From positions 96,001 through 160,000 of the forward strand of contig CBDCTH010000004.1 in the NCBI GenBank assembly GCA_965222155.1: 64,000 bases of DNA. The letters run 5' to 3'. The notes beneath the pieces were generated by a model. That model did not search any database. It saw nothing but the letters and a program-made list of their open reading frames with translations, and was not told the DNA's origin. This document shows, in pieces, positions 1-64,000 of the stretch. The stretch comes from Gammaproteobacteria bacterium (GTDB lineage Bacteria > Pseudomonadota > Gammaproteobacteria > Eutrophobiales > Eutrophobiaceae). How positions within the stretch are numbered: the stretch's first letter is position 1; every line of letters starts with the position of its first letter. The position numbers and the translations under genes are program-made.

Positions 1-1068
1 AGGTCGCATACCCAGGGTGAACCCGGTGGTGGCGTACCACGCCATGCATTTAAGCTTGATTCAACTTGTTCGCAAACCCCGTCCAGATTCGAAATCGACT
101 TCGTCATCGATGACGTAAGATACCATTATGGATTTGAAACAACGGATGAAGTTTTTGCTGCGGAGTGGCTGTACACTTTTCCCAAATCACATCGCAGAAA
201 GATGTTCGAGCGCGACAACAGCGAATTTGAATTTGGACGCTGGTTGAGAGGGCAGAACAATAATATTGCTGGATTGACTAGACCCAATAGCCTATTTTTA
301 TCAGCTGCCGCACAGAATGGTCATGAGCAGTTATCAAAAATATACGAATATTTTAGGTCAATTAAGTTTGCTAGTACGATTTCAATACCAGGTATAGAGG
401 CTTCAGCGCGATTTGTAGGAGATGACCCAGATTCACGGGTGATCGATTTCTTAGCATCGATCAATACTGGGGTTATTGGTTACCAAAAAAGGACAGATGA
501 AATTTCGGAAAAAGATCGAGCAATACGTCGAGAGCTAATCGCTATAGTTGAAAAGTTTTCAGATGGTCCTATAAAATTTGAACCCGACGAGGATGATAAG
601 CATGTTGCTATTGAACTGGCTCATCGTGGTCGGCAGGGAGAGTCGGTTTATCTTGACTTAGATTCGGAAAGCGCTGGTACACGGCGGTTATTGATAGTGC
701 TTGGCCTGGTATACCAAGCATTGGATAAGGGTGTCCCGCTATGCGTAGACGAAGTGGATGCCAGTCTGCATACCCATGCTAGTGAAGCGATATTGAAGTT
801 ATTCTGCCTACCAGAGATAAATCAAAGCGGTGCGCAGCTTATTGCTACAACTCACGATACTAACTTAATGAAATCGTCAGTATTGAGACGCGATCAACTT
901 TGGTTTACTGAAAAGACCTCGGAGGGAGCTACGGAGCTTTATCCGCTAACGGATATTCGAACGCGCAAGGGCGACAATATTGAATTAGGGTATTTGCAAG
1001 GCCGATTTGGAGCGCTTCCAAGTGACGACATAACATTGGAGCAGGCATCCAGGGTCAGACCAGCATAA
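1..1068 (+). CDS. AAA_21/RloA-like ABC-type ATPase, 5' truncated by the window edge
   Basis: Frame is open from base 1. Motifs RYHYGF, ESAGTRRL, Walker B VDEVDASLH, QLIATTHD, LRRDQLWF, YLQGRFGALP. The last codons are supplied by the MITE at 1046. Confidence 0.85.
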   Translation, partial: RSHTQGEPGGGVPRHAFKLDSTCSQTPSRFEIDFVIDDVRYHYGFETTDEVFAAEWLYTFPKSHRRKMFERDNSEFEFGRWLRGQNNNIAGLTRPNSLFLSAAAQNGHEQLSKIYEYFRSIKFASTISIPGIEASARFVGDDPDSRVIDFLASINTGVIGYQKRTDEISEKDRAIRRELIAIVEKFSDGPIKFEPDEDDKHVAIELAHRGRQGESVYLDLDSESAGTRRLLIVLGLVYQALDKGVPLCVDEVDASLHTHASEAILKLFCLPEINQSGAQLIATTHDTNLMKSSVLRRDQLWFTEKTSEGATELYPLTDIRTRKGDNIELGYLQGRFGALPSDDITLEQASRVRPA

Positions 1069-1298
1069 AAAGCGCTGAAGTATAACTGTTTGATTTTAAT
1101 TGATAATCCGTCTGTACATGACCTTTTCCAATCGTTAGAACACGCGTTTTATTACGAAAAAAGACACTGTAAGAAATGTCACTTGCTTAACATGATATTT
1201 TCCGCCGTGAAAACCCTGTTCTAATCCTTAAAACAGCGCGCTATTGAGAATTTTATCCTCTATAATCATAGAGTTATATTGGTCCGACCCCCTCGTAT
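1046..1298. mobile_element. ~250-bp non-coding MITE/REPIN-like element, copy 1
   Basis: Near-identical to 13545-13789 and 20105-20359. Imperfect terminal inverted repeats GGGTCAGACCAG(C/T)ATAA / TTATATTGGTCCGACCC. Confidence 0.85.
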
Positions 1299-1460
1299 GC
1301 CGGTGCAGTTTTCGTCGATCAGATCGCGGTATTGCTGATTGGCCGCCGTAGTGACTGCGTAAAACTTGCGAGCGGGGCGAGTGTGGGTATAGTCGGCGAA
1401 GAGCCGGTCGTGGAATTGAGCTTCTCGTTGCAGGCGGGTATCTTTATCAAAATCAATCAC
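1299..1460 (-). pseudogene. N-terminal gene fragment (possibly a SAM-dependent methyltransferase) cut off by the MITE
   Basis: Start overlaps the stop of the upstream gene. REAQFHD...RKFY N-terminus runs into the MITE. Confidence 0.4.
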
Positions 1461-2229
1461 CGGGTTCTCTATCAGAATCAGGCGCTACATAGATGTTTTG
1501 TTTTTGGAGGACTTTTATGATTGTCTGCTGGTAATCTTTTGATGAACTGAGTTTTGGGTCTTGAAAAGCTAATAAACCAGCTTCTACGTCTTTATTCCGC
1601 AAGCCAGGTAATACGCCGGATATGGCCAAAGTGCGTGGCTCAGGATGTTGTAATGCCAGAAAGGTTACCGTTATTAATTCATTGCGGTTTTTATTTTGAT
1701 TAACCTGCCAATGTTCTGCTACACCTAATTCGCGATATTGGGCCTGCTTACCTTTATCGATGGATGTAATCCCGACTTCTACTACCAGATCCGGGGCGTG
1801 GTTAAGAACAAAGTTATCGCCAGCCTGTACACTATGCGCTCTAGCAAGTCGATACGCGCGGGCTTTTGGCCCGAGGTAATAACAGCAATCAGGTTCCAGG
1901 CCCGTATTCTCTGGATCGTTTGAACGGCGCCATCGATTTGCACGCAAAGCACTTCTTGATATAGAAAATTCGTCTACTACGGCTTTGATAAGGGTATCTA
2001 TGTCTTCTGCGAGTTGTTCGTGTGTTGCGCTGGGTGACATCAACATAACCAGGCCACGTACTGGATCTAATATTACCCGTCGAAAGACCTTCTCAAGCGG
2101 TAAACGAGCCAGGTTTAGCACCAGATCTTTATTCGCCAGGAAAGCGACGTACTCAGAATCCAACGAGTTTTTTCTGTGGACAAGTTCTGCTAAGTCGTCA
2201 ACATTAATGGTTGTAGTTGTTAAATTCAT
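1453..2229 (-). CDS. Uma2/DUF820 family putative restriction-like endonuclease
   Basis: MSPSATHE, GLEPDCCYY, PDLVVEVGITS, YRELGVAEHW. Confidence 0.85.
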   Translation of the reverse strand: MNLTTTTINVDDLAELVHRKNSLDSEYVAFLANKDLVLNLARLPLEKVFRRVILDPVRGLVMLMSPSATHEQLAEDIDTLIKAVVDEFSISRSALRANRWRRSNDPENTGLEPDCCYYLGPKARAYRLARAHSVQAGDNFVLNHAPDLVVEVGITSIDKGKQAQYRELGVAEHWQVNQNKNRNELITVTFLALQHPEPRTLAISGVLPGLRNKDVEAGLLAFQDPKLSSSKDYQQTIIKVLQKQNIYVAPDSDREPGD

Positions 2230-2261
2230 GGTGGTAATTCCTTAGTTGTAATGTGTACATC

Positions 2262-2807
2262 TTATTTGATGTAATTGTATAAAGTTGCCCTGGAGATTTT
2301 ATAACGTTCTGTAATGGTTTTGATGGGGATGGCCGGGTTCTGTTTTAAAGTTTTGATCTCAGTGATTTGCGCGGGAGTCAGGGCTTGTGGTCTGCCGCCG
2401 CCGCGGCCGCGCGCGCGGGCTGCTTTGAGGCCGGCCAGGGTGCGTTCGCGGATCAGTTCACGTTCGTATTCTGCCAGCGCGTCGACGACGTGGAACATGA
2501 GTTTGCCGGCAGGCGTGGTGGTATCGATATTTTCTTTCAGGATTTTGAAATGGATGGCTCTGTTTTCAAGATCCTGGAGTATTTTGATGAGGTGGCTGAG
2601 ACTGCGATCTAACCGGTCCAGGTGCCAGACGATGAGGATATCGGCGGCTCTGAGTACTTTCAGACACTGGTTAAGTTGCGGCCGATCGCGGTCTTTCCCA
2701 CTGGTAACATCCGTGTAGATCTGTTCGCACTGGGCGTTTTGCAGGGCGTCATGCTGTAATGCCAGGGATTGATCACCGGTGGATACCCGCGCATAACCTA
2801 TTTTCAT
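2262..2807 (-). CDS. Serine recombinase (resolvase/invertase)
   Basis: MKIGYARVSTGDQ, RPQL, LDRL.RS, ERELIRERT, C-terminal HTH ISRATLYNY. True start is the ATG at 2807. Confidence 0.92.
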   Translation of the reverse strand: MKIGYARVSTGDQSLALQHDALQNAQCEQIYTDVTSGKDRDRPQLNQCLKVLRAADILIVWHLDRLDRSLSHLIKILQDLENRAIHFKILKENIDTTTPAGKLMFHVVDALAEYERELIRERTLAGLKAARARGRGGGRPQALTPAQITEIKTLKQNPAIPIKTITERYKISRATLYNYIK

Positions 2808-2920
2808 TTTCTGCCCGTTTTTTGTACGTTGATAAATATACGGGTTGTTAGACAAATGATCAAGCAACATCAGTATTTTCCAATATGAAATGAGCCTGAC
2901 ATAATCTGTGTTTCTGCTCA

Positions 2921-4192
2921 TTGCGCCCATCCCCCTGCTCAACTCCATACAGAGCCTGCCCCCCTGCTTACAACCGCAGGGGCAGGCTCTGTATGGAGTT
3001 GAGCAGGGGGGTGGCCTTTGAGGTAGCCGGTGACAAACAGAGACGTTATGACTGGCTACGTCGGACACTGGTTAAATTCAACTATTCAGGCTGTGGTAAA
3101 GCGGACAAGGGGGTGCTGATACGTTACCTGATGAAGGTCAGCGGGTATTCCCGATCGCAAGTGAAGCGGCTGATTAAACACTACCGGGAGACCGGGCGGC
3201 TGGTGCCTCGGCAACGCACGATACGCGGCTTTGCCCGGCGCTATAGCAAGGCGGACATTCGCCTGCTGGCGGCCATGGACGAACGCCACAACACCCCCAA
3301 CGGGCTGACCTTGAAGAAGCTCTGTGAGCGCGCCTATGAGGTCTTCGGTCAGGCCGAGTATGCGCGCCTGGCCGGTATCTCGGTGTCCCACCTGTACAAC
3401 CTGCGCCAATCGCAGACCTACCGGCGTCAGCGGCACACGGTGGAGAAGACCCGTCCGGTCAACCGTGACATCGGCGAACGACGTAAGCCGCAGAGTGACG
3501 GTCAGCCGGGCACTATCCGTATCGATACCGTGCACCAGGGCGATGTAGACGGGGAAAAAGGCGTCTATCATATCAATGCGGTGGATGAGGTGACCCGGTT
3601 CGAGGTCGTGGTCAGTGTCGAGCGCATCAGCGAGGTGTATCTCATCCCGGCCCTGGAACACCTGCTGGAGGCCTTTCCGTTCGTGGTCCTGGGATTCCAT
3701 ACCGACAACGGCTCGGAATATATCAACCACCGGGTCGCCCGGCTGCTGGAGAAACTGCGCATCGAGTTCACCAAGTCCCGCGCCCGGCACAGCAACGACA
3801 ACGCCCTGGTGGAATGCAAGAACGGCCATGTCGTGCGCAAGCTCCTCGGCCATGCCCACATCCCGCAGCGCTGGGCCGGCCTGCTCAATGCCTTCCATCG
3901 CCAGCACCTCAATCCGTACGTCAACGACCACCGGCCCTGCCTGTTCCCGGTCACGGTCACCGATAAGACCGGGAAACAACGAAAATGCTATCCCTACGCG
4001 TCCCTGATGACCCCGTATGAGAAACTCAAATCCCTTACCGATGCAAAGACGCACTTGAAACCGGGCGTAAGCTTTGACAGACTGGACACCATCGCTTACC
4101 GGCTCCGCGACAACGCGGACGCCGAGGCCTTGCAACAGGCGCGCCGACAACTCTTTACGACCATTGATGAACAGGAGCAGAAACGGGCTTGA
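2921..4192 (+). CDS. DDE integrase-type transposase; native 5' end replaced by a palindrome
   Basis: IDTVHQGD, HTDNGSEY, NDNALVECKNG. Confidence 0.8.
   Translation: MRPSPCSTPYRACPPAYNRRGRLCMELSRGVAFEVAGDKQRRYDWLRRTLVKFNYSGCGKADKGVLIRYLMKVSGYSRSQVKRLIKHYRETGRLVPRQRTIRGFARRYSKADIRLLAAMDERHNTPNGLTLKKLCERAYEVFGQAEYARLAGISVSHLYNLRQSQTYRRQRHTVEKTRPVNRDIGERRKPQSDGQPGTIRIDTVHQGDVDGEKGVYHINAVDEVTRFEVVVSVERISEVYLIPALEHLLEAFPFVVLGFHTDNGSEYINHRVARLLEKLRIEFTKSRARHSNDNALVECKNGHVVRKLLGHAHIPQRWAGLLNAFHRQHLNPYVNDHRPCLFPVTVTDKTGKQRKCYPYASLMTPYEKLKSLTDAKTHLKPGVSFDRLDTIAYRLRDNADAEALQQARRQLFTTIDEQEQKRA
2931..3010. repeat. Perfect 32-bp inverted repeat (nested palindromic element)
   Basis: CCCCCTGCTCAACTCCATACAGAGCCTGCCCC at 2931-2962 and its reverse complement at 2979-3010. 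Confidence 0.95.
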
Positions 4193-4244
4193 GATGGAGT
4201 CAGAATCTCTCTCTCTTCAGGCTCAGTCCGAATTGGAAAACACT

Positions 4245-4437
4245 CCAGGTGCGCGGCAGTTACTGGACCGACCCGGGTTACAAGTTGAAGTACGACAAGC
4301 TGTACATCGAAACTATGAGTCCCTGGCTGGATATCAAACTGCTCTTCCTCTCCGTCTGGGTCGCTATCAAGCGCGTGCTCAACGGTTCGGATGTCTCCGT
4401 CATCAAAGAGGGTTCCGGGGAGAATCAAGCAAAATGA
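4245..4437 (+). pseudogene. C-terminal remnant of a bacterial sugar transferase (WcaJ/WbaP-like)
   Basis: QVRGSY...KLKYDKLYIETMSPWLDIKLL begins exactly at the IS right end. Confidence 0.7.
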
Positions 4438-4598
4438 GAAGATACAGAATGGCAAGCTCGCCATACTATGCAAATGCCATTAAGCGCCGGGGAAGATCAA
4501 ACCGAATGAGAAGACGCAGGGCAGTCGGCCACTGTGCTCAATGTGCGCCATGATACTGAGCGCAAACACCACACTGAAGCAAGAGGAGAAAGACACCG

Positions 4599-5456
4599 GT
4601 GACTGAGCAGAAGCAGGACCGACAAGTCAGCGTTTCAATAGTCATCCTGACTTGGAATTCCGAGCGGCATATTATGGCCTGTCTGGCCTCCCTGGAGCAG
4701 GGCTTGCGCGCGTTCAGTTCCGAAGTCATCGTGGTTGACAACGGTTCGCGGGACTCAAGCTGCGCCGTCATCGAAAACAGCTGGCCCGGCGTGCGCCTGG
4801 TGCGTAACGCTGAAAACCGCGGCGTTGCCGCGGCCCGTAACCAGGGTATCCGCCTGGCCGGGGGGGACTATGTACTGGTCCTGGATGATGATACGGTCGT
4901 GCAGGCCGGTGCGCTTGACTGCCTGGCGCGTTATATGGAGGGCCGGCCCGAGGTCGGGCTGTGCGGGCCGAGACTGACCGGCGCCGACGGGGCATTGCAG
5001 TTGTCATGCCGGCAGTTTCCAACCTTGACGGATAAATTAGCCCGGCGTCTGCCCCCCTTCGCGGGCAGGAGGATGACTCAAACGGTAGAAATGGCGGACT
5101 GGGACCACCAGACGGTGCGCGCGGTGGATTACGTGATTGGCGCCTGCCAGATGATACGCCGGCGCGCCTTGCAGGAAGTGGGTCTGTTTGATGAACGCAT
5201 CTTTTACGGCCCGGAGGATATCGACATGTGCCTGCGGCTGCGACAGGCCGGCTGGCAGGTCGTGTACCACCCCGAGGCTGTGGTTATGCACAATGAGCGC
5301 CGGCTGACCCGATCGCTACGCTCCGGCCTGACCTGGAAACACCTGTGGGGACTCGGCTATTTTTTCCGTAAGCATGGCTACCTGCTGTCCCGCCGGCGGT
5401 TGTACGCGCAACTCCCCGAAGTCATGCGCCGGTCCGGCCCGGAGGTGGCGAATTGA
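4599..5456 (+). CDS. Glycosyltransferase family 2
   Basis: SIVILTWN, VVDNGSRD, GVAAARNQG, LDDD, EDIDMCLRL. Confidence 0.92.
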   Translation: MTEQKQDRQVSVSIVILTWNSERHIMACLASLEQGLRAFSSEVIVVDNGSRDSSCAVIENSWPGVRLVRNAENRGVAAARNQGIRLAGGDYVLVLDDDTVVQAGALDCLARYMEGRPEVGLCGPRLTGADGALQLSCRQFPTLTDKLARRLPPFAGRRMTQTVEMADWDHQTVRAVDYVIGACQMIRRRALQEVGLFDERIFYGPEDIDMCLRLRQAGWQVVYHPEAVVMHNERRLTRSLRSGLTWKHLWGLGYFFRKHGYLLSRRRLYAQLPEVMRRSGPEVAN

Positions 5457-5495
5457 ATCTGCCCGGTCACGCGACAAAGTTAACGGCATATTGTT

Positions 5496-6248
5496 ATGGA
5501 TAAAGTATCCGTTGTCATACCTAGCTACAACTCCTCAGCGTACATCACGCGCGCCGTAGAATCTGCCCTGAACCAGACTTACGATAACCTGGAAGTGATC
5601 GTTTCCGATGACGCCTCCACCGACGACACCTGTGCCCTGGTGCGCAAGACAGACGACCCACGCGTCCGGTTGCTGGAACATACGGAGAAAAGCAGCGCCG
5701 CCTCCGTGCGGAATTCAGCCATAGACGCGGCGACCGGGCGCTATATCGCGTTTCTCGATTCAGACGATTACTGGTTGCCCGATAAACTGACTGTACAAAT
5801 CAGCAAAATGCAGGCGGCTTCAAAGAGCTTCTCCTATACCAGCTTTATAGCCAAATCGAAAACGGGGGAGGTATTGATTGACGTGCAGGAACAAGTGGAT
5901 TACAAGACCCTGTTGAAAGGAAATATAATCGGCGCCTCAACAGTCGTTTATGATGCCGGCGCGCTGGGCAAGATGTACATGCCGTTGTTGCCCATGACGG
6001 AAGATTACGCGACCTGGCTGAACATACTGAGGCAGTGCGGTTCAGGGCTGGGGATATGCGAACCGCTGACGTATTATACGATACGCAGCGGTTCACTGTC
6101 TTCGCGGTTTGTGGTGGCTGTGTATTTCAATTACCAGATGTATAGAAAAACGCAAGGTTTGTCGCCAGCCATGGCACTGTATTACCTGTCCCGGAATTCG
6201 CTGAGGGCGCTACGGAAACGAGCGCAGTATTTGACGAGTAATTTATAA
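5496..6248 (+). CDS. Glycosyltransferase family 2 (TuaG-like)
   Basis: VSVVIPSYN, DDASTD, FLDSDD, EDYATWL. Confidence 0.92.
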   Translation: MDKVSVVIPSYNSSAYITRAVESALNQTYDNLEVIVSDDASTDDTCALVRKTDDPRVRLLEHTEKSSAASVRNSAIDAATGRYIAFLDSDDYWLPDKLTVQISKMQAASKSFSYTSFIAKSKTGEVLIDVQEQVDYKTLLKGNIIGASTVVYDAGALGKMYMPLLPMTEDYATWLNILRQCGSGLGICEPLTYYTIRSGSLSSRFVVAVYFNYQMYRKTQGLSPAMALYYLSRNSLRALRKRAQYLTSNL

Positions 6249-6345
6249 ATGTTACGTCGGACGGGCTTCCCCGAATGACGCGCCGGGTTTCCGGTCTCGA
6301 TTCCGTGGCGCGCACTGAGCGATGATGTAACGGCATACCAGCAAA

Positions 6346-7533
6346 ATGTTAAACGTCCTCCACGTTACGGCCAGCATGTCGCCCACCTGGACCGGGCCTG
6401 CCTTTGCCGTGGCGGAACTCACTTCGGAGCTGTCCCGGCAAGGCGTGGGCTGCGAGATTGTCACGACCCGTGGCTACCGGGTGGGCAGCAACCCCATGTC
6501 CCCTCCCGGCGTGCCCGTGCACAGTTTCGACGCGGGGCTGCCGGCGCGCCTCTGGACCGCTTATGCGAAGGAATTGTCCCGCTTTATCGATGACAGGGCG
6601 GCCGACTATGACCTCATCCACGTCCACGAGGTATGGCATTACCCCGGCTACGTCGCTTTGCGCGCCGCCGCAAGACATCAACTCCCCTGCGTGCTGAGCC
6701 TCCACGGCGGACTCAGCCAGTGGGGCCTGCGGCAGAAGGCGCTGAAGAAACGCATCTACCGGTTTGTCCTGCAGGACCGGATGTTGCGCAATGCCGGTGT
6801 GTTGCATGCGATTACCCGCGCCGAACGGGAACAGCTCGCCCGGTTGGGCTTCGCAACCCCGACGGTGGTCATCCCGAACGGGGTAGTACCCGCCTCGTTC
6901 GAGGCGTTGCCGGAACCGGCTGCGCTGACGCGGCGCTTTCCGCCTTTGGCGGGAAAACGCGTTGTCCTGTTTTTGGGCCGGCTGCATCCTGTCAAGGGCC
7001 TGGACGTGCTGGTGCGCAGTTTCGCCACCATTGCCCGGCGTTTTGAAGACGCCGCGTTACTGCTCGCGGGGCCGGACAAGTTCGGAACCCGGCAATACCT
7101 GGAATCTGTCCTGCGTGAACTCGGCCTGCTGGACCGGGCAGTGTTTACCGGCATGCTGACGGGCAGGGACAAGCTGGCAGCCCTGAGTTGTGCCGAGCTC
7201 CTGGTGCTGTCGTCCCATACCGAGGCGCTGGGGATAGCCGCGCTGGAAGCGATGGCGGCGCGCCTGCCCGTGGTGGTCAGCGAAGGCTGCGGGTTCCCGG
7301 AAGTCGCCGAGCGCGGCGCCGGCCTGGTCGTGAAAACCGACGAGACGGCCATCGCCGAAGCGGTATGCAGGTTGCTGGCGGATGCCCCGCTTCGGCACCG
7401 TATGGGAGAGCAGGGGCGCAAACTGGTATGTGAAAGTTATACTTGGCAGATAACCGCGAATCAGATAACCAATCTATATAAGAGTCTTATGGCAGGCAAG
7501 CCGGTAAAAGGCAACTATGACTGTGACCCCTAA
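6346..7533 (+). CDS. Glycosyltransferase family 4
   Basis: VIPNG, FLGRLHPVKG, EALGIAALEAMA. Confidence 0.92.
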   Translation: MLNVLHVTASMSPTWTGPAFAVAELTSELSRQGVGCEIVTTRGYRVGSNPMSPPGVPVHSFDAGLPARLWTAYAKELSRFIDDRAADYDLIHVHEVWHYPGYVALRAAARHQLPCVLSLHGGLSQWGLRQKALKKRIYRFVLQDRMLRNAGVLHAITRAEREQLARLGFATPTVVIPNGVVPASFEALPEPAALTRRFPPLAGKRVVLFLGRLHPVKGLDVLVRSFATIARRFEDAALLLAGPDKFGTRQYLESVLRELGLLDRAVFTGMLTGRDKLAALSCAELLVLSSHTEALGIAALEAMAARLPVVVSEGCGFPEVAERGAGLVVKTDETAIAEAVCRLLADAPLRHRMGEQGRKLVCESYTWQITANQITNLYKSLMAGKPVKGNYDCDP

Positions 7534-7586
7534 TCCCGCATTAGAGATTTGAAACGGTCATTCAAGGCGCATTCTGTCTGTTTGCC

Positions 7587-7615
7587 AAATCAATCGAGTC
7601 TGACCCCATTGATTT
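7587..7615. repeat. REP-like hairpin (GGGGTCAGA class)
   Basis: AAATCAAT-CGAGTCTGACCCC-ATTGATTT. Confidence 0.55.
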
Positions 7616-7992
7616 CGGCCGCAGCAACTCAGCCACACACACCAAGCCGCCGCGCCCGGTCAATAAATCGTTGGTATTTGCGATTCTGTACGGTACGATT
7701 TGCATAAGCCTTGTCTGTTGCACCCAGCGGGTGATAGTCATTGATCGTACAACCTATTATACAGGCAAGGCTTTTTTGATTCCTGCACTTTCTAATGCGG
7801 GATTAGGGGGATGGATAGGTATTGACTTATGGAGCGAGTTGTGCATTAGTTATTATTGGTGATCTTTATTGTAATCCCTGGCGTTGGTATGCAGATCTCC
7901 AGTGAGACATCTGTTCAAATCGCGGCTTCAATTCGGTCAGGATATGGACATTTAGTACGTGATTTATCAATAGGACCTGAGGTAAACGAATA

Positions 7993-8175
7993 ATGAGATT
8001 CATTCATGCCGTCGATATCCACCTCGGCAGAGCCCTGCACGTCCTCGAGAGTGCTCCCGTTGAAGAAATCCGCGGCGCAACTCGCCGATCTTTCGACAAC
8101 CTGAACGAGCTTGCGGTTAGTGATGTGGAGATGGCGCAAACGGATATCGTAGGGATTTCGGCTATTACGCCTTAA
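7993..8175 (+). pseudogene. N-terminal fragment of a YhaO/SbcD-like metallophosphoesterase
   Basis: MRFIHAVDIHLG...APVEEIRGATRRSFDNL, then stops. Confidence 0.7.
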
Positions 8176-8321
8176 ATCGCCCTGTTGGCCGAGAGAAGCC
8201 GTCTGCGTCTCGGGCGTGAGGTGGGAGTGTGGATTTAAACCGTGCTAGTCTTGCCGGGTATTGATGACGTTACATACCCTTCTGACGGAGTTGAAACGGT
8301 AGCGAGTAGACTGGAGGTTTC

Positions 8322-8918
8322 TTGATGCCCCAACTACCCCATTGGCTGGAACAGTTACGCCGCACCGAAATCATACAGCGCGTAAAGAACGATCCTCGTT
8401 CCGGGCCAGAACAATACCTTGGAGTCAGTAGCTCGGATGCGACGCACGAAGTTGCCGGGTGGGGTCAGGCGGACTTCGACAAACCTTGGCGTCATCTGTC
8501 GCCTGATGACCGTGTCCTTCTTTACGCTTACTTCTTTCAGCTTGGGCACTTGGAAGAACTTGTCGAGGCGTTTGGTATGCTCTTTGCCAAAACCCGTCCT
8601 GCGGAACAACCCATTGTCGTCGATTTAGGTTGTGGACCGTTCACAGGCGGACTTGCTTTTGCCAGCGCACTTGGCTCCGAACAGCAATTTGATTATATCG
8701 GCGTGGACCGATCTGAGGCTATGCGCAGACTAGGCGAACGGCTCGCAATCGCCGCCGAACATCACAATACAGCACTTCAAATTGGTCGCCAATGGGCATC
8801 CGACATCTCCTCGATTTCCTGGCATCAACCACTGACTTGGCATCCGGTATTTGTCATTGTGTCGTACCTTCTGGCTAGCCCGACGGTGGACGTGGTGGGC
8901 ACCACGTATAGTAGCTAG
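8322..8918 (+). CDS. Class I SAM-dependent methyltransferase-like protein, probably 3' truncated
   Basis: VVDLGCGPFTGG, YIGVDRSEAM. Confidence 0.65.
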   Translation: MMPQLPHWLEQLRRTEIIQRVKNDPRSGPEQYLGVSSSDATHEVAGWGQADFDKPWRHLSPDDRVLLYAYFFQLGHLEELVEAFGMLFAKTRPAEQPIVVDLGCGPFTGGLAFASALGSEQQFDYIGVDRSEAMRRLGERLAIAAEHHNTALQIGRQWASDISSISWHQPLTWHPVFVIVSYLLASPTVDVVGTTYSS

Positions 8919-9110
8919 AATCGAGGACTTCGATCACATACGCAACGCCATGAGAAATCATTGATAACGATGGTGAACACAATAACGGATTGGGATACCT
9001 GATAAGAATTGCAAGCGCCAACCTGTTCGGGTTATGATCACACGAAGCCGTCAAGATAGATACAATTATAGTGGACAGATGATATTGTATGGAATAATGA
9101 GCTTACGATC

Positions 9111-9965
9111 ATAAAAACGGTTGCAACAATCAATTTCAAAGGCGGCGTGGGCAAAACAACTGTTACTTGGTGTTTGGGAGACGTGCTTTCAACCTTTGGT
9201 AATTCTAATGTTCTTCTTTTTGACCTTGATGCTCAGATGTCGCTCACCCAGGCTATTGCTCTGGATGCTGATGGGTCCTCGTCAGGGAAATTTGATCAAT
9301 GGTATGAAAAGAGTATCAACAATCAAAGAAATATTTTCTCCGTTCTTCGCCGGCATTTGGAAGACGACCTGACGAAATTCGAACCTGATAACGGATTTGT
9401 CTACAGGTTAAAGAAAAACTATCACTTCGTTCCGTCAACCGAGCAATTGTATTGGCTTGAACTTGAAACCCCGGACCCTGGCAAAGGAAAGTTTTTCGTC
9501 AAAAACCTTCTGGGCCGAATCCAGAACTCCGGTAGTCTGCCGGAATATGACTACGTTCTATTTGATTGTCCGCCGTCATTTACGCTTCTGTCGTACAGCG
9601 TTCTTACGTGTTGCGACCTCATTCTTATTCCATTTAATCCGGATTTCTTTGCTGCTCGTGGTATCGGTTTGCTGATTGCCGGTTTGCGTCATCGAATACA
9701 ACCACACCCATTACCGCGGCTCGGAGTATTCGCAAATCGAGTGCGAACATACCGCCAACCTACAAGACTTGCGCGAGCTTGGATTAACGATGTTAAGGAA
9801 GCATGTAGACAGGCCAGTGATCAAAATAATCTTGATATCCGCTTTATGGATACTTGGATTCCTGACCGTACTTCGCTACGCGATGCCATAACGAATCGTA
9901 TGACGCCCACCGAACTTGTTCATGAGTTCAGGTCGCTCTGGTCCGAAGCGGAGAATATGCTATGA
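9111..9965 (+). CDS. ParA/Soj family ATPase; the natural start codon appears to be ATA at 9111
   Basis: In-frame IKTVATINFKGGVGKTT, DLDAQMSLT, FDCPPS. Confidence 0.85.
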   Translation: MKTVATINFKGGVGKTTVTWCLGDVLSTFGNSNVLLFDLDAQMSLTQAIALDADGSSSGKFDQWYEKSINNQRNIFSVLRRHLEDDLTKFEPDNGFVYRLKKNYHFVPSTEQLYWLELETPDPGKGKFFVKNLLGRIQNSGSLPEYDYVLFDCPPSFTLLSYSVLTCCDLILIPFNPDFFAARGIGLLIAGLRHRIQPHPLPRLGVFANRVRTYRQPTRLARAWINDVKEACRQASDQNNLDIRFMDTWIPDRTSLRDAITNRMTPTELVHEFRSLWSEAENML

Positions 9966-10426
9966 GCATTGATAAGAAGATATATGCCGATAACCAGGAT
10001 GAACTGGAACTGCTTGTGCTTGAACTCTCGGAAGTCAAAGGTATCCTGCGAGAATTATCACAACAGGTGCTACGGGTAGAAAGACGGGTAAAAGCTGCAT
10101 TGCCTGCGTCTCAAAAGCCGTCAAAATCAAATCCTCGTCAGCGGCTTGATGAAAGCGCTGCGCGCCGTACCATCAGTCGTTTGAGGGAACGCGCCAGGGG
10201 CGGAGAGCAAATCGAAAACGAGCTCAGGAACATGAAGGTTAAGGACGAACTGGCAGTTATGGCCAGGGAACTGGGGATGACAAACGCGAAGTTACCGCCA
10301 AAGGATGATCTCATCCGCCGAATTTCGACCCGGCTTCGTCAAAGCGCATCGGTTGTAAGTAGTATCCATGAAGGGGTACGAGAGGACAGTGAAAGTCTTC
10401 CTGGTGAAGACCGGGTAGATACGTGA
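9962..10426 (+). CDS. Small helical ParA partner with C-terminal Rho-N/HeH-like motif
   Basis: ATGA overlap with parA. N-terminal coiled coil; KDELAVMARELGMTNAKLPPKDDLIRRI. Confidence 0.65.
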   Translation: MSIDKKIYADNQDELELLVLELSEVKGILRELSQQVLRVERRVKAALPASQKPSKSNPRQRLDESAARRTISRLRERARGGEQIENELRNMKVKDELAVMARELGMTNAKLPPKDDLIRRISTRLRQSASVVSSIHEGVREDSESLPGEDRVDT

Positions 10427-10454
10427 GGCGATTATCGTAAATCCAAATCCAGCT

Positions 10455-10958
10455 ATGACTTGCCAAACCGGTGTAAACTTTTTATGGGGTATGGCATCAA
10501 CAGTCTTTGGAGGTGTGTTGCTTGCCATTCTCTTTTTTCTCTCAAGAGAAATATAGTTCCCGCTACCCAATGTAACTGGAAAATGGCATGTTGAAATGCG
10601 CACGTCCAAAACGGCTTACGAACCGTATGAAGGCATGGTATTGAGATATATAGCGATAGTCTGGCGCGAGGGCTCTGTTATCAAGGGTACCGTGGAGCAA
10701 GTCTATGAAAACTCTTCGACAGGCGAACGTGAATATGTGGGCAAGAACAGGACTCGTGGTCAGGTCGAGGGGCACATTGAGAAACGATATTTTTTGAAGA
10801 ACGGGGTGTCTCTACATATCGTTGAGGATGGTCACGGACGACAGTCAACATGTTTTTATGAACTTGTTGTATAGAGAAACGACCGTATGACAGGCACTTT
10901 TTTTGCGATGGCAGCAGCTTCTCAAGGTGAAGTAACTTGGCAACGAGAACCATTCTGA
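10455..10958 (+). pseudogene. Single-TM plus beta-strand-rich protein with two in-frame TAG stops
   Basis: One frame from ATG 10455 to TGA 10958, with TAG at 10554 and 10872. Confidence 0.65.
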
Positions 10959-11151
10959 AAGTTGTATGCGGTTCAGGCGCGCCGGTTGGGATGAAAGAAT
11001 CTGAGTGGGAAGATCCCTTTGTAAAAGGTGGTCCTCAGGACCTGCTTGATCAGCTTATTTCGTCTGGTTTTCCATGGGGAATGTTGGGCAAAGAAAAACG
11101 GTTGGTTTTTTATGAACCCGCTGAAGCGTCTTGCTGGTGCAATTAAATTAA

Positions 11152-12302
11152 GGAAGCTCTGATTAAGCCCCGTTTTTAAAAATATTGTCTTGTTTCAGGC
11201 AAAACCGGCGTATAACAGACCTGACAACTACGCTTTTGCATCGCTGTGAAGCGATGTTCTCATTCCCGTCCAACCTGCAGACAGATTAATCCTCATGTCT
11301 CTGCCAATGCCTGCCTGACCAGGTAGAAGTTGGCCAGGGCGAACAGGGTAAACACCTGTGCCGCATTCTTCTCCAACCCCCGATAACGCACCTTCCGATA
11401 CCCCCATAGATGCTTGACCACGCCACAGGCATGTTCCACCCGGGAGCGGGGCCGATTACTCTTCCGGTTAAACGACCGGTCCGCGTTAACGTCAGTCGCT
11501 TGCCCCGTCTCGCCTTGCGGCTCACCCGCCCGTCAATGCCCCGGGCCAACGCCGCCTGCCGGCGTGCCGCATCGGCATACGCCTTGTCGCCGTAGATGAC
11601 GCCCTCCTCACCATGCAGACAGTCCGCCATCACCACCGAATCATGCACGACGGCATGCGTCACCACCACACTATGAACCCGTCCCTGCACATCACTGCCA
11701 CTAGGTGCCTTCATGCCAAAATACCAGGCATTCCCCTTTTTCGTCTGTTTCATTTCAGTGTCCCGTTTCCTGTCCCGTTTCTTCGTCGAACTCGGCGCAT
11801 TGATAATGCTGGCATCCACAATCGTCCCTGCACTCAGCAGCAAGCCTTGTTCCGACAGATAGCGCCGGGTCAGCCGAAACAACTCCGCCGTTAGCCGGTG
11901 ACGTGCCAGACAGTGCCGGAACTTCAAAATCGTGCTCTCAGCCGGCACCGACTCCAAATCCACCCCCGCAAACCGACGCATCGACTCCACGTCATACAAA
12001 CTGTCTGCCATCCCCGGGTCACTTAACCCATACCACTGTTGCAGAAAGTAAATCCGTAACATCACCGCCGCCGGAATGGGTTGCCGGCCCTGACCGGCTT
12101 TCGGATACTTCTTCAAGATCGGCTTCAGAAGCTCCTGCCAAGGCAATATCGCATCCATCTCCCCAAGAAACCGCTCTTTGCGTGTCGTTTTCTTCTTATG
12201 CTCATAGGCCAAGTCCGAAAAACTCGATTGTTTCATACGTGTTCCCCTGATGGTTTACTTTTGCCTATGATCTCATATTATGAAGACTTGATCAGAGTTT
12301 CC
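11152..12302 (-). mobile_element. IS5 family element with TTAA target duplication
   Basis: TIRs GGAAGCTCTGATTAAG / CTTGATCAGAGTTTCC; TTAA on both sides. Confidence 0.92.
11286..12236 (-). pseudogene. IS5 transposase, frameshifted near 11495
   Basis: MKQSSFSD, GTIVDASII, YGDKAY; the RSRVEH...RYRGL C-terminus lies in another frame. Confidence 0.85.
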
Positions 12303-12523
12303 TTAAACGTTATACCTATAATCCTTTAGATAATACCGAAACAGAATATCCTGGTTTGAGGTCTAGTATCTGTCAGTCATCTGCTTGATTGGCAAGCTCC
12401 ACAATGTGCAATGTGACCGATTCTGGAAGCCAGTGTGTGTGACCGTATTGACTAGCAGCCCAGTCAGCGGGTGGCCTTGTTTCACAATTAATGGTGCATG
12501 GTATGAAAGGACGCCGATGGGAG

Positions 12524-12958
12524 TCAATGGTCGTTTGTCTGATCATCCTTCTTATCCTTTTTGTTCGTTATCAGCTGTTCCAATTCAGACTCGATGGTTG
12601 TTACGATTTTCTCAGCCATATCATAGATTTTGCCGGCTTCAGCAGCATCAATAAGCTTGCCGCTATAGTCTGCCACAAGTCTTGCATTCTCTGTTTTAGA
12701 TAAATAATCCGATATATCTAAATCTACCATGCCGGCATTGACAATATGCCGGTGAAACTGGATATTCACCCCCTTGTGTGTTTTCGGAACAGCAAGCCCC
12801 CGCGCGATCAAAGCGCTGCAAACCGCATTATAGGCAGCATAATACGCACTTGTGCATGTATCGCGATAAAAACCGTTGTCCAGCGCAGAGCGTGATGCAC
12901 CGAGACGCTCATAGGCAAGCGCCATATATTGCTCAGGCGTTAATTGCTGTTCGTCCAC
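12524..12958 (-). CDS. HEPN domain toxin
   Basis: SAYYAAYNA, PKTHKG, RLVADY. Confidence 0.88.
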   Translation of the reverse strand: MDEQQLTPEQYMALAYERLGASRSALDNGFYRDTCTSAYYAAYNAVCSALIARGLAVPKTHKGVNIQFHRHIVNAGMVDLDISDYLSKTENARLVADYSGKLIDAAEAGKIYDMAEKIVTTIESELEQLITNKKDKKDDQTNDH

Positions 12959-13350
12959 GTTATATCCACCCCGTCGGCCAGCACGTTGCGGTAGAAATCA
13001 GGATTGCGTTGTTTACTCGGTTGGCGCAGTTCGTCTTCCCAGACGACAAAGGCTTCCACGTACATCGGGTTGTCCATCCCCATCATGATTCTGGACCTGA
13101 CCACAGCCAATTGCATCATGAGATCAAAGAAGGTGCCATCGCCCGGATCTGAACCGGACAACACCACCGCGATATCCACGTCGCTGTCCGTCTGATGGTC
13201 GCCGCGGGCGCGGCTGCCGTACAGCAGCACCTTAGAGATGCTAGGCAACTCAAGATCATGAAGGCGAGTCATGAATAATTTAACGGCCTGTCTCGTGTCG
13301 GGAGACAGTACATCATCAGGCCTTGCAGCATTGGTCAGTGTTGTCTCCAT
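12940..13350 (-). CDS. Minimal nucleotidyltransferase (MNT) antitoxin
   Basis: LLYGSRARGDHQTDSDVDIAV, overlapping the HEPN gene. Confidence 0.9.
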   Translation of the reverse strand: METTLTNAARPDDVLSPDTRQAVKLFMTRLHDLELPSISKVLLYGSRARGDHQTDSDVDIAVVLSGSDPGDGTFFDLMMQLAVVRSRIMMGMDNPMYVEAFVVWEDELRQPSKQRNPDFYRNVLADGVDITWTNSN

Positions 13351-13544
13351 TATGGGTGTATTATACCTGACCGTTCGGAATTTTTGGAAATACGGCTGCC
13401 TGCCGTCCCGTCAACTGGAAGATTCGGGATTCCTGATGATCGATGTTCTCCTGCAAAATCGGCTGATAATTCCGTCAAAGTAGTTATCAGCCTGGTGCAA
13501 GCCGAATGTCAGAACGCCGTATTGGTATAATCGATATAGATCCG

Positions 13545-13789
13545 CATCCAGGGTCAGACCAGTATAAAAAGTATAACTGTTTGATTTTAATTGATAATCC
13601 GTCTGTACATGACCTTTTCCAATCGTTAGAACACGCGTTTTATTACAAAAAAAGACATTGTAAGAAATGTCACTTGCTTAACATGATATTTTCCGCCGTG
13701 AAAACCCTGTTCTAATCCTTAAAACAGCGCGCTATTGAGAATTTTATCCTCTATAATCATAGAGTTATATTGGTCCGACCCCCTCGTAT
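13545..13789. mobile_element. ~250-bp MITE/REPIN-like element, copy 2
   Basis: Near-identical to copy 1; terminal CCCCTCGTAT duplicated to 13799. Confidence 0.85.
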
Positions 13790-14052
13790 CCCCTCGTATG
13801 TACCTCTAAGGGGGGTGGCTTTGTAAAACGCTTGTTGAGTACACCTGCTCTCTAACTCAAATTTTGTTGATTTTAGTTTTATTAAAATTTTTCATTAGTG
13901 TCCCAAGAATTAATCGAATAAATTCAACTGGTTAAGTATATCATGGCGGTCTGTTTTGTAATCGGTCTGCGTAAGTAATTGATACAGAGGTACTTTTTCA
14001 AACAGGGTCAGGCTTAAAACCTGTAACATTGTGTAGAGTTCTGCAATTCAGC

Positions 14053-14213
14053 AATTCAGGGGACACAATAATTAATTATCGCCGTCACAAAAGAAAACAT
14101 CCCGACGGCGGTTCTCCCGTTGCGTCATGTAGTGGGGATACTCAGGTAGAACGATCATTGCCAGCCTTGACATATTGGCAGTATTCCAGAATTAAGTATT
14201 GTGTCCCCAGAAC
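14053..14213. repeat. Inverted REP-like pair (GGGGACACAATA.TTAATT / AATTAAGTATTGTGTCCCC)
   Basis: The same motif pair recurs at 29256-29426 and 38657-38760 with different interiors. Confidence 0.8.
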
Positions 14214-14258
14214 TCCTATTGTTTAACGTGGGGCCGTCAGCTATACTTGTCATACCCC

Positions 14259-14729
14259 ATGACCTCACCGGATATTTTATCACCTGATGTACTGGGTTAC
14301 GACCCGCGTCCCGACCAGCACGATTGGCGCGGCACGCCCATTCCCAAGGTAAACAATCCTTTGCCCGCCACCCCCGAACTGGTGGAGATTGCGGACAAGA
14401 TGTGGTGGAACGGGGACCCCTGGACCATCCTGCGCAACCGGGTTGTCTTTCTCCGCCACGCGCTGGATTATGCCTTGGAGGGGCACTGCGAGTTCCTGTG
14501 GCGGACAATCCCGCGCGAGGACTGGGTGCATATGCTCACCACAGCAAGGCCCGGCCAGGTGTCCATGCGCTCCTGGAAGTACTGGTCCTGGCGCGCGGGC
14601 CTGCTGGATGAGCGTCTTCGCATCCCCGAAGAATGGCACCAGCCCAGACATATCATAGACCTGATATATAACAATCAACAGACCTGGGCTGACATAAAAC
14701 AGGAATTGCTTTCCAGTGAAAGTGGCTGA
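14259..14729 (+). CDS. Hypothetical Trp-rich protein, probable partner of the downstream AbiEii-like gene
   Basis: Overlaps the start of the AbiEii-like gene. Confidence 0.6.
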   Translation: MTSPDILSPDVLGYDPRPDQHDWRGTPIPKVNNPLPATPELVEIADKMWWNGDPWTILRNRVVFLRHALDYALEGHCEFLWRTIPREDWVHMLTTARPGQVSMRSWKYWSWRAGLLDERLRIPEEWHQPRHIIDLIYNNQQTWADIKQELLSSESG

Positions 14730-15450
14730 TATAAATTTAGAGCCTGTTCATATGGATTTCATGGATCAGGACATGATTGATTTGTGGGAGAGGATGGTAG
14801 CCCACGATCTGAAAACATATCGGCTCTACGGCGGCACGGCGCTCGCCATGTACTTGAATCACAGAAATTCTACGGATTTCGATTTCTTCCGGGACGGTTC
14901 GGTGACAAAAGCCGAGATTGAAAAATTCACATGGCTGAGAGGCGCACAATTCAGAGGGACCAGTGGCATGGTGGATGCCATGATGCCGGCCTCAAAAAGA
15001 AGTATCACAATAAATTTCATTAGCACAAGATCATTTAATGGCATCCCCCCCACACAGAGTCCGATACGTGCGGCAAATGGCATATTTGTGGCGCATCCCG
15101 TTGATATTCTGACCGGGAAGCTGTCTGCCATGTCACGACGAAAAGAAGTACGTGATTTTATTGATATTGCCAGCGCGCACGATGTTATCCCAGACATGCT
15201 GCAAGATGCAATTGATGTCTATTTGCAGGATTCTATGACACAGGAGGCGTCACGCAGGGAACTGGCCAAAACTATCATAGCTTGCCCACAGGCTGTCGAA
15301 TACGAACTGTCTGATCAGTTATTGAAATCGCTGAGCGCATTGACAGAGTCTCTCAGCGCACCTGAAGATGGCAATGGCAGGGGGCGCAAAAACGTTCACG
15401 CTTCGTCAAAGAACGCCGATAAAACGACAAAAAGGACTGATCGTCGTTAA
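14716..15450 (+). CDS. AbiEii/AbiGii nucleotidyltransferase toxin
   Basis: LYGGTALAMYLNHRNSTDFDFF, K...R...RDFID. Confidence 0.88.
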   Translation: MKVADINLEPVHMDFMDQDMIDLWERMVAHDLKTYRLYGGTALAMYLNHRNSTDFDFFRDGSVTKAEIEKFTWLRGAQFRGTSGMVDAMMPASKRSITINFISTRSFNGIPPTQSPIRAANGIFVAHPVDILTGKLSAMSRRKEVRDFIDIASAHDVIPDMLQDAIDVYLQDSMTQEASRRELAKTIIACPQAVEYELSDQLLKSLSALTESLSAPEDGNGRGRKNVHASSKNADKTTKRTDRR

Positions 15451-15885
15451 TGCGCTCTGCGCGCGTAAGTAAAACTAGTCAAAGACGTTCCATGTGTTCA
15501 GGTACAGTGTAAAATACCAGTCAGTTACAGAGTTTATCCCCAATGAAACGGAACGTCTTTACTGCCGCCTGTGCCGCATTCAAAACATACGTGCGTGGGT
15601 TACCCTGCCTGAACACGCGTATTTTTGATATCGATGAGTTCCTTTTCAGCCCCGAAATACAATATCGCCAAGGGGGGGTCAAGGGGGAGATGCCCCCTTG
15701 CCCGACCTTTTGAGGCACGATAAAGGTTTACCGGGCTTTGGCGGGGCGAACGGAGTGAGGCACGGCGACACAGCTGAGCTGAGGACTGGCGGTGTTTTTT
15801 CCGACTTCAACGGTGTAGAGCGCCCGGAAGGGCTGAAAATTCCTTATAAATCAAAGCGGGTTTTAGGGCAGGTTGTTGTAGTGCC

Positions 15886-16182
15886 TAGTGCTATGTCATA
15901 ATTAAAAGTTATAGAACATAATGTCCTTATCTGCAATACTATCAGGCACTCACTCTGACCGACAGCGAGGTGCATGGTATGCACAAGAAATATATCGTTC
16001 GGCTCACCGACGCAGAACGCGCGATTTGTCGCGAGACGATTCACCGACTCAAGGGGAGCAGCGAGAAAGTGCGGCGTGCGCAGATGTTGTTGAAGGCGGA
16101 TGTCGACGGGCCGGGCTGGAGCGACCGGCAGATTGCCGAGGCGTTCGGCTGTCGCACGAAGACGGTGGAGAATCTGCGTCGG
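15886..16182 (+). pseudogene. IS630 family left end and transposase HTH fragment
   Basis: TAGTGCTATGTCATAATTAA end; MHKKYIVRLTDAER...RRAQMLLKAD...WSDRQIAEA. Confidence 0.8.
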
Positions 16183-16242
16183 GGTGTTCGGTCAGCACGA
16201 CCTTTGCCGGCCCGAATCCCGGAACGTTCTGCACCATGTAAA

Positions 16243-16276
16243 CCGGAATCAGTGTTCACCTTCACCGGAATACGCA
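16243..16276. mobile_element. Orphan IS21-family terminal repeat
   Basis: Reverse complement TGCGTATTCCGGTGAAGGTGAACACTGATTCCGG matches the end at 22109. Confidence 0.75.
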
Positions 16277-16993
16277 GTCCTGGCGGTAGAAGTCGCTCAG
16301 GCGCCTGTAGACGGCAGGGTAGGCGCTGTCAAGTACAGCTGGCGCATCAAAAAAATACTCGCTGGTAACAGCGAAGAACTCAGCAGGGTCCTCGGCGGCG
16401 TACTCGTCTATCACCAGCGTCTCGCCGGCATCGATACGGCGGTTCATATCCTCGAAAGCCGCGCCGAAGTCCCGGTTCCAGGCTTCGAGGTCCATACCCC
16501 GGTGCAGCGACGGGCAGCCGTTTGCCCCACCATGCAACATGTCAAGTTTGTGAGCCATCTCATGGATTATGACGTTATAACCCTCGCCCTGCCCTGAGGC
16601 TGCGATATCTTCCCAGGAAAGGATAACCGGGCCACACAACCAGGCCTCGCCGGCTCGGGCTTCCTCCCACTCATGTTCAACGCCAGCCTCATCCATCTCG
16701 TATTCCCGCGCGACAAAGCTGCCGGGATAGACTACGATACTATGCCACGAACTGTAGGCGCCAAGACCAGGAACAAGAACAGGCAGACAGGCCTGGGCCG
16801 CGATCACAACCAGGTCCAGCGCATCAAGGCACTGTCCGCGTACCGGTTCGATGGACTTGCCGGCGATAAAACGAGCGGAAAGTTCCCGCAACCTGGCGCG
16901 TTCGCTTGCATCCAGCGGTGCAAGCGCAGGAAGGGCGTCAAGCGCCGCTCTCCATACGGATTCATCAATTGGTTTTTGCCGATGCGGCCACAT
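16262..16993 (-). CDS. mtfA: M90 family zinc peptidase (MtfA-like); last codons supplied by the IS21 end
   Basis: IAAQACLP, GEAW..GPVILSW, HEMAHKLD, YAAEDPAEFFAV.SE. Confidence 0.9.
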   Translation of the reverse strand: MWPHRQKPIDESVWRAALDALPALAPLDASERARLRELSARFIAGKSIEPVRGQCLDALDLVVIAAQACLPVLVPGLGAYSSWHSIVVYPGSFVAREYEMDEAGVEHEWEEARAGEAWLCGPVILSWEDIAASGQGEGYNVIIHEMAHKLDMLHGGANGCPSLHRGMDLEAWNRDFGAAFEDMNRRIDAGETLVIDEYAAEDPAEFFAVTSEYFFDAPAVLDSAYPAVYRRLSDFYRQDCVFR

Positions 16994-17331
16994 AAGCGAT
17001 CACAATACAGGTTCCCAAAAGTCAATATAGCATCGTTTCCAGCAGGTGTTCCCGCTAACTTCCCGGGGGCGCGGGCGTCCGCCCGCATGGCGTGCTGGAC
17101 GTGCCCCACGACTCCCGCCAACTGGTGATCAGCTACTCCCCGGTACGGGCCGAGAAAGACCGCCACGACCGGGACAAGGCCCTCAGCAAACTGCTCCGGC
17201 ACACCTTACGAACTCAAATAATTCCCTGCCTTCCTGCTTTGAACATAGGGCATTTGTAGTGCCTACGGGCAAACTCGTCTTCAACAAAATCAATCAGTTA
17301 GAAAAATAAACCGTCGAAGTCGGGATGTTTA

Positions 17332-18144
17332 TCAGACATCCACCCAAGAGTGATCTGTTTCATAGCCCAGATCTATCAGCGCATGACCGGCATAATGATC
17401 GAATACTTCCCGTGCTTCCCGCGTAAAATGGTTCTTCCAGTCCCCGACGATGCCTTTACGGACAAAGCAGTGAGCATTTTCCTCGCCAGGTTTGCGGCCC
17501 GTGACGTTCTCAAATGAGAATTTTGAAATACATGAGACAAGTTTCTCATCATCGATCTTTTGCTCCGAGATATATTGAAGAATCTTTTTCATCTCGCGTC
17601 TGGGATTTTCCCTCATTGCCTCATAGCTGGTCTTCACGCATCCTGTCCGGTTCTTCCACGTTTCGATAAAACTTGTCCATGTCATATGGAGTGGGGGCCC
17701 ATCAGTGAAACAATACTCGATGTATCTCGGTAAGTAGCGTTGTACGTCGCGCGGGTCTTTGATACCGAGTCGTTGCTGCTGCTCTTCTGCCCAGCCCCGC
17801 ATCGTCGTTCTTCTATGAAACAGATGATAGTAATAGTGTGATACGATTACGTCTCTCCCGTCGCGCCACATAACGATAGTATCATTGGCACTGTCGACGT
17901 AGAGGTAATGACCATGCAGTATGCACCGGCGCCGTGTCGGTAAATGATCGCGCGGATTGGGCATGTCCATATATTCGGCTACCATCTGGCTCACCCAGGT
18001 TCCGCCTGACTTGGGGTGTTCGGTCAGTACAATCTTCGGAGGACCAAAACCCGGAATATTGTGTACCATGGCGCGCTTGATCAGTATGTTCAGTCTACGC
18101 CACCAGAGAGTGTTTTTCCGGTCGCCTATCACCCTGCACCCCAA
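17332..18144 (-). CDS. Sulfotransferase domain protein
   Basis: PKSGGTW, RDGRDVIVS, RKGIVGDWKNHF; exact start uncertain. Confidence 0.88.
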   Translation of the reverse strand: MGCRVIGDRKNTLWWRRLNILIKRAMVHNIPGFGPPKIVLTEHPKSGGTWVSQMVAEYMDMPNPRDHLPTRRRCILHGHYLYVDSANDTIVMWRDGRDVIVSHYYYHLFHRRTTMRGWAEEQQQRLGIKDPRDVQRYLPRYIEYCFTDGPPLHMTWTSFIETWKNRTGCVKTSYEAMRENPRREMKKILQYISEQKIDDEKLVSCISKFSFENVTGRKPGEENAHCFVRKGIVGDWKNHFTREAREVFDHYAGHALIDLGYETDHSWVDV

Positions 18145-18431
18145 ACTTTGATGCGTTTAAGAATTTTACTGTCTCCTACTATATAAATATTTACAATCGA
18201 TACGACGCAGCCAATGCGATTACGTTCTTCTCTCTATGGCCACACTGCATCGCTACAACTCTTTTATTGTTGATGGCGCAGATTTTACCGCATAAAACAT
18301 ACCTGATAAATCGCTGATATATGATTATTTTCAACACAGCATTGCACTTTATTCATTCTTCCTTACGCCATATGAAAAGCCGTTGTCAGCGGCTGATATA
18401 ATCCGGCTTTAACAGCAACCCCGGAAGAACA

Positions 18432-19342
18432 TTGAAACAAAATAAAATGGCTGATTTTCTCGTTGTCGGCGCCGCTCAGTCAGGGACAACGACATTGTTC
18501 GAGATTCTCCGTGAGCATCCCCGAATTTTTATGCCTCAGCGCAAGGAATCTCGATATTTTTCTTGTATGCCGAGAGATATTGCGGGGCCAAGGACAGTAT
18601 CACCGATTGATAATCCTCAAACTTTAGATGAATATAAAAAACTATTTATAAATGCAAAACCCGACCAACTCAGTGGGGATATATCACCTGATTACCTGTA
18701 TCATTGCCAAGTTTCAGTTCCTAAAATTCTTAACGAAATCAATGCGCAGATACCGATTATTATTATTTTGCGAAATCCCGTTGAAAGGGCTTATTCGAAC
18801 TACCTCCACCATGTGCGCGACGGTTGGGAGAATTTGAGTTTTGAGGATGCTCTGGATGCGGAGGAGCAACGTCGTACAGCAAATTGGGCTTGGGGGTGGA
18901 ATTACGTCGGCGTCGGATTATACGCCGAACAGGTCAAAGCCTATCTGGACAATTTTGAACGAGTGTTGTTGCTTCTGTTTGAAGAAGACATCGTAACGGG
19001 CCTGGCAACGGACAAGGTGTTGGATTTTCTGAACATCGGACCCTTCCAGGCAGGCCCCGGTAAAGTTCATGCAAACATTTCGGATATCCGCAAAATCGCC
19101 TCTTGCACTGGATTATGACGGACAAACTGGTTGTCAGAAAAGTCAAGAATGCGGTCAAGACAACGCCTTTGTATGCCTGCTCAAAGCAGATATACCGGAA
19201 AGTGATGGAGGCGAACCTTAAGAAAGAGGAAATGGCCCCGCACACCAGGCAGATGCTCAAAGAGAAGTTTCAGGATGATGTTGCCCTGCTGGCCGAGTAC
19301 ACCGGACTTCCGGTGCAGAAGTTCTGGGCGGATTTTCAATGA
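18432..19342 (+). pseudogene. Sulfotransferase, frameshifted near 19083
   Basis: GAAQSGTT, KE..YF, LRNPVERAYS; C-terminus continues in ORF 19103-19342. Confidence 0.8.
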
Positions 19343-19372
19343 GATAAGTCTTGTAACCGAAGTCGCCCAGGG

Positions 19373-19759
19373 TTACCAAAGTCGGCGAACGCCGTATCGG
19401 TCGAACGGCGTTTCAATCGAGATTAAGACAAGGTTGCGTGCAAGCGCCTGTGATATGAGCATTCTATCGAACGGGTCGCGTAGAGGGCCAGGCAGTTCGC
19501 CGGCGCGTCCGGCGTCATCCACGCTAACCGCCAGTTCCTCAAAACCCTGACTGGCAATGGTGCCTGCAATGTCTTGGGCGACCATTTCAGCGCCTTGAAG
19601 TTTACCGAGGCGATGCTTGGTTGCTATCTCCCAGGCAGAGGCTGCGCTCACCAGTACGTCGTTTGCTTCATCCGCAATCGCCTGGCGGGCTGATTGCGAC
19701 AGCTTTTCGCTTCCGGCAAGCCACCACAGGAATGCGTGGGTGTCGAGCAAAAGTTGCAA
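19373..19759 (-). CDS. vapC: VapC PIN toxin
   Basis: LLLDTHAFLWW, SAASAWEI, DPFDRML. Confidence 0.92.
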   Translation of the reverse strand: MQLLLDTHAFLWWLAGSEKLSQSARQAIADEANDVLVSAASAWEIATKHRLGKLQGAEMVAQDIAGTIASQGFEELAVSVDDAGRAGELPGPLRDPFDRMLISQALARNLVLISIETPFDRYGVRRLW

Positions 19760-19762
19760 TGC

Positions 19763-19993
19763 TCACGTATTCCAGGCAGTCAGTTCCGCTTCCGGAAGCG
19801 GATCAAAAAAGTTGTCGTCAATCGAGACCTGCCCTGCGAGGGAACCGAATTCACGCTTGCCGCGGCTATTGCAACTCACGAGCCGAGCTACCGGTTTGCC
19901 GTTACGGGCTATGACGACCTCCTGGCCGTCCTCGACTTGCGCGAGCAAACGCGACAATTGGGTCTTTGCTTCATGTACATTCACTAAAGGCAT
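19763..19993 (-). CDS. Phd/YefM antitoxin
   Basis: VNVHEAKTQLSRLL, VVIARNGKPVARL. Confidence 0.92.
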   Translation of the reverse strand: MPLVNVHEAKTQLSRLLAQVEDGQEVVIARNGKPVARLVSCNSRGKREFGSLAGQVSIDDNFFDPLPEAELTAWNT

Positions 19994-20104
19994 CGCCGGT
20001 TCCTTGATATAACAGTTAGCTAATTATATGACTAAGAGCTATAATGTGTCAAGCGGCCTGAGAGAATTCACTCCGTTTGTCAGAACTCTTGGGAAAGACT
20101 TGTT

Positions 20105-20359
20105 CATCCAGGGTCAGACCAGTATAAAAACTATAACTGTTTGATTTTAATTGATAATCCGTCTGTACATGACCTTTTCCAATCGTTAGAACACGCGTTT
20201 TATTACGAAAAAAGACATTGTAAGAAATGTCACTTGCTTAACATGATATTTTCCGCCGTGAAAACCCTGTTCTAATCCTTAAAACAGCGCGCTATTGAGA
20301 ATTTTATCCTCTATAATCATTGAGTTATATTGAGTTATATTGGTCCGACCCCCTCGTAT
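20105..20359. mobile_element. ~250-bp MITE/REPIN-like element, copy 3
   Basis: Near-identical to copies 1 and 2; internal TGAGTTATAT duplication. Confidence 0.85.
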
Positions 20360-20369
20360 CGCGTAGTGA

Positions 20370-21473
20370 TTAAATTTTTCGATATTGCGTGGACCGACCC
20401 TGCCCGATTCTTTCAATCTTTTTGAGACGCAAAAGCTTATCCAGTGCCTGTCTCACTGTTGGTTGCACAACGTTTGTATTCTCAGCAATTTCACCAGGTC
20501 GTGCACTGTCAACTTTCCGAAGATACTCCCAGACTGCCATTTGCTTTGCGGTGAGCAACTTCTCAAGTTTTTCTTTTGCGAGTAATTCAACTGCCATCTG
20601 GGCCTGCTTGAGGAGCATGGTGAGGAAGAAATCAAGCCACGCTACGATATTATCTTTTTTCGCATCAAGCATTTTCTGAGTTTGACGAAGAGCGATATAG
20701 TATTCCGGCTTATTATCTTCAATCAGTTTCTCATGGGAGATGTAGGGCATGTACACATAACCCTCTTTGAGCAGAAGGAGATTTGTCAGGATGCGGCTAA
20801 GTCTGCCATTGCCATCCTGGAATGGATGAATAGCCAGGAACTGAACAAGAAAGTGCCCGATGATGAGCAGAGGATGATACCTTTTTTCTGCAAGCGATTG
20901 CTTGCTCCACTCAACCAACTCCTGCATCTCTTTGGGGGTGAGATAGGGCTCAGTGGTATTAAAGAGGATAGCAAGCGATTGGCCAGCCTCATCAACCATA
21001 TGCACCTTGTTCTCCCGCTTTTTGTAATTACCGCGATGTGGTTTGTCTTTTTCAACATATTTGAGAAGTTCCTGGTGGAAGTGCTTAATGGTATTCTCGT
21101 TAAAAGACAGTGTCCTCCATGAATTAAAAACGTTCTCAAGGAGTTCGTAGTATCCCTTCACTTCCTGTTTGTCCCGATTGGTGAATTTCTGAATATCAAT
21201 ACCACGCATCAGATTCTCAACATCCTTGTCTGAAAGGCGTGCACCCTCTATACGAGTCGATGCGCCGGTGGAGGTAATCAGAACAGAACGCTTAAGACGT
21301 CCTAACACCTGGACGCCAAGCTGTGCTCCGGCGACCCATCGTCCCTTCAACTCATCAATTTGAGCGAGTTTTAAGACGATTTCAGCCGGGATATACTTCA
21401 GCCGATGATCAAATTTTGTGCTTTTTCCCGTCATAGCAAATAATCTGATATACCCGACTATATCATTTTGCAT
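20370..21473 (-). CDS. Fic family protein with C-terminal HTH
   Basis: STRIEG inhibitory-type motif, HPFQDGNGRLSR; start may be the ATG at 21434. Confidence 0.92.
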   Translation of the reverse strand: MQNDIVGYIRLFAMTGKSTKFDHRLKYIPAEIVLKLAQIDELKGRWVAGAQLGVQVLGRLKRSVLITSTGASTRIEGARLSDKDVENLMRGIDIQKFTNRDKQEVKGYYELLENVFNSWRTLSFNENTIKHFHQELLKYVEKDKPHRGNYKKRENKVHMVDEAGQSLAILFNTTEPYLTPKEMQELVEWSKQSLAEKRYHPLLIIGHFLVQFLAIHPFQDGNGRLSRILTNLLLLKEGYVYMPYISHEKLIEDNKPEYYIALRQTQKMLDAKKDNIVAWLDFFLTMLLKQAQMAVELLAKEKLEKLLTAKQMAVWEYLRKVDSARPGEIAENTNVVQPTVRQALDKLLRLKKIERIGQGRSTQYRKI

Positions 21474-21650
21474 CAGAATAACTTGATATATACAACTATA
21501 TCAGATTATAACAGATTAGAGAATACCTGTCTGGGTGACACCGGGCGGTGCTGGAACAGAAAAATAAACGACCGAAGCATTCAGTCAATGGTTACATAAC
21601 TACAGTAGGCTTCAGGTTTTTCTTTCTCCAGCTAAATACGCATCTGCAAG

Positions 21651-21835
21651 CTAATCAAATTCCGGCGGATCAATTCCACTGCAATATCCAAATCGAGTGT
21701 AGCCCATGCCCAATCTGTGGTAACAACCCTGGTCTTCTCTCGAATTGCCAGGGCCAGGCAGGCACGATCGCCAAGCAACAGGCCCGTATCCCGCGTTGCT
21801 GTTCGCACAAGACCCGTTGTGATCGCAAGAGATCT
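21651..21835 (-). pseudogene. 3' remnant of a VapC paralogous to 33240-33620
   Basis: DNA similar to 33240-33410; [12 protein letters not shown] readable. Confidence 0.75.
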
Positions 21836-21948
21836 GCCCTGAATTTTGGTGGAGACAATGCTTTGGAAAAGACGCCCGGCAAGACACAGACACGAAAGCG
21901 CCTCAAGGTGTTGAGATCAGCTTGCCGGCAATGTATCAGCGACATGAT

Positions 21949-22108
21949 TCATCCAACGCTTTTGGCGACTCCCCACAAACAGCTTATTGGAAGGGCATAG
22001 GCCCTCTGACCGAAGGTCAGCTTCTGGTCGCCCAGGTAAAATACAATGGAAGTGACGCGCCGACGTTTTCCCGGCCCAATGTTACAGAACCAGTTCAAGT
22101 GCTTGAAG
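21949..22108 (-). pseudogene. C-terminal remnant of an AAA_14/DUF4143 ATPase
   Basis: [39 protein letters not shown] matches the C-terminus of 31735-33015; cut at the IS21 end. Confidence 0.8.
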
Positions 22109-24520
22109 TGCGGATTCCGGTCGAACGTGAACACTGATTCCGGTTGAACGTGAACACTTTTCGGGCCTTTCCGGAATCGGTGTTCACATTCCCGGAATCA
22201 GTGTTCACGTTGAACCGGAATCACCCCCAACGCATGGGACTTGTAACCCGGTGGTACGGTATCTCCTTTTTTTGGGAGAACCTGCCATGTCAAACAAGAG
22301 AACCACCCTGCGTACACTACGAGAGATACTACGGCGCCGGCTGCTGGCCGGTCTATCCATCCGCGCCATCAGCCGCAGCACCAAACTGAGTGTCGGCGGC
22401 GTACAGAAGCTCATCAGCCGGGCGGAGACGTTGCACCTGAGTTGGCCCTTGCCGGCCGAGCTGGATGATGCCCGCCTGGCCGAGCTGTTCTACCCCGGCG
22501 CCGACACCGGCACGGGGTCGCGTTGTGAGGCACCGGACTGGGCGGCGGTCCACGAGGAGTTGAAGCGTCCGCACATGACCCGGCAACTGGTGTGGGAAGA
22601 CTATACCCAGCGCGACCCGAACCGGTGTTGCAGCTACTCCCAGTTCTGTGACCGCTACCGCCACTGGCTCGGCCAACAACCGCGCACCATGCGCCAGGGG
22701 CATAAGGCCGGCGAGAAGTGCTTTGTCGATTACGGCGGTGACACCGTGCCCAGCATCGACGCCAGCACCGGCGAGGTGCGCCCGGCACCACTCTTCGTCG
22801 CCGTGCTGGGTGCCTCCGATTATACCTTCGCCGAGGCCACCTGGACCCAATCACTCCCCGACTGGCTCGCCAGCCACACCCGCGCCCTGTCCTTCTTCGG
22901 CGTCGTCCCCGCCCTCATCGTCCCCGACACCCTGCGCAGCGGCGTCAGCCGTGCCTGCCGCTACGACCCCGACATCAACCCCAGCTACCAGCAATGGGCC
23001 GAGCACTACCAGACCGCCATCCTCCCCGCACGCCCCTATACACCCCGCGACAAGGCCAAGGCCGAGCAGGGCGTGCTGCTGGGGCAGCGCTGGATCCTGG
23101 CCCGCCTGCGCCACCACCGCTTCTTCGCCCTGGACGAGTTGAACCGTCATAGCGCCGCCTGACTGGACGATCTTAATAACCGTCCCTTCAAACGCACGCC
23201 CGGCTGCCGCCGCAGCGCCTTTGAGTCCCTCGCCCCACCGGCATTAAAACCGTTGCCCCCTCAACCCTACCATTACCTCCACATCAAACCGGTGACCGTG
23301 CATATCGACTACCACGTTCAATATCAACAGCATGACTACTCCGTGCCGCACCAGTACGTGGGCGAGAGACTGGAGTTACACGCCGGTAACTCGTTGATTG
23401 AACTCTACGTCCACCAACGCTGCATCGCCACGCATGCGCGCCGGCACGCCCCCGGCTTCACCACGAACCCGGCCCACCTGCCCGCACGCCACCGCGCCCA
23501 GCAACAGTGGTCCCCCAAGCGCCGCACCCACCCCGAGCAGGCCTATCGCACCTGCTTAGGATTGCTCCAACTCAGCAAACGCTACCCTGACAGCCGCCTC
23601 AATGCCGCCTGCCAAATAGCCAACCAGAACGGCCTGGTGCGCCTCAAACAGGTCAAGCACCTGCTGGAGTCGAACCAGGACTCACTCATCGACACCCCCG
23701 AGCCGGATACCGCAGCTACCCCCCCGCTGCCCCAAGACCACGAGACTGTCCGCAGGCCGCAACACGTCAACTAACCGGAGACACCACCATGACCACCACC
23801 GCACACACCCTGACACGCCTGCGCGACCTCAGACTGCCCGGTATGGCACAGGCCCTCACTCAACAAACCGAACAGCCCGCCACCTACGACCCCCTCCCGT
23901 TCCTCGACCGACTCGCCCTCCTGCTCGAGCAAGAATGCCTGCAACGGGAACAACGTAACCAAGCGCGCCTCATCCGCCAGGCGCGCTTCAAACTGCACGC
24001 ATCCCGCCAGGCTATCGACTACCAATCATCCCGTGACCTGCAACCGGCACAGATAGCCCAACTCGCTCAGGGCGAGTGGCTGCAACGCGCCCATAACCTG
24101 CTCATCACCGGCCCCTGTGGCTCAGGTAAAACCTTCATCGCCTGCGCCCTCGGCCACCCGGCCTGCCGGCAAGGATACGCCACCCGCTACTTCCGCCTCC
24201 CCCGCCTGTTCCTCACCCTCACCCAGGCCAAGGCCAACGGCAGCTACCACAAACTCCTGCACCCGTTCACCAAGACCCAACTGCTCATCCTCGATGACTG
24301 GGGCATGGACACCCTCAACACCGCTCAGCGCCATGACCTCATGCCCCTCATGGATGACCGCTATCAGTCCGCCTCCACCCTGATAGCCAGCCAACTCCCC
24401 GTCGACCAATGGTATGCCGCCATCGGCGATAACACCCTCGCCGATGCCATCCTCGACCGGCTGGTGCATAATGCGCATCGACTGACATTAAAGGGGGAAT
24501 CCATGCGAAAAAAGCAGGGG
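22109..24520 (+). mobile_element. IS21 family element (istA/istB), degraded, right end missing
   Basis: Left end TGCGGATTCCGG..GTGAACACTGATTCCGG with internal repeats, followed by istA and istB. Confidence 0.88.
22287..23774 (+). pseudogene. istA: IstA transposase with in-frame TGA at 23160
   Basis: YSQFC, FVDY.G, FVAVLGAS.YTFAEA, PRDKAKAE. Confidence 0.88.
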
Positions 24521-24658
24521 ATGATGCTGTGGGTTGGATTTGCGCTTCACACCAACTCATCAACTCATCCCGGCAAGTCGTCAGCCGGGGGCATGTTTTG
24601 CGACCAAGTTGGGAACCCACAAGTATATGAATATGCAACTGCTGAAAGAGATGGATAA
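23789..24658 (+). CDS. istB: IstB ATPase; C-terminal tail after ~24520 is read-through
   Basis: GPCGSGKT, LLILDDWG, ADAILDRLVH, GESMRK. Confidence 0.88.
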   Translation: MTTTAHTLTRLRDLRLPGMAQALTQQTEQPATYDPLPFLDRLALLLEQECLQREQRNQARLIRQARFKLHASRQAIDYQSSRDLQPAQIAQLAQGEWLQRAHNLLITGPCGSGKTFIACALGHPACRQGYATRYFRLPRLFLTLTQAKANGSYHKLLHPFTKTQLLILDDWGMDTLNTAQRHDLMPLMDDRYQSASTLIASQLPVDQWYAAIGDNTLADAILDRLVHNAHRLTLKGESMRKKQGMMLWVGFALHTNSSTHPGKSSAGGMFCDQVGNPQVYEYATAERDG

Positions 24659-24737
24659 AGAGGCTATTTACTCAGCAGCATGAATGACTACCGGGATCAC
24701 CCCAGAGAAAAAAATGCGAAAGATTCTTGACACTACC

Positions 24738-24828
24738 TGCGTATTTCACTGAATCCTGCCGCCCATCACACGTGAAAGCTGCCACCCGGAACGGGGCAAA
24801 GCTGCCACCCATCGGAGCGTAGCGACGC
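24738..24828. mobile_element. Second IS21-type terminal remnant
   Basis: TGCGTATTTCA start, repeated AAAGCTGCCACCC, CGGAGCGTAGCGAC. Confidence 0.55.
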
Positions 24829-25719
24829 GGGTTTTGGTCGACAATGTTCCGTGTCTCCGAACCAGAATACGAGATAAATTCCATAACTATCTGCGCCCGG
24901 GTCCCGAGTGTATTTGGCAATCAACTGCGTTTTTATCGCACTCCAAAGATCGCGATGACAGCTTCTCTTAACCTCCACCGGAGCGTTGAAACTACCGTAA
25001 CATACGTGAATGTCTGACCGTTTGTCGTTGGCGTAACGACCCTCCGGTTGGGCGTCGATACCCAATTGCTTTAACCTGTCTTGTAAAGCTGATAACAGTG
25101 CATCCCGGCACGCGTCTTCCGGTTTCGGGTTCTGTGGTCGATTGTAAGAGTCTACGTTCCAATACTGGCGCCAGTCGGATGTGTTTCCATAGCGGATGTT
25201 TTTTGATATTACGCGTAAATATTCAAACGTCAGCGCGGCGAGGTCGTTAGCGTTCGCAGGATTGCGATTATCGAGTACCTCAAGCACCTGCTCGACCTCG
25301 GGATGCTGAAATTCGACTTCACGTCGCGTGATGTTCTGTTGATATTTGGCATCGTTGAGATAGGACCGCCAAGGGAGCAGCTCATCGTCGGACGACAGCG
25401 TTTCGAGAGCATCGGTAGCGGCCCGGGTTGGGACGGATGCCAGTTGATTGATGAATCTCCGAATGTGGTCCGGCGCTGTCATGGCCGCTGTCACAGTAAT
25501 GTCTTCTTCCGAAGTGGAATCAAGAGAATAAGGTCTGCAGGAAGGACCGATCAGCCGGACCAGAAGTTGCAGTATCGGAACAGTCAGGCGTTCGATGACC
25601 CCTTGGGTTTGGACCGCCGCCAAGCATCGAAGTCGGCGTTCATTACCGGCTGTATAGGATGCCAGCCTTTCGAGATACGAGTCCGGCGAAGCAAGAAGAC
25701 CGGCGGGAGTTTGGGACAC
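24766..25719 (-). pseudogene. C-terminal part of a large protein with a PD-(D/E)xK-like nuclease domain
   Basis: EDACRDAL...PEGRYANDKRSDI...PVEVKR...QL..KY..DP...YGIYLVFWFG; 3' end replaced by the IS remnant. Confidence 0.6.
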
Positions 25720-25765
25720 TCATAAAATAGCGAATTCATGCCACTGAGTCTTATCGCCAGACCGA

Positions 25766-26236
25766 CTAATTAATCTTGCAAAGGATCCTTATATGATTGC
25801 CTTTCATTTCTGCCTGGTATTTCGGAGGATCCCGGAAGGGCCATGGGCAATCGCCCCGCTTTTTCATCCAATTACCGATGCTTTGGCTACGAATTTCCGA
25901 GCATGTGCGCCAGAATGATGGGCTTAGTTCGATATTCAGGGGCTGCACTTCACCGTTGCAGAGAGGCAGTTCGAGGACAACTTCACTCAGCCCTTTGAAC
26001 AGTTTATTACGATCCATTAGCTTTACTCCGAACCCCAATGCTCCTGGTGCCTCCCTTGTTCCCGATTTCCAACCAGTCAATTCTATAATCGCCATGTTCA
26101 TCCACTCAGTGTTTTTGGATATAGAAAGTATAAACCCCGTTATTCTCGCAAATCCATACTCATTTTTTGTCAGCCTTTCCCTCTTCTTCACTGGAAGCTG
26201 ATATAAGTTTGTCCAATATGTATTGCACCCGGACAA
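25766..26236 (-). CDS. Hypothetical protein (start probably nearer 26096)
   Basis: Protein-like C-terminal region SFW.TCSEIRS..IG.W....PWP...PPK. Confidence 0.55.
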   Translation of the reverse strand: MSGCNTYWTNLYQLPVKKRERLTKNEYGFARITGFILSISKNTEWMNMAIIELTGWKSGTREAPGALGFGVKLMDRNKLFKGLSEVVLELPLCNGEVQPLNIELSPSFWRTCSEIRSQSIGNWMKKRGDCPWPFRDPPKYQAEMKGNHIRILCKIN

Positions 26237-26243
26237 TGTATTG

Positions 26244-27529
26244 GGAACTTCTATTTATTGACGTTTTCTGGCACATTGCCTACGTGAGCAGGCAAGCGGA
26301 CTATTTTGTATATAAAGCTATGCCATACATGCGCTGATGGGCCTCTGTCTACCCACCAAACGGGCTGTTTGACCCCTTCAGGTGTCTGTTTAACACCCTT
26401 TTATGCCTGTTCCCCGTCATGCGGGCGCGCTGACCCCTTCCAGGTAACACAATCGTCGCATGTTATACACCAGGTTCAGCATCCCAATGGCCAACTCACT
26501 GCGCGCCAGCCCGATACAGCGTATCAGCTTGGCCCGGGTCGCACACTGCGCCCCGAACACGTGTTCCACCCGCACCCGCACCTTGGCCCGCGTGCGGTTG
26601 CCCTGCTGCGCCCACGCCGTCAACGGCTTGTTGCGGCGCCCCTTGCGCTGAATGTGGCTGCGGTAGCGCTGGGCCTGCAAGCGTTCCTCCTGCTCCCTGG
26701 AACGGTAGGCGCGGTCCGCCCATAACGCCTTGCTGCTGTTGTGCTCATCCAACAACTCATCGAGCAGTTGGGAATCATGCACAGTCGCCGCGCTCACCGC
26801 ATACGTGCGTATCAGCTTGTGCTTGTTGTCCACGTTCACGTGATTCTTGTACCCGTAATGACTCCTGCCCCGCTGCTTCGTCCAACGTGCCTCCACGTCC
26901 TTCTGCCGCCGCTTGGATTTGGCTGCCTCATCGTCCCAGCCCGCCGGTGCCTCCCCCGCCTTTATCGCCGCATTCTCCTCGCGCGTGTTGCGCTGCACCG
27001 GCGCCGGCACCAGGGACGCATCCACCCACTGCCCCGTGCGCGCCCGATACCCCAAGTCTGCTAACTGCTCGGCAAACCGTGCAAACAGTTCCTCCATCAA
27101 TTTCAGCTCCACCAACTTCTCACGAAACGCCCAGAAGGTCTTCGCAGCCGGCGCCCGATGATAGTTATCCAACCCCATAAACCGCTGAAAACTGCGCCGG
27201 TCTTCAAGCTGATATTCCAACTGCTCATCACTCAACCCGTACAAATGCTGTATCACCAACCCCTTGAACAGCAGCACCTCATCCCGACGCGGCGCACCCG
27301 CCTTGCGCTTGCGGGTCGTGGGACGGATACGCACCAATAGCGGACGAAATGCCTCCCAGTCCACTACCTCACCCAACCGCACCAGGGGATCCTTCAGTTT
27401 ATTCAAGCGGGTGTCTTGCAAGTCAAACAACGAACCGAATATGTCTTGTGTCTTCATGAAACCACCTTGAGGAAAGAGTTGAAATAAGTCACCGCTATTA
27501 TATCATCTGACCGAATAAATAGAGGTTCC
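26244..27529 (-). mobile_element. IS5 family element
   Basis: TIRs GGAACTTCTATTTATT / AATAAATAGAGGTTCC. Confidence 0.9.
26417..27457 (-). CDS. IS5 family transposase
   Basis: LSDEQLEYQ.EDR.SF, VDAS, YGYKNH, AD.AY, RVEHVFG. Confidence 0.92.
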   Translation of the reverse strand: MKTQDIFGSLFDLQDTRLNKLKDPLVRLGEVVDWEAFRPLLVRIRPTTRKRKAGAPRRDEVLLFKGLVIQHLYGLSDEQLEYQLEDRRSFQRFMGLDNYHRAPAAKTFWAFREKLVELKLMEELFARFAEQLADLGYRARTGQWVDASLVPAPVQRNTREENAAIKAGEAPAGWDDEAAKSKRRQKDVEARWTKQRGRSHYGYKNHVNVDNKHKLIRTYAVSAATVHDSQLLDELLDEHNSSKALWADRAYRSREQEERLQAQRYRSHIQRKGRRNKPLTAWAQQGNRTRAKVRVRVEHVFGAQCATRAKLIRCIGLARSELAIGMLNLVYNMRRLCYLEGVSAPA

Positions 27530-27701
27530 TTATTGACTGTTTTATGAAGCATGTTATAAGATCAGGACAACTATTTGAGCTTGTGCAAGGGTAGTATATC
27601 CGATGGGTGAAGATTGGCATTTACCTGTATCGGAGCAGAAAAAAGCCTCATTAGACGGCTGATATCAACGGACCAACGGGATTTTTGCAGGAGGAATTGA
27701 A

Positions 27702-28631
27702 ATGGCCAAACGTATAAGTATTATCAACTTCAAAGGTGGGGTTGGTAAAACCACCCTTGCATATCACCTCGGCACTGGACTGGCAAAGTATCATAATGCC
27801 AGAGTACTGCTGATAGACGTGGACCACCAAAGCAGTTTATCCATTGTTTGCTTAAAGGCTGATAAATGGCAAAAAGCAGTCGATGAAAAATGTACGATTA
27901 ATGAGGTCTTTCAACCGTTTGTTGGCCAATCATCTGGCCCACCCGGTGATGAAATTATTCTCAGAGAGCCAATCAGGAATAGGGGCTATAACAGCATGGA
28001 CCTCGTTCCTGCCAGCCTGCAACTTGATGATACCGAAATTGAACTGACGGCTTCACATCAGGGTAACGCTATCCACTCGGAATGGAACAAGAGAACTCTT
28101 ATATGTCGTTGGATTGAAGATGTCGGAATTAATGATGAATACGATTATATTATTTTCGATTGTCCACCCGCGACGAAAATCGTTTCCCAGAACGCCATTG
28201 CAGCTAGCCATGGTTATATCATTCCCGTTGTTCCGGAAGCAGTGATGGAGCGTGGAGCACCCCATCTGTACGAAATGGTACGGACTGGCATTGATACCCG
28301 ATTGAATGCGCTAGCTGCAATGGGAGAACCAAGAAAGATGTACGTGTCCGAGACTAAACTTGTCGGGTTGGTAATCACTCGAATACAGACTGCTGGGGGC
28401 TACTCTGGATATACCAATGATCACACTCAGCATCTCGATTCGCTGAAAAGGCGTTGGAAAAATATGTTGGTAAAACCCTATATTGTTCAGGGAACAGGTC
28501 TGTCTCAGGCCTTGGCAGATGGCGTTCCGGTTTATGATCGGAGTTCGACCCAGAACGTAGGTGGGCGAGGAATTCATAAACAGTTTGAGAAACTGACAAC
28601 CGAACTTAAACAGAGGGTTGACAGCCTATGA
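27702..28631 (+). CDS. ParA/Soj family ATPase
   Basis: INFKGGVGKTT, IDVDHQSSLS, FDCPP; Shine-Dalgarno GGAGG upstream. Confidence 0.92.
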   Translation: MAKRISIINFKGGVGKTTLAYHLGTGLAKYHNARVLLIDVDHQSSLSIVCLKADKWQKAVDEKCTINEVFQPFVGQSSGPPGDEIILREPIRNRGYNSMDLVPASLQLDDTEIELTASHQGNAIHSEWNKRTLICRWIEDVGINDEYDYIIFDCPPATKIVSQNAIAASHGYIIPVVPEAVMERGAPHLYEMVRTGIDTRLNALAAMGEPRKMYVSETKLVGLVITRIQTAGGYSGYTNDHTQHLDSLKRRWKNMLVKPYIVQGTGLSQALADGVPVYDRSSTQNVGGRGIHKQFEKLTTELKQRVDSL

Positions 28632-29146
28632 ATGACGAACAGCAGAATTCGGTTAGAGAACCTGATCCCAATGCCCAGGCAAATTATTTGCTGGTTGACG
28701 ATATCGTTCGATACTTATCGCGCCTGGCGAACCTGTACAGTGAAGCAAAAACAGGCAACTCGGAATTAAGTGATGGGCTTCGACAGTTGGTCAATGCCTT
28801 ACGGCCTTATTCAAACCGCCCTGTTCCTGATCTTGCCGATATTATCAGAGAGGCAACTCTACGGAGATTCCGTGAAACTTCCCCAAAGAAGATTAAAGCA
28901 ATACTTCCATCTAATCTGGAATCTCTTCCGCCACAGGAGGTCGAAAAAATACTGGATGATGAAAACTACACAAAGGATCAGGTGATTAACCTCGGGGTCC
29001 AACGTTTTGGTATTTCCTCTGCGAAGCTCACACGCCTTGGCAAGAAAAATGTACTGGAGTCAATACGTGCTGCGCTAAACCATGAAAAATCACTCGAAGT
29101 GATTTCCAAGGAAGCACAACGCGGAGGTGAAATGAGGTCATCTTAG
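28628..29146 (+). CDS. Small helical ParA partner, C-terminally similar to 9962-10426
   Basis: ATGA overlap; TKDQVINLGVQRFGISSAKLTRLGKKNVLESI. Confidence 0.65.
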   Translation: MNDEQQNSVREPDPNAQANYLLVDDIVRYLSRLANLYSEAKTGNSELSDGLRQLVNALRPYSNRPVPDLADIIREATLRRFRETSPKKIKAILPSNLESLPPQEVEKILDDENYTKDQVINLGVQRFGISSAKLTRLGKKNVLESIRAALNHEKSLEVISKEAQRGGEMRSS

Positions 29147-29167
29147 GCAGTATAATTCTGAATATAG

Positions 29168-29247
29168 GTTGTTGACGCCGCACAATCAGGAACAGCGACG
29201 TTGTTCGAGGCTCTTAATTAGCACCCTCGGATTTTTATTCCTCAGGA
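29168..29247 (+). pseudogene. Short 5' remnant of a sulfotransferase paralogous to 18432-19342
   Basis: VVDAAQSGTATLFEALN*HPRIFIPQ. Confidence 0.7.
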
Positions 29248-29255
29248 AATTCAGA

Positions 29256-29426
29256 AATTCAGGGGACACAATACTTAATTATCCTGCCGTTGTTTTGGCC
29301 TTGGTTTTTTCTTTTTCAGCGACCGGCCCAACACCCCCTCAATCCTGCCAATAAATCCCTCATCCCCCAAGGGTCTGCCCGTACGCGCATGGGTATTCCA
29401 GAATTAAGTATTGTGTCCCTAGAACT
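29256..29426. repeat. Inverted REP-like pair
   Basis: AATTCAGGGGACACAATACTTAATT ... AATTAAGTATTGTGTCCCTAGAACT. Confidence 0.8.
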
Positions 29427-29585
29427 GGTTCAGAACTGGTTGAAGGTTAATGATAGGCGGTTTACACAGTTTTTGTTACAGTCGCAATATAGCCCGCCCC
29501 AGCACGCGGACCTGTCACAATTTTTTCACGCCAGCAACTAACGCCGCCGCTGTAGTGAGTTACGGAGACCGGTAAGACCCCTGAC

Positions 29586-29616
29586 AAAAAAAGCCAAAGG
29601 CCTCCGAAGAGGCCTT
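29586..29616 (-). terminator. Rho-independent terminator of the candidate ncRNA
   Basis: Minus strand AAGGCCTC-TTCG-GAGGCCTT, then TGGC-T7. Confidence 0.75.
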
Positions 29617-29771
29617 ATCGAAACCCCGGCAGGCTTGGCATCACCAACGCCAGGATTTGCTACCGACAAATCTGCCTGGAGCAGATTTGGACGCTCGAAG
29701 AGCGCCTGAAGGGTGCGTCCCATGGATGGGACGCATCAGGTAGTCTCACTTGCCCGGAATTCACGGGAACG
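29586..29771 (-). ncRNA. Candidate structured ncRNA (~185 nt) downstream of the PemK-like toxin
   Basis: Own sigma70-like promoter and terminator, at least five hairpins, no credible ORF. Confidence 0.6.
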
Positions 29772-29777
29772 GAATCG

Positions 29778-29806
29778 ATCATGGCGCGTTACATGTTAAT
29801 AGTCAA
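29778..29806 (-). promoter_or_regulatory. Sigma70-like promoter TTGACT-N17-CATGAT
   Basis: Near-consensus hexamers with 17-bp spacing. Confidence 0.7.
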
Positions 29807-29847
29807 GAATATTTATTGCTGACAACAGGAATATTTATTGCTGACAA
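29807..29847. repeat. 19-bp direct repeat GAATATTTATTGCTGACAA x2
   Basis: 29807-29825 and 29829-29847. Confidence 0.9.
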
Positions 29848-29865
29848 ATGAAAAATAGGAACAAA

Positions 29866-30261
29866 TTAGAGAGTCAGCCAGAATCTCACACCATCTTTTA
29901 TGGCTAAGAAATCATGCATCGTGATGCAAGAGGTTGAATACATACGTTTTCCTCGAGGATCACGACCTATCAATATCCTGTCAAGACGGTTTATTGAAAC
30001 AGTTGTTACCATGTCACATTTAGCCCAAGTCTCATCCCTTGTAAACTTGCCCGCAAGAGATGCCGAATCCATCAAATGATGATATGGCTGTGGACCATCC
30101 GGCGGACTGGTTGAGAGTGGTATTACAGTACAGGTTAACGACTTTCGCGACCTTCTCGACAGTACGACAACAGGCCGTCTTTTTGTCATTTCTGGCGGCA
30201 CAAAACCGGAAAAATCACAAATCAATAATTGTCCCGGGTGCGGGCAAGCTGACAATCCCAT
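29866..30261 (-). CDS. Orphan PemK/MazF-family toxin
   Basis: PGQLLICDFSGFVPPEMTKRRPVVVLS, TVIPLST, WAKCDMVTTVS..RLD; likely start ATG 30261. Confidence 0.88.
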   Translation of the reverse strand: MGLSACPHPGQLLICDFSGFVPPEMTKRRPVVVLSRRSRKSLTCTVIPLSTSPPDGPQPYHHLMDSASLAGKFTRDETWAKCDMVTTVSINRLDRILIGRDPRGKRMYSTSCITMHDFLAIKDGVRFWLTL

Positions 30262-30381
30262 AATAAACAATCCGTATTATCCGTAATTTGAATTCTAGCT
30301 TATATCTTGTTCGCCGATTCACTCCCACCATAACCGGACAAGCCTCCATCAATAAGGCCTTGTGACTTATTGATGGAGGCT

Positions 30382-30470
30382 TGGCGGAGAGTGTGGGATT
30401 CGAACCCACGAAGGGCATTACCCTTGCCGGGTTATCAACCCGGGGCATTAAACCACTCTGCCAACTCTGG
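30382..30470 (-). tRNA. Atypical 89-nt tRNA-like gene: Ser-type body, GAT (Ile) anticodon, two terminal acceptor mismatches
   Basis: D arm GCAGAGTGGTTTAATGC; anticodon arm CCGGG-TTGATAA-CCCGG; long variable arm AAGGGT-AAT-GCCCTT; T arm GTGGG-TTCGAAT-CCCAC; ends GCCA. Confidence 0.8.
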
Positions 30471-30534
30471 AAAGAGGTATCGCTTTCCAGAGTTGGCTAT
30501 ACTCTAAGACAATGTAACTCAATCATTAAAAATA

Positions 30535-30759
30535 TCAAGTCGTACAGTCGGAGTCTGAAAATCGATAACCCTCGATCCAACAACGTCGTAAGGCGGTGCC
30601 GCCTTTAAACGCCAGTTTTTTGCGCAGTGGATGATCAGCCAAGCCGGTCAGGAACCACGCTAACATATAGTCTCGTTCGATCACAGCTTCAGGAGTACGT
30701 CGTCCGCTGTCTGTCGTCAGTGTATTTGCAATGAGTGAAATATTCCGTTGGGGGATCAT
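30535..30759 (-). pseudogene. Truncated AbiEii toxin
   Basis: IERDY.L, LAFKGGTALRRC...YRFS, then breaks before EDLDF. Confidence 0.85.
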
Positions 30760-31595
30760 CAGCCGAGTCTCACGGTATTCAGTTCTTCCGGGGATACATT
30801 TAATTGAAGTCGCCAACGTGAAAAATACTGTCCACCCGCTGGTAACACCGGATCGAGGCGCTGATACGTATTTGTTAACATTGAGCGCAGGTATTCAAGC
30901 GTGTCGGCATTGGTCAATTCATAGAACTCAAGTAAGTACCCAAGCCGACGTACTACTGCACCGACGCCGAGACGCTCCGCATATTCCAACAAACGTTCCA
31001 CGTTCAGTGAATCACGCTTCATCCACATACCTTTACCCACCTCCGTGATTCCACCGACATGGGCAGGGTGACGCAAACTATCAATGACGGTACGCTCCAA
31101 GTCACTGATCATCACAAACCGTTGTCCATCCACCCAGTGTTTCATTGTCCCGAATGTTTTAGCTTCGCTGACATGAATGAATTTGAACGGGTAGCCGCCA
31201 ACTGTTTGAGGGCGTATCCTTTTTGCACATGACACATACATGGTCAAAATCGGCTGTGTCACCATGCGATGGAACTCAAACGCTGTGCCGTGGGACAGGA
31301 AGTACCGATTTGCCCCCACCATTTCATGGGCTATCAGGTAGGGGCTATCGACATGTTCATGCGCTCGACCCATTTGAAATGGAACCAGGTTATACAAACC
31401 TGGTTTGAGCCGTGTCACAAGACCCCGCCGCTCTGCCTTATGTACCAGGTTGCGGGCGGCAGCCGGTGACAGGCCAGTGATGGATTCCACGTCTGCCAGC
31501 ATGAACGTCGACCGACGCCGTTCATTCAAGTCAGTAAACAGTTGTGCGGCCCGCGGTCCCAGCGTCTTAAATGTAGACTTATATTTTAAACCCAT
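30759..31595 (-). CDS. AbiEi-type (type IV TA) antitoxin/transcriptional regulator
   Basis: N-terminal wHTH RLKPGLY, SDLERTVID, RRLGYLLE; coupled to AbiEii. Confidence 0.85.
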   Translation of the reverse strand: MGLKYKSTFKTLGPRAAQLFTDLNERRRSTFMLADVESITGLSPAAARNLVHKAERRGLVTRLKPGLYNLVPFQMGRAHEHVDSPYLIAHEMVGANRYFLSHGTAFEFHRMVTQPILTMYVSCAKRIRPQTVGGYPFKFIHVSEAKTFGTMKHWVDGQRFVMISDLERTVIDSLRHPAHVGGITEVGKGMWMKRDSLNVERLLEYAERLGVGAVVRRLGYLLEFYELTNADTLEYLRSMLTNTYQRLDPVLPAGGQYFSRWRLQLNVSPEELNTVRLG

Positions 31596-31734
31596 TTCGT
31601 ATCTCTTATAGAAATATATTGCGCGAAAAATATAACATTAGTTATATTTAATGGCAAATATGTTTCTATAATAGAGATATTATTATCATATAATATAAAA
31701 AAATAGGGACAGACTGGAAGAAAGGGAGACAGGT

Positions 31735-33015
31735 TTAAACCTGTCCCCACAAACAGCTTATCGGCAGGGCGTATCTCCGTTCACCGAATGTCAGTTGCTG
31801 GTCGCCGAGATAAAATACAATAGAGGTGACCTGTCGACGTTTACCCGGTCCATCGCTGCCGAACCAGTCCAGGTGCTTGAAGCTTCCAGTGCCTACCGAT
31901 AATGACGCTTTGACTTCAATTGCTACCAGGTGGTTGGCGCTTTCCGCGAGTATGTCTATTTCATGACCCCTTTGATCGCGCCAGTGATAGAAGCGGAAAC
32001 TATTTTCCTGAAAGGGCGCTGCGCGGATCAACTCCGATAGGACAAAGCTTTCCATCAGACCGCCAAGAGCGGTTGGATTTGCGTCGGCATGAAAGGAATC
32101 CGGTTTCAGGTTACGTAGCGCTGAAGCGATTCCCGTATCCACAAAATGATTTTTCGAGTTCTTGATTTCGCGCCGGGTTTCACCGGATGCCCAGGCCCCA
32201 AGTCTGGTGACAATTGAGAGTTTCAAGAGAACATCAAGATACTGCTCCGTGGTTTTCCTCTGCACCCCAATAATTTCGCATAACTCTGCGATATTGAGTT
32301 CCGAACCGGTGCGAACGGCTAATTGATCGATCATGCGCCGCAGTGCATCAGTCTTGCGCACGGGCAGCAGATCTGCGATGTCTCTGTCGACCACGGCATC
32401 CACGTAATTTCGATACGCGGCTTGTCTGGGCGCTAGCGGATAGCTCCTGATTTCCGGATATCCACCGCGCAGCAGGAGATCGATATAAGCGGCGCGCGTC
32501 AACGGTTCGGCTGGGGGCAGACGCCTTAAATCGGGGGAGTTTGAGACTGCCCAATCCAGCAGACGGCACGGCGGCTGCGACCTCGTTTCAGCGATTGACA
32601 AGGGCCAGAGCTTGAGGGTCAGCACACGCCCGGCAAGAGAGTCCGCTACGTCTGCTGTCGTAAACACATTGGATGACCCGGTCAGGATGAACTGACCCTT
32701 GCGCCTGTTCGCATCGACAATCATCTTGATGGCAAGTGCGAGCTTCTTTGAGCGCTGCGCTTCATCAATGATCAGTGGCGCCTCTGCAAGATGGCTCAGA
32801 AGGCTCCCGAGCTGCCCTGAGGGATCGTCCTCTATGGCATTGAGCGTGTTCCGATCATCCAGCGTGATAAACTTGCCCACATTCAGAATGTCTCTGACGA
32901 GCGTTGTCTTTCCTGCTTGTCTCGGCCCGATAATGTTCACCACACGGGAATAAGAGAGAGCTTTTTGTAATTCGACGCTCAGGTGGCGAGGAAGAATAGG
33001 GTTGTCATTTAACAT
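31735..33015 (-). CDS. AAA_14 + DUF4143 ATPase
   Basis: GPRQAGKTT, IIDEAQ, LTGSS, GGYPE, WRD..G.EID, AIEVK. Confidence 0.9.
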   Translation of the reverse strand: MLNDNPILPRHLSVELQKALSYSRVVNIIGPRQAGKTTLVRDILNVGKFITLDDRNTLNAIEDDPSGQLGSLLSHLAEAPLIIDEAQRSKKLALAIKMIVDANRRKGQFILTGSSNVFTTADVADSLAGRVLTLKLWPLSIAETRSQPPCRLLDWAVSNSPDLRRLPPAEPLTRAAYIDLLLRGGYPEIRSYPLAPRQAAYRNYVDAVVDRDIADLLPVRKTDALRRMIDQLAVRTGSELNIAELCEIIGVQRKTTEQYLDVLLKLSIVTRLGAWASGETRREIKNSKNHFVDTGIASALRNLKPDSFHADANPTALGGLMESFVLSELIRAAPFQENSFRFYHWRDQRGHEIDILAESANHLVAIEVKASLSVGTGSFKHLDWFGSDGPGKRRQVTSIVFYLGDQQLTFGERRYALPISCLWGQV

Positions 33016-33119
33016 ACAGGGGTCGTCCCCGGTTGGTGGAATTGGTATTATATATCTGGTGAAAATGGTACTAGAAAACTGGTGAAACTGTCAATAGGGT
33101 CGATTGCTTCGAACGGATC

Positions 33120-33197
33120 GGGACAAAAAGGGACAGATTTATTTTTCAGTATAATGGTGTGGAGTCCGGGATGCCGGAGAAAAATAAATCTGTCCCC
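33120..33197. repeat. Inverted REP-like pair GGGACAGATTTATTTTTC / GAAAAATAAATCTGTCCC
   Basis: Direct reading; related palindromes at ~31725, 45890 and 57614. Confidence 0.8.
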
Positions 33198-33239
33198 ACG
33201 ATAATCACTTGTCGGTTTTCCCTGTAAGCTATGCACATT

Positions 33240-33620
33240 TCAGCGGATCAGTTCTACTGTAATACCCAAATCGAGTGCTGCCCATGCTCGGTCTGCGGTA
33301 AGAACTCTGGCCTGCTCTCGAATTGCCAGGACCAAGCAAGCACGGTCGCCAAGCGACAGGCCCGCATCCCGGGTTGCCGTTCGCATAACACCTGCTGCAA
33401 TCGCAAGGGATTCGTCAAAGGGACAAATCTCAAGACCAAAAGCCAGGAGAGACGCGCGGGCATCTTCTTCGTTTGCTCCCAGGTCAACATACCGTGCAAT
33501 AACCTCGGAGGCATTAACTGCTGATATCATCCCATCGTTCAAAGCTCGCGCCGCAACTTCGGCGCCTTCTTCCTCAAAAGTGATTACCAGCAGTGCGGAA
33601 CTATCGAAGACGATGCTCAT
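33240..33620 (-). CDS. vapC: VapC PIN toxin
   Basis: VFDSSALL, SAVNASEV, GLSLGDRACL. Confidence 0.9.
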   Translation of the reverse strand: MSIVFDSSALLVITFEEEGAEVAARALNDGMISAVNASEVIARYVDLGANEEDARASLLAFGLEICPFDESLAIAAGVMRTATRDAGLSLGDRACLVLAIREQARVLTADRAWAALDLGITVELIR

Positions 33621-34132
33621 TCCTCTCCCCACATAGTCCGTCTGTCCTTGAGGAATTGATCGACAATACTCGTTCCCGGTTTTTTGTATTTTCTCATGCG
33701 GGATTGGATTTGTTTGACCGCAATGATGGGAGAAATAATACGGAGTTCTCCTGCCTCAACGCGGGCCGTTACGCGACCATCCTCTCCCAGGAGCATCGCC
33801 TCCCGCATCTCAAAGGGAATTGAAAACCGACCGTCCGGCGCAACCCTCAGCGATTGGGGTTCGACATCGCAAGGCTTTGCAAACGATGCAGTCGCCCGAC
33901 CCGGTTGCAGTTCATACCAATCTTTCCAGTACTGGTACTGTGTGTTGGCCGTATTTGCATTACCATTCTCTGCCGTGAAACGCTCTATGACTTCACGGCG
34001 CTTTGCTGGACGACCCTTCTCACGTGTAATCTCGTCAGCAATTTCCCAGACCCGTCCGGTTTTGGTGCCAAGCCTGGGCCGGGGATATGCTACGGTCTGA
34101 GTTGTCGATAAATTTGTCATGTTTGTCTCCAT
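33617..34132 (-). CDS. AbrB/MazE-type antitoxin with an extra N-terminal domain
   Basis: C-terminal VAPDGRFSIPFEMREAM...GELRI...SIVDQFLKDRR; overlaps the vapC start. Confidence 0.8.
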   Translation of the reverse strand: METNMTNLSTTQTVAYPRPRLGTKTGRVWEIADEITREKGRPAKRREVIERFTAENGNANTANTQYQYWKDWYELQPGRATASFAKPCDVEPQSLRVAPDGRFSIPFEMREAMLLGEDGRVTARVEAGELRIISPIIAVKQIQSRMRKYKKPGTSIVDQFLKDRRTMWGEE

Positions 34133-34226
34133 GAAATATAGATTTTGTCAATATGTAACAAAATATACAGTTTATCAACTAATTGGTTCAAATATACCAG
34201 AACGATAATCATTGTAACTACCCTCC

Positions 34227-34258
34227 CGTAAATTCAGATAATAAGTGCAACACTCGAA
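34227..34258. mobile_element. Orphan IS30-type terminal repeat
   Basis: CGTAAATTCAGATAATAAGTGCAACA, nearly identical to 38469. Confidence 0.6.
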
Positions 34259-34437
34259 AGTGGATGCGATGAGCACGCAGGCTTTGTGAGAAGTACGGGT
34301 TAATACCAAAAAACAAATGGACAGTTAAAACACTTTTATATGTGGTTATAGTATACTTATTTCGATATACTATCAATAAGTGTATAATTAAGACACTTTT
34401 TAATAGTATATATGTCTACTTAATTGAGACCAACGCC

Positions 34438-34977
34438 ATGAATCAAACGAACGCTATTCAACGGTTGGCTGCCTATGACAAGAAAGGTCGGTATATTTTT
34501 ACCAAAAAGGATCTGACGAAAGTGTTTCAGGAAGATAGCGATCGAGCGCTTCAAGCGGGGCTTAAGAGGCTGGTTCAGCGAGGAGTATTAGTACGCGCCG
34601 CTAAAGGTATCTACGTTTACGCACTATCAAGAAACAAGGGCAGCGATACTTTAGAGCAAATTGCTAAAACCATCCGTAGAGGTGAGTACAACTATGTCAG
34701 TTTGGAGTCTGCCCTCTCTGAATATGGAGCAATTTCGCAAATTCCAATTGATCGCCTGACCGTCATGACTACAGGTCGAAAAGGCCAATACAAGACACCC
34801 TTCGGCGTCATTGAATTTACTCACACCAAACGTGCAGTCCCGGACATAATCAGCAATATAAACGCCGTCGGCAGGCCACTCAAAGTAGCTGGTAAATTTG
34901 AAGCATACCGGGATTTAAAACGTGTGGGACGCAATACTCACCTGGTCGACGAGAGGATATTAAATGAAGATAACTAA
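34438..34977 (+). CDS. AbiEi-like antitoxin
   Basis: wHTH LVRAAKGIY, YVSLESALSEYGAISQIP. Confidence 0.85.
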   Translation: MNQTNAIQRLAAYDKKGRYIFTKKDLTKVFQEDSDRALQAGLKRLVQRGVLVRAAKGIYVYALSRNKGSDTLEQIAKTIRRGEYNYVSLESALSEYGAISQIPIDRLTVMTTGRKGQYKTPFGVIEFTHTKRAVPDIISNINAVGRPLKVAGKFEAYRDLKRVGRNTHLVDERILNEDN

Positions 34978-35884
34978 AGAAGATTTTGCCCGGCTGGTCA
35001 ATAAAGTGATGGAAGATTCAAACGTCACACATTTACGCCCCGTCATTGAGAAGGAACTGCTTCACTATGACATCTTGTTCTGTCTGGATCAGAAAGGTTT
35101 ACTGGATAATCTGGTTTTTCAGGGTGGGACGTCACTGCGGTTATGCCACGGTGGCAACCGTTTCAGTGAAGATTTGGATTTTGCAGGTGGTAAAGACTTT
35201 TCATCAGCCATGCTTGCCGGGATGAAAAGCTGTATTGGAGATTACCTTGGCGCAAGGTATGGCTTGGCAGTCACAGTCAAAGAGCCCGCAATATTAAAAG
35301 AAGATCCAAAATATGCAGAGCTTAACATCGACAAGTGGCAAATTGCTGTCGTCACTGCACCTGATCGTAAAGATGTGCCGAAGCAGCGCATCAAGATTGA
35401 GATTGCCAACATTCCGGCCTATACCAAAGAAGCTGTTCCATTGAAGGCAAACTACGAGTTTCTTCCGGACGGATACGACGATACGCTGATCTTCGCGGAA
35501 ACACTTAATGAAGTTATGGCTGATAAATTGGTTTCGCTCGCTGCCACGCAAAAGTATGTGCGCCATCGTGATATCTGGGATTTATCATGGCTGAAACAAC
35601 AAGGGGCAACCGTGCAGCCTGACTTGGTGGAACAGAAAGTTGATGACTACCGACTCCTCAATTACCCGGATATGCTCGATAGCATAATTGCCAGGAGCCC
35701 GACCATCGTAGCCGGAACCGCATTCAAAGATGAAATGAAGCGATTCCTGCCAACGGATGTGTGTGATCGGACTCTGGATAAAGAGAAATTTGAAGGGTTC
35801 CTGATCAGTTCGATTACGGGCTTGTACAAAGAGCTTAGGCAAAAGCTGTATAACCGGCAATCAAAGCCAGAATTCTTACTATAG
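34964..35884 (+). CDS. AbiEii nucleotidyltransferase toxin
   Basis: IEKELLHYDIL, FQGGTSLRL, RFSEDLDF, RDIWD. Confidence 0.92.
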   Translation: MKITKEDFARLVNKVMEDSNVTHLRPVIEKELLHYDILFCLDQKGLLDNLVFQGGTSLRLCHGGNRFSEDLDFAGGKDFSSAMLAGMKSCIGDYLGARYGLAVTVKEPAILKEDPKYAELNIDKWQIAVVTAPDRKDVPKQRIKIEIANIPAYTKEAVPLKANYEFLPDGYDDTLIFAETLNEVMADKLVSLAATQKYVRHRDIWDLSWLKQQGATVQPDLVEQKVDDYRLLNYPDMLDSIIARSPTIVAGTAFKDEMKRFLPTDVCDRTLDKEKFEGFLISSITGLYKELRQKLYNRQSKPEFLL

Positions 35885-35999
35885 TTTTTATCCTGACCTT
35901 GTCGGCATATTGCGTTTGCCACTATGCCGCTGATCCACGGTAGACGTTGATCTTTCTCCAATAACCCGATCCACGCCAGATGAGGGGGAGAACACCACC

Positions 36000-36330
36000 A
36001 GTCTGCGGTAAGAACTCTGGCCTGCTCTCGAATTGCCAGGACCACGCGGGCACGGTCGCCAAGCGACAGGCCTGCATCCCGGGTTGCCGTTCGCATAAGA
36101 CCCGCTGCAATCGCAAGGGATCCGTCAAAAGGATAAATCTCAAGACCAAAAGCCAGGAGAGACGCGCGGGCATCATCTTCGTTTGCTCCCAGGTCAACAT
36201 ATCGCGCAATAACCTCGGAGGCATTGACCGCTGAAATCATCCCATCATTCAAAGCCCGCACCGCAACTTCGGTGCCTTCTTCCTCAAAAGTGATTGCCAG
36301 CAGTGCGGAACTATCGAAGACGATGTTCAT
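36000..36330 (-). pseudogene. 3'-truncated duplicate of vapC 33240-33620
   Basis: High DNA identity; MNIVFDSSALL...VLTAD, then diverges. Confidence 0.85.
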
Positions 36331-36337
36331 TCCTCTC

Positions 36338-36495
36338 CGCATGCGTTCAGCGGGTTTGGGGTCAATGTCGGCGTAATTGCAGAGAAAGGTCAGTACTACT
36401 TGGCGTAGGGCTTCGGCCAGAACATCGTTTGGAATCGGTGGCAGGACGCGGAAGCTGTCAGAGGGATAGAACACCCCATCGGCGACCGTGGCGTG
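36338..36495 (-). pseudogene. IS91-like (HUH) transposase internal fragment
   Basis: HATVADGVF..DSFRVLP...LAEALRQVVLTFL. Confidence 0.5.
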
Positions 36496-36641
36496 TATAA
36501 CAACTTAAGACCGGAAGTCAAATAAAAATCTGTCGTTAGCCTTAAAGCACAAGGCAAGCTCATGCATTTGGTTTATTATTTTCTTTTTGGAGAAAGTAAT
36601 ATTGAAACTCCGCCATATTGTGACCAGTAAGATCCATATAT

Positions 36642-37172
36642 TTAATTCAGCAAATACCGATTCGCGGTCAGGATTGAAATTCCTTGACCTTTGAAATCGC
36701 CGTCATGCGTAATCAATGTTAATCCTTTGACTTTGCAGAGTTCAGCAATAACCTGATCATTGAAATCAGAATCACCCGTAGAATAGGCATCAAGTAGAGT
36801 ATCTATTTTCAATTTCTCAAAGCCGCTTTCCATATGTGAACAGTGATTCATCACACGTTTGACGTCATCGGTGATTCCTTGCGCAATTGGTTTAAAATTT
36901 GGACTGTTACGAAAAGTTTTAAATTTCATGGTGGACGCAATAACTTTCCATTGCAATCTGGCGTATGTGTTAATGAATTCTGAAACGACGAGCACATCAA
37001 TATGGATATGACTTTTTGCGACGATAATACGCTTGAGCATATCTGAGTAAGTAGTAACTCGCGAATCCCCCGGTCTTTGTGGGGCATAGATATACAACTA
37101 GATATTGGCATCTAGAAACAACTGATCATTGGAGGTAAATTTGTAGCGATTCACCTCCAGCGCTTTAAGCAT
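36642..37172 (-). pseudogene. PIN domain protein with in-frame TAG at 37098-37100
   Basis: LFLDANI*LY, VVSEFIN, DFNDQVI, LITHDGDF; start overlaps the STAS gene. Confidence 0.85.
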
Positions 37173-37524
37173 CCTCCTCCAGCGTATCCCGAACTGCCTG
37201 CTCGAATCTTTGTGGGTCTTTGAAGTACAGCTTGGCCGTATCAACCACGCGTTTAAGTAGGGCTAGGTCATCGGATTCCATCTCCTCTACCCTGAGCAAA
37301 GAGCGTATTTTTTCTTCATTGAATTCCCCATATAACTGGCCGATAGCGGCATTCAAAAAGGCCGAGGTTAACGTAGTAACATTGCGGAAGGAAAGTACGA
37401 CGCCACGCTCCTGTTTAAAAACAGAGGCAAGGCGATCATAAATCTTCTGTCCATCGCCGGAAGCAACGCACAGGGAGCTTCCCACCACTTCAAAAACGGA
37501 TATAGTAAAATCTTTTTGCATCAT
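37165..37524 (-). CDS. STAS-like DUF4325 protein
   Basis: DGQKIY, VVLSFRNVTTLTSAFLNAAIGQLY. Confidence 0.85.
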   Translation of the reverse strand: MMQKDFTISVFEVVGSSLCVASGDGQKIYDRLASVFKQERGVVLSFRNVTTLTSAFLNAAIGQLYGEFNEEKIRSLLRVEEMESDDLALLKRVVDTAKLYFKDPQRFEQAVRDTLEEDA

Positions 37525-37535
37525 TAATCTCCTTC

Positions 37536-38408
37536 TTAAAAAATATCCTCGGCGGTCAGTTCGGAGGCAAGACTATAAGACTCTGTATCTGCCGTATTGA
37601 TTTCCACACTTACCACAGTCCCAGGGAATGGGTGATTTAATTTTGTGACGGCAGTTTGTCTGCCACTCCGCCGCCAATAGCCGGCATCTGACACAATTTG
37701 AATGCAGCCACCATTCAAGTCAATAAACTCACAAAGTAATTTCAACCCTAATCCACCCGGTATACCGTCACGTTTGGTTGTATTATTGCCCTGTGTAGCC
37801 CAGACAATTGCTTTCTCGGGTGACAAATTGCGCCCTGTATAGTCTTTTATATTTTGACGTATGCCGACTCCTAGGTCAGCCACCGTAAAATCGAGCCTGT
37901 CCTTATTGGGGAAAAACTGCCCACAACTGAATATCCCTAACTCAGTACGTGAATGTAGCACGGCATTACTGAATATCTCAAAAATACTCTCGCGGAATTT
38001 TTTCAGTAGTCCCGGAGACATGTCAGGCATTTCAGAACGATGTATAAACTCCTTCTCAATATAATCGGAGAAATAGCGGTCGTCATCAACATCCAACCGT
38101 TGATAAGTAATGGTTGTGCCCCAAAGATCGGGAATTTTTTCCCGTCCATAGTGACTCAGGAAACCATTTTTTGAAAGACTACGTTTGACCTTTGGCTGAA
38201 TATTGACTAAATTGACTTCGTTAAGATTTTCTCCGAGATTGTAGAGAATCGCGCCAAATACCGCACACATATTGGCGTCAAACCAAGTCGCTGCCTGCAT
38301 GTCAATCTCAATAACATCAAGAAAACACTCTTTGGTCTGCGCATGCAGGGACGCAAAGGCTTCAAAACTTTCTTGGTCGTGGTGAATCTTCCGTAGAGTA
38401 AACCTCAC
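37536..38408 (-). CDS. HATPase_c (GHKL) ATP-binding protein, anti-sigma-kinase-like
   Basis: N box EIFSNAVLH, G1 VADLGVGI, G2 GGLGL, PGTVV. Confidence 0.85.
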   Translation of the reverse strand: MRFTLRKIHHDQESFEAFASLHAQTKECFLDVIEIDMQAATWFDANMCAVFGAILYNLGENLNEVNLVNIQPKVKRSLSKNGFLSHYGREKIPDLWGTTITYQRLDVDDDRYFSDYIEKEFIHRSEMPDMSPGLLKKFRESIFEIFSNAVLHSRTELGIFSCGQFFPNKDRLDFTVADLGVGIRQNIKDYTGRNLSPEKAIVWATQGNNTTKRDGIPGGLGLKLLCEFIDLNGGCIQIVSDAGYWRRSGRQTAVTKLNHPFPGTVVSVEINTADTESYSLASELTAEDIF

Positions 38409-38468
38409 ACCGACACCTCAAAAATCGTTATAGTATCGCCACCGAAGATATTCACTATCTTAACCTCT

Positions 38469-38656
38469 CGTAAATTCAGACAATAAGTGCAACACCCGAA
38501 GAAGTCAGCCGGCTGGACTATTTCACAATTTGACTGAAACCAACTCAAGGGTGATTGCTATGCGCAAGAAATACACACAACTGACTGAGGCTGAACGATA
38601 CCACATTTATATCATGAAGAAACAAGGTTATTCCAACACCAAAATTTCCCGCGGCA
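38469..38656 (+). pseudogene. IS30 left end and first ~32 transposase codons
   Basis: TIR, then ATG 38560 MRKKYTQLTEAERYHI...GYSNTKISR; cut by the REP-like pair. Confidence 0.8.
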
Positions 38657-38760
38657 AATTCTGGGGACACAATACTTAATTCACACGATATTGGATGGGA
38701 GGGGAGAAAAGAAAGGCCTGAGTGAAATAAACGGTAATCAGGTATCGTGTCCTCAGAATT
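38657..38760. repeat. Inverted REP-like pair
   Basis: AATTCTGGGGACACAATACTTAATT ... ATCAGGTATCGTGTCCTCAGAATT. Confidence 0.75.
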
Positions 38761-38771
38761 CCCGTTCGGGA

Positions 38772-39158
38772 TCACCAGAGACGGCGAACGCCGTATTGGT
38801 CGAAAAGCGTCTCAATCGAGATAAGAACAAGGTTGCGTGCAAGCGCTTGGGAGATAAGCATTCTATCGAACGGATCGCGGTGGGGACCAGGCAACTCACC
38901 GGCGCGTCCGGCGTCGTCTACGGTAATCGCCAGTTCTTCAAAGCCTTGGCCGGAAATTGCCCCGGCAATGTCCAGCGCGACAATCTCAGCGTTTCGAAGT
39001 TTACCGAGACGGTGCTTGGTTGCGATTTCCCAAGCCGAGGCTGCGCTCACCAGCACATCGTTCGCTTCATTTGCAATCGCCTGGCGGGCCTGCTGCGACA
39101 ACCTTTCGCTTCCGGCGAGCCACCACAGAAATGCGTGGGTGTCCAGTAGGAGCCGCAA
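38772..39158 (-). CDS. vapC: VapC PIN toxin (paralog of 19373-19759)
   Basis: LLLDTHAFLWW, HRDPFDRML. Confidence 0.92.
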   Translation of the reverse strand: MRLLLDTHAFLWWLAGSERLSQQARQAIANEANDVLVSAASAWEIATKHRLGKLRNAEIVALDIAGAISGQGFEELAITVDDAGRAGELPGPHRDPFDRMLISQALARNLVLISIETLFDQYGVRRLW

Positions 39159-39161
39159 CGC

Positions 39162-39395
39162 TCACGCTTCCCAGGCAGACAGTTCCGTTTCCGGGAGCGG
39201 TTCGAAAAAGCTGTCGTCGATCGTGATCTGCCCTGCGAGAATACCAAATTCCCGTTTGCCCCGATGTTGACAGCCGACAAGGCGCGCAACCGGCTTGCCA
39301 TTGCGAGCAATAACGACCTCCTGGCCGTCCTCGACTTGCGCGAGCAGACGTGACAACTGGGTCTTCGCTTGATGGACATTCACTATTGACATCAC
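39162..39395 (-). CDS. Phd/YefM antitoxin
   Basis: VNVHQAKTQLSRLL. Confidence 0.92.
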   Translation of the reverse strand: MMSIVNVHQAKTQLSRLLAQVEDGQEVVIARNGKPVARLVGCQHRGKREFGILAGQITIDDSFFEPLPETELSAWEA

Positions 39396-39642
39396 TGGTT
39401 CCTTGAAAAGGTTTAGCTAATTATATAGCTAATGTTTATATTATGTCAAACAGCTTTTTTGACAACAAATATTCTTACGGCGAAACAGAATTGCCGTTTG
39501 TTTAAATTTAAACAGGTATCTATAAGATTTTGCTTCATTTATCAGGGTACTTATGAAAAACTTTAATTCGTCGTTGCTGCGGAGAGTTTGTCGACTTGAT
39601 AAATTGTTACAGGTGTAACAGTAAGATAACCGGAAGAACAAG

Positions 39643-40704
39643 ATGTCTTTAGGCCCAATCATGCTGGACCTGCGCGGCCCTGAGTTGGAAGCCGACGAGC
39701 GGGAGATGTTGCTGCATCCGCTGGTGGGTGGGGTCATCCTGTTCGCCCGGAACTATCAAGACCCGGAAACATTGATTTCGCTGACGTCCCGGATCCACGC
39801 TTTACGCAACCCCGCCTTGTTAATTACCGTGGACCATGAGGGAGGGCGGGTACAGCGCTTTCACCATGGATTTACCCGCCTGCCTCCCAGTCGCTGTTTC
39901 GGTGATCTCTATGATCTTGATGAGGCAAGGGCCTTGGCGCTTGTTGAGAATGCCGGCTGGCTGCTGGCCGGCGAGTTGCTTTCGGTCGGTGTTGATCTCA
40001 GTTTTACCCCGGTGCTGGACTTGAATTCCGGGGTGAGTTCATTTTTAGGCGATCGCGTCTACCATCGCTCCCCGGATGTTGTAGCGCACCTGGCGCAACG
40101 ATTGATGAAAGGTATGCGTAGCGCCGGCATGATGGCGGTGGGCAAACACTTTCCGGGCCACGGCAATGTCAAAGGAGATTCTCACCATGAGGTTCCGGTG
40201 GATAACCGCAGGTATGAAGATATAGTGATGGAAGATTTGCTGCCTTTTGAACGTATGATCAACGCGGGTTTGGCGGCAATCATGCCGGCGCACGTTATTT
40301 ACCCTCATGTGGATGATAAACCCGCCGGATTCTCCCCACTGTGGTTAAAACAGGTACTACGCGGCAGGCTGAATTTCCAGGGTGTGATCTTCAGCGACGA
40401 TATCAGCATGGCTGGCGCCGAGGTTGCCGGGACTTATACGGAACGGGCATACAGCGCGCTGGATGCCGGTTGTGACCTGGTCCTGGTATGTAATAATCAG
40501 CCTGCGGCCATAACGCTGCTGGATGAGCTGAAGGTCAACGCTGACCCTGCATCCCAACTGAGGCTGATGCGTATGCATGGTGCTAACACCTTGTCATATA
40601 AAGACTTGTGCAACAATGAAAGACGTTTACGGATCGCAAGTGAGATATCTGAACTGGACGTGGCGCCGGAGTTGGAGTTGGATGATGACGGCATTATGTC
40701 GTAA
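39643..40704 (+). CDS. nagZ: Beta-N-acetylhexosaminidase
   Basis: DHEGGRVQR, KHFPGHG, DSH, FSDD. Confidence 0.96.
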   Translation: MSLGPIMLDLRGPELEADEREMLLHPLVGGVILFARNYQDPETLISLTSRIHALRNPALLITVDHEGGRVQRFHHGFTRLPPSRCFGDLYDLDEARALALVENAGWLLAGELLSVGVDLSFTPVLDLNSGVSSFLGDRVYHRSPDVVAHLAQRLMKGMRSAGMMAVGKHFPGHGNVKGDSHHEVPVDNRRYEDIVMEDLLPFERMINAGLAAIMPAHVIYPHVDDKPAGFSPLWLKQVLRGRLNFQGVIFSDDISMAGAEVAGTYTERAYSALDAGCDLVLVCNNQPAAITLLDELKVNADPASQLRLMRMHGANTLSYKDLCNNERRLRIASEISELDVAPELELDDDGIMS

Positions 40705-41605
40705 CTGTTTCGCTATCTTTCTGCTGTTGTTCTTGGCGGGTAGTCTTTTATCCGCGGAGCTTGACTGCCGGCCCCTGCAGATAAAAGAAATTCCCTATCC
40801 CGGTCCCGATGAGTTCGGGCAGGGATTGTTATGGAAGGTGACCAGGGAAAATCTGCCGCCGAGTTATGTGTTCGGCACCATCCACGTTGCGGACAGAAAC
40901 GTCAGCGCGCAACTGGATAAGATCAGGGACCTGTTGGCTGACAGCGAGGTTTTTATCATGGAAGCAATCCCTGAGCCGGGTGGCATTGCCTTGTTGCGGC
41001 AGATGATGTTCTTCAATGACGGCACAAAGCTGCAAGACGTCATTTCAGCCGACCTTTATGCAAAAACGCTTGCGGTGTTGAGCGCGTACCACCTGAGGGA
41101 GACGGATGTATCAGCCATGAAACCCTGGGCCGCCTACCTGACCATGAGTTATCCGGCAGACATGGGCCTCATACTGGACCAGCAATTGCTGCGCCTGGCC
41201 CGGGAGACGGAGGTAACTGCCGGGGGCCTGGAATCAATGGTGGAACAAGGCAACCTGTTCAATAGTTTTTCACTCGCCGATCAGGTACGATTATTAACTG
41301 ATGCCGTCTGCCACCGTGAGCTGTTGGTGGATGATTTTGCAAAAATGATCTCGTTATATATGGACGGGGACCTTGCGGGATTGTTTTCCTACGGCCAGCG
41401 TTACTCGTTCAGCGATAATACGCTGTACGAAACCCTGACGGAAAAATTGCTCACCAGGAGAAACCACTTGATGGTGGAAAGAATGCGGCCGGCATTGGAG
41501 AGAGGCAAGGCGTTTATCGCTGTGGGCGCCTTGCATCTTCCTGGAGAAGAGGGCGTGCTGGCTTTGCTGGAACAGCATGATTTTGATATAACCCGGGTAT
41601 TCTGA
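40682..41605 (+). CDS. TraB/GumN family protein
   Basis: Signal peptide, SYVFGTIH, GLES, RN..M, AVGALHL.G..G. Confidence 0.88.
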   Translation: MMTALCRNCFAIFLLLFLAGSLLSAELDCRPLQIKEIPYPGPDEFGQGLLWKVTRENLPPSYVFGTIHVADRNVSAQLDKIRDLLADSEVFIMEAIPEPGGIALLRQMMFFNDGTKLQDVISADLYAKTLAVLSAYHLRETDVSAMKPWAAYLTMSYPADMGLILDQQLLRLARETEVTAGGLESMVEQGNLFNSFSLADQVRLLTDAVCHRELLVDDFAKMISLYMDGDLAGLFSYGQRYSFSDNTLYETLTEKLLTRRNHLMVERMRPALERGKAFIAVGALHLPGEEGVLALLEQHDFDITRVF

Positions 41606-41627
41606 TGACTGACATGACGAGGCTATA

Positions 41628-42728
41628 GTGGACTTTAATCAATTTGCCGCCGACACCTGGCGCTATTTCGTGAATGAAGCATGGATAGTGCAGGTCTTTA
41701 TCCTTGTTTTTGTAACCTTGCTGATTGACTGGTTGCAGAAACGGGTGATAGCAAAATTGCAGGTGCGGGCTGAAAAGACCCGGCTCCCCTGGGACAGCGC
41801 GTTGGTGGAAACCGTCGGCAAGCCGTTGACCGTATTGATCTGGCTTATTGGTATAACCCTGGCTGCCGATATTGTCAAACATGAGACCGGGGCGGTTATT
41901 TTCGAGATCGTAGACCCGGTTCGCGAGGTGGGTGTAATCGCGGTCATCGGCTGGTTTTTAGTCAGGTTCATACAACGGGCCGAAATGCACTTCCTCAGAA
42001 TACGCGTAGAGGCCGGAATGCCGGTTGACCGGACTACCGCCGATGCCATAGCCAAGTTATTGCGTATATCGGTTCTGATTACCGCGTTTCTGGTTATATT
42101 GCAGTCTTTGGGATACAGCATTTCCGGGGTGTTGGCCTTTGGCGGCGTCAGCGGTATCGTAGCCGGGTTTGCAGCCAAGGATTTACTGGCTAACTTTTTC
42201 GGCGGTTTGATGATTTACCTGGACCGGCCTTTTGAGGTGGGAGACTGGATACGTTCGCCGGATAAGGAGATAGAGGGCACTGTGGAATATATTGGATGGA
42301 GATTAACTCGTATCCGTACCTTTGACAAAAGACCGTTATACGTCCCAAATTCTGTATTTGCCAGTATTGCCGTGGAAAATCCAGAGCGGATGACCAACCG
42401 GCGTATCTACGAAACCATAGGGATTCGCTATGATGATGCAGGCAAGATGGCCGCGATTACCCGGGACGTAAAACAGATGTTGCGCAACCACCCGGAAATT
42501 GATACGAACCAGACCATGATCGTCAATTTCATCGCGTTCGCGCCCTCATCACTGGATTTTTTTGTTTATACATTTACCAAAACGACTGAGTGGATCAGGT
42601 TCCATGAGATCAAGGAAGACGTTATGCTGAAAATTATAGAAATTGTCGAGCGGCACGGCGCTGAATGCGCCTTTCCCACCTCGACGATACACATCGCCCG
42701 CGAACAGGACAATGTGCCTGAGCACTGA
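41628..42728 (+). CDS. MscS family mechanosensitive channel
   Basis: GFAAKDLLANFFGG, RPFEVGDWI, VPNS. Confidence 0.93.
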   Translation: MDFNQFAADTWRYFVNEAWIVQVFILVFVTLLIDWLQKRVIAKLQVRAEKTRLPWDSALVETVGKPLTVLIWLIGITLAADIVKHETGAVIFEIVDPVREVGVIAVIGWFLVRFIQRAEMHFLRIRVEAGMPVDRTTADAIAKLLRISVLITAFLVILQSLGYSISGVLAFGGVSGIVAGFAAKDLLANFFGGLMIYLDRPFEVGDWIRSPDKEIEGTVEYIGWRLTRIRTFDKRPLYVPNSVFASIAVENPERMTNRRIYETIGIRYDDAGKMAAITRDVKQMLRNHPEIDTNQTMIVNFIAFAPSSLDFFVYTFTKTTEWIRFHEIKEDVMLKIIEIVERHGAECAFPTSTIHIAREQDNVPEH

Positions 42729-42737
42729 TCGGTTTCC

Positions 42738-43565
42738 ATGTTACTGAAGTTCACGAAAATGCACGGGCTGGGCAATGACTTTGTGGTCATTAACGCATTG
42801 GAACAGGCCGTTGAGTTGGACAGGGAACAAATTCGCAGGATTGCGAACCGCAGGCTTGGGATCGGTTGCGACCAGCTACTGGTGATTCGTCCGAATCGAC
42901 ATGAGCAGGCGGATTTTCTTTGCAGTATTTATAATTCGGATGGCAGTGAAGCCGAACATTGCGGTAACGGCATACGTTGCGTAGCTGCTTTCCTGAGGAA
43001 TAACGGTCTCATCTGCAAAGATGAGCTGGTTGCCGAGACCGGGGCCGGATTGGTAAAACTTTACTTTGAGGGCGATAACGTCAGGGTCAATATGGGCCGG
43101 CCCAATTTCAAACCGGCGGCTATCCCGCTTGCCGCTACCGAGCAGCAACAGCTCTACAATTTCGAGGTGGATGGAAAGGACATTGAGGTCGTAGCCTTGT
43201 CGCTGGGCAACCCCCATGCTGTTTTACTGGTTGATGACGTTGACAGCGTCCCTGTTACCGGGATTGCCCCGCAGGTTCAACGCCATGCCTTGTTTCCCAA
43301 TAGTGTAAACGTGGGGTTTATGCAAGTCCTGGATAATTCACATATCAGGTTGCGTGTATATGAACGCGGCGCCGGTGAGACGCTCGCCTGCGGCAGTGGG
43401 GCCTGTGCCGCCGTGGTCGCCGGAATTAAAGTGTATAATCTTGACAGGAATATCGAAGTATCATTGCCTGGCGGCAGTTTGGCGGTATCATGGGCGGGTG
43501 ATGACAAGCCGGTTTGGATGACGGGACCGACTGCAACAGTATACGAGGGAAGTATTAACTTATGA
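42738..43565 (+). CDS. dapF: Diaminopimelate epimerase
   Basis: KMHGLGNDF, CGNG.RC, GNPH, ERGAGETLACGSG. Confidence 0.97.
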   Translation: MLLKFTKMHGLGNDFVVINALEQAVELDREQIRRIANRRLGIGCDQLLVIRPNRHEQADFLCSIYNSDGSEAEHCGNGIRCVAAFLRNNGLICKDELVAETGAGLVKLYFEGDNVRVNMGRPNFKPAAIPLAATEQQQLYNFEVDGKDIEVVALSLGNPHAVLLVDDVDSVPVTGIAPQVQRHALFPNSVNVGFMQVLDNSHIRLRVYERGAGETLACGSGACAAVVAGIKVYNLDRNIEVSLPGGSLAVSWAGDDKPVWMTGPTATVYEGSINL

Positions 43566-44263
43566 GTATGACAGAAAAAATTTCAGACGGACCCTCCGTG
43601 ACTGCTGAAGACGTTGAAAGTTATCTCGAGAATAACCCGGATTTCTTTCTTGGCCGGCCGGAACTCCTGGCCGAACTATCCATACCACACACGTCCGGCG
43701 AAGCTGTCTCCCTGGTGGAAAAACAAGTCAAGATACTGCGTGAACAGAACGAACAAGCCCGCAAACGACTGCATGAATTGATAGAAATAGCCAAGCTGAA
43801 TGAAGACCTGGCGCACCGGATGCACCACTTGGTGTTGACCATGATAGATGCAGGCAATCCTGAAGAGATATTCAAGACACTCTACGAAAACCTGAAGCGT
43901 AATTTCAGGGCTGAGAAGGTGGCGGTAAGGTTGTTTGCCCTGTCGCCGGAAACCGAAGCTCATGCCATGGCCGAGTTCGTCGGGAAACAGGCAGAGGCGG
44001 CAAAGTTGTTTGAGACATTGATTGAGAAGCGTCTGCCGACCATAGGAGCGCCGGACACGGCACAACAGGCATTTTTGTTTGGCCCGGACAGCGCTGATAT
44101 TACATCCGTGGTATTGGTCCCTTTGCGCGGAAGCAACTGGGGGGGCGTAATGGCAATCGGTAGCCGGGACCGGGATCGTTTCCAGAAAAGCATGGGAGTT
44201 GAACTGCTGGCAAATCTTGGTGAGATGCTCAGCTTCATCCTTAAACCCTGGATAGTCGCATAG
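43562..44263 (+). CDS. DUF484 (YigA-like) protein
   Basis: YL..NPDFF, AVSLVEKQ; located between dapF and xerC. Confidence 0.9.
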   Translation: MSMTEKISDGPSVTAEDVESYLENNPDFFLGRPELLAELSIPHTSGEAVSLVEKQVKILREQNEQARKRLHELIEIAKLNEDLAHRMHHLVLTMIDAGNPEEIFKTLYENLKRNFRAEKVAVRLFALSPETEAHAMAEFVGKQAEAAKLFETLIEKRLPTIGAPDTAQQAFLFGPDSADITSVVLVPLRGSNWGGVMAIGSRDRDRFQKSMGVELLANLGEMLSFILKPWIVA

Positions 44264-44264
44264 C

Positions 44265-45158
44265 GTGAAACAATCCGAAGTCGCCAAGATCGATGCGTTC
44301 CTGGGGACACTGCTACATCTCTCAGGTCATACGCGCAAGGCTTATGCCGGTGATCTTGCATTTTTTTTGGATTATTGCAATCAACTCAATGTGAACGGTT
44401 GGCGCGATCTGGACGGCCGGCAGATACGGGGATATGTCACGCAAAGACACAGGAAGGGAATAGGCGGGCGGAGTTTACGGCGCAACCTGTCTTCAGTCAG
44501 GGCGTTCTACAGGTACCTGTTAACCAGGGGCGAAGTAACACAGAACCCGGCAGAAGGGATCACTACGCCCAGAACGGAAAAGAGACTGCCAAAAACACTG
44601 GATGTGGAACAGTCTGCCCGGTTGGTGGAGATCAAGGGAGATAAGGAACTGGCTGTGCGTGACAGGGCTATCCTGGAATTGATGTATTCATCGGGACTGC
44701 GATTGTCGGAATGTATCGGACTGGACCTGTACAGTGTAGACATCAGGGACCAGCTGGTAACCGTCAGGGGGAAAGGAAACAAAACGCGCAAGGTGCCGGT
44801 GGGGAGATACGCCCTGGATGCAATCAGCGCCTGGCTGAGAGTGAGGCCGCAGTTGGCGGCACTGGAAGAGACTGCCTTGTTCGTCAGCGTCCGGGGCAAC
44901 CGGATCAGCGCACGTTCCGTTCAGCAACGCTTGCGCCATTGGGCGCTGAAACAGGGTCTGGATACCCACGTGCATCCGCACATGCTGCGTCATTCATTTG
45001 CCACACACATGCTCGAATCCAGCGGCGATCTCAGGGCGGTACAGGAATTACTGGGACACGCCGATATCAGCACCACGCAAATCTACACCAACCTGGACTT
45101 CCAGCACTTGGCTAACGTATATGACCAGGCCCACCCCCGGGCCAGGAAGAAGAGTTGA
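44265..45158 (+). CDS. xerC: Tyrosine recombinase XerC
   Basis: SGLRLSE, HPHMLRHSFATH, LLGHADISTTQIY, HPRA. Confidence 0.96.
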   Translation: MKQSEVAKIDAFLGTLLHLSGHTRKAYAGDLAFFLDYCNQLNVNGWRDLDGRQIRGYVTQRHRKGIGGRSLRRNLSSVRAFYRYLLTRGEVTQNPAEGITTPRTEKRLPKTLDVEQSARLVEIKGDKELAVRDRAILELMYSSGLRLSECIGLDLYSVDIRDQLVTVRGKGNKTRKVPVGRYALDAISAWLRVRPQLAALEETALFVSVRGNRISARSVQQRLRHWALKQGLDTHVHPHMLRHSFATHMLESSGDLRAVQELLGHADISTTQIYTNLDFQHLANVYDQAHPRARKKS

Positions 45159-45177
45159 GGTCAGTCTATTGATTTAA

Positions 45178-45317
45178 GCCACAGAGGACACAGAGTAAAA
45201 CAGGACAGATTTAATCTGTAGTCTGTCATTCTTGAATAGCGGGTAAAATGAATTGGCAAACATGCAGGTTACCTATGCATTAACAAGCTTCTCGATTCAC
45301 TCTGTGTCCTCTGTGGC
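45178..45317. repeat. Inverted repeat pair GCCACAGAGGACACAGAGT / CTCTGTGTCCTCTGTGGC
   Basis: Direct reading between convergent xerC and smpB. Confidence 0.8.
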
Positions 45318-45346
45318 ATCCTGGAATGACATTCCTCGCCAGCCCT

Positions 45347-45820
45347 TCAGCGGCTCTTCAGCAGGCGCCGTTTTTGCAGTTGCCAGTCCCGATCCCGTTC
45401 AGTCTGACGTTTGTCATGGACTTTTTTACCCTTTGCTACGCCGATTGCCAGCTTGGCCCGGCTGCTTTTCCAATACATCGTCAGCGGGATCACGGTATAA
45501 CCCTGCCGTTCCACTGCGCTGGTCAGCCGGTTTATCTCAGCACGGTTCAGCAATAATTTCCGGGTCCGTTGCGGGTCGGTTTTAATGTGCGTCGAAGCCG
45601 TCGGCAAGGGTGTGATCAAGGCGCCGAACAGAAAAGCCTCCCTGTCTTTCAACAGGATATAACTTTCATTGATCTGTATTTTACCGGCACGCAGGCTTTT
45701 CACTTCCCATCCTTCCAGGGCCAGACCGGCCTCGAATTTATCTTCGATATAAAATTCAAACCGCGCCTTTTTATTCAGGGCGATTGTATTTTCCGGTGTT
45801 TTGCTTTTCTTTTTTGTCAC
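45347..45820 (-). CDS. smpB: SsrA-binding protein
   Basis: [34 protein letters not shown]. Confidence 0.97.
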
Positions 45821-45889
45821 CAGTATTCATGCGGGAAATAGTCACCTGGAGTATAGCATTTCATGGGTGTCCTGATTTCACCACCCACC

Positions 45890-46119
45890 GGGGACAGATT
45901 TGAAATCTGTCCCCTTTCTCTTGTGGACGATTTGTGGGTATCCCAAATCTAATGCGTCCGTCATTCCGGCATTCGCCGGAATGACGGCTACTCTGGATTT
46001 CCATCCTTTGGTCCGTTAACGGCACATCCCCCTGCTTACAGCATGCAGAGCCTGCCCTGTCATGCCGTAAGCCGGGGGGCAGGCTATGTGCCACTACTCG
46101 GCATTCGCCGGAATGACGA
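45890..46119. repeat. Cluster of palindromic repeats (GGGGACAGATTT, CGTCATTCCGGC, CCCCCTGCT/AGCCTGCCC classes)
   Basis: Direct reading; CGTCATTCCGGCGAA(T/C)GCCGGAATCCAGT recurs at 52687-52765 and 63634-63662. Confidence 0.8.
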
Positions 46120-46222
46120 TGGGTTGGATTCAAATGTATGCGTTTGTCTTGAATAGTTATGGAAGCAGGCTTGTGTAACACGGGAATATCCCGCAGAATT
46201 GTTGGAAACGGAGAGAGGGTAA

Positions 46223-47590
46223 ATGGCTACTAATCGTACTTCTATTCATGGTCAGTGGTCGTCAAGGTGGATATTCATCCTGGCGGCTACCGGGTCTGCC
46301 GTCGGCCTGGGCAATATCTGGCGGTTTCCATACATCACCGCGGAACATGGCGGCGGCGCTTTTGTGTTGATTTACCTGGTCTGTATCGTCCTGGTGGGTT
46401 TGCCGATTATGATGTCCGAGATCATGCTGGGACGGCGCGGGCGCCGGAGTCCCATCCACACCATGGCGGTCCTGGCTGAAGAAGAAGGACACAGCAAACA
46501 CTGGCGTCTGGTCGGTGTACTGGGGGTGTTTGCCGGATTTTTTATCCTGACCTTTTACAGCATCGTGGCCGGCTGGACCCTGGCATATATCGTGCGCGCC
46601 GCGTCAGGCATATTTACCCAGGCAAGCGCGCAGAACACACAGGATATTTTTACCGCGCTGGTGTCCGACCCGGAGCGGCTGCTGGCCTGGCACACCATTT
46701 TTATGATCATGACCGTGTTTGTCGTATCAAGAGGGGTAAAAAAAGGATTGGAGCAGGCTGTGCGTTATCTGATGCCTGCCTTGTTTCTGCTGTTGCTGTT
46801 CCTGGTAGTTTACTCTATGACCACCACAGGTTTTTCCAAGGCCGTGTCATACCTGTTCAAGCCGGATTTCAGCCAGATCGGGGCCTCCACCATACTGGTT
46901 GCTTTAGGCCAGGCATTTTTCAGTTTAAGCCTGGGTATGGGCGCCCTCATGACTTACGGTTCCTATCTCTCCGAGCGCACCTCCATTCCCGGTACGACAG
47001 TGACCATAGCGGTGATGGATACCAGTGTTGCGCTGCTGGCCGGCCTGGCCATATTTCCCATCATGTTCAGTTTCGGCTTGCAGCCGGAAGAAGGCGGACC
47101 GGGGCTGATATTTAAAATATTGCCGATAGCGTTTGGCCAGATGGCTTACGGGCGTGTCCTGGCCGTGATTTTCTTTACCCTGTTAATGTTTGCTGCCTGG
47201 ACCTCAGCCTTGTCCATACTCGAGCCCATCACCGCCTGGCTGGTGGAAAAGACGGGTTATACCAGGGCGAGGGCGGCTATCTGCGCCGGGGGTGTCGCCT
47301 GGTTACTGGGATTAGGCTCTTTGTTGTCCCTGAACCTCTGGTCCGAGGCAAAGTTGTTCGGAATGACTTTCTTTGGCCTGATGGAGCACCTCTCAGTCAA
47401 TATCATGCTGCCTGTAGGGGGCTTGTTGATATCCGTGTTTGCTGCCTGGTTTGTGTCGAAGTCATCCTCGTTTGCCGAATTGAAATTGAACAAAAACGCC
47501 TATCTGGCCTGGAAAGTGACCGCCATGTTTATCGCTCCGGCCGGGGTGATTTTAATCCTGTTGCAGGAACTGTTCGGTTTTCTGGGCTGA
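46223..47590 (+). CDS. Sodium-dependent transporter (SNF/NSS family)
   Basis: GSAVGLGNIWRFPY, GGGAF, QAFFSLSLG. Confidence 0.95.
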   Translation: MATNRTSIHGQWSSRWIFILAATGSAVGLGNIWRFPYITAEHGGGAFVLIYLVCIVLVGLPIMMSEIMLGRRGRRSPIHTMAVLAEEEGHSKHWRLVGVLGVFAGFFILTFYSIVAGWTLAYIVRAASGIFTQASAQNTQDIFTALVSDPERLLAWHTIFMIMTVFVVSRGVKKGLEQAVRYLMPALFLLLLFLVVYSMTTTGFSKAVSYLFKPDFSQIGASTILVALGQAFFSLSLGMGALMTYGSYLSERTSIPGTTVTIAVMDTSVALLAGLAIFPIMFSFGLQPEEGGPGLIFKILPIAFGQMAYGRVLAVIFFTLLMFAAWTSALSILEPITAWLVEKTGYTRARAAICAGGVAWLLGLGSLLSLNLWSEAKLFGMTFFGLMEHLSVNIMLPVGGLLISVFAAWFVSKSSSFAELKLNKNAYLAWKVTAMFIAPAGVILILLQELFGFLG

Positions 47591-47591
47591 T

Positions 47592-48029
47592 GTGGGTCAG
47601 GTAAACAGGACAACCGTTGTGCCGTTCACGTCCGAGCAGATGTTTGCGCTGGTGAACGACGTTGTATCCTATCCCGGATTTTTACCCTGGTGCAGCGCTG
47701 CCGAGATCGAAGACGCCGGTGAAAACTACCTGATAGCGACGATTACCCTGTCCTGGGGCAAGATACAACAATCGGTGACCACCAGGAATACCCTGCAACC
47801 GGGCAAGCGGATTGATATGGAACTGGTCAGGGGCCCGTTACGACAGTTGTACGGCGCCTGGCGATTTGATGACGTTGCCGACGGCCAATGCCGGGTGAGC
47901 CTTGATATGGACTTTGAATTCAAAAACAAAATTCTCAAGCTGGCGCTGGATAAGGCGTTCGGCCATCTGACGTATTCATCAGTTGACGCGTTCAGGAACA
48001 GGGCGAAGCAGGTATATGGAGGGCGTTGA
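47592..48029 (+). CDS. ratA: RatA/PasT START-domain protein
   Basis: MFALVNDV.SYP.FLPWC, GP...L.G.W.F. Confidence 0.9.
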   Translation: MGQVNRTTVVPFTSEQMFALVNDVVSYPGFLPWCSAAEIEDAGENYLIATITLSWGKIQQSVTTRNTLQPGKRIDMELVRGPLRQLYGAWRFDDVADGQCRVSLDMDFEFKNKILKLALDKAFGHLTYSSVDAFRNRAKQVYGGR

Positions 48030-48321
48030 TGTCCGGCAAACGCCGTTGGCGTCTGTCGAGGTTGAGATCGTCTATGGCAAGACCGGAGCTGCACAGGTAA
48101 TCAGACAGCAAGTCCCGGGCAGCGCGACGCTGAGGCAGGCTATCGAACAATCGGGGATCCTGGAAATGTACCCTGACATCGACCTGGACAGTAATAAAGT
48201 CGGCATATTCAGCAGGAAAAGGGAATTATATGATCGAGTGAAAGCCGGTGACCGAATTGAGATTTATCAGGCATTAAAGGTGGATCCCAAAGAGGCGCGC
48301 CGCCGGCGTGCAAAAAAATGA
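48016..48321 (+). CDS. rnfH: RnfH/RatB ubiquitin-like protein
   Basis: VGIFS, GDRIEIY..L..DPKEARRRRA. Confidence 0.9.
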   Translation: MEGVDVRQTPLASVEVEIVYGKTGAAQVIRQQVPGSATLRQAIEQSGILEMYPDIDLDSNKVGIFSRKRELYDRVKAGDRIEIYQALKVDPKEARRRRAKK

Positions 48322-48339
48322 TTGGCTAGGCGGATACCC

Positions 48340-49359
48340 ATGGCTTTGCTCAACATCAATCTGCACTCGACACCACGCTACAAGATAGTATTACTATTCT
48401 CCTCCTTGTTCGTCATCGCTGTCATCACGGGATTGGTTTCGCTGGCCAGCGGCTCGGTTTCGGTCCCGCTTCGGGAAGTGATCGATATCCTGCTGGAGCG
48501 GCCGCAGGGAATCAATTCGCAGATCATCCTGGACCTGCGTCTACCCAGGGTCACTTCAGGCTTCGTCGTCGGCGGTATGCTGGCGCTTGCGGGTGCGCTG
48601 ATGCAGATATTGTTGCGCAACCCGCTGGCAGAACCTTATATCCTGGGTATTTCCGGTGGTGCCTCCGTGTTTGCGTTGCTGGCTATCAGCATGGGGCTGG
48701 CCGGAGTATGGCTTACCCTGGGCGCCTGCTTCGGAGCATTGCTGACCATGTTCATGGTATTCATATTTTCGGGTTCCGGCGTCGGCTGGAATCCCCTGAA
48801 GGTGCTCCTGACGGGCGTCGTCATAGCGGCCGGCTGGGGCGCGCTGATCAGTTTTCTGCTTGCCATCAGCCCGGCTGCCAAGCTGCATAATATGTTGTTC
48901 TGGTTGATGGGTGATCTGAGCTTCAGCCAGCCCGGCGGCAACTATTTCCTGGTATTAATCCTGGCGGTTATCCTCGCAATGTATTACTCCCGGGCCTTGA
49001 ATTTACTGGCAGTCGGCGACATGCAGGCCGCCGCGCTGGGCGTCTCCGTCAACCGGTTGCGCGTGTTTACTTATTTCCTGGCGTCAGTATTGACGGCGGC
49101 GGCAGTCATACAGGCAGGGAGTATAGGATTTATAGGCTTGATTATTCCACATGCAGTCAGGTTGCTGATCGGCAATGATAACCGCCTGTTGCTGCCGGCC
49201 TCAATGTTGGCGGGGGGCATACTGCTTGTGTTCGCCGATTTGCTGGCGCGCATCCTGCTGGCGCCCCGGCAACTGCCCGTCGGCGTCCTGACAGCGCTGA
49301 TCGGCGTGCCTGTGTTTCTCCTGTTGCTGCGATCCACTGCCGCAAGGCAAAGACCATGA
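48340..49359 (+). CDS. FecCD/BtuC-type ABC permease
   Basis: LRLPR, RNPLAEPYILGISGGA, IGFIGLIIPH. Confidence 0.92.
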   Translation: MALLNINLHSTPRYKIVLLFSSLFVIAVITGLVSLASGSVSVPLREVIDILLERPQGINSQIILDLRLPRVTSGFVVGGMLALAGALMQILLRNPLAEPYILGISGGASVFALLAISMGLAGVWLTLGACFGALLTMFMVFIFSGSGVGWNPLKVLLTGVVIAAGWGALISFLLAISPAAKLHNMLFWLMGDLSFSQPGGNYFLVLILAVILAMYYSRALNLLAVGDMQAAALGVSVNRLRVFTYFLASVLTAAAVIQAGSIGFIGLIIPHAVRLLIGNDNRLLLPASMLAGGILLVFADLLARILLAPRQLPVGVLTALIGVPVFLLLLRSTAARQRP

Positions 49360-49433
49360 GCCCGGCGATCTACAGCACGCGCCGGTCTACCGGATTCCGG
49401 AAAATGGTCTTATGGCTGTCAATAGATTAGCAA

Positions 49434-50201
49434 ATGCCTACTTTATACACAGAAGGGTTGACCGTACGCGCCGGGCAGAAACTGATCTGCCGGGATTTCA
49501 ACCTGAAGATCAGTGCGGGAGAACATTGGGGGATACTGGGCGGCAACGGGGTTGGCAAAACAACCTTGCTGCATACGCTGGCCGGATTGAGGAAACCGGT
49601 CGGCGGCAGGATCATGCTGGATGATATTGATTTACAGAATTACAAACGCCTGCGCCTGGCCCGGAAGCTCGGCGTATTGTTTCAGGACAGCCAGGATACG
49701 TTTCCGGCTACGGTGAAGGAAACCGTGTTAGCGGGGAGGTATCCCTATCAGTCGTTCTGGCCACCGGAACAGCGCGCAGACCTGGTTCTGGCGGATACGG
49801 CGCTGGCGCAGTTAAACCTGTCGCCGATGCAGAACCGTCAAGTGGATACCCTGTCGGGTGGGGAACGACGGCGCCTGGCTATTGCCACCTTGTTTTTACA
49901 GGACCCCGGACTGTGGTTGCTGGATGAACCGACTAACCATCTTGATTTCCATCACCAGATTCAAGTCCTCGACCTGATAGGGCAACGCGTCAGGGACAGC
50001 AATGGGGCCTTGTTGATGGTGCTGCACGACGTCAACCTGATCAGTCGCTATTGCAGTCACGCAATCCTGATGTCGGGCACGGAACAGATGCTATGCGGCG
50101 AGGTTGCGACAATCATAAACAAGGTTAACCTGGAAAACCTGTACCGACATCCCATCCATGAGTTGTCGAGTGAAGGGCGGAAATTTTATTTCCCCGCTTG
50201 A
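49434..50201 (+). CDS. ABC ATP-binding subunit (BtuD/FecE-like)
   Basis: G.NGVGKTT, LSGGE, LLDEPTNHLD. Confidence 0.92.
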   Translation: MPTLYTEGLTVRAGQKLICRDFNLKISAGEHWGILGGNGVGKTTLLHTLAGLRKPVGGRIMLDDIDLQNYKRLRLARKLGVLFQDSQDTFPATVKETVLAGRYPYQSFWPPEQRADLVLADTALAQLNLSPMQNRQVDTLSGGERRRLAIATLFLQDPGLWLLDEPTNHLDFHHQIQVLDLIGQRVRDSNGALLMVLHDVNLISRYCSHAILMSGTEQMLCGEVATIINKVNLENLYRHPIHELSSEGRKFYFPA

Positions 50202-50252
50202 TATCTATCGTGCCGTCATGCCGGCGCATGCCCACGCCTGTTGCTTAATGTA

Positions 50253-50795
50253 TCAAGGCTGTGCCGGACTGTCGTCAACGTGTGTGTCAGGTTCGGCAGT
50301 TTCTTGATTTTCCTCTTTTTTCTTCAATTCGGGTTCGTCGTCGTCACCGGTAAATGGCAGTTTATTGAATAATTTGCTGAAAAAGCCGCGTCTCTTATAT
50401 TTGCGTAACGGGACATCCACGATCTTTGAGGCTTTGTTTGTTATATCCTCGGGTCTTTCAAGTCCCGGAACGACGTCACCGTCAACGTAAGCCAGTTTCT
50501 CGTCTTTGAAATGTAGCGTAATATGACGCTGTTGCCGCTGGCGGCCCCCTTTCGAAAAGGTATAGATGTACTCCCAGCGGTTTGTATGAAAAGGGTCGAC
50601 CAACGGCGGCGTCCCCATAATGAACTGCACCTGGGTTTTATCCATGCCGGGCTTCAGTCTGGACAGCATCTCGCCGCCAATAATACTGCCCTGCTGTATG
50701 TCGATTCGATAAACCCCCGGCAGTTTAAAGGACCCTTCATGGCTGCACGCCGCGAGAAAGAATGCAAGTGATAGTAATAAAAATCTCATCGCCAT
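50253..50795 (-). CDS. bamE: Outer membrane assembly lipoprotein BamE
   Basis: Lipobox LAAC, IDIQQG, GM.K.QV..IMGTP...DPF. Confidence 0.93.
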   Translation of the reverse strand: MAMRFLLLSLAFFLAACSHEGSFKLPGVYRIDIQQGSIIGGEMLSRLKPGMDKTQVQFIMGTPPLVDPFHTNRWEYIYTFSKGGRQRQQRHITLHFKDEKLAYVDGDVVPGLERPEDITNKASKIVDVPLRKYKRRGFFSKLFNKLPFTGDDDEPELKKKEENQETAEPDTHVDDSPAQP

Positions 50796-50887
50796 AATTT
50801 ACGACATTCCTGCCGACATGCAGTATACTTAACTCTGAGAGGGTTATCAGAGTTTCTTTTACTATTTTTACGGGCAGGAAAAATCCT

Positions 50888-51286
50888 ATGGACAGTAAGT
50901 CTCTGAAAGAAGCGGGTTTGAAAGCGACACTGCCGCGTATCCGGATACTGGAAATCCTGGAGGCGTCTGATCAAAAGCACGTGAGTGCAGAAGATGTCTA
51001 TAAAGCCCTGCTGGATGCTGGGGAAGACGTGGGTCTGGCAACTGTCTACCGGGTGCTCACACAATTCGAGGCCGCCGGCCTGGTAATTCGCCATCATTTC
51101 GATTCAGGTTATTCCGTGTTTGAACTGGACCGCGGCGGACACCATGATCACATGGTCTGCATCAAGACCGGTAAAGTCATCGAATTTGAGAATGAGGAAA
51201 TTGAAAAGCTGCAACGTCAGATTGCGGAAGAACACGGTTACGAACTGGCTGAACACAGCCTGATACTTTACGTGAGACCCAAATAA
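50888..51286 (+). CDS. fur: Ferric uptake regulator
   Basis: GLKATLPR, GLATVYRVL, HHDHMVC. Confidence 0.97.
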   Translation: MDSKSLKEAGLKATLPRIRILEILEASDQKHVSAEDVYKALLDAGEDVGLATVYRVLTQFEAAGLVIRHHFDSGYSVFELDRGGHHDHMVCIKTGKVIEFENEEIEKLQRQIAEEHGYELAEHSLILYVRPK

Positions 51287-51451
51287 CATTGAGCCCGAAA
51301 GGCTGCGCCGCCCGCCTGGTTTCTGTCGGCTGGGAACGTCCAGGTAGTGGCGCACAGCAACGCAACCCTGGATTTACTGAACGATACCAACCACCTGGCA
51401 GGTGATTAATGCTGTCCGGCCATTCTCCGAGTTGGCCGATCAATGAGTAAT

Positions 51452-52360
51452 TCAACGTAAGGAGCCGGCCTCCCTGGCTTGGCTGATATTCTTTCTTGCC
51501 TGTTCCAGGATTTCACACAGTTGTCTGGACCCCAGTAATATCCGGGTAGTGTGGCGCTGAATGATGTCGGGGTCGATGAAGAACAGGTTGTCGTAAGTTG
51601 CAGCTTTGAGAAATGACCATTGTTCCCACTCATTCAGCCAGTCCGGTCTTGCCTCATTCATGCCGCTGACGATGATAGTTTCCGGGTTTTTTGTCAGCAC
51701 TGCTTCTTTGCCTACCTGGGGTGTCGGCGAACTCAGCCCGGCGAAGATGTTACTGCCGCCGCACAGTCGAATAACGTTGCCGATGATCTGTTTGTCCGTT
51801 ACGGTAATCAGCGGGTTGGGCCACACCTGGTAGAATACGGACACTTTTTCCAGTCCGGAGTACTGGTCCCGTAACCGGGAAAGCTCTGCCAGGTACTCCT
51901 GTGTGACAGTCCCGGCTTCGGCTTCCCCGCCGCCGAGAATACCGAACCTGGTTATATCTGCAGCCACGTCCTCCGGTCGATGTGGCTCGTTTACGAATAC
52001 CGTGAGTCCCAGGTCCATCAAGCGCTCTACCTGGTGGAATTGATTCCCCTCTTTCCAGGCGATGACGAGGTCAGGTTGTAGGGCCAGGATCAATTCGGTA
52101 TCGAAGTTGTTATAATCGCCCACTGACGCTATCTTGCGCGCTTCGCTGGGGTAATCACTATAGCTGACAACGCCAACGATGGAGTGTCCGACACCCGCGG
52201 CAAACAGGTTCTCGGTGATGTGTGGCGCAAGACTGACAATCCTTGTGGCCGGTTTGTCCAACTGCACGGTACGGCCAATATCGTCGACTACCGTGAGCGC
52301 CCCGGCGCCGTGCGCATAAGCAGTCAGGAACAACACGCTGAACAACCATGAAATTCTCAT
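51452..52360 (-). CDS. btuF: Cobalamin-binding periplasmic protein
   Basis: RIVSLAPHITE, VGV..YSDYP; divergent from btuB. Confidence 0.88.
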   Translation of the reverse strand: MRISWLFSVLFLTAYAHGAGALTVVDDIGRTVQLDKPATRIVSLAPHITENLFAAGVGHSIVGVVSYSDYPSEARKIASVGDYNNFDTELILALQPDLVIAWKEGNQFHQVERLMDLGLTVFVNEPHRPEDVAADITRFGILGGGEAEAGTVTQEYLAELSRLRDQYSGLEKVSVFYQVWPNPLITVTDKQIIGNVIRLCGGSNIFAGLSSPTPQVGKEAVLTKNPETIIVSGMNEARPDWLNEWEQWSFLKAATYDNLFFIDPDIIQRHTTRILLGSRQLCEILEQARKNISQAREAGSLR

Positions 52361-52686
52361 AACAATCTGCAGCCTATGCTAACCAGGACACGCTAGCATA
52401 CCATGTAAGAAAACCCGCCTTGCTGCTCGCCGTCATGGCGTCCTATCGCCGCTTGCGCCGCTTTGCTGAAATGGGCCGGCCTGAAACATGCGGAAGTGAC
52501 GGATTACCGGCCCTGCTTTACAACTTCTGGTAGTTTTGAATTCATGTTTATGTTAGTATTTGCGCCGTTTTAGCAATGGTGGCTGTAATCGGCCGCCACA
52601 CGCCATATATGGACAGCTTGACTTCATTCTGTGAGCAGCCGACAACAACGCCAGGTTTCATCAGTGTATTCTATCAAGTAGCAACC

Positions 52687-52765
52687 CGTCATTCCGGCGA
52701 ATGCCGGAATCCAGTCAAATAAAGTATTCCTTGGTTACTGGATTCCGGCATTCGCCGGAATGACG
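52687..52765. repeat. Inverted pair of CGTCATTCCGGCGAATGCCGGAATCCAGT palindromes
   Basis: Direct reading. Confidence 0.85.
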
Positions 52766-52789
52766 AGAGTACTTGTCCTGCAGGCTTTA

Positions 52790-52835
52790 CAACTTCTGCG
52801 TGTTGTCAACTTCTGCGTGTTGTCAACTTCTGCGT
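52790..52835. repeat. 17-bp tandem repeat CAACTTCTGCGTGTTGT x2.7
   Basis: Direct reading. Confidence 0.85.
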
Positions 52836-52871
52836 TGTAATTCCGCGTAATATCCTTTACCATTCTGGCCT

Positions 52872-53110
52872 GTATACAGGTTTCCAGCCGGTGAATTGAA
52901 CTGCCGACTGGATTAACGGGAAGCCTGGTGAGTTCTTGCGAACGATTCCAGCACTGCCCCCGCAACGGTGATCAGCCTGGTCCCGGACGTTACCACTGTG
53001 CTGGTCCGGATGTCTCAATAAGTGATACATCCGGGCCTGGAGCATGGGAAGGTGTTCGGGACGTTGATTGGCAACAATCAGCGCTGATAGTCCGGAGACC
53101 GACCTGGATG
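52872..53110 (+). promoter_or_regulatory. Cobalamin riboswitch
   Basis: AACGGGAA.CCTGGTG, CTGCCCCCGCAACGGT, CCACTG, GGGAAGG, AGTCCGGAGACCGACC upstream of btuB. Confidence 0.92.
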
Positions 53111-53246
53111 CATCATTCGTCCGGGTTACATTCCCGGTACGGTAATGACATGTTGCGGAGGGCGGCATTGGGTATTTGTTCTGCTCCACTTCCCCTCTTT
53201 GCTACTGTCTGAATTCGTTCACGCGATATTCAACGGGAGTGAAGAT

Positions 53247-55067
53247 ATGAATAAGTCGTTTATTTTGGCGCTGCTTGCCGGCGCCGGTCTGTATGGGCCT
53301 GTTATCCAGGCCGCTTCTTATGAAGAAATCATTGTTACCGGGACGCGCTCCCCGATAACAGCTGACAAGTTACCCGCTGCCGTTACGGTGATCAATCGGC
53401 AGGACATTGAGGAACTGCAGGTGAATTCCTTGCCTGAATTGCTGCGCGGAGTCGCTGGTGTCGATGTAACGGTCAGCGGTGGTTACGGCAAAACGACGGG
53501 TGTCCGCATGCGCGGTACCGAAAGCCAACACGTACTGGTATTGATCGACGGCGTCAGGATCGGGTCAGCGACTCTGGGGACTGCCGCTTTTCGACATTTG
53601 CAGCCGGCGCTGATAGAGCGCATCGAGATCGTACGCGGCCCGCGTTCCAGTCTGTGGGGATCTGAGGCTCTGGGTGGGGTCATTCATATATTCACCCGCA
53701 AGGGTTCGGGTGAGAAGCCGCGTTTCAGCCTGGACGCCGGTGGCGGTTCTTTTGATACCTTCGGGGTAACCGGTGGCGTCAGTGGCGAATATCGGGATTT
53801 CGACTACAGCGCATCTGTTTCCTGGTTTGATTCACGCGGGATCGATTCGAGACGGCCTACCCCGGGTCACTTCGGTGTCGATCAGCCGGATAATGACAAC
53901 TACGACAATATTTCCGTGCATTTCCGCGGGGGCTATGATTTCGCCGACACGGGCAGGATAGAAGCCTTCATCATGAGGGCGGAAGGAATGACTGAGTACG
54001 ATGGCAATTTCCAGGATGAGACCGATTTCCTGCAACAGGTGGGGGGGGGGTCACTTTCATTCAACCCCGTGGAGGACTGGAACACGTCTTTACGACTGAG
54101 CGAGGCCAGCGATGAGATGGAAAACTTCGCCCCGTCTGGCGATTTCTTTTCGAATTTCGATACCCGGCGCCGGCAGTTGTCATGGCAAAACGATATCTCG
54201 TTGTTTGACGCACAGTTACTGACCTTTGGTGTGGACTACCGGAATGACAAGGTGGGCAGCTCAACCGACTATGCCCGGACCGGCAGGGATAATATCGGCG
54301 TATTCGGGCAGTATGGCGTGAACTTTCACGGTCACCAGTTGATTGCCTCGGTGCGCTGGGATGATGACGAGGTGTTCGGCAATGAAACGACAGGCGGGGT
54401 CGGTTGGAGTTACACCTGGCATGACTCGTTGCGCTTGTATGCTTCATACGGCACAGCCTACAAGACGCCAACCTTCAATGAACTGTTTTTTCCCTTCTTC
54501 GGCAACCCTGACTTGAGGCCGGAGACCGGCGAGTCCTACGAGGCGGGCATTGAGGGACAATATGAACGCTTCGGGTGGAGTACCCGGGCTTATCGCATAA
54601 ACGCGGAGGATCTCATCGCTACCGTCTGCGATCACAGATTCAACTGCGCTCCGGAAAACGTCAATGAGGCACAGGTTACCGGCGTAGAAGGTGAATTTTT
54701 TGTTCAATGGGGCGGATGGAATGCCATGTTAGGCGTGGAGTACCTGGACCCGGAGAATGAAACTTCGGGGAAGCGTCTGCCGCGCCGGGTCAAGAAGAGG
54801 TTGTCGTTCGACCTGAGGCGGGACCTGGGCAGGTTCACATTCGGCACACGCCTGCTTGCCGAAGGGAACCGCTTCGATAATGCCGGCAATACTATCAAGG
54901 TCAACGGGTTCGCTACGGTTGATTTGTCGGGAGAATACCGGCTCAGTGAACACCTGACATTGCGGGCAAAGGTCGCGAACCTACTCGATGAGGAATACCA
55001 GACCATCGACACCTTTAACTCATTCGACCGGAATTTTTTTGTATCGGTGCATTATCGAAGCCGGTAG
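53247..55067 (+). CDS. btuB: TonB-dependent vitamin B12 receptor
   Basis: EEIIVTGTR, VLVLIDGVR, IERIEIVRGPRSSLWG; follows the riboswitch. Confidence 0.9.
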   Translation: MNKSFILALLAGAGLYGPVIQAASYEEIIVTGTRSPITADKLPAAVTVINRQDIEELQVNSLPELLRGVAGVDVTVSGGYGKTTGVRMRGTESQHVLVLIDGVRIGSATLGTAAFRHLQPALIERIEIVRGPRSSLWGSEALGGVIHIFTRKGSGEKPRFSLDAGGGSFDTFGVTGGVSGEYRDFDYSASVSWFDSRGIDSRRPTPGHFGVDQPDNDNYDNISVHFRGGYDFADTGRIEAFIMRAEGMTEYDGNFQDETDFLQQVGGGSLSFNPVEDWNTSLRLSEASDEMENFAPSGDFFSNFDTRRRQLSWQNDISLFDAQLLTFGVDYRNDKVGSSTDYARTGRDNIGVFGQYGVNFHGHQLIASVRWDDDEVFGNETTGGVGWSYTWHDSLRLYASYGTAYKTPTFNELFFPFFGNPDLRPETGESYEAGIEGQYERFGWSTRAYRINAEDLIATVCDHRFNCAPENVNEAQVTGVEGEFFVQWGGWNAMLGVEYLDPENETSGKRLPRRVKKRLSFDLRRDLGRFTFGTRLLAEGNRFDNAGNTIKVNGFATVDLSGEYRLSEHLTLRAKVANLLDEEYQTIDTFNSFDRNFFVSVHYRSR

Positions 55068-55247
55068 TCGACCAGTCCCCAATAACCCCTTGAGGCGAAC
55101 GGCGCTAACTGCCGGCAGACATGGGGGTTATGCATAGAGAAACCGCTGTGCTAATATTTCCGACCTGTACCTGGATTACCCCGCAGCCAGGACGGTCAGG
55201 CGAATAACCTTCCTTGTTTATATGGGGCGAGGTGGAGAGGTAGAGAC

Positions 55248-55853
55248 ATGTCAGAGACAACAGTCAGTGCCGCCGAGCACAAGCAGAAGATGCAGGAGCA
55301 GCAAAGACAGGTGCGCGCCCGGATTGCCGGGGCGAAGGCAAAGCGCGGCGTCATCATCTACCTGTACGGCAACGGCAAAGGCAAAAGCAGTTCCGCATTC
55401 GGCACTCTGGCAAGGAGCGTGGGCCACGGCAAGAATGGCGCGGTCGTACAATTCATCAAGGGTAAATGGAAGACCGGTGAACAGACGATCTTCAAACAAC
55501 TGGGTGTAAAACATCTGGTAATGGGAACGGGGTTTACCTGGGATACCCAGGATCGGGACAAGGATATCGCCGCCGCCGAGCAGGTCTGGAAAAAAGCGGT
55601 TACGCTGTTTCAGGACCCCGGTTTCGATATCATCGTACTGGATGAAGTGACTTATATGTTCAAATATGGCTACCTGTCCGTTGCGGAAATCTGTGAGGTC
55701 CTGCTCGCCAGGCCGGAAAAACAGAACGTCATCATCACCGGCAGGGACGCGATACCTGAATTACTCGAAATCGCCGATACCATAAGTGAAGTCAGGGAGG
55801 TGCGGCATGCCTTCAACCAGGGTATCAAGGCCCAGAAAGGAATAGAATTTTAA
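55248..55853 (+). CDS. cobO: Cob(I)alamin adenosyltransferase
   Basis: GNGKGKSSSAFG, QFIKG, LDE, ITGR, HAF..GIKAQKGIEF. Confidence 0.95.
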   Translation: MSETTVSAAEHKQKMQEQQRQVRARIAGAKAKRGVIIYLYGNGKGKSSSAFGTLARSVGHGKNGAVVQFIKGKWKTGEQTIFKQLGVKHLVMGTGFTWDTQDRDKDIAAAEQVWKKAVTLFQDPGFDIIVLDEVTYMFKYGYLSVAEICEVLLARPEKQNVIITGRDAIPELLEIADTISEVREVRHAFNQGIKAQKGIEF

Positions 55854-55857
55854 AATT

Positions 55858-57531
55858 TTAGCCCGACCCGGAGCCCAGCATCTCCCTGGCGTGATTCCGG
55901 GACTGTTCCGAGACTCGGATGCCGCCCAGCATACGTGCGATTTCTTCTACCCGCTCAGCCTTACCCAACTCATGGACCTGGGTTTCGGTTATTTTATCGT
56001 CGGTGGTTTTTGTCACCCTGATGTGGTTATCCCCCTGAGAGGCTACCTGCGGCAGGTGGGTGACGCACAGAATCTGCCGGTCTGCAGCCAGCCTATGCAA
56101 CAGGTTGCCGACGATTTCGGCAATTCCCCCTGCGATACCCGCGTCCACTTCGTCGAATATCATGGTTGCCACGCTGCTGTCCCGGTTTGCGCTGACCTGG
56201 ACCGCAAGGCTGATGCGTGAGAGTTCTCCTCCGGAGGCGACCTTTCTCAACGGCAGCAAGGCCTGGCCGGGGTTGGCAGAGACGAGGAATTCAACCTGGT
56301 TATTCCCGTTTCTGTGAGGCTTTAAATCCGGGCCGGGTGTGACGTTGATATTGAGAGTGCCTTCAGGCATACCCAGGGTTCGTATCCTGCCGCTGATGTC
56401 TGCCGCCATCACGGTCGCGCACTCACGCCGGCGCTCACCCAGATTATCTGCGGCCGTCCGGTATTCTTCAAGCGACCTGATTTGTTCCTGTTCCAGTTCC
56501 GCCAGCCGCTCGCGATGCTGTTCAATAGCGTCCAGTTTCCGTCCTATGGATTGATAATGAGCGAATAACAGTTGCGGCTGCACCCGGTGTTTTCGGGCCA
56601 TGTCGTGCAACTGCTCCAGACGCTGTTCCACCTGGTGCAGGTGAGCTGGGTCCCGGTCCAGGCTGTGCAGGTAAGTCCCCAACTCATCGGCCGCCTCGCT
56701 GATATGTATCGCCGCATTTTCCAGTAGCCCGGTAATGTTTGCCAGGCCGGGATCAAACCGTTCCAGAGCGGTCAGCTCTTTTTTGACGGTGTTGATCCTG
56801 TCGGTTACCGACTGCTCGCCGGCACGTAAACCGTCCAGTGCCGTTTGGGCCGTTTCGAGCAGATTGTTTATATTGGCCAGCCGCTTATACTCGTCTTCCA
56901 GCCGGTCCACCTCGTTTTCTTCCAGTTCAAGCGCCTGTAATTCTTCCACCTGGTACTTGAGCAGTGATAAGCGGTCACCGGATTCTCCCTCCGTATCGGT
57001 CAGTGAACTTATCTCCCGGGTCACGCCATCCCATTTTTCAAACGCGCGGCTTACCTGGTCCGCTATATCGCCATAGTCACCGAAGCCGTCTAGTAACTCC
57101 CGTTGTACGTCTCTTTTCAATAAACTCTGGTGTGCATGCTGGCCGTGGATATCAATCAGGAAGGCGGCTGCGCCACGCAGCAACTGCAGGGGGGCCGCAG
57201 TGGTATTGATATAGGCGCGGGAACGCCCGTCCCTGTTGATGATCCGGCGCAGTACCAGTTCGTTATCTGCAACGTTTATGGATTGCTCCTCCAGCAACGA
57301 CAATAACCGTTCATCTTCTGCGACACTGAATGCGGCGCTGATCTCGGTGCGTGCGCACCCCGTTCGGATAACGGAGGTATCCGCCCGATCACCCAGGACC
57401 AGTCCCAGAGCATCTATCAGTATGGATTTTCCGGTGCCGGTTTCGCCGGTCAGGACCGTCAGACCTTCCCTGAACGATAACTCAGCGTTTTCTATTACTG
57501 CAAGATTGATGATGCTGAGATGCTTCAACAT
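55858..57531 (-). CDS. recN: DNA repair protein RecN
   Basis: TGETG.GKS, IHGQH, ASGGELSR, FDEVD, THLPQVA. Confidence 0.97.
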   Translation of the reverse strand: MLKHLSIINLAVIENAELSFREGLTVLTGETGTGKSILIDALGLVLGDRADTSVIRTGCARTEISAAFSVAEDERLLSLLEEQSINVADNELVLRRIINRDGRSRAYINTTAAPLQLLRGAAAFLIDIHGQHAHQSLLKRDVQRELLDGFGDYGDIADQVSRAFEKWDGVTREISSLTDTEGESGDRLSLLKYQVEELQALELEENEVDRLEDEYKRLANINNLLETAQTALDGLRAGEQSVTDRINTVKKELTALERFDPGLANITGLLENAAIHISEAADELGTYLHSLDRDPAHLHQVEQRLEQLHDMARKHRVQPQLLFAHYQSIGRKLDAIEQHRERLAELEQEQIRSLEEYRTAADNLGERRRECATVMAADISGRIRTLGMPEGTLNINVTPGPDLKPHRNGNNQVEFLVSANPGQALLPLRKVASGGELSRISLAVQVSANRDSSVATMIFDEVDAGIAGGIAEIVGNLLHRLAADRQILCVTHLPQVASQGDNHIRVTKTTDDKITETQVHELGKAERVEEIARMLGGIRVSEQSRNHAREMLGSGSG

Positions 57532-57681
57532 AATATTTCCGGAGCGTGTCTATGTTATGCACTGAAGGGTTCAGGTACCCGCTGGCGGCAAAAATCCGCC
57601 ACATCAACATAAGGGGACGGATTTGAAATCCGTCCCCGGAGAGTTCAATAGATCGTGTATTCTCTGTGGCGAGATAAAGAT

Positions 57682-58542
57682 CTACCCCCAGTTCAATTTA
57701 TCCCTGAGGATCTTGAAATGATCGTGGTCCGCGGGATGGATGAGCCGTATTTTCTTATCTTTCTTTTGTATGTTTATCTTGTCTCCCGTAACCAGTTCGC
57801 AGACGATTTCACCGTCACGGGTCAGGTACGCCCGGTCGATTTGCGGTGTGCCGATGATGACCTCCACCACGCTGTTGCCGTCGATGACAACCGGCCGGTT
57901 GCTCAAAGTATGCGGACAGATCGGCACCAGCACCAGTGCGTTGAGCGCCGGGTGTAATATCGGGCCGCCACCGGCAAGTGCATAAGCGGTTGAACCGGTG
58001 GGCGATGAGATGATCATACCGTCTGATCGCTGTCGGTGGAGAAAATTGCCGTTGACGAATGTCTCAAGTTCAATCAGTTTGGCGATATTACCCTTCTGTA
58101 TAATGACGTCATTGAAGGCATGGCTTTCCATTAAGGTTTTACCCTTGCTTTCAATTTCGCAGTGTAATTGAAAGCGTTCGTCTTCAACATAGTTCCCGCC
58201 CAGGATTTCGTCCAGACGGCGGATCACGGCATTGGCGGGTATATCAGCGAGGAAACCGAGGCGGCCCCGGTTGATGCCGAGTAACGGTACATTGTAATCG
58301 GCCAGCAGATGAGCGGCCCGCAACATGGTGCCGTCGCCACCTATGACAATGGTGAGGTCGCAGTTCATACCGAAAAATTCCGCGTTTCCTTCGGGCAGTT
58401 TCAGATTCGGTACCAGCCTGGCGGAAAATTCATCAAGCACCACCTCCATGTCACGCTCCTGGAGATATTCTATAACCGCCTGTAAAGTATAGATTATTTC
58501 AGCAGTGCTATTATTTGTGATAATGGCTATAGTTTTGAACAT
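57682..58542 (-). CDS. nadK: NAD kinase
   Basis: GGDGTML, G.LGFL, PTGSTAY...GGP. Confidence 0.96.
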   Translation of the reverse strand: MFKTIAIITNNSTAEIIYTLQAVIEYLQERDMEVVLDEFSARLVPNLKLPEGNAEFFGMNCDLTIVIGGDGTMLRAAHLLADYNVPLLGINRGRLGFLADIPANAVIRRLDEILGGNYVEDERFQLHCEIESKGKTLMESHAFNDVIIQKGNIAKLIELETFVNGNFLHRQRSDGMIISSPTGSTAYALAGGGPILHPALNALVLVPICPHTLSNRPVVIDGNSVVEVIIGTPQIDRAYLTRDGEIVCELVTGDKINIQKKDKKIRLIHPADHDHFKILRDKLNWG

Positions 58543-58545
58543 TAT

Positions 58546-58572
58546 TTTGCACTAATATGAATTGAGTGATAA
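58546..58572. promoter_or_regulatory. CIRCE-like HrcA operator
   Basis: TTTGCACTA-N9-GAGTGATAA versus consensus TTAGCACTC-N9-GAGTGCTAA, upstream of hrcA. Confidence 0.7.
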
Positions 58573-58610
58573 ATTTTCCTCCGGGGTACTTTGCCACATT
58601 AAACTGAACT

Positions 58611-59669
58611 ATGCCAAAAAATCGTCACCAGCCCGTATTTGATTTAAACGAGCGCAGTTTGTTATTGTTTAAATCCCTGGTTGAGCATTTCATCCAGGAT
58701 GGTCATCCCGTGGGTTCGCGTACCCTGGCTCGGGATACGGGTCTGGCTTTAAGCCCGGCAACCATCCGCAATGTGATGGCTGACCTGGAAGACATGGGAT
58801 TATTGCACTCTCCTCATACTTCAGCCGGACGTATTCCCACGGTGCGCGGGTACCGCCTGTTCGTTGACAGCATGCTCCGGGTTGAACAACTGCAGGAAAG
58901 GGAAGTGCAGCGCATGGCGCGGGAAATGGCTGCGGAAGTTGATATCCAGCACCTGGTAGTACGCGCCTCAAGCCTGCTATCCGATATTACCAAACTGGCA
59001 GCGGTCGTCATGCTGCCCCGCAAGCGGCAGAGTTCGCTTGAGCACATTGAGTTCATCACCCTTTCAGAGAATCGAATTCTTGTCATACTGGTTTTAAGCA
59101 ACAAGGAGATCCAGAACAGGATCATACACACGGCAAAAACCTATACTCAATCACAGTTGCAACAGACTGCAAACTATCTTAATGCCACCTGTCGCGGCAA
59201 GGACCTGGAAACGATCCGGATCGATGTGCTGAGTGACCTGAGAAAGTTGAAGGAAGACGTCAATGAATTGATGCAGACAGCCATCGAAATGGCGCAACAC
59301 GCCTTTGTTGCCCCTTCTACCGAGGGTGAAGTCGTAATCTCAGGTCATACCAACCTGATGGGTGTGGCGGATCTTAGCGACCTGGATAAACTGAGACGAT
59401 TATTCGAGAGCTTCAACCAGAAACGGGATATCCTGCACTTGCTGGAAAATGCGATTAGCGCCAAGGGCGTACAAATATTCATTGGCGAGGAGTCGGGCTA
59501 TGAGGTTCTGGATAATTGCAGTATCGTCACCTCCCCATACAAGGATGGAGGACAAGTCCTCGGCGTGCTGGGTGTAATAGGCCCTACCCGCATGGATTAT
59601 GAAAGAATCATTCCGGCCGTAGACGTGACCGCCAGAATACTGGGCTCGATCTTGAATTCTGCGGATTAG
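58611..59669 (+). CDS. hrcA: Heat-inducible transcription repressor
   Basis: PVGSR, SPATIRNVMADLE, PHTSAGRIPT, GPTRMDY. Confidence 0.97.
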   Translation: MPKNRHQPVFDLNERSLLLFKSLVEHFIQDGHPVGSRTLARDTGLALSPATIRNVMADLEDMGLLHSPHTSAGRIPTVRGYRLFVDSMLRVEQLQEREVQRMAREMAAEVDIQHLVVRASSLLSDITKLAAVVMLPRKRQSSLEHIEFITLSENRILVILVLSNKEIQNRIIHTAKTYTQSQLQQTANYLNATCRGKDLETIRIDVLSDLRKLKEDVNELMQTAIEMAQHAFVAPSTEGEVVISGHTNLMGVADLSDLDKLRRLFESFNQKRDILHLLENAISAKGVQIFIGEESGYEVLDNCSIVTSPYKDGGQVLGVLGVIGPTRMDYERIIPAVDVTARILGSILNSAD

Positions 59670-59807
59670 CCTATATCTTTCATACGCAAGTAGCGCGGAG
59701 TCGTATTTACGCGCCTCCACAGGTATTGTTGGCATGAGGAACATCCCGTTCATTAAAAGTATTCCTGACAATACCGATTCAATGGGCAAAATAATGGGTT
59801 AATCATT

Positions 59808-60407
59808 ATGGTTGAAGAAAAAAAACAAACAGGCAACGGAGTGGGAACCGGACAGGCTGAGAATTCTCCCGCAGTAGAAGCGTATCCCGAAGAAGTCGAA
59901 GTCGAGGCAGGTGCCCGGGAACCGGAGCAGGCTGTTCCTGACGAAATTGCCGACCTGTCGCAGGAAAATGAACGATTAAAATTAGAAGTACGGGAAAGTA
60001 TTGATAAAGCGTTACGGGCCACTGCGGAACTGGATAATATTCGTAAACGCACGTCCCGTGACATCGAAAATGCCCATAAATATGCGCTGGAAAGATTCGT
60101 CAATGAATTATTACCGGTTGTAGACAGTATGGAGTTGGGCATTAACGCGTCACAATCAGCGGAAGATATCGAGAGTTTACGAGAAGGGATGGACCTGACC
60201 CTGAAAAAGCTTTTCGATTGCCTGGGCAAGTTTGGGGTAAACGCCATTGACCCGGCCGGTGACAAGTTCGATCCTGAATGGCATCAAGCCGTTTCTATGC
60301 AGGAGCTGGAAGGCAGTGATTCGGGCCAGGTTATAACCGTGATGCAGAAAGGCTATGAGTTGAACGGGCGGCTGATAAGGCCGGCCATGGTCGTGGTGGC
60401 GAAATAA
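59808..60407 (+). CDS. grpE: Nucleotide exchange factor GrpE
   Basis: AELDNIRKR, FDPEWHQA, QKGY.LNGRLIRPAMVVV. Confidence 0.97.
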   Translation: MVEEKKQTGNGVGTGQAENSPAVEAYPEEVEVEAGAREPEQAVPDEIADLSQENERLKLEVRESIDKALRATAELDNIRKRTSRDIENAHKYALERFVNELLPVVDSMELGINASQSAEDIESLREGMDLTLKKLFDCLGKFGVNAIDPAGDKFDPEWHQAVSMQELEGSDSGQVITVMQKGYELNGRLIRPAMVVVAK

Positions 60408-60426
60408 TCAATATTGGCCTGCCATG

Positions 60427-60455
60427 CTTGAATTTCAGCACTATGGCCCACATAT
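60427..60455 (+). promoter_or_regulatory. Sigma32-like promoter of dnaK
   Basis: CTTGAA-N14-CCCACATAT. Confidence 0.65.
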
Positions 60456-60551
60456 ACCCGTTATCCCGCGTATTGCGCCGGCGGCTACATGAGTCACATC
60501 GGGGTTACATACAGAAATAAAACAGTTAGGAATATCAAAGAGGCTTGAAAG

Positions 60552-62492
60552 ATGAGCAAAATAATCGGTATAGACCTGGGCACGACTAATTCCTGTGTTG
60601 CGGTGTTGGAAGGCGGTCAGGCCAGAGTCATTGAAAACAGTGAGGGCGGTCGAACCACACCGTCTATTGTCGCGTTTTCCGACGACGACGAAGTCCTCGT
60701 GGGGCAGTCGGCCAAGCGCCAGGGGGTTACCAACCCCGACAAGACATTATTTGCGGTCAAACGATTAATCGGCCGGCGTTATGAGGACAAGGTAGTGCAA
60801 AAGGATATGGATATGGTCTCGTATAAAATCGTAAAAGCGGACAACGGTGATGCCTGGGTGGAAATAAAGGGCAAAAAGATGGCGCCCCCGGAGGTCTCGG
60901 CGCGCGTCCTGATGAAAATGAAACAGACAGCCGAGGATTACCTGGGAGAAAAGGTCACTGAGGCGGTGATTACCGTTCCGGCCTATTTCAATGATTCGCA
61001 ACGCCAGGCAACCAAGGATGCAGGAAAGATCGCGGGTCTGGAAGTGCGGCGCATCATCAATGAACCGACGGCCGCAGCCCTGGCCTACGGCATGGACAAG
61101 AAACATGGAGACTCCAGGATAGCCGTTTACGATCTGGGTGGCGGTACCTTTGACGTATCCATTATTGAAATCGCCGAAGTGGATGGTGAACACCAGTTTG
61201 AGGTGTTGTCCACTAATGGCGATACGTTTTTGGGCGGAGAGGATTTTGATCTGCGTATCATCGATTTTCTCTGTGATGAATTCAAGAAGGACCAGGGAAT
61301 CGATCTGCATAATGATCCCCTGGCGCTGCAACGCTTGAAGGAGGCTGCGGAAAAGGCAAAGATAGAGCTGTCGTCCAGCCAGCAGACTGACATAAACCTG
61401 CCTTATATCACGGCAGACTCCGGTGGTCCGAAGCATCTCAACATCAAGCTGAGTCGTTCCAGGCTCGAGGCGCTCGTGGGAGACCTGGTTGAACGCACCA
61501 TTCAACCGTGCCGCGTGGCCCTGGAAGATGCCGGATTTCCCGCATCGGATATCTCCGACGTTATCCTGGTGGGCGGTCAGACCCGTATGCCCAAGGTGCA
61601 GGAGAAGGTCAAGGATTTCTTCGGTAAGGAACCGCGCAAGGACGTCAACCCGGATGAAGCCGTCGCGGTCGGCGCGGCGATCCAGGCTGGCGTACTGGGC
61701 GGTGACGTGAAAGACGTGCTGTTGCTTGATGTAACGCCGCTTTCGCTGGGTATCGAGACTCTGGGCGGCGTGATGACCAAGCTTATCGACAAGAATACGA
61801 CCATTCCGACCAAGGCGCAGCAGGTATTCTCCACTGCGGACGATAACCAGACCGCGGTGACGGTACACGTCCTGCAGGGTGAGCGTGAGATGGTCGCGGG
61901 CAATAAATCGCTGGGCCGGTTTGACCTGACGGATATTCCGTCTGCGCCTCGGGGCATACCCCAGATTGAAGTGGCTTTTGATATTGATGCCAACGGTATA
62001 TTGAACGTATCGGCAAAGGACAAGGCAACAGGTAAGGAACAGTCTATCGTGATCAAGGCTTCCAGCGGGCTATCGGACGAGGAAATCAATAATATGGTCA
62101 AGGACGCGGAGGCTCATGCCGAGGAAGACCGGCAGGCAAAGGAACTGGTCGAGTCCCGTAACCTGGCGGAGAACCTGGTGTATTCAACGAAGAAATCCAT
62201 TGACGAATTGGGCGACAAGGTCGAAGAACAGGAGAAAAAGGACATCGAAGCCGCCATTGCCGACGTCGAAGAAGCCGTGAAAGGGAATGACAAGGAGGTC
62301 ATAGAGGAAAAAACCCGGAAACTGACTGAAGTTGCGGGTAAACTGGCGGAGAAGGCGTACCAACAGGCTGCGGCTGCCGACGCCAACGCCAATGCCAACG
62401 GCGAAGATAATCCTGCAGAAGCGAATAACGGCGCCGGCAACGAGGATGTTGTTGATGCTGAATTCGAGGAAGTGGATGACAACAAGAAGTAA
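60552..62492 (+). CDS. dnaK: Chaperone DnaK
   Basis: [24 protein letters not shown]. Confidence 0.99.
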
Positions 62493-63623
62493 ATGGTTGC
62501 GAAACGAGACTACTATGATGTTCTTGGCGTATCAAAAAATGCGTCCGATGCTGAAATAAAAAAGGCATTTCGCCGTTTGGCAATGAAGTACCATCCGGAC
62601 CGCAATCCGGATAATAGCGAGGCGGAAGATAAATTCAAGGAGGCAAAGGAAGCCAATGATATCCTGAGCGATCAGCAGAAACGGGCAGCCTATGATCAAT
62701 TCGGCCATGCCGGCGTCAGTACCTCCGCCGGCGAGTCGAGCGCCCAGGGAAACAGCGGTTTCGGCGATATTTTCGACAGTGTTTTCGGCGATATATTCGG
62801 CGCGCAAGGGCGCGGCGGCCAGCGCGTCCGGTCCGGGGCAAACCTGCGTTACGACCTGGAAATGAGTCTGGAGGGCGCTATCGCCGGCACAACGATCAAG
62901 ATACGGGTACCCAAGCTGGTAACCTGCAATTCCTGTTCCGGCAGCGGCGCCAGGCGGGGTTCAAGTCCGGTTCAGTGTCCTAACTGTAACGGCGGCGGCC
63001 AGGTCCGTATGCAACAAGGTTTTTTCTCGGTGCAGCAGACTTGCCCGAAATGCCGTGGCCAGGGAAAAATCATCAGTGATCCGTGCAATACCTGCCGTGG
63101 GCAGGGGCGCACCCGGGATAGCAAGACCATCTCCGTGAAAGTCCCGCCCGGTGTTGATACGGGTGACCGGATTCGCCTGTCAGGTGAGGGGGAAGCCGGG
63201 GAGTTCGGCGCTCCCTCCGGTGATTTGTATGTGCATGTCATCGTCAGGGAACATGAGATATTTACTCGCGAGGGTTCGGATATTTTCTGCGAGATTCCAG
63301 TCAGTTTTGCCGCAGCTGCTCTGGGTCGGGAAATAGAAATTCCGACCCTGGACGGCAAAGTCAAACTGAGGATCCCGCCGGAAACCCAGAGCGGCAAATT
63401 ATTTCGCCTGCGCGGCAAAGGCGTACGCTCTGTCAGGTCATCGGCAAAGGGTGATTTGTTATGCCGCGTGGCTGTTGAGACCCCCGTGAATTTAAGCACC
63501 AGACAAAAAGACTTATTGGAACAATTGGAAGAATCCATGCTGGAAGATGACAAGCGTTATCGTCCCAGAGCCAGCAACTGGTTCGACAGCGTGAAGAAAT
63601 TCTTTGATAATGCCAGCCAGTAA
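62493..63623 (+). CDS. dnaJ: Chaperone DnaJ
   Basis: HPD J-domain, four CxxCxGxG repeats. Confidence 0.99.
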
Positions 63624-63698
63624 TAATACGGGTCGTCATTCCGGCGAACGCCGGAATCCAGTAGAATAACCGTCTCGAAGAGACACATTATTTCACTC

Positions 63699-64000
63699 AT
63701 GATCAAAGCAGGAATATGCGGCGCCGCGGGCAGGATGGGAAAAACCATCCAGGAAGTCATTGATGCGACAGACGGTGTCGCGGTCGGCGCGGCCATAGAA
63801 CAGGAAGGCTCGCCCATGCTCGGCCTGGATGCCGGCGAAGTGGCCGGTATCGGCAGGCAGGGTGTCAGCATAACGGATGACATCGAAGCCGTCATGAACG
63901 ACTTTGATGTTCTGATAGACTTCACCCAGGCCGATGCAGTGCTGGAAAACCTGGAATTTTGCCGCGCCGGCAAAAAAAGAGTGGTCATCGGCACAACCGG
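63699..64000 (+). CDS. dapB: 4-hydroxy-tetrahydrodipicolinate reductase, 3' truncated by the window edge
   Basis: MIKAGICGAAGRMGK...DVLIDFT...VIGTT; follows dnaJ. Confidence 0.93.
   Translation, partial: MIKAGICGAAGRMGKTIQEVIDATDGVAVGAAIEQEGSPMLGLDAGEVAGIGRQGVSITDDIEAVMNDFDVLIDFTQADAVLENLEFCRAGKKRVVIGTT

Follow-up and report, generated by a model that had tools for sequence, protein, structure and literature searches.

Members of the MazF/PemK family are textbook type II toxins, which are controlled by protein antitoxins. The locus analyzed here raises the question of how such a toxin is held in check where no protein partner accompanies it. It lies within a stretch of 64,000 nucleotides from a Gammaproteobacteria bacterium (contig CBDCTH010000004.1 of assembly GCA_965222155.1), which is referred to as the window in the following. 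A preliminary description of the window had listed, on its minus strand, hairpins around a tRNA-like gene, a PemK-like open reading frame, direct repeats, a promoter, a folded RNA and a terminator. All of these elements were found again at the places and in the order claimed. Features of the locus and their coordinates are summarized in Table 1.

Table 1. Features of the toxin locus and its surroundings; positions refer to the window.
Feature	Position	Strand	Basis or remark
Conserved structured RNA gene, four helices and predicted loop-to-tail pseudoknot, split by a repeat	29586-29778	-	covariance models R1, R2
RNA helix 4 (terminator-like hairpin 29597-29616) and tail UUUGGCUUUUU bearing the predicted pseudoknot partner	29586-29616	-	
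RNA helix 3, long stem; apical loop (consensus GAUGACAA; window GAUGCCAA) predicted to pair with the 3' tail	29620-29657, approximate	-	
RNA helix 2 (GACUACC/GGUAGC), repeat inside the apical loop	29659-29745, approximate	-	
Inserted REP-like three-hairpin repeat, 74 nt, outside the RNA family	29665-29738	-	dispersed genomic copies
RNA helix 1 (CCCG-loop-CGGG), then conserved single-stranded linker (consensus UUGUGAGACU; window CAAGUGAGACU)	29753-29767, approximate	-	
Predicted sigma-70-type promoter of the RNA, TTGACT-17-CATGAT	29778-29806	-	conserved in L001 and L002, enriched across the family
22-nt tandem duplication, copies 95% alike, just upstream of the RNA promoter -35	29804-29847	-	one copy in L001 and L002
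Toxin gene, 131 aa, MazF/PemK fold	29866-30261	-	Pfam PF02452, AlphaFold2 model, Foldseek
18-bp perfect hairpin between tRNA-like gene and toxin gene	30339-30356/30366-30383	-	upstream edge of the L002 similarity
tRNA-like gene, 89 nt, ARAGORN 'tRNA-Ile GAT'	30382-30470	-	ARAGORN; Rfam tRNA 45.2 bits vs gathering score 29
15-bp perfect palindrome, 3' arm = first 11 bases of the tRNA-like gene	30460-30474/30483-30497	-	
AbiEii toxin gene stump, ends where the tRNA-like/toxin/RNA segment starts	30535-30816	-	Pfam AbiEii positions 1-34 of 238 only
Intact AbiEi, upstream of the AbiEii stump	30759-31595		

The sole significant Pfam match of the encoded protein was PemK (E-value 1.3e-12, 48.3 bits at a cut-off of 23.1). 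Its AlphaFold2 model (mean pLDDT 88.2, pTM 0.83) adopts the MazF/Kid barrel fold. A Foldseek search with this model returned 93 PDB matches at E ≤ 0.001 and, among the matches listed, all were MazF/PemK toxins with TM-scores of 0.65–0.80. Furthermore, an invariant residue R29 and a near-invariant residue S50 of the toxin family were aligned to residues 29 and 52 of E. coli MazF in a profile alignment to 5ck9_A. In the E. coli enzyme, these are R29 and T52, which we take to be the catalytic Arg and Thr/Ser positions; judged by this alignment, both catalytic positions of MazF are kept in the toxin. The branch to which the toxin belongs comprises 375 relatives among approximately 185,000 species genomes, and relatives are publicly annotated as ‘type II’ toxins. 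For several of them, one source gives the sub-family the label ‘YifN (PemK superfamily)’. Neither an NCBIfam family for the toxin nor a matching PADLOC defence-system model was found. The yifN pseudogene of E. coli K-12 shares the PPEM.K.R motif with the toxin but differs from it in containing stop codons and in having no RNA of the family described below nearby (best full-length match 4 bits).

The claim that the toxin lacks a protein antitoxin was borne out. No plausible antitoxin gene was present on either side of the toxin gene in the window, where the small open reading frames overlap the tRNA-like gene, the REP-like repeat or the RNA. Moreover, clustering of neighboring genes (blastp cut-off 1e-5, at which very divergent small proteins may be missed) revealed no conserved protein neighbor in 80 genome loci. 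Only synteny groups within Pseudomonas were observed, and outside of these no neighbor cluster exceeded three loci. The locus thus shares with the type II systems MazEF/PemIK (Kis-Kid) the toxin fold, the Pfam family and the Arg and Thr/Ser catalytic positions, but differs from them in the lack of a MazE/PemI-type gene upstream and of a conserved protein neighbor. On the E. coli plasmid p5217, an open reading frame of 86 codons belonging to no known family is located directly upstream of the toxin gene; its product could be a protein antitoxin and, as such, would speak against an antitoxin role of an RNA.

What accompanies the toxin gene regularly is an RNA. Covariance models built from the RNA of the window detected a full-length copy next to the toxin gene of 153 out of 157 relatives, a figure that applies to the closest relatives (39–79% identity) with a downstream flank of 180 nt or more and is not valid for the whole PemK superfamily. 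Among the RNA-bearing loci, 53 had not been used for building model R2. Three of the remaining loci (L117, L128, L152) showed no RNA and one (L017) only a weak match. The RNA is located downstream of the toxin gene in 149 loci, 142 times on the strand of the toxin gene and seven times inverted, and immediately upstream in four; the median gap between toxin stop codon and RNA is 27.5 nt. Inverted copies are convergent with the toxin gene and abut its 3' end or overlap it by up to about 8 nt (about 23 nt on p5217). Location of the RNA on the opposite strand in these seven loci indicates a separate gene and not a 3' untranslated region. Screening of 150 genomes of the phylum yielded one further match, which adjoins a toxin relative of 43.5% identity. 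In the source genome, the copy in the window is the only one (137 bits with model R1, 86.8 bits with model R2).

Relatives accompanied by the RNA occur in Pseudomonas, in Planctomycetes, in alpha-, beta- and gammaproteobacteria, on two plasmids and in a Vibrio phage-like element. The plasmid copies are those of p5217 (27.5 bits, with the promoter TTGATA-16-TATAAT) and of the Polaromonas plasmid pH8NP1 (40.1 bits). In the Vibrio element (36.1 bits), the toxin gene and the RNA are located at the element's end beside a CI-type repressor. Such plasmid and phage-like contexts are typical of addiction or defence modules. In several genomes, the module stands alone between housekeeping genes. Near-identical DNA was sought in E. 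coli genomes without success, and a search of plasmid DNA with the region returned only AbiEii and generic tRNA matches.

Comparison of the RNA sequences showed that the downstream RNA is a member of a conserved structured RNA family. Across the family, 85.2% of cells were paired compared with 59.9% in shuffled alignments, and 747 double-sided changes were counted compared with 233 in the shuffles, a number reached by none of 500; controls in which the pairing was slid gave 31–53%. Helix 1 was paired in 97.5% of cells with double-sided changes in 4/4 pairs, helix 2 in 99.3% (4/5 pairs covarying), helix 3 in 89.5% (11/11) and helix 4 in 98.3% (8/8). The helices were recovered in an independent MAFFT/RNAalifold analysis of 30 sequences, which showed double-sided changes for 16 of 18 pairs. 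For the pseudoknot between the apical loop of helix 3 and the 3' tail, evaluation by fixed columns gave 58% paired cells; as the model-fitted alignment places the tail out of register, a register-free test was used instead. In the latter test, 59 of 65 sequences formed the inner pair, as compared with a mean of 41 and a maximum of 52 over 2000 shuffles, and 46 of 65 formed both pairs (shuffled mean 24.8, maximum 37). The loop-to-tail pseudoknot covaries by this measure and is a prediction from the alignment, not a solved structure. The family is suited to structural and biochemical study by its strong covariation and predicted pseudoknot. Among homologs, the search for a conserved flanking RNA thus had a positive outcome, both in the association and in the covarying structure.

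Rfam 15 contained no family matching at E ≤ 1, either over positions 29586–29800 of the window or at the RNA positions of eight relatives. Rfam is said to contain a pemK RNA motif, reportedly described by Weinberg et al. in 2017, a structured RNA that is associated with pemK genes and located upstream of them. The lack of an Rfam match indicates that the RNA of the window differs from it. In the main text of PMC5737381, the pemK RNA motif is not mentioned. The literature searched, which covered few subscription journals, contained no account of the RNA family or of an RNA partner of a MazF-family toxin. A rough check for coding potential showed that the longest complete open reading frames in the RNA regions have a median of 30 codons (maximum 56) and follow no consistent frame.

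The RNA gene has its own sigma-70-type promoter, as predicted from sequence motifs. Of 140 distinct upstream regions of the RNA, 58% scored at least 9/12, as compared with 2.9% of 700 controls, and the spacer measured 17 nt in 95 of them. In the inverted loci, the promoter moves together with the RNA. The RNA ends in the terminator-like hairpin of helix 4 (29616–29597), which is followed by a T run on the minus strand. Taken singly, the promoter and terminator matches are weak, five promoter-like sites being present in the region at an expectation of 2.5 ± 1.5; conservation in relatives lends them weight. The transcript probably starts near position 29771. Among the RNA libraries, only X1 contained part of the stretch, with a tenth of the sampled words present. 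Its contigs covered 30149–30326 at a depth of 2.3 and generic tRNA pieces of 31 nt, none of them extending over the RNA gene; they represent contigs in an RNA library, are no proof of transcription and provide no evidence either way. The direct repeats that had been noted next to the promoter are present, but as two units of 22 nt instead of 19 bp, and they represent a local duplication, since contigs from three other runs (X2, X4, X5) are devoid of the 22 nt at 29807. This duplication is the only tandem repeat at the locus and lies outside the RNA, which itself is single-copy. ToxI-style tandem repeats are accordingly absent, as had been claimed.

A conserved element of this kind might act as DNA, for example as a site at which a small mobile unit recombines or attaches, a reading to which we give almost no credence. 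Two locations of the module hint at mobility, namely its position beside the 3' ends of tRNA genes and that at the end of the Vibrio element. Likewise, the 3' 77–80 nt of the RNA are 96% identical to the corresponding sequence of L001 and 92.5% identical to that of L002, the two closest relatives, as compared with 75–77% in the coding region. Against a DNA element stand the conserved promoter and terminator as well as the covariation of four helices and pseudoknot. Furthermore, only one of the two strands shows frequent G-U wobble pairs, which fits the toxin's strand as the transcribed one. No integrase was encoded by the ten open reading frames examined beside tRNA-adjacent copies, which specify a short-chain dehydrogenase, one IS1595 transposase, a GFO/IDH/MocA oxidoreductase, a Glu/Gln-type tRNA synthetase, a SCPU-domain protein and five proteins without a family.

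A promoter of its own and a terminator that ends in a U tail would also suit a base-pairing small RNA. The RNA could, possibly with the aid of Hfq, control the translation or stability of the toxin mRNA or of other mRNAs in a type I-like or trans-acting manner, which is considered distinctly unlikely. The seven convergent loci, in which the RNA abuts or slightly overlaps the 3' end of the toxin gene, would suit such pairing. Moreover, PMC8550237 reports an Hfq-associated small RNA candidate of p5217, ‘E2348_P3_01.AS1’, which is antisense to gene 01 and has 73 Hfq-mediated partners. The RNA copy of p5217 occupies about positions 853–999 of NC_011799.1 on the minus strand, is convergent with the toxin relative and overlaps its 3' end. 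Going by the numbering of protein accessions, gene 01 would be the toxin gene, and the candidate may be this RNA copy and thereby possible evidence of its expression. Should both be identical, the 73 partners reported there would favor a base-pairing regulator. In 142 of 153 loci, however, the RNA is located downstream on the toxin's own strand and therefore is not antisense to it. In addition, a crude RNAduplex comparison dominated by long duplexes did not separate cognate from non-cognate pairings of RNA and toxin start region (-52.5 vs -51.7 kcal/mol, p 0.19, 139 pairs), and small RNAs that pair via a seed do not usually adopt a compact four-helix pseudoknot in which few bases remain free.

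The association and covariation data suit equally a ribonucleoprotein with a role outside toxin-antitoxin systems, in which the MazF-fold protein would be a processing or partner protein and the RNA the active part, e.g., a regulator or sensor. The RNA is indeed more conserved than the protein among close relatives (92–96% vs 75–77% at the DNA level), and an isolated position between housekeeping genes, as in several genomes, is compatible with such a role. The retention of the MazF catalytic positions argues against it, as does the occurrence of the module on small plasmids and in a phage-like element by a CI-type repressor, i.e., as typical addiction or defence cargo. Overall, a ribonucleoprotein of this kind is judged unlikely, if credible.

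The tRNA-like gene had been regarded as a part of the module, its RNA potentially acting as a decoy or a replacement substrate of a MazF that cleaves tRNAs. Cleavage of tRNAs is known for some MazF enzymes. In the vicinity of the relatives, tRNA genes are unusually close: in 16 of 160 loci, a tRNA 3' end points towards the module at a distance of no more than 500 nt, and 36 of 39 flanking tRNAs have this orientation. Odd tRNA-like genes are located just upstream of the module in L059 and L180. On the other side, a tRNA within 500 nt is lacking in about 90% of the loci, the tRNAs near relatives are of many kinds and mostly ordinary, and in convergent cases the tRNA is located on the far side of the RNA gene. 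Insertion beside the 3' ends of tRNA genes would be expected to produce the orientation bias, and an insertion-site preference fits the proximity better than a decoy, as far as gene arrangement can tell. A second copy of the tRNA 3' end was not present in the window at up to three mismatches, i.e., no att-type direct repeat was found.

The tRNA-like gene of the window itself matches the tRNA-Ser(UGA) of the genome in 78 of 89 bases (62–65 for the other three Ser tRNAs). It has a Ser-type body with a long variable arm and, mismatched to this body, the Ile anticodon GAU. Its acceptor stem is broken, pairs 1-72 and 2-71 both being C-C, and its 5' strand can alternatively pair with the upstream 15-nt arm. 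The gene is absent from L001 and L002; similarity to the latter sets in with the tRNA 3' end (CGCCA) and extends over the 18-bp hairpin. Hence, it looks like a decayed copy of tRNA-Ser(UGA) and probably is not a working part of the module, so that this component of the preliminary description is not upheld and a role as decoy or replacement substrate appears very improbable. The gene would probably be a remnant of a tRNA-Ser that once stood beside the module and was carried along when the segment entered the AbiE locus.

An antitoxin function of the RNA fits the association, structure and promoter data, as read from sequence comparison. It is proposed as the most likely mechanism, at about even odds, that toxin gene and RNA form a two-part, type III-like module whose RNA binds to the MazF-fold RNase and restrains it. 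The RNA would be made constitutively, bind the RNase directly and hold it inactive, perhaps by mimicking a substrate or by being processed as one. Type III antitoxins act in this way. A drop in RNA supply, caused by loss of the plasmid or element or by transcription shut-off during phage infection, would release the RNase, which would then cut cellular or phage RNA.

The fold of ToxN is related to that of Kid/MazF. The type III systems ToxIN, CptIN and TenpIN and the present locus have in common an endoribonuclease-fold protein without protein antitoxin, which adjoins an RNA with a predicted pseudoknot and occurs on plasmids or mobile elements. In contrast to type III, the toxin of this locus truly belongs to the PemK/MazF family and is not a ToxN/AbiQ, CptN or TenpN protein. 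Its RNA is a single copy of about 120–140 nt with four helices, and not an array of short tandem repeats as in type III. Moreover, it is located downstream and has a separate promoter (149 of 153 loci downstream), whereas the type III RNA is located upstream, with promoter and terminator shared and the terminator standing between RNA and toxin gene. The missing repeat array and the downstream position with a separate promoter are points against the antitoxin reading.

A further step would be to regard the locus as one member of a widespread, undescribed toxin-RNA class, which we hold to be possible at somewhat less than an even chance. In this class, a MazF-fold RNase would be checked by a single-copy, pseudoknotted small RNA with its own promoter. 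The RNA would serve as antitoxin and sensor at once, its loss triggering the toxin, and the unit of about 0.6–0.9 kb would have spread on small plasmids, in phage-like elements and as inserts just past tRNA genes. If this holds, many ‘type II PemK/MazF toxin’ labels assign the wrong type. An RNA-paired branch would extend RNA-based control to the best-known toxin fold, account for a class of ‘orphan’ toxins and mend their annotation. The copies on small plasmids represent ready-made test systems.

The RNA of the window departs from its family by the REP-like repeat within the apical loop of helix 2, a loop of 2–24 nt in 89 relatives and of 74 nt in the window. The repeat is absent from the RNAs of L001 and L002. 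In the source genome, a search at E ≤ 1e-5 yielded 44 matches to it, 33 of them with a length of 60 nt or more (window copy included), and compensatory stem changes occur between copies; among 399 other genomes of the class, 18 contain similar sequences. The RNA of about 185 nt with multiple hairpins that had been described for this position is therefore a real folded RNA with a shape inflated by the 74-nt insertion. Folding of the 186-nt stretch gave -82.4 kcal/mol (z -4.58, with none of 200 shuffles as good), and much of this signal is due to the inserted repeat at 29665–29738; the repeat-free RNA of L002 reached a z of only -1.24. Since the loop concerned tolerates insertions in relatives, the RNA of the window is probably still functional, as far as the family alignment allows this to be judged. 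The window copy also serves as a caution that a REP-like insertion can mask a conserved RNA.

On the minus strand of the window, every element named in the preliminary description was located in the order given there, and its statement that no antitoxin ORF flanks the toxin was borne out, no credible candidate being found on either side of the PemK/MazF gene. The strongly folding 186-nt stretch reached a folding energy of -82.4 kcal/mol (z -4.58). Coordinates are compiled in the table.

Features of the toxin-RNA locus in the window and of related sequences
Feature	Sequence	Positions	Strand	Remark
Perfect 15-bp hairpin (palindrome)	window	30460-30497	-	3' arm supplies bases 1-11 of the tRNA-like gene
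tRNA-like gene	window	30382-30470	-
Perfect 18-bp hairpin	window	30339-30383	-
PemK/MazF ORF	window	29866-30261	-	131 codons
22-nt repeat	window	29804-29847	-	two copies
Promoter-like site	window	29806-29778	-	TTGACT-17-CATGAT
Strongly folding stretch	window	29597-29616 and beyond	-	terminal hairpin, then a T run
REP-like insertion	window	29665-29738		74 nt
Rfam sX4, weak match	window	30319-30484	-	30.8 bits, gathering score 70
AbiEi and truncated AbiEii	window	30535-31595
Island stretches	window	31735-33015 and 20370-27457
Another REP-like copy	window's genome (G000), C12	2354844-2354917
Degenerate class-II-like tRNA gene	locus L059	2849-2934
Class-II-like tRNA gene	locus L180	1648-1730		53.7 bits (Rfam)
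86-aa ORF	plasmid p5217 (L184, NC_011799.1)	90-350
Toxin-RNA pair	Vibrio element (L185, PQ189291.1)	354-773
Acido-Lenti-1 match	metagenome contig L113	2360-2405	-	54.8 bits, gathering score 37
Acido-Lenti-1 match	metagenome contig L113	2498-2543	+	27.8 bits, gathering score 37

The toxin was assigned to the Pfam family PemK_toxin. Its AlphaFold2 model, computed with 27 relatives as input, was confident (mean pLDDT 88.2), and the closest solved structures were the MazF toxins of M. tuberculosis, S. aureus, B. subtilis and E. coli (TM 0.65-0.80). In a profile alignment, the invariant Arg-29 and near-invariant Ser-50 of the family fell on residues 29 and 52 of E. coli MazF, the catalytic residues Arg and Thr of that enzyme. 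The motifs PPEM.K.RP, WAKCDM and RLDR are found in relatives, several of which are named 'YifN (PemK superfamily)' in one source and 'type II ... PemK/MazF family toxin' elsewhere. The family is uncommon yet broad, being encoded on 375 stretches of species genomes and at least 465 of the metagenome collection. From these, the best 80 loci of each set, with toxins of 39-79% identity, were analyzed; among the 80 genome loci, no protein neighbour of the toxin was conserved beyond Pseudomonas synteny groups.

In the two closest relatives of the locus (L001 and L002, both from gammaproteobacterial MAGs), identity to the window is 75-77% for coding-region DNA but, over the 3'-terminal 77-80 nt of the downstream element, 96% (L001) and 92.5% (L002); the promoter-like site is common to all three. 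A covariance model (R1) built from these three sequences only placed a full-length match immediately after the toxin gene at 57 of 80 genome loci; of the metagenome loci offering 220 nt of flank or more, 50 of 75 had one. A second model (R2), based on 90 aligned matches, recovered most remaining loci, including 53 outside its own input, and five further loci with the RNA were added by a run with filters off. Among the 157 loci whose sequence extends 180 nt or more past the toxin stop codon, the RNA was found downstream of the toxin in 149 (on the opposite strand in seven of them) and immediately upstream on the same strand in four (L057, L066, L069, L163). The inspection of homolog flanks suggested in the preliminary description therefore returned a conserved RNA beside the toxin in 153 of 157 loci; this 97% association applies to the closest ~160 relatives, chosen by toxin similarity and many of them kin, and includes a few weak matches with E-values of 0.003-0.012 (L079, L075, L029, L057, L066), the E-values of the models being rough. 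Convincing matches were absent from four loci (none in L117, L128 and L152; weak in L017, E 0.38). The median gap between the toxin stop codon and model position 1 was 27.5 nt. Furthermore, the window's genome contains exactly one copy of the RNA, and a sample of 150 other genomes of the phylum yielded one with a match, directly behind a toxin relative. More distant toxin relatives, such as the broken yifN of E. coli K-12, lack it. No family of Rfam 15 matched the RNA, either in the window or in eight relatives. In locus L113, two Acido-Lenti-1 RNA matches lie just downstream of the pair.

Conservation of a folded structure was evident from the model-fitted alignment of 90 matches, in which standard pairs occupied 85.2% of cells, versus 59.9% for column-shuffled controls and 31-53% with partners displaced by 1-3 columns. 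Double-sided changes were counted in 747 cells versus 233 expected, and none of 500 shuffles reached the observed count. The signal is carried by four helices: a short 5' hairpin (GUUCCCG...CGGGC; 97.5% of cells paired), a hairpin closed by GACU.../...AGC (99.3%), a long helix 3 (89.5%) and a 3' terminator-like hairpin (98.3%). Since this alignment had been fitted to the model, 30 diverse members were realigned with plain MAFFT and the test repeated; from this second alignment RNAalifold recovered helices 1-3 with compensatory changes in 16 of 18 predicted pairs. The frequency of G-U pairs is consistent with transcription of the RNA from the toxin's strand. Conserved unpaired segments comprise a linker, UUGUGAGACU, and the apical loop of helix 3, GAUGACAA inside GGCGAUGACAAGCC. 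Covariation links this loop to the tail immediately following helix 4 (GACAA/UUGUC, GCCAA/UUGGC, UGCAA/UUGC): in a register-free test on 65 distinct sequences, 59 could form the inner pair (2000 shuffles: mean 41, maximum 52) and 46 could form both pairs (mean 24.8, maximum 37), which indicates that the RNA would form a loop-to-tail pseudoknot. A site acting at the DNA level is regarded as a scarcely credible alternative.

A sigma-70-type promoter ends just upstream of model position 1. Scores of at least 9/12 against the consensus were obtained for 58% of 140 distinct upstream regions, compared to 2.9% of 700 random regions of the same loci, and the spacer measured 17 nt in 95 of the 140. As this promoter is enriched and moves together with the RNA at inverted loci, the sequence comparison argues for a separate gene and not merely a 3' UTR. 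In many loci (e.g., L003, L005, L012, L020, L064) the -35 element (TTGAC) is embedded in the final codons of the toxin gene, an overlap that may constrain the conserved C-terminal ...GL..LT.HL motif; there, the toxin stop codon falls inside the promoter spacer.

The multi-hairpin appearance of the ~185-nt RNA noted in the preliminary description results mostly from 74 nt inserted into the apical loop of helix 2 and missing from L001 and L002; the repeat-free RNA of L002 folds with a z of only -1.24. The insertion is a copy of a REP-like three-hairpin repeat (consensus ending ...GTCCAAATCTGCTCCAGGCAGATTTGTC) that is dispersed at about 40 other places in the genome. At E <= 1e-5 the genome gave 44 matches, of which 33 reach 60 nt or more, and stem changes between copies are compensated; of 399 other genomes of the class, 18 contain similar sequences. 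The loop that holds the insertion measures 2-24 nt in the remaining 89 aligned members. It accommodates extra sequence, and the window's RNA has probably stayed functional. The reported 19-bp direct repeats exist as two copies, but the unit is 22 nt long, a duplicated segment just upstream of the -35 element that is single in L001 and L002. Contigs of three other sequencing runs carry the same locus, including REP-like repeat and tRNA-like gene, but are exactly 22 nt shorter at the duplication.

The tRNA-like gene combines an isoleucine anticodon (GAU, ARAGORN) with a serine-type body bearing a long variable arm. It is identical to the genome's tRNA-Ser(UGA) at 78 of 89 positions and to the other three Ser tRNAs at 62-65 bases. 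Two stem positions differ from the host tRNA in a compensated manner, which suggests that the gene derives from a functional tRNA-Ser of a different host. A decoy role for this tRNA, as had been envisaged, is very improbable: the acceptor pairs 1-72 and 2-71 are C-C, the 5' strand is one arm of the 15-bp palindrome, neither L001 nor L002 has the gene, and the similarity of L002 to the window starts exactly at its 3' end. For these reasons we read it as a relic carried along with the module and not as one of its working parts. The weak sX4 match covers this gene and its flank; sX4 is a Xanthomonas sRNA whose own consensus looks tRNA-Ser-like.

Across the 160 loci, 36 of 39 flanking tRNA genes have their 3' end towards the toxin-RNA pair and three point away, with a 3'-facing tRNA within 500 nt at 16 loci. 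These tRNAs are of many kinds. L180 and L059 carry class-II-like genes 48 and 67 nt upstream of the toxin relatives, respectively, the former with a CUA (amber-reading) anticodon, the latter degenerate, with a malformed anticodon loop and below the Rfam gathering score. No integrase was found beside ten tRNA-adjacent copies, where ordinary housekeeping genes and one IS1595 transposase were observed. The simplest reading is that the ~0.6-0.9-kb pair inserted, or survived, preferentially just beyond tRNA genes. In L168, the pair stands alone between two convergent tRNA genes ~1 kb apart.

The module thus consists of a MazF-fold protein with catalytic positions kept and a near-obligate pseudoknotted RNA with its own promoter, and is carried on plasmids and a phage-like element. 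The RNA was detected beside toxin relatives on the Polaromonas plasmid pH8NP1 (40.1 bits), in a 13.8-kb Vibrio phage-like element (36.1 bits), where the pair lies at the element's end adjoining a CI/S24-type repressor, and on the E. coli plasmid p5217 (5.2 kb; 27.5 bits), where it has a TTGATA-16-TATAAT promoter and converges with the toxin gene. In Vibrio cyclitrophicus phage-like elements of 13-15 kb (L185 and 10 similar Vibrio records), the pair is terminal cargo next to the CI/S24-type repressor, an excisionase and a P2 gpA-like replication gene.

By analogy with type III antitoxins, there is an even chance that the RNA binds the RNase and keeps it inactive; loss of the RNA supply would then release the enzyme. 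A ribonucleoprotein with a role other than toxin-antitoxin is considered unlikely. Base-pairing sRNA activity appears less likely still, and a crude duplex test did not favour it (p 0.19). One lead nevertheless speaks for it: in a RIL-seq study of an E. coli strain with p5217 (PMC8550237), the plasmid is reported to yield an sRNA candidate, E2348_P3_01.AS1, with 73 Hfq-mediated partners. This candidate may be the p5217 copy of the RNA, since that copy is antisense to the toxin gene over its 3' end and the toxin gene appears, from accession numbering, to be the first of the original annotation. In proposed working, the antitoxin-like module most resembles type III systems but departs from them in two defining features: its toxin is none of ToxN, CptN or TenpN, and its RNA does not take the form of an upstream tandem repeat array. 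The earlier designation as type III-like without ToxI-style repeats accordingly stands as to the missing array and the conserved RNA partner, but not as to a tRNA-coupled variant. Toxin family and fold are shared with type II MazEF, whose protein antitoxin is absent from the module. On p5217, an 86-aa ORF matching no Pfam family lies 15 nt upstream of the 169-aa toxin relative and entered only with later re-annotation; it could be a protein partner in that branch, so such partners are conceivable in some branches. In the literature covered, which excludes most subscription journals, neither this RNA nor any RNA partner of a MazF-family toxin was described. We rate the RNA as a new family and the RNA-partnered MazF-type module as a variant of known toxin-antitoxin kinds.

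The module lies in an island pieced together from mobile and defence genes, with IS21-type and DDE transposases, a Fic/DOC protein, a second AbiEi-like gene and the PADLOC candidate PDC-S01. Upstream, AbiEi is intact and its AbiEii partner ends after the first 34 of 238 Pfam profile positions; therefore, the tRNA-like/toxin/RNA segment occupies the site of a broken AbiE locus. With AbiEii cut after ~90 codons, an antitoxin-like regulator is left without its toxin. The 15-bp palindrome lies exactly at the junction with the truncated gene and may be the scar of a rearrangement. In the island stretches, a DUF4143/AAA_14 ATPase matches PDC-S01 (E 2e-135), with Fic/DOC, split IS21-type transposase genes with IstB and a DDE transposase nearby.
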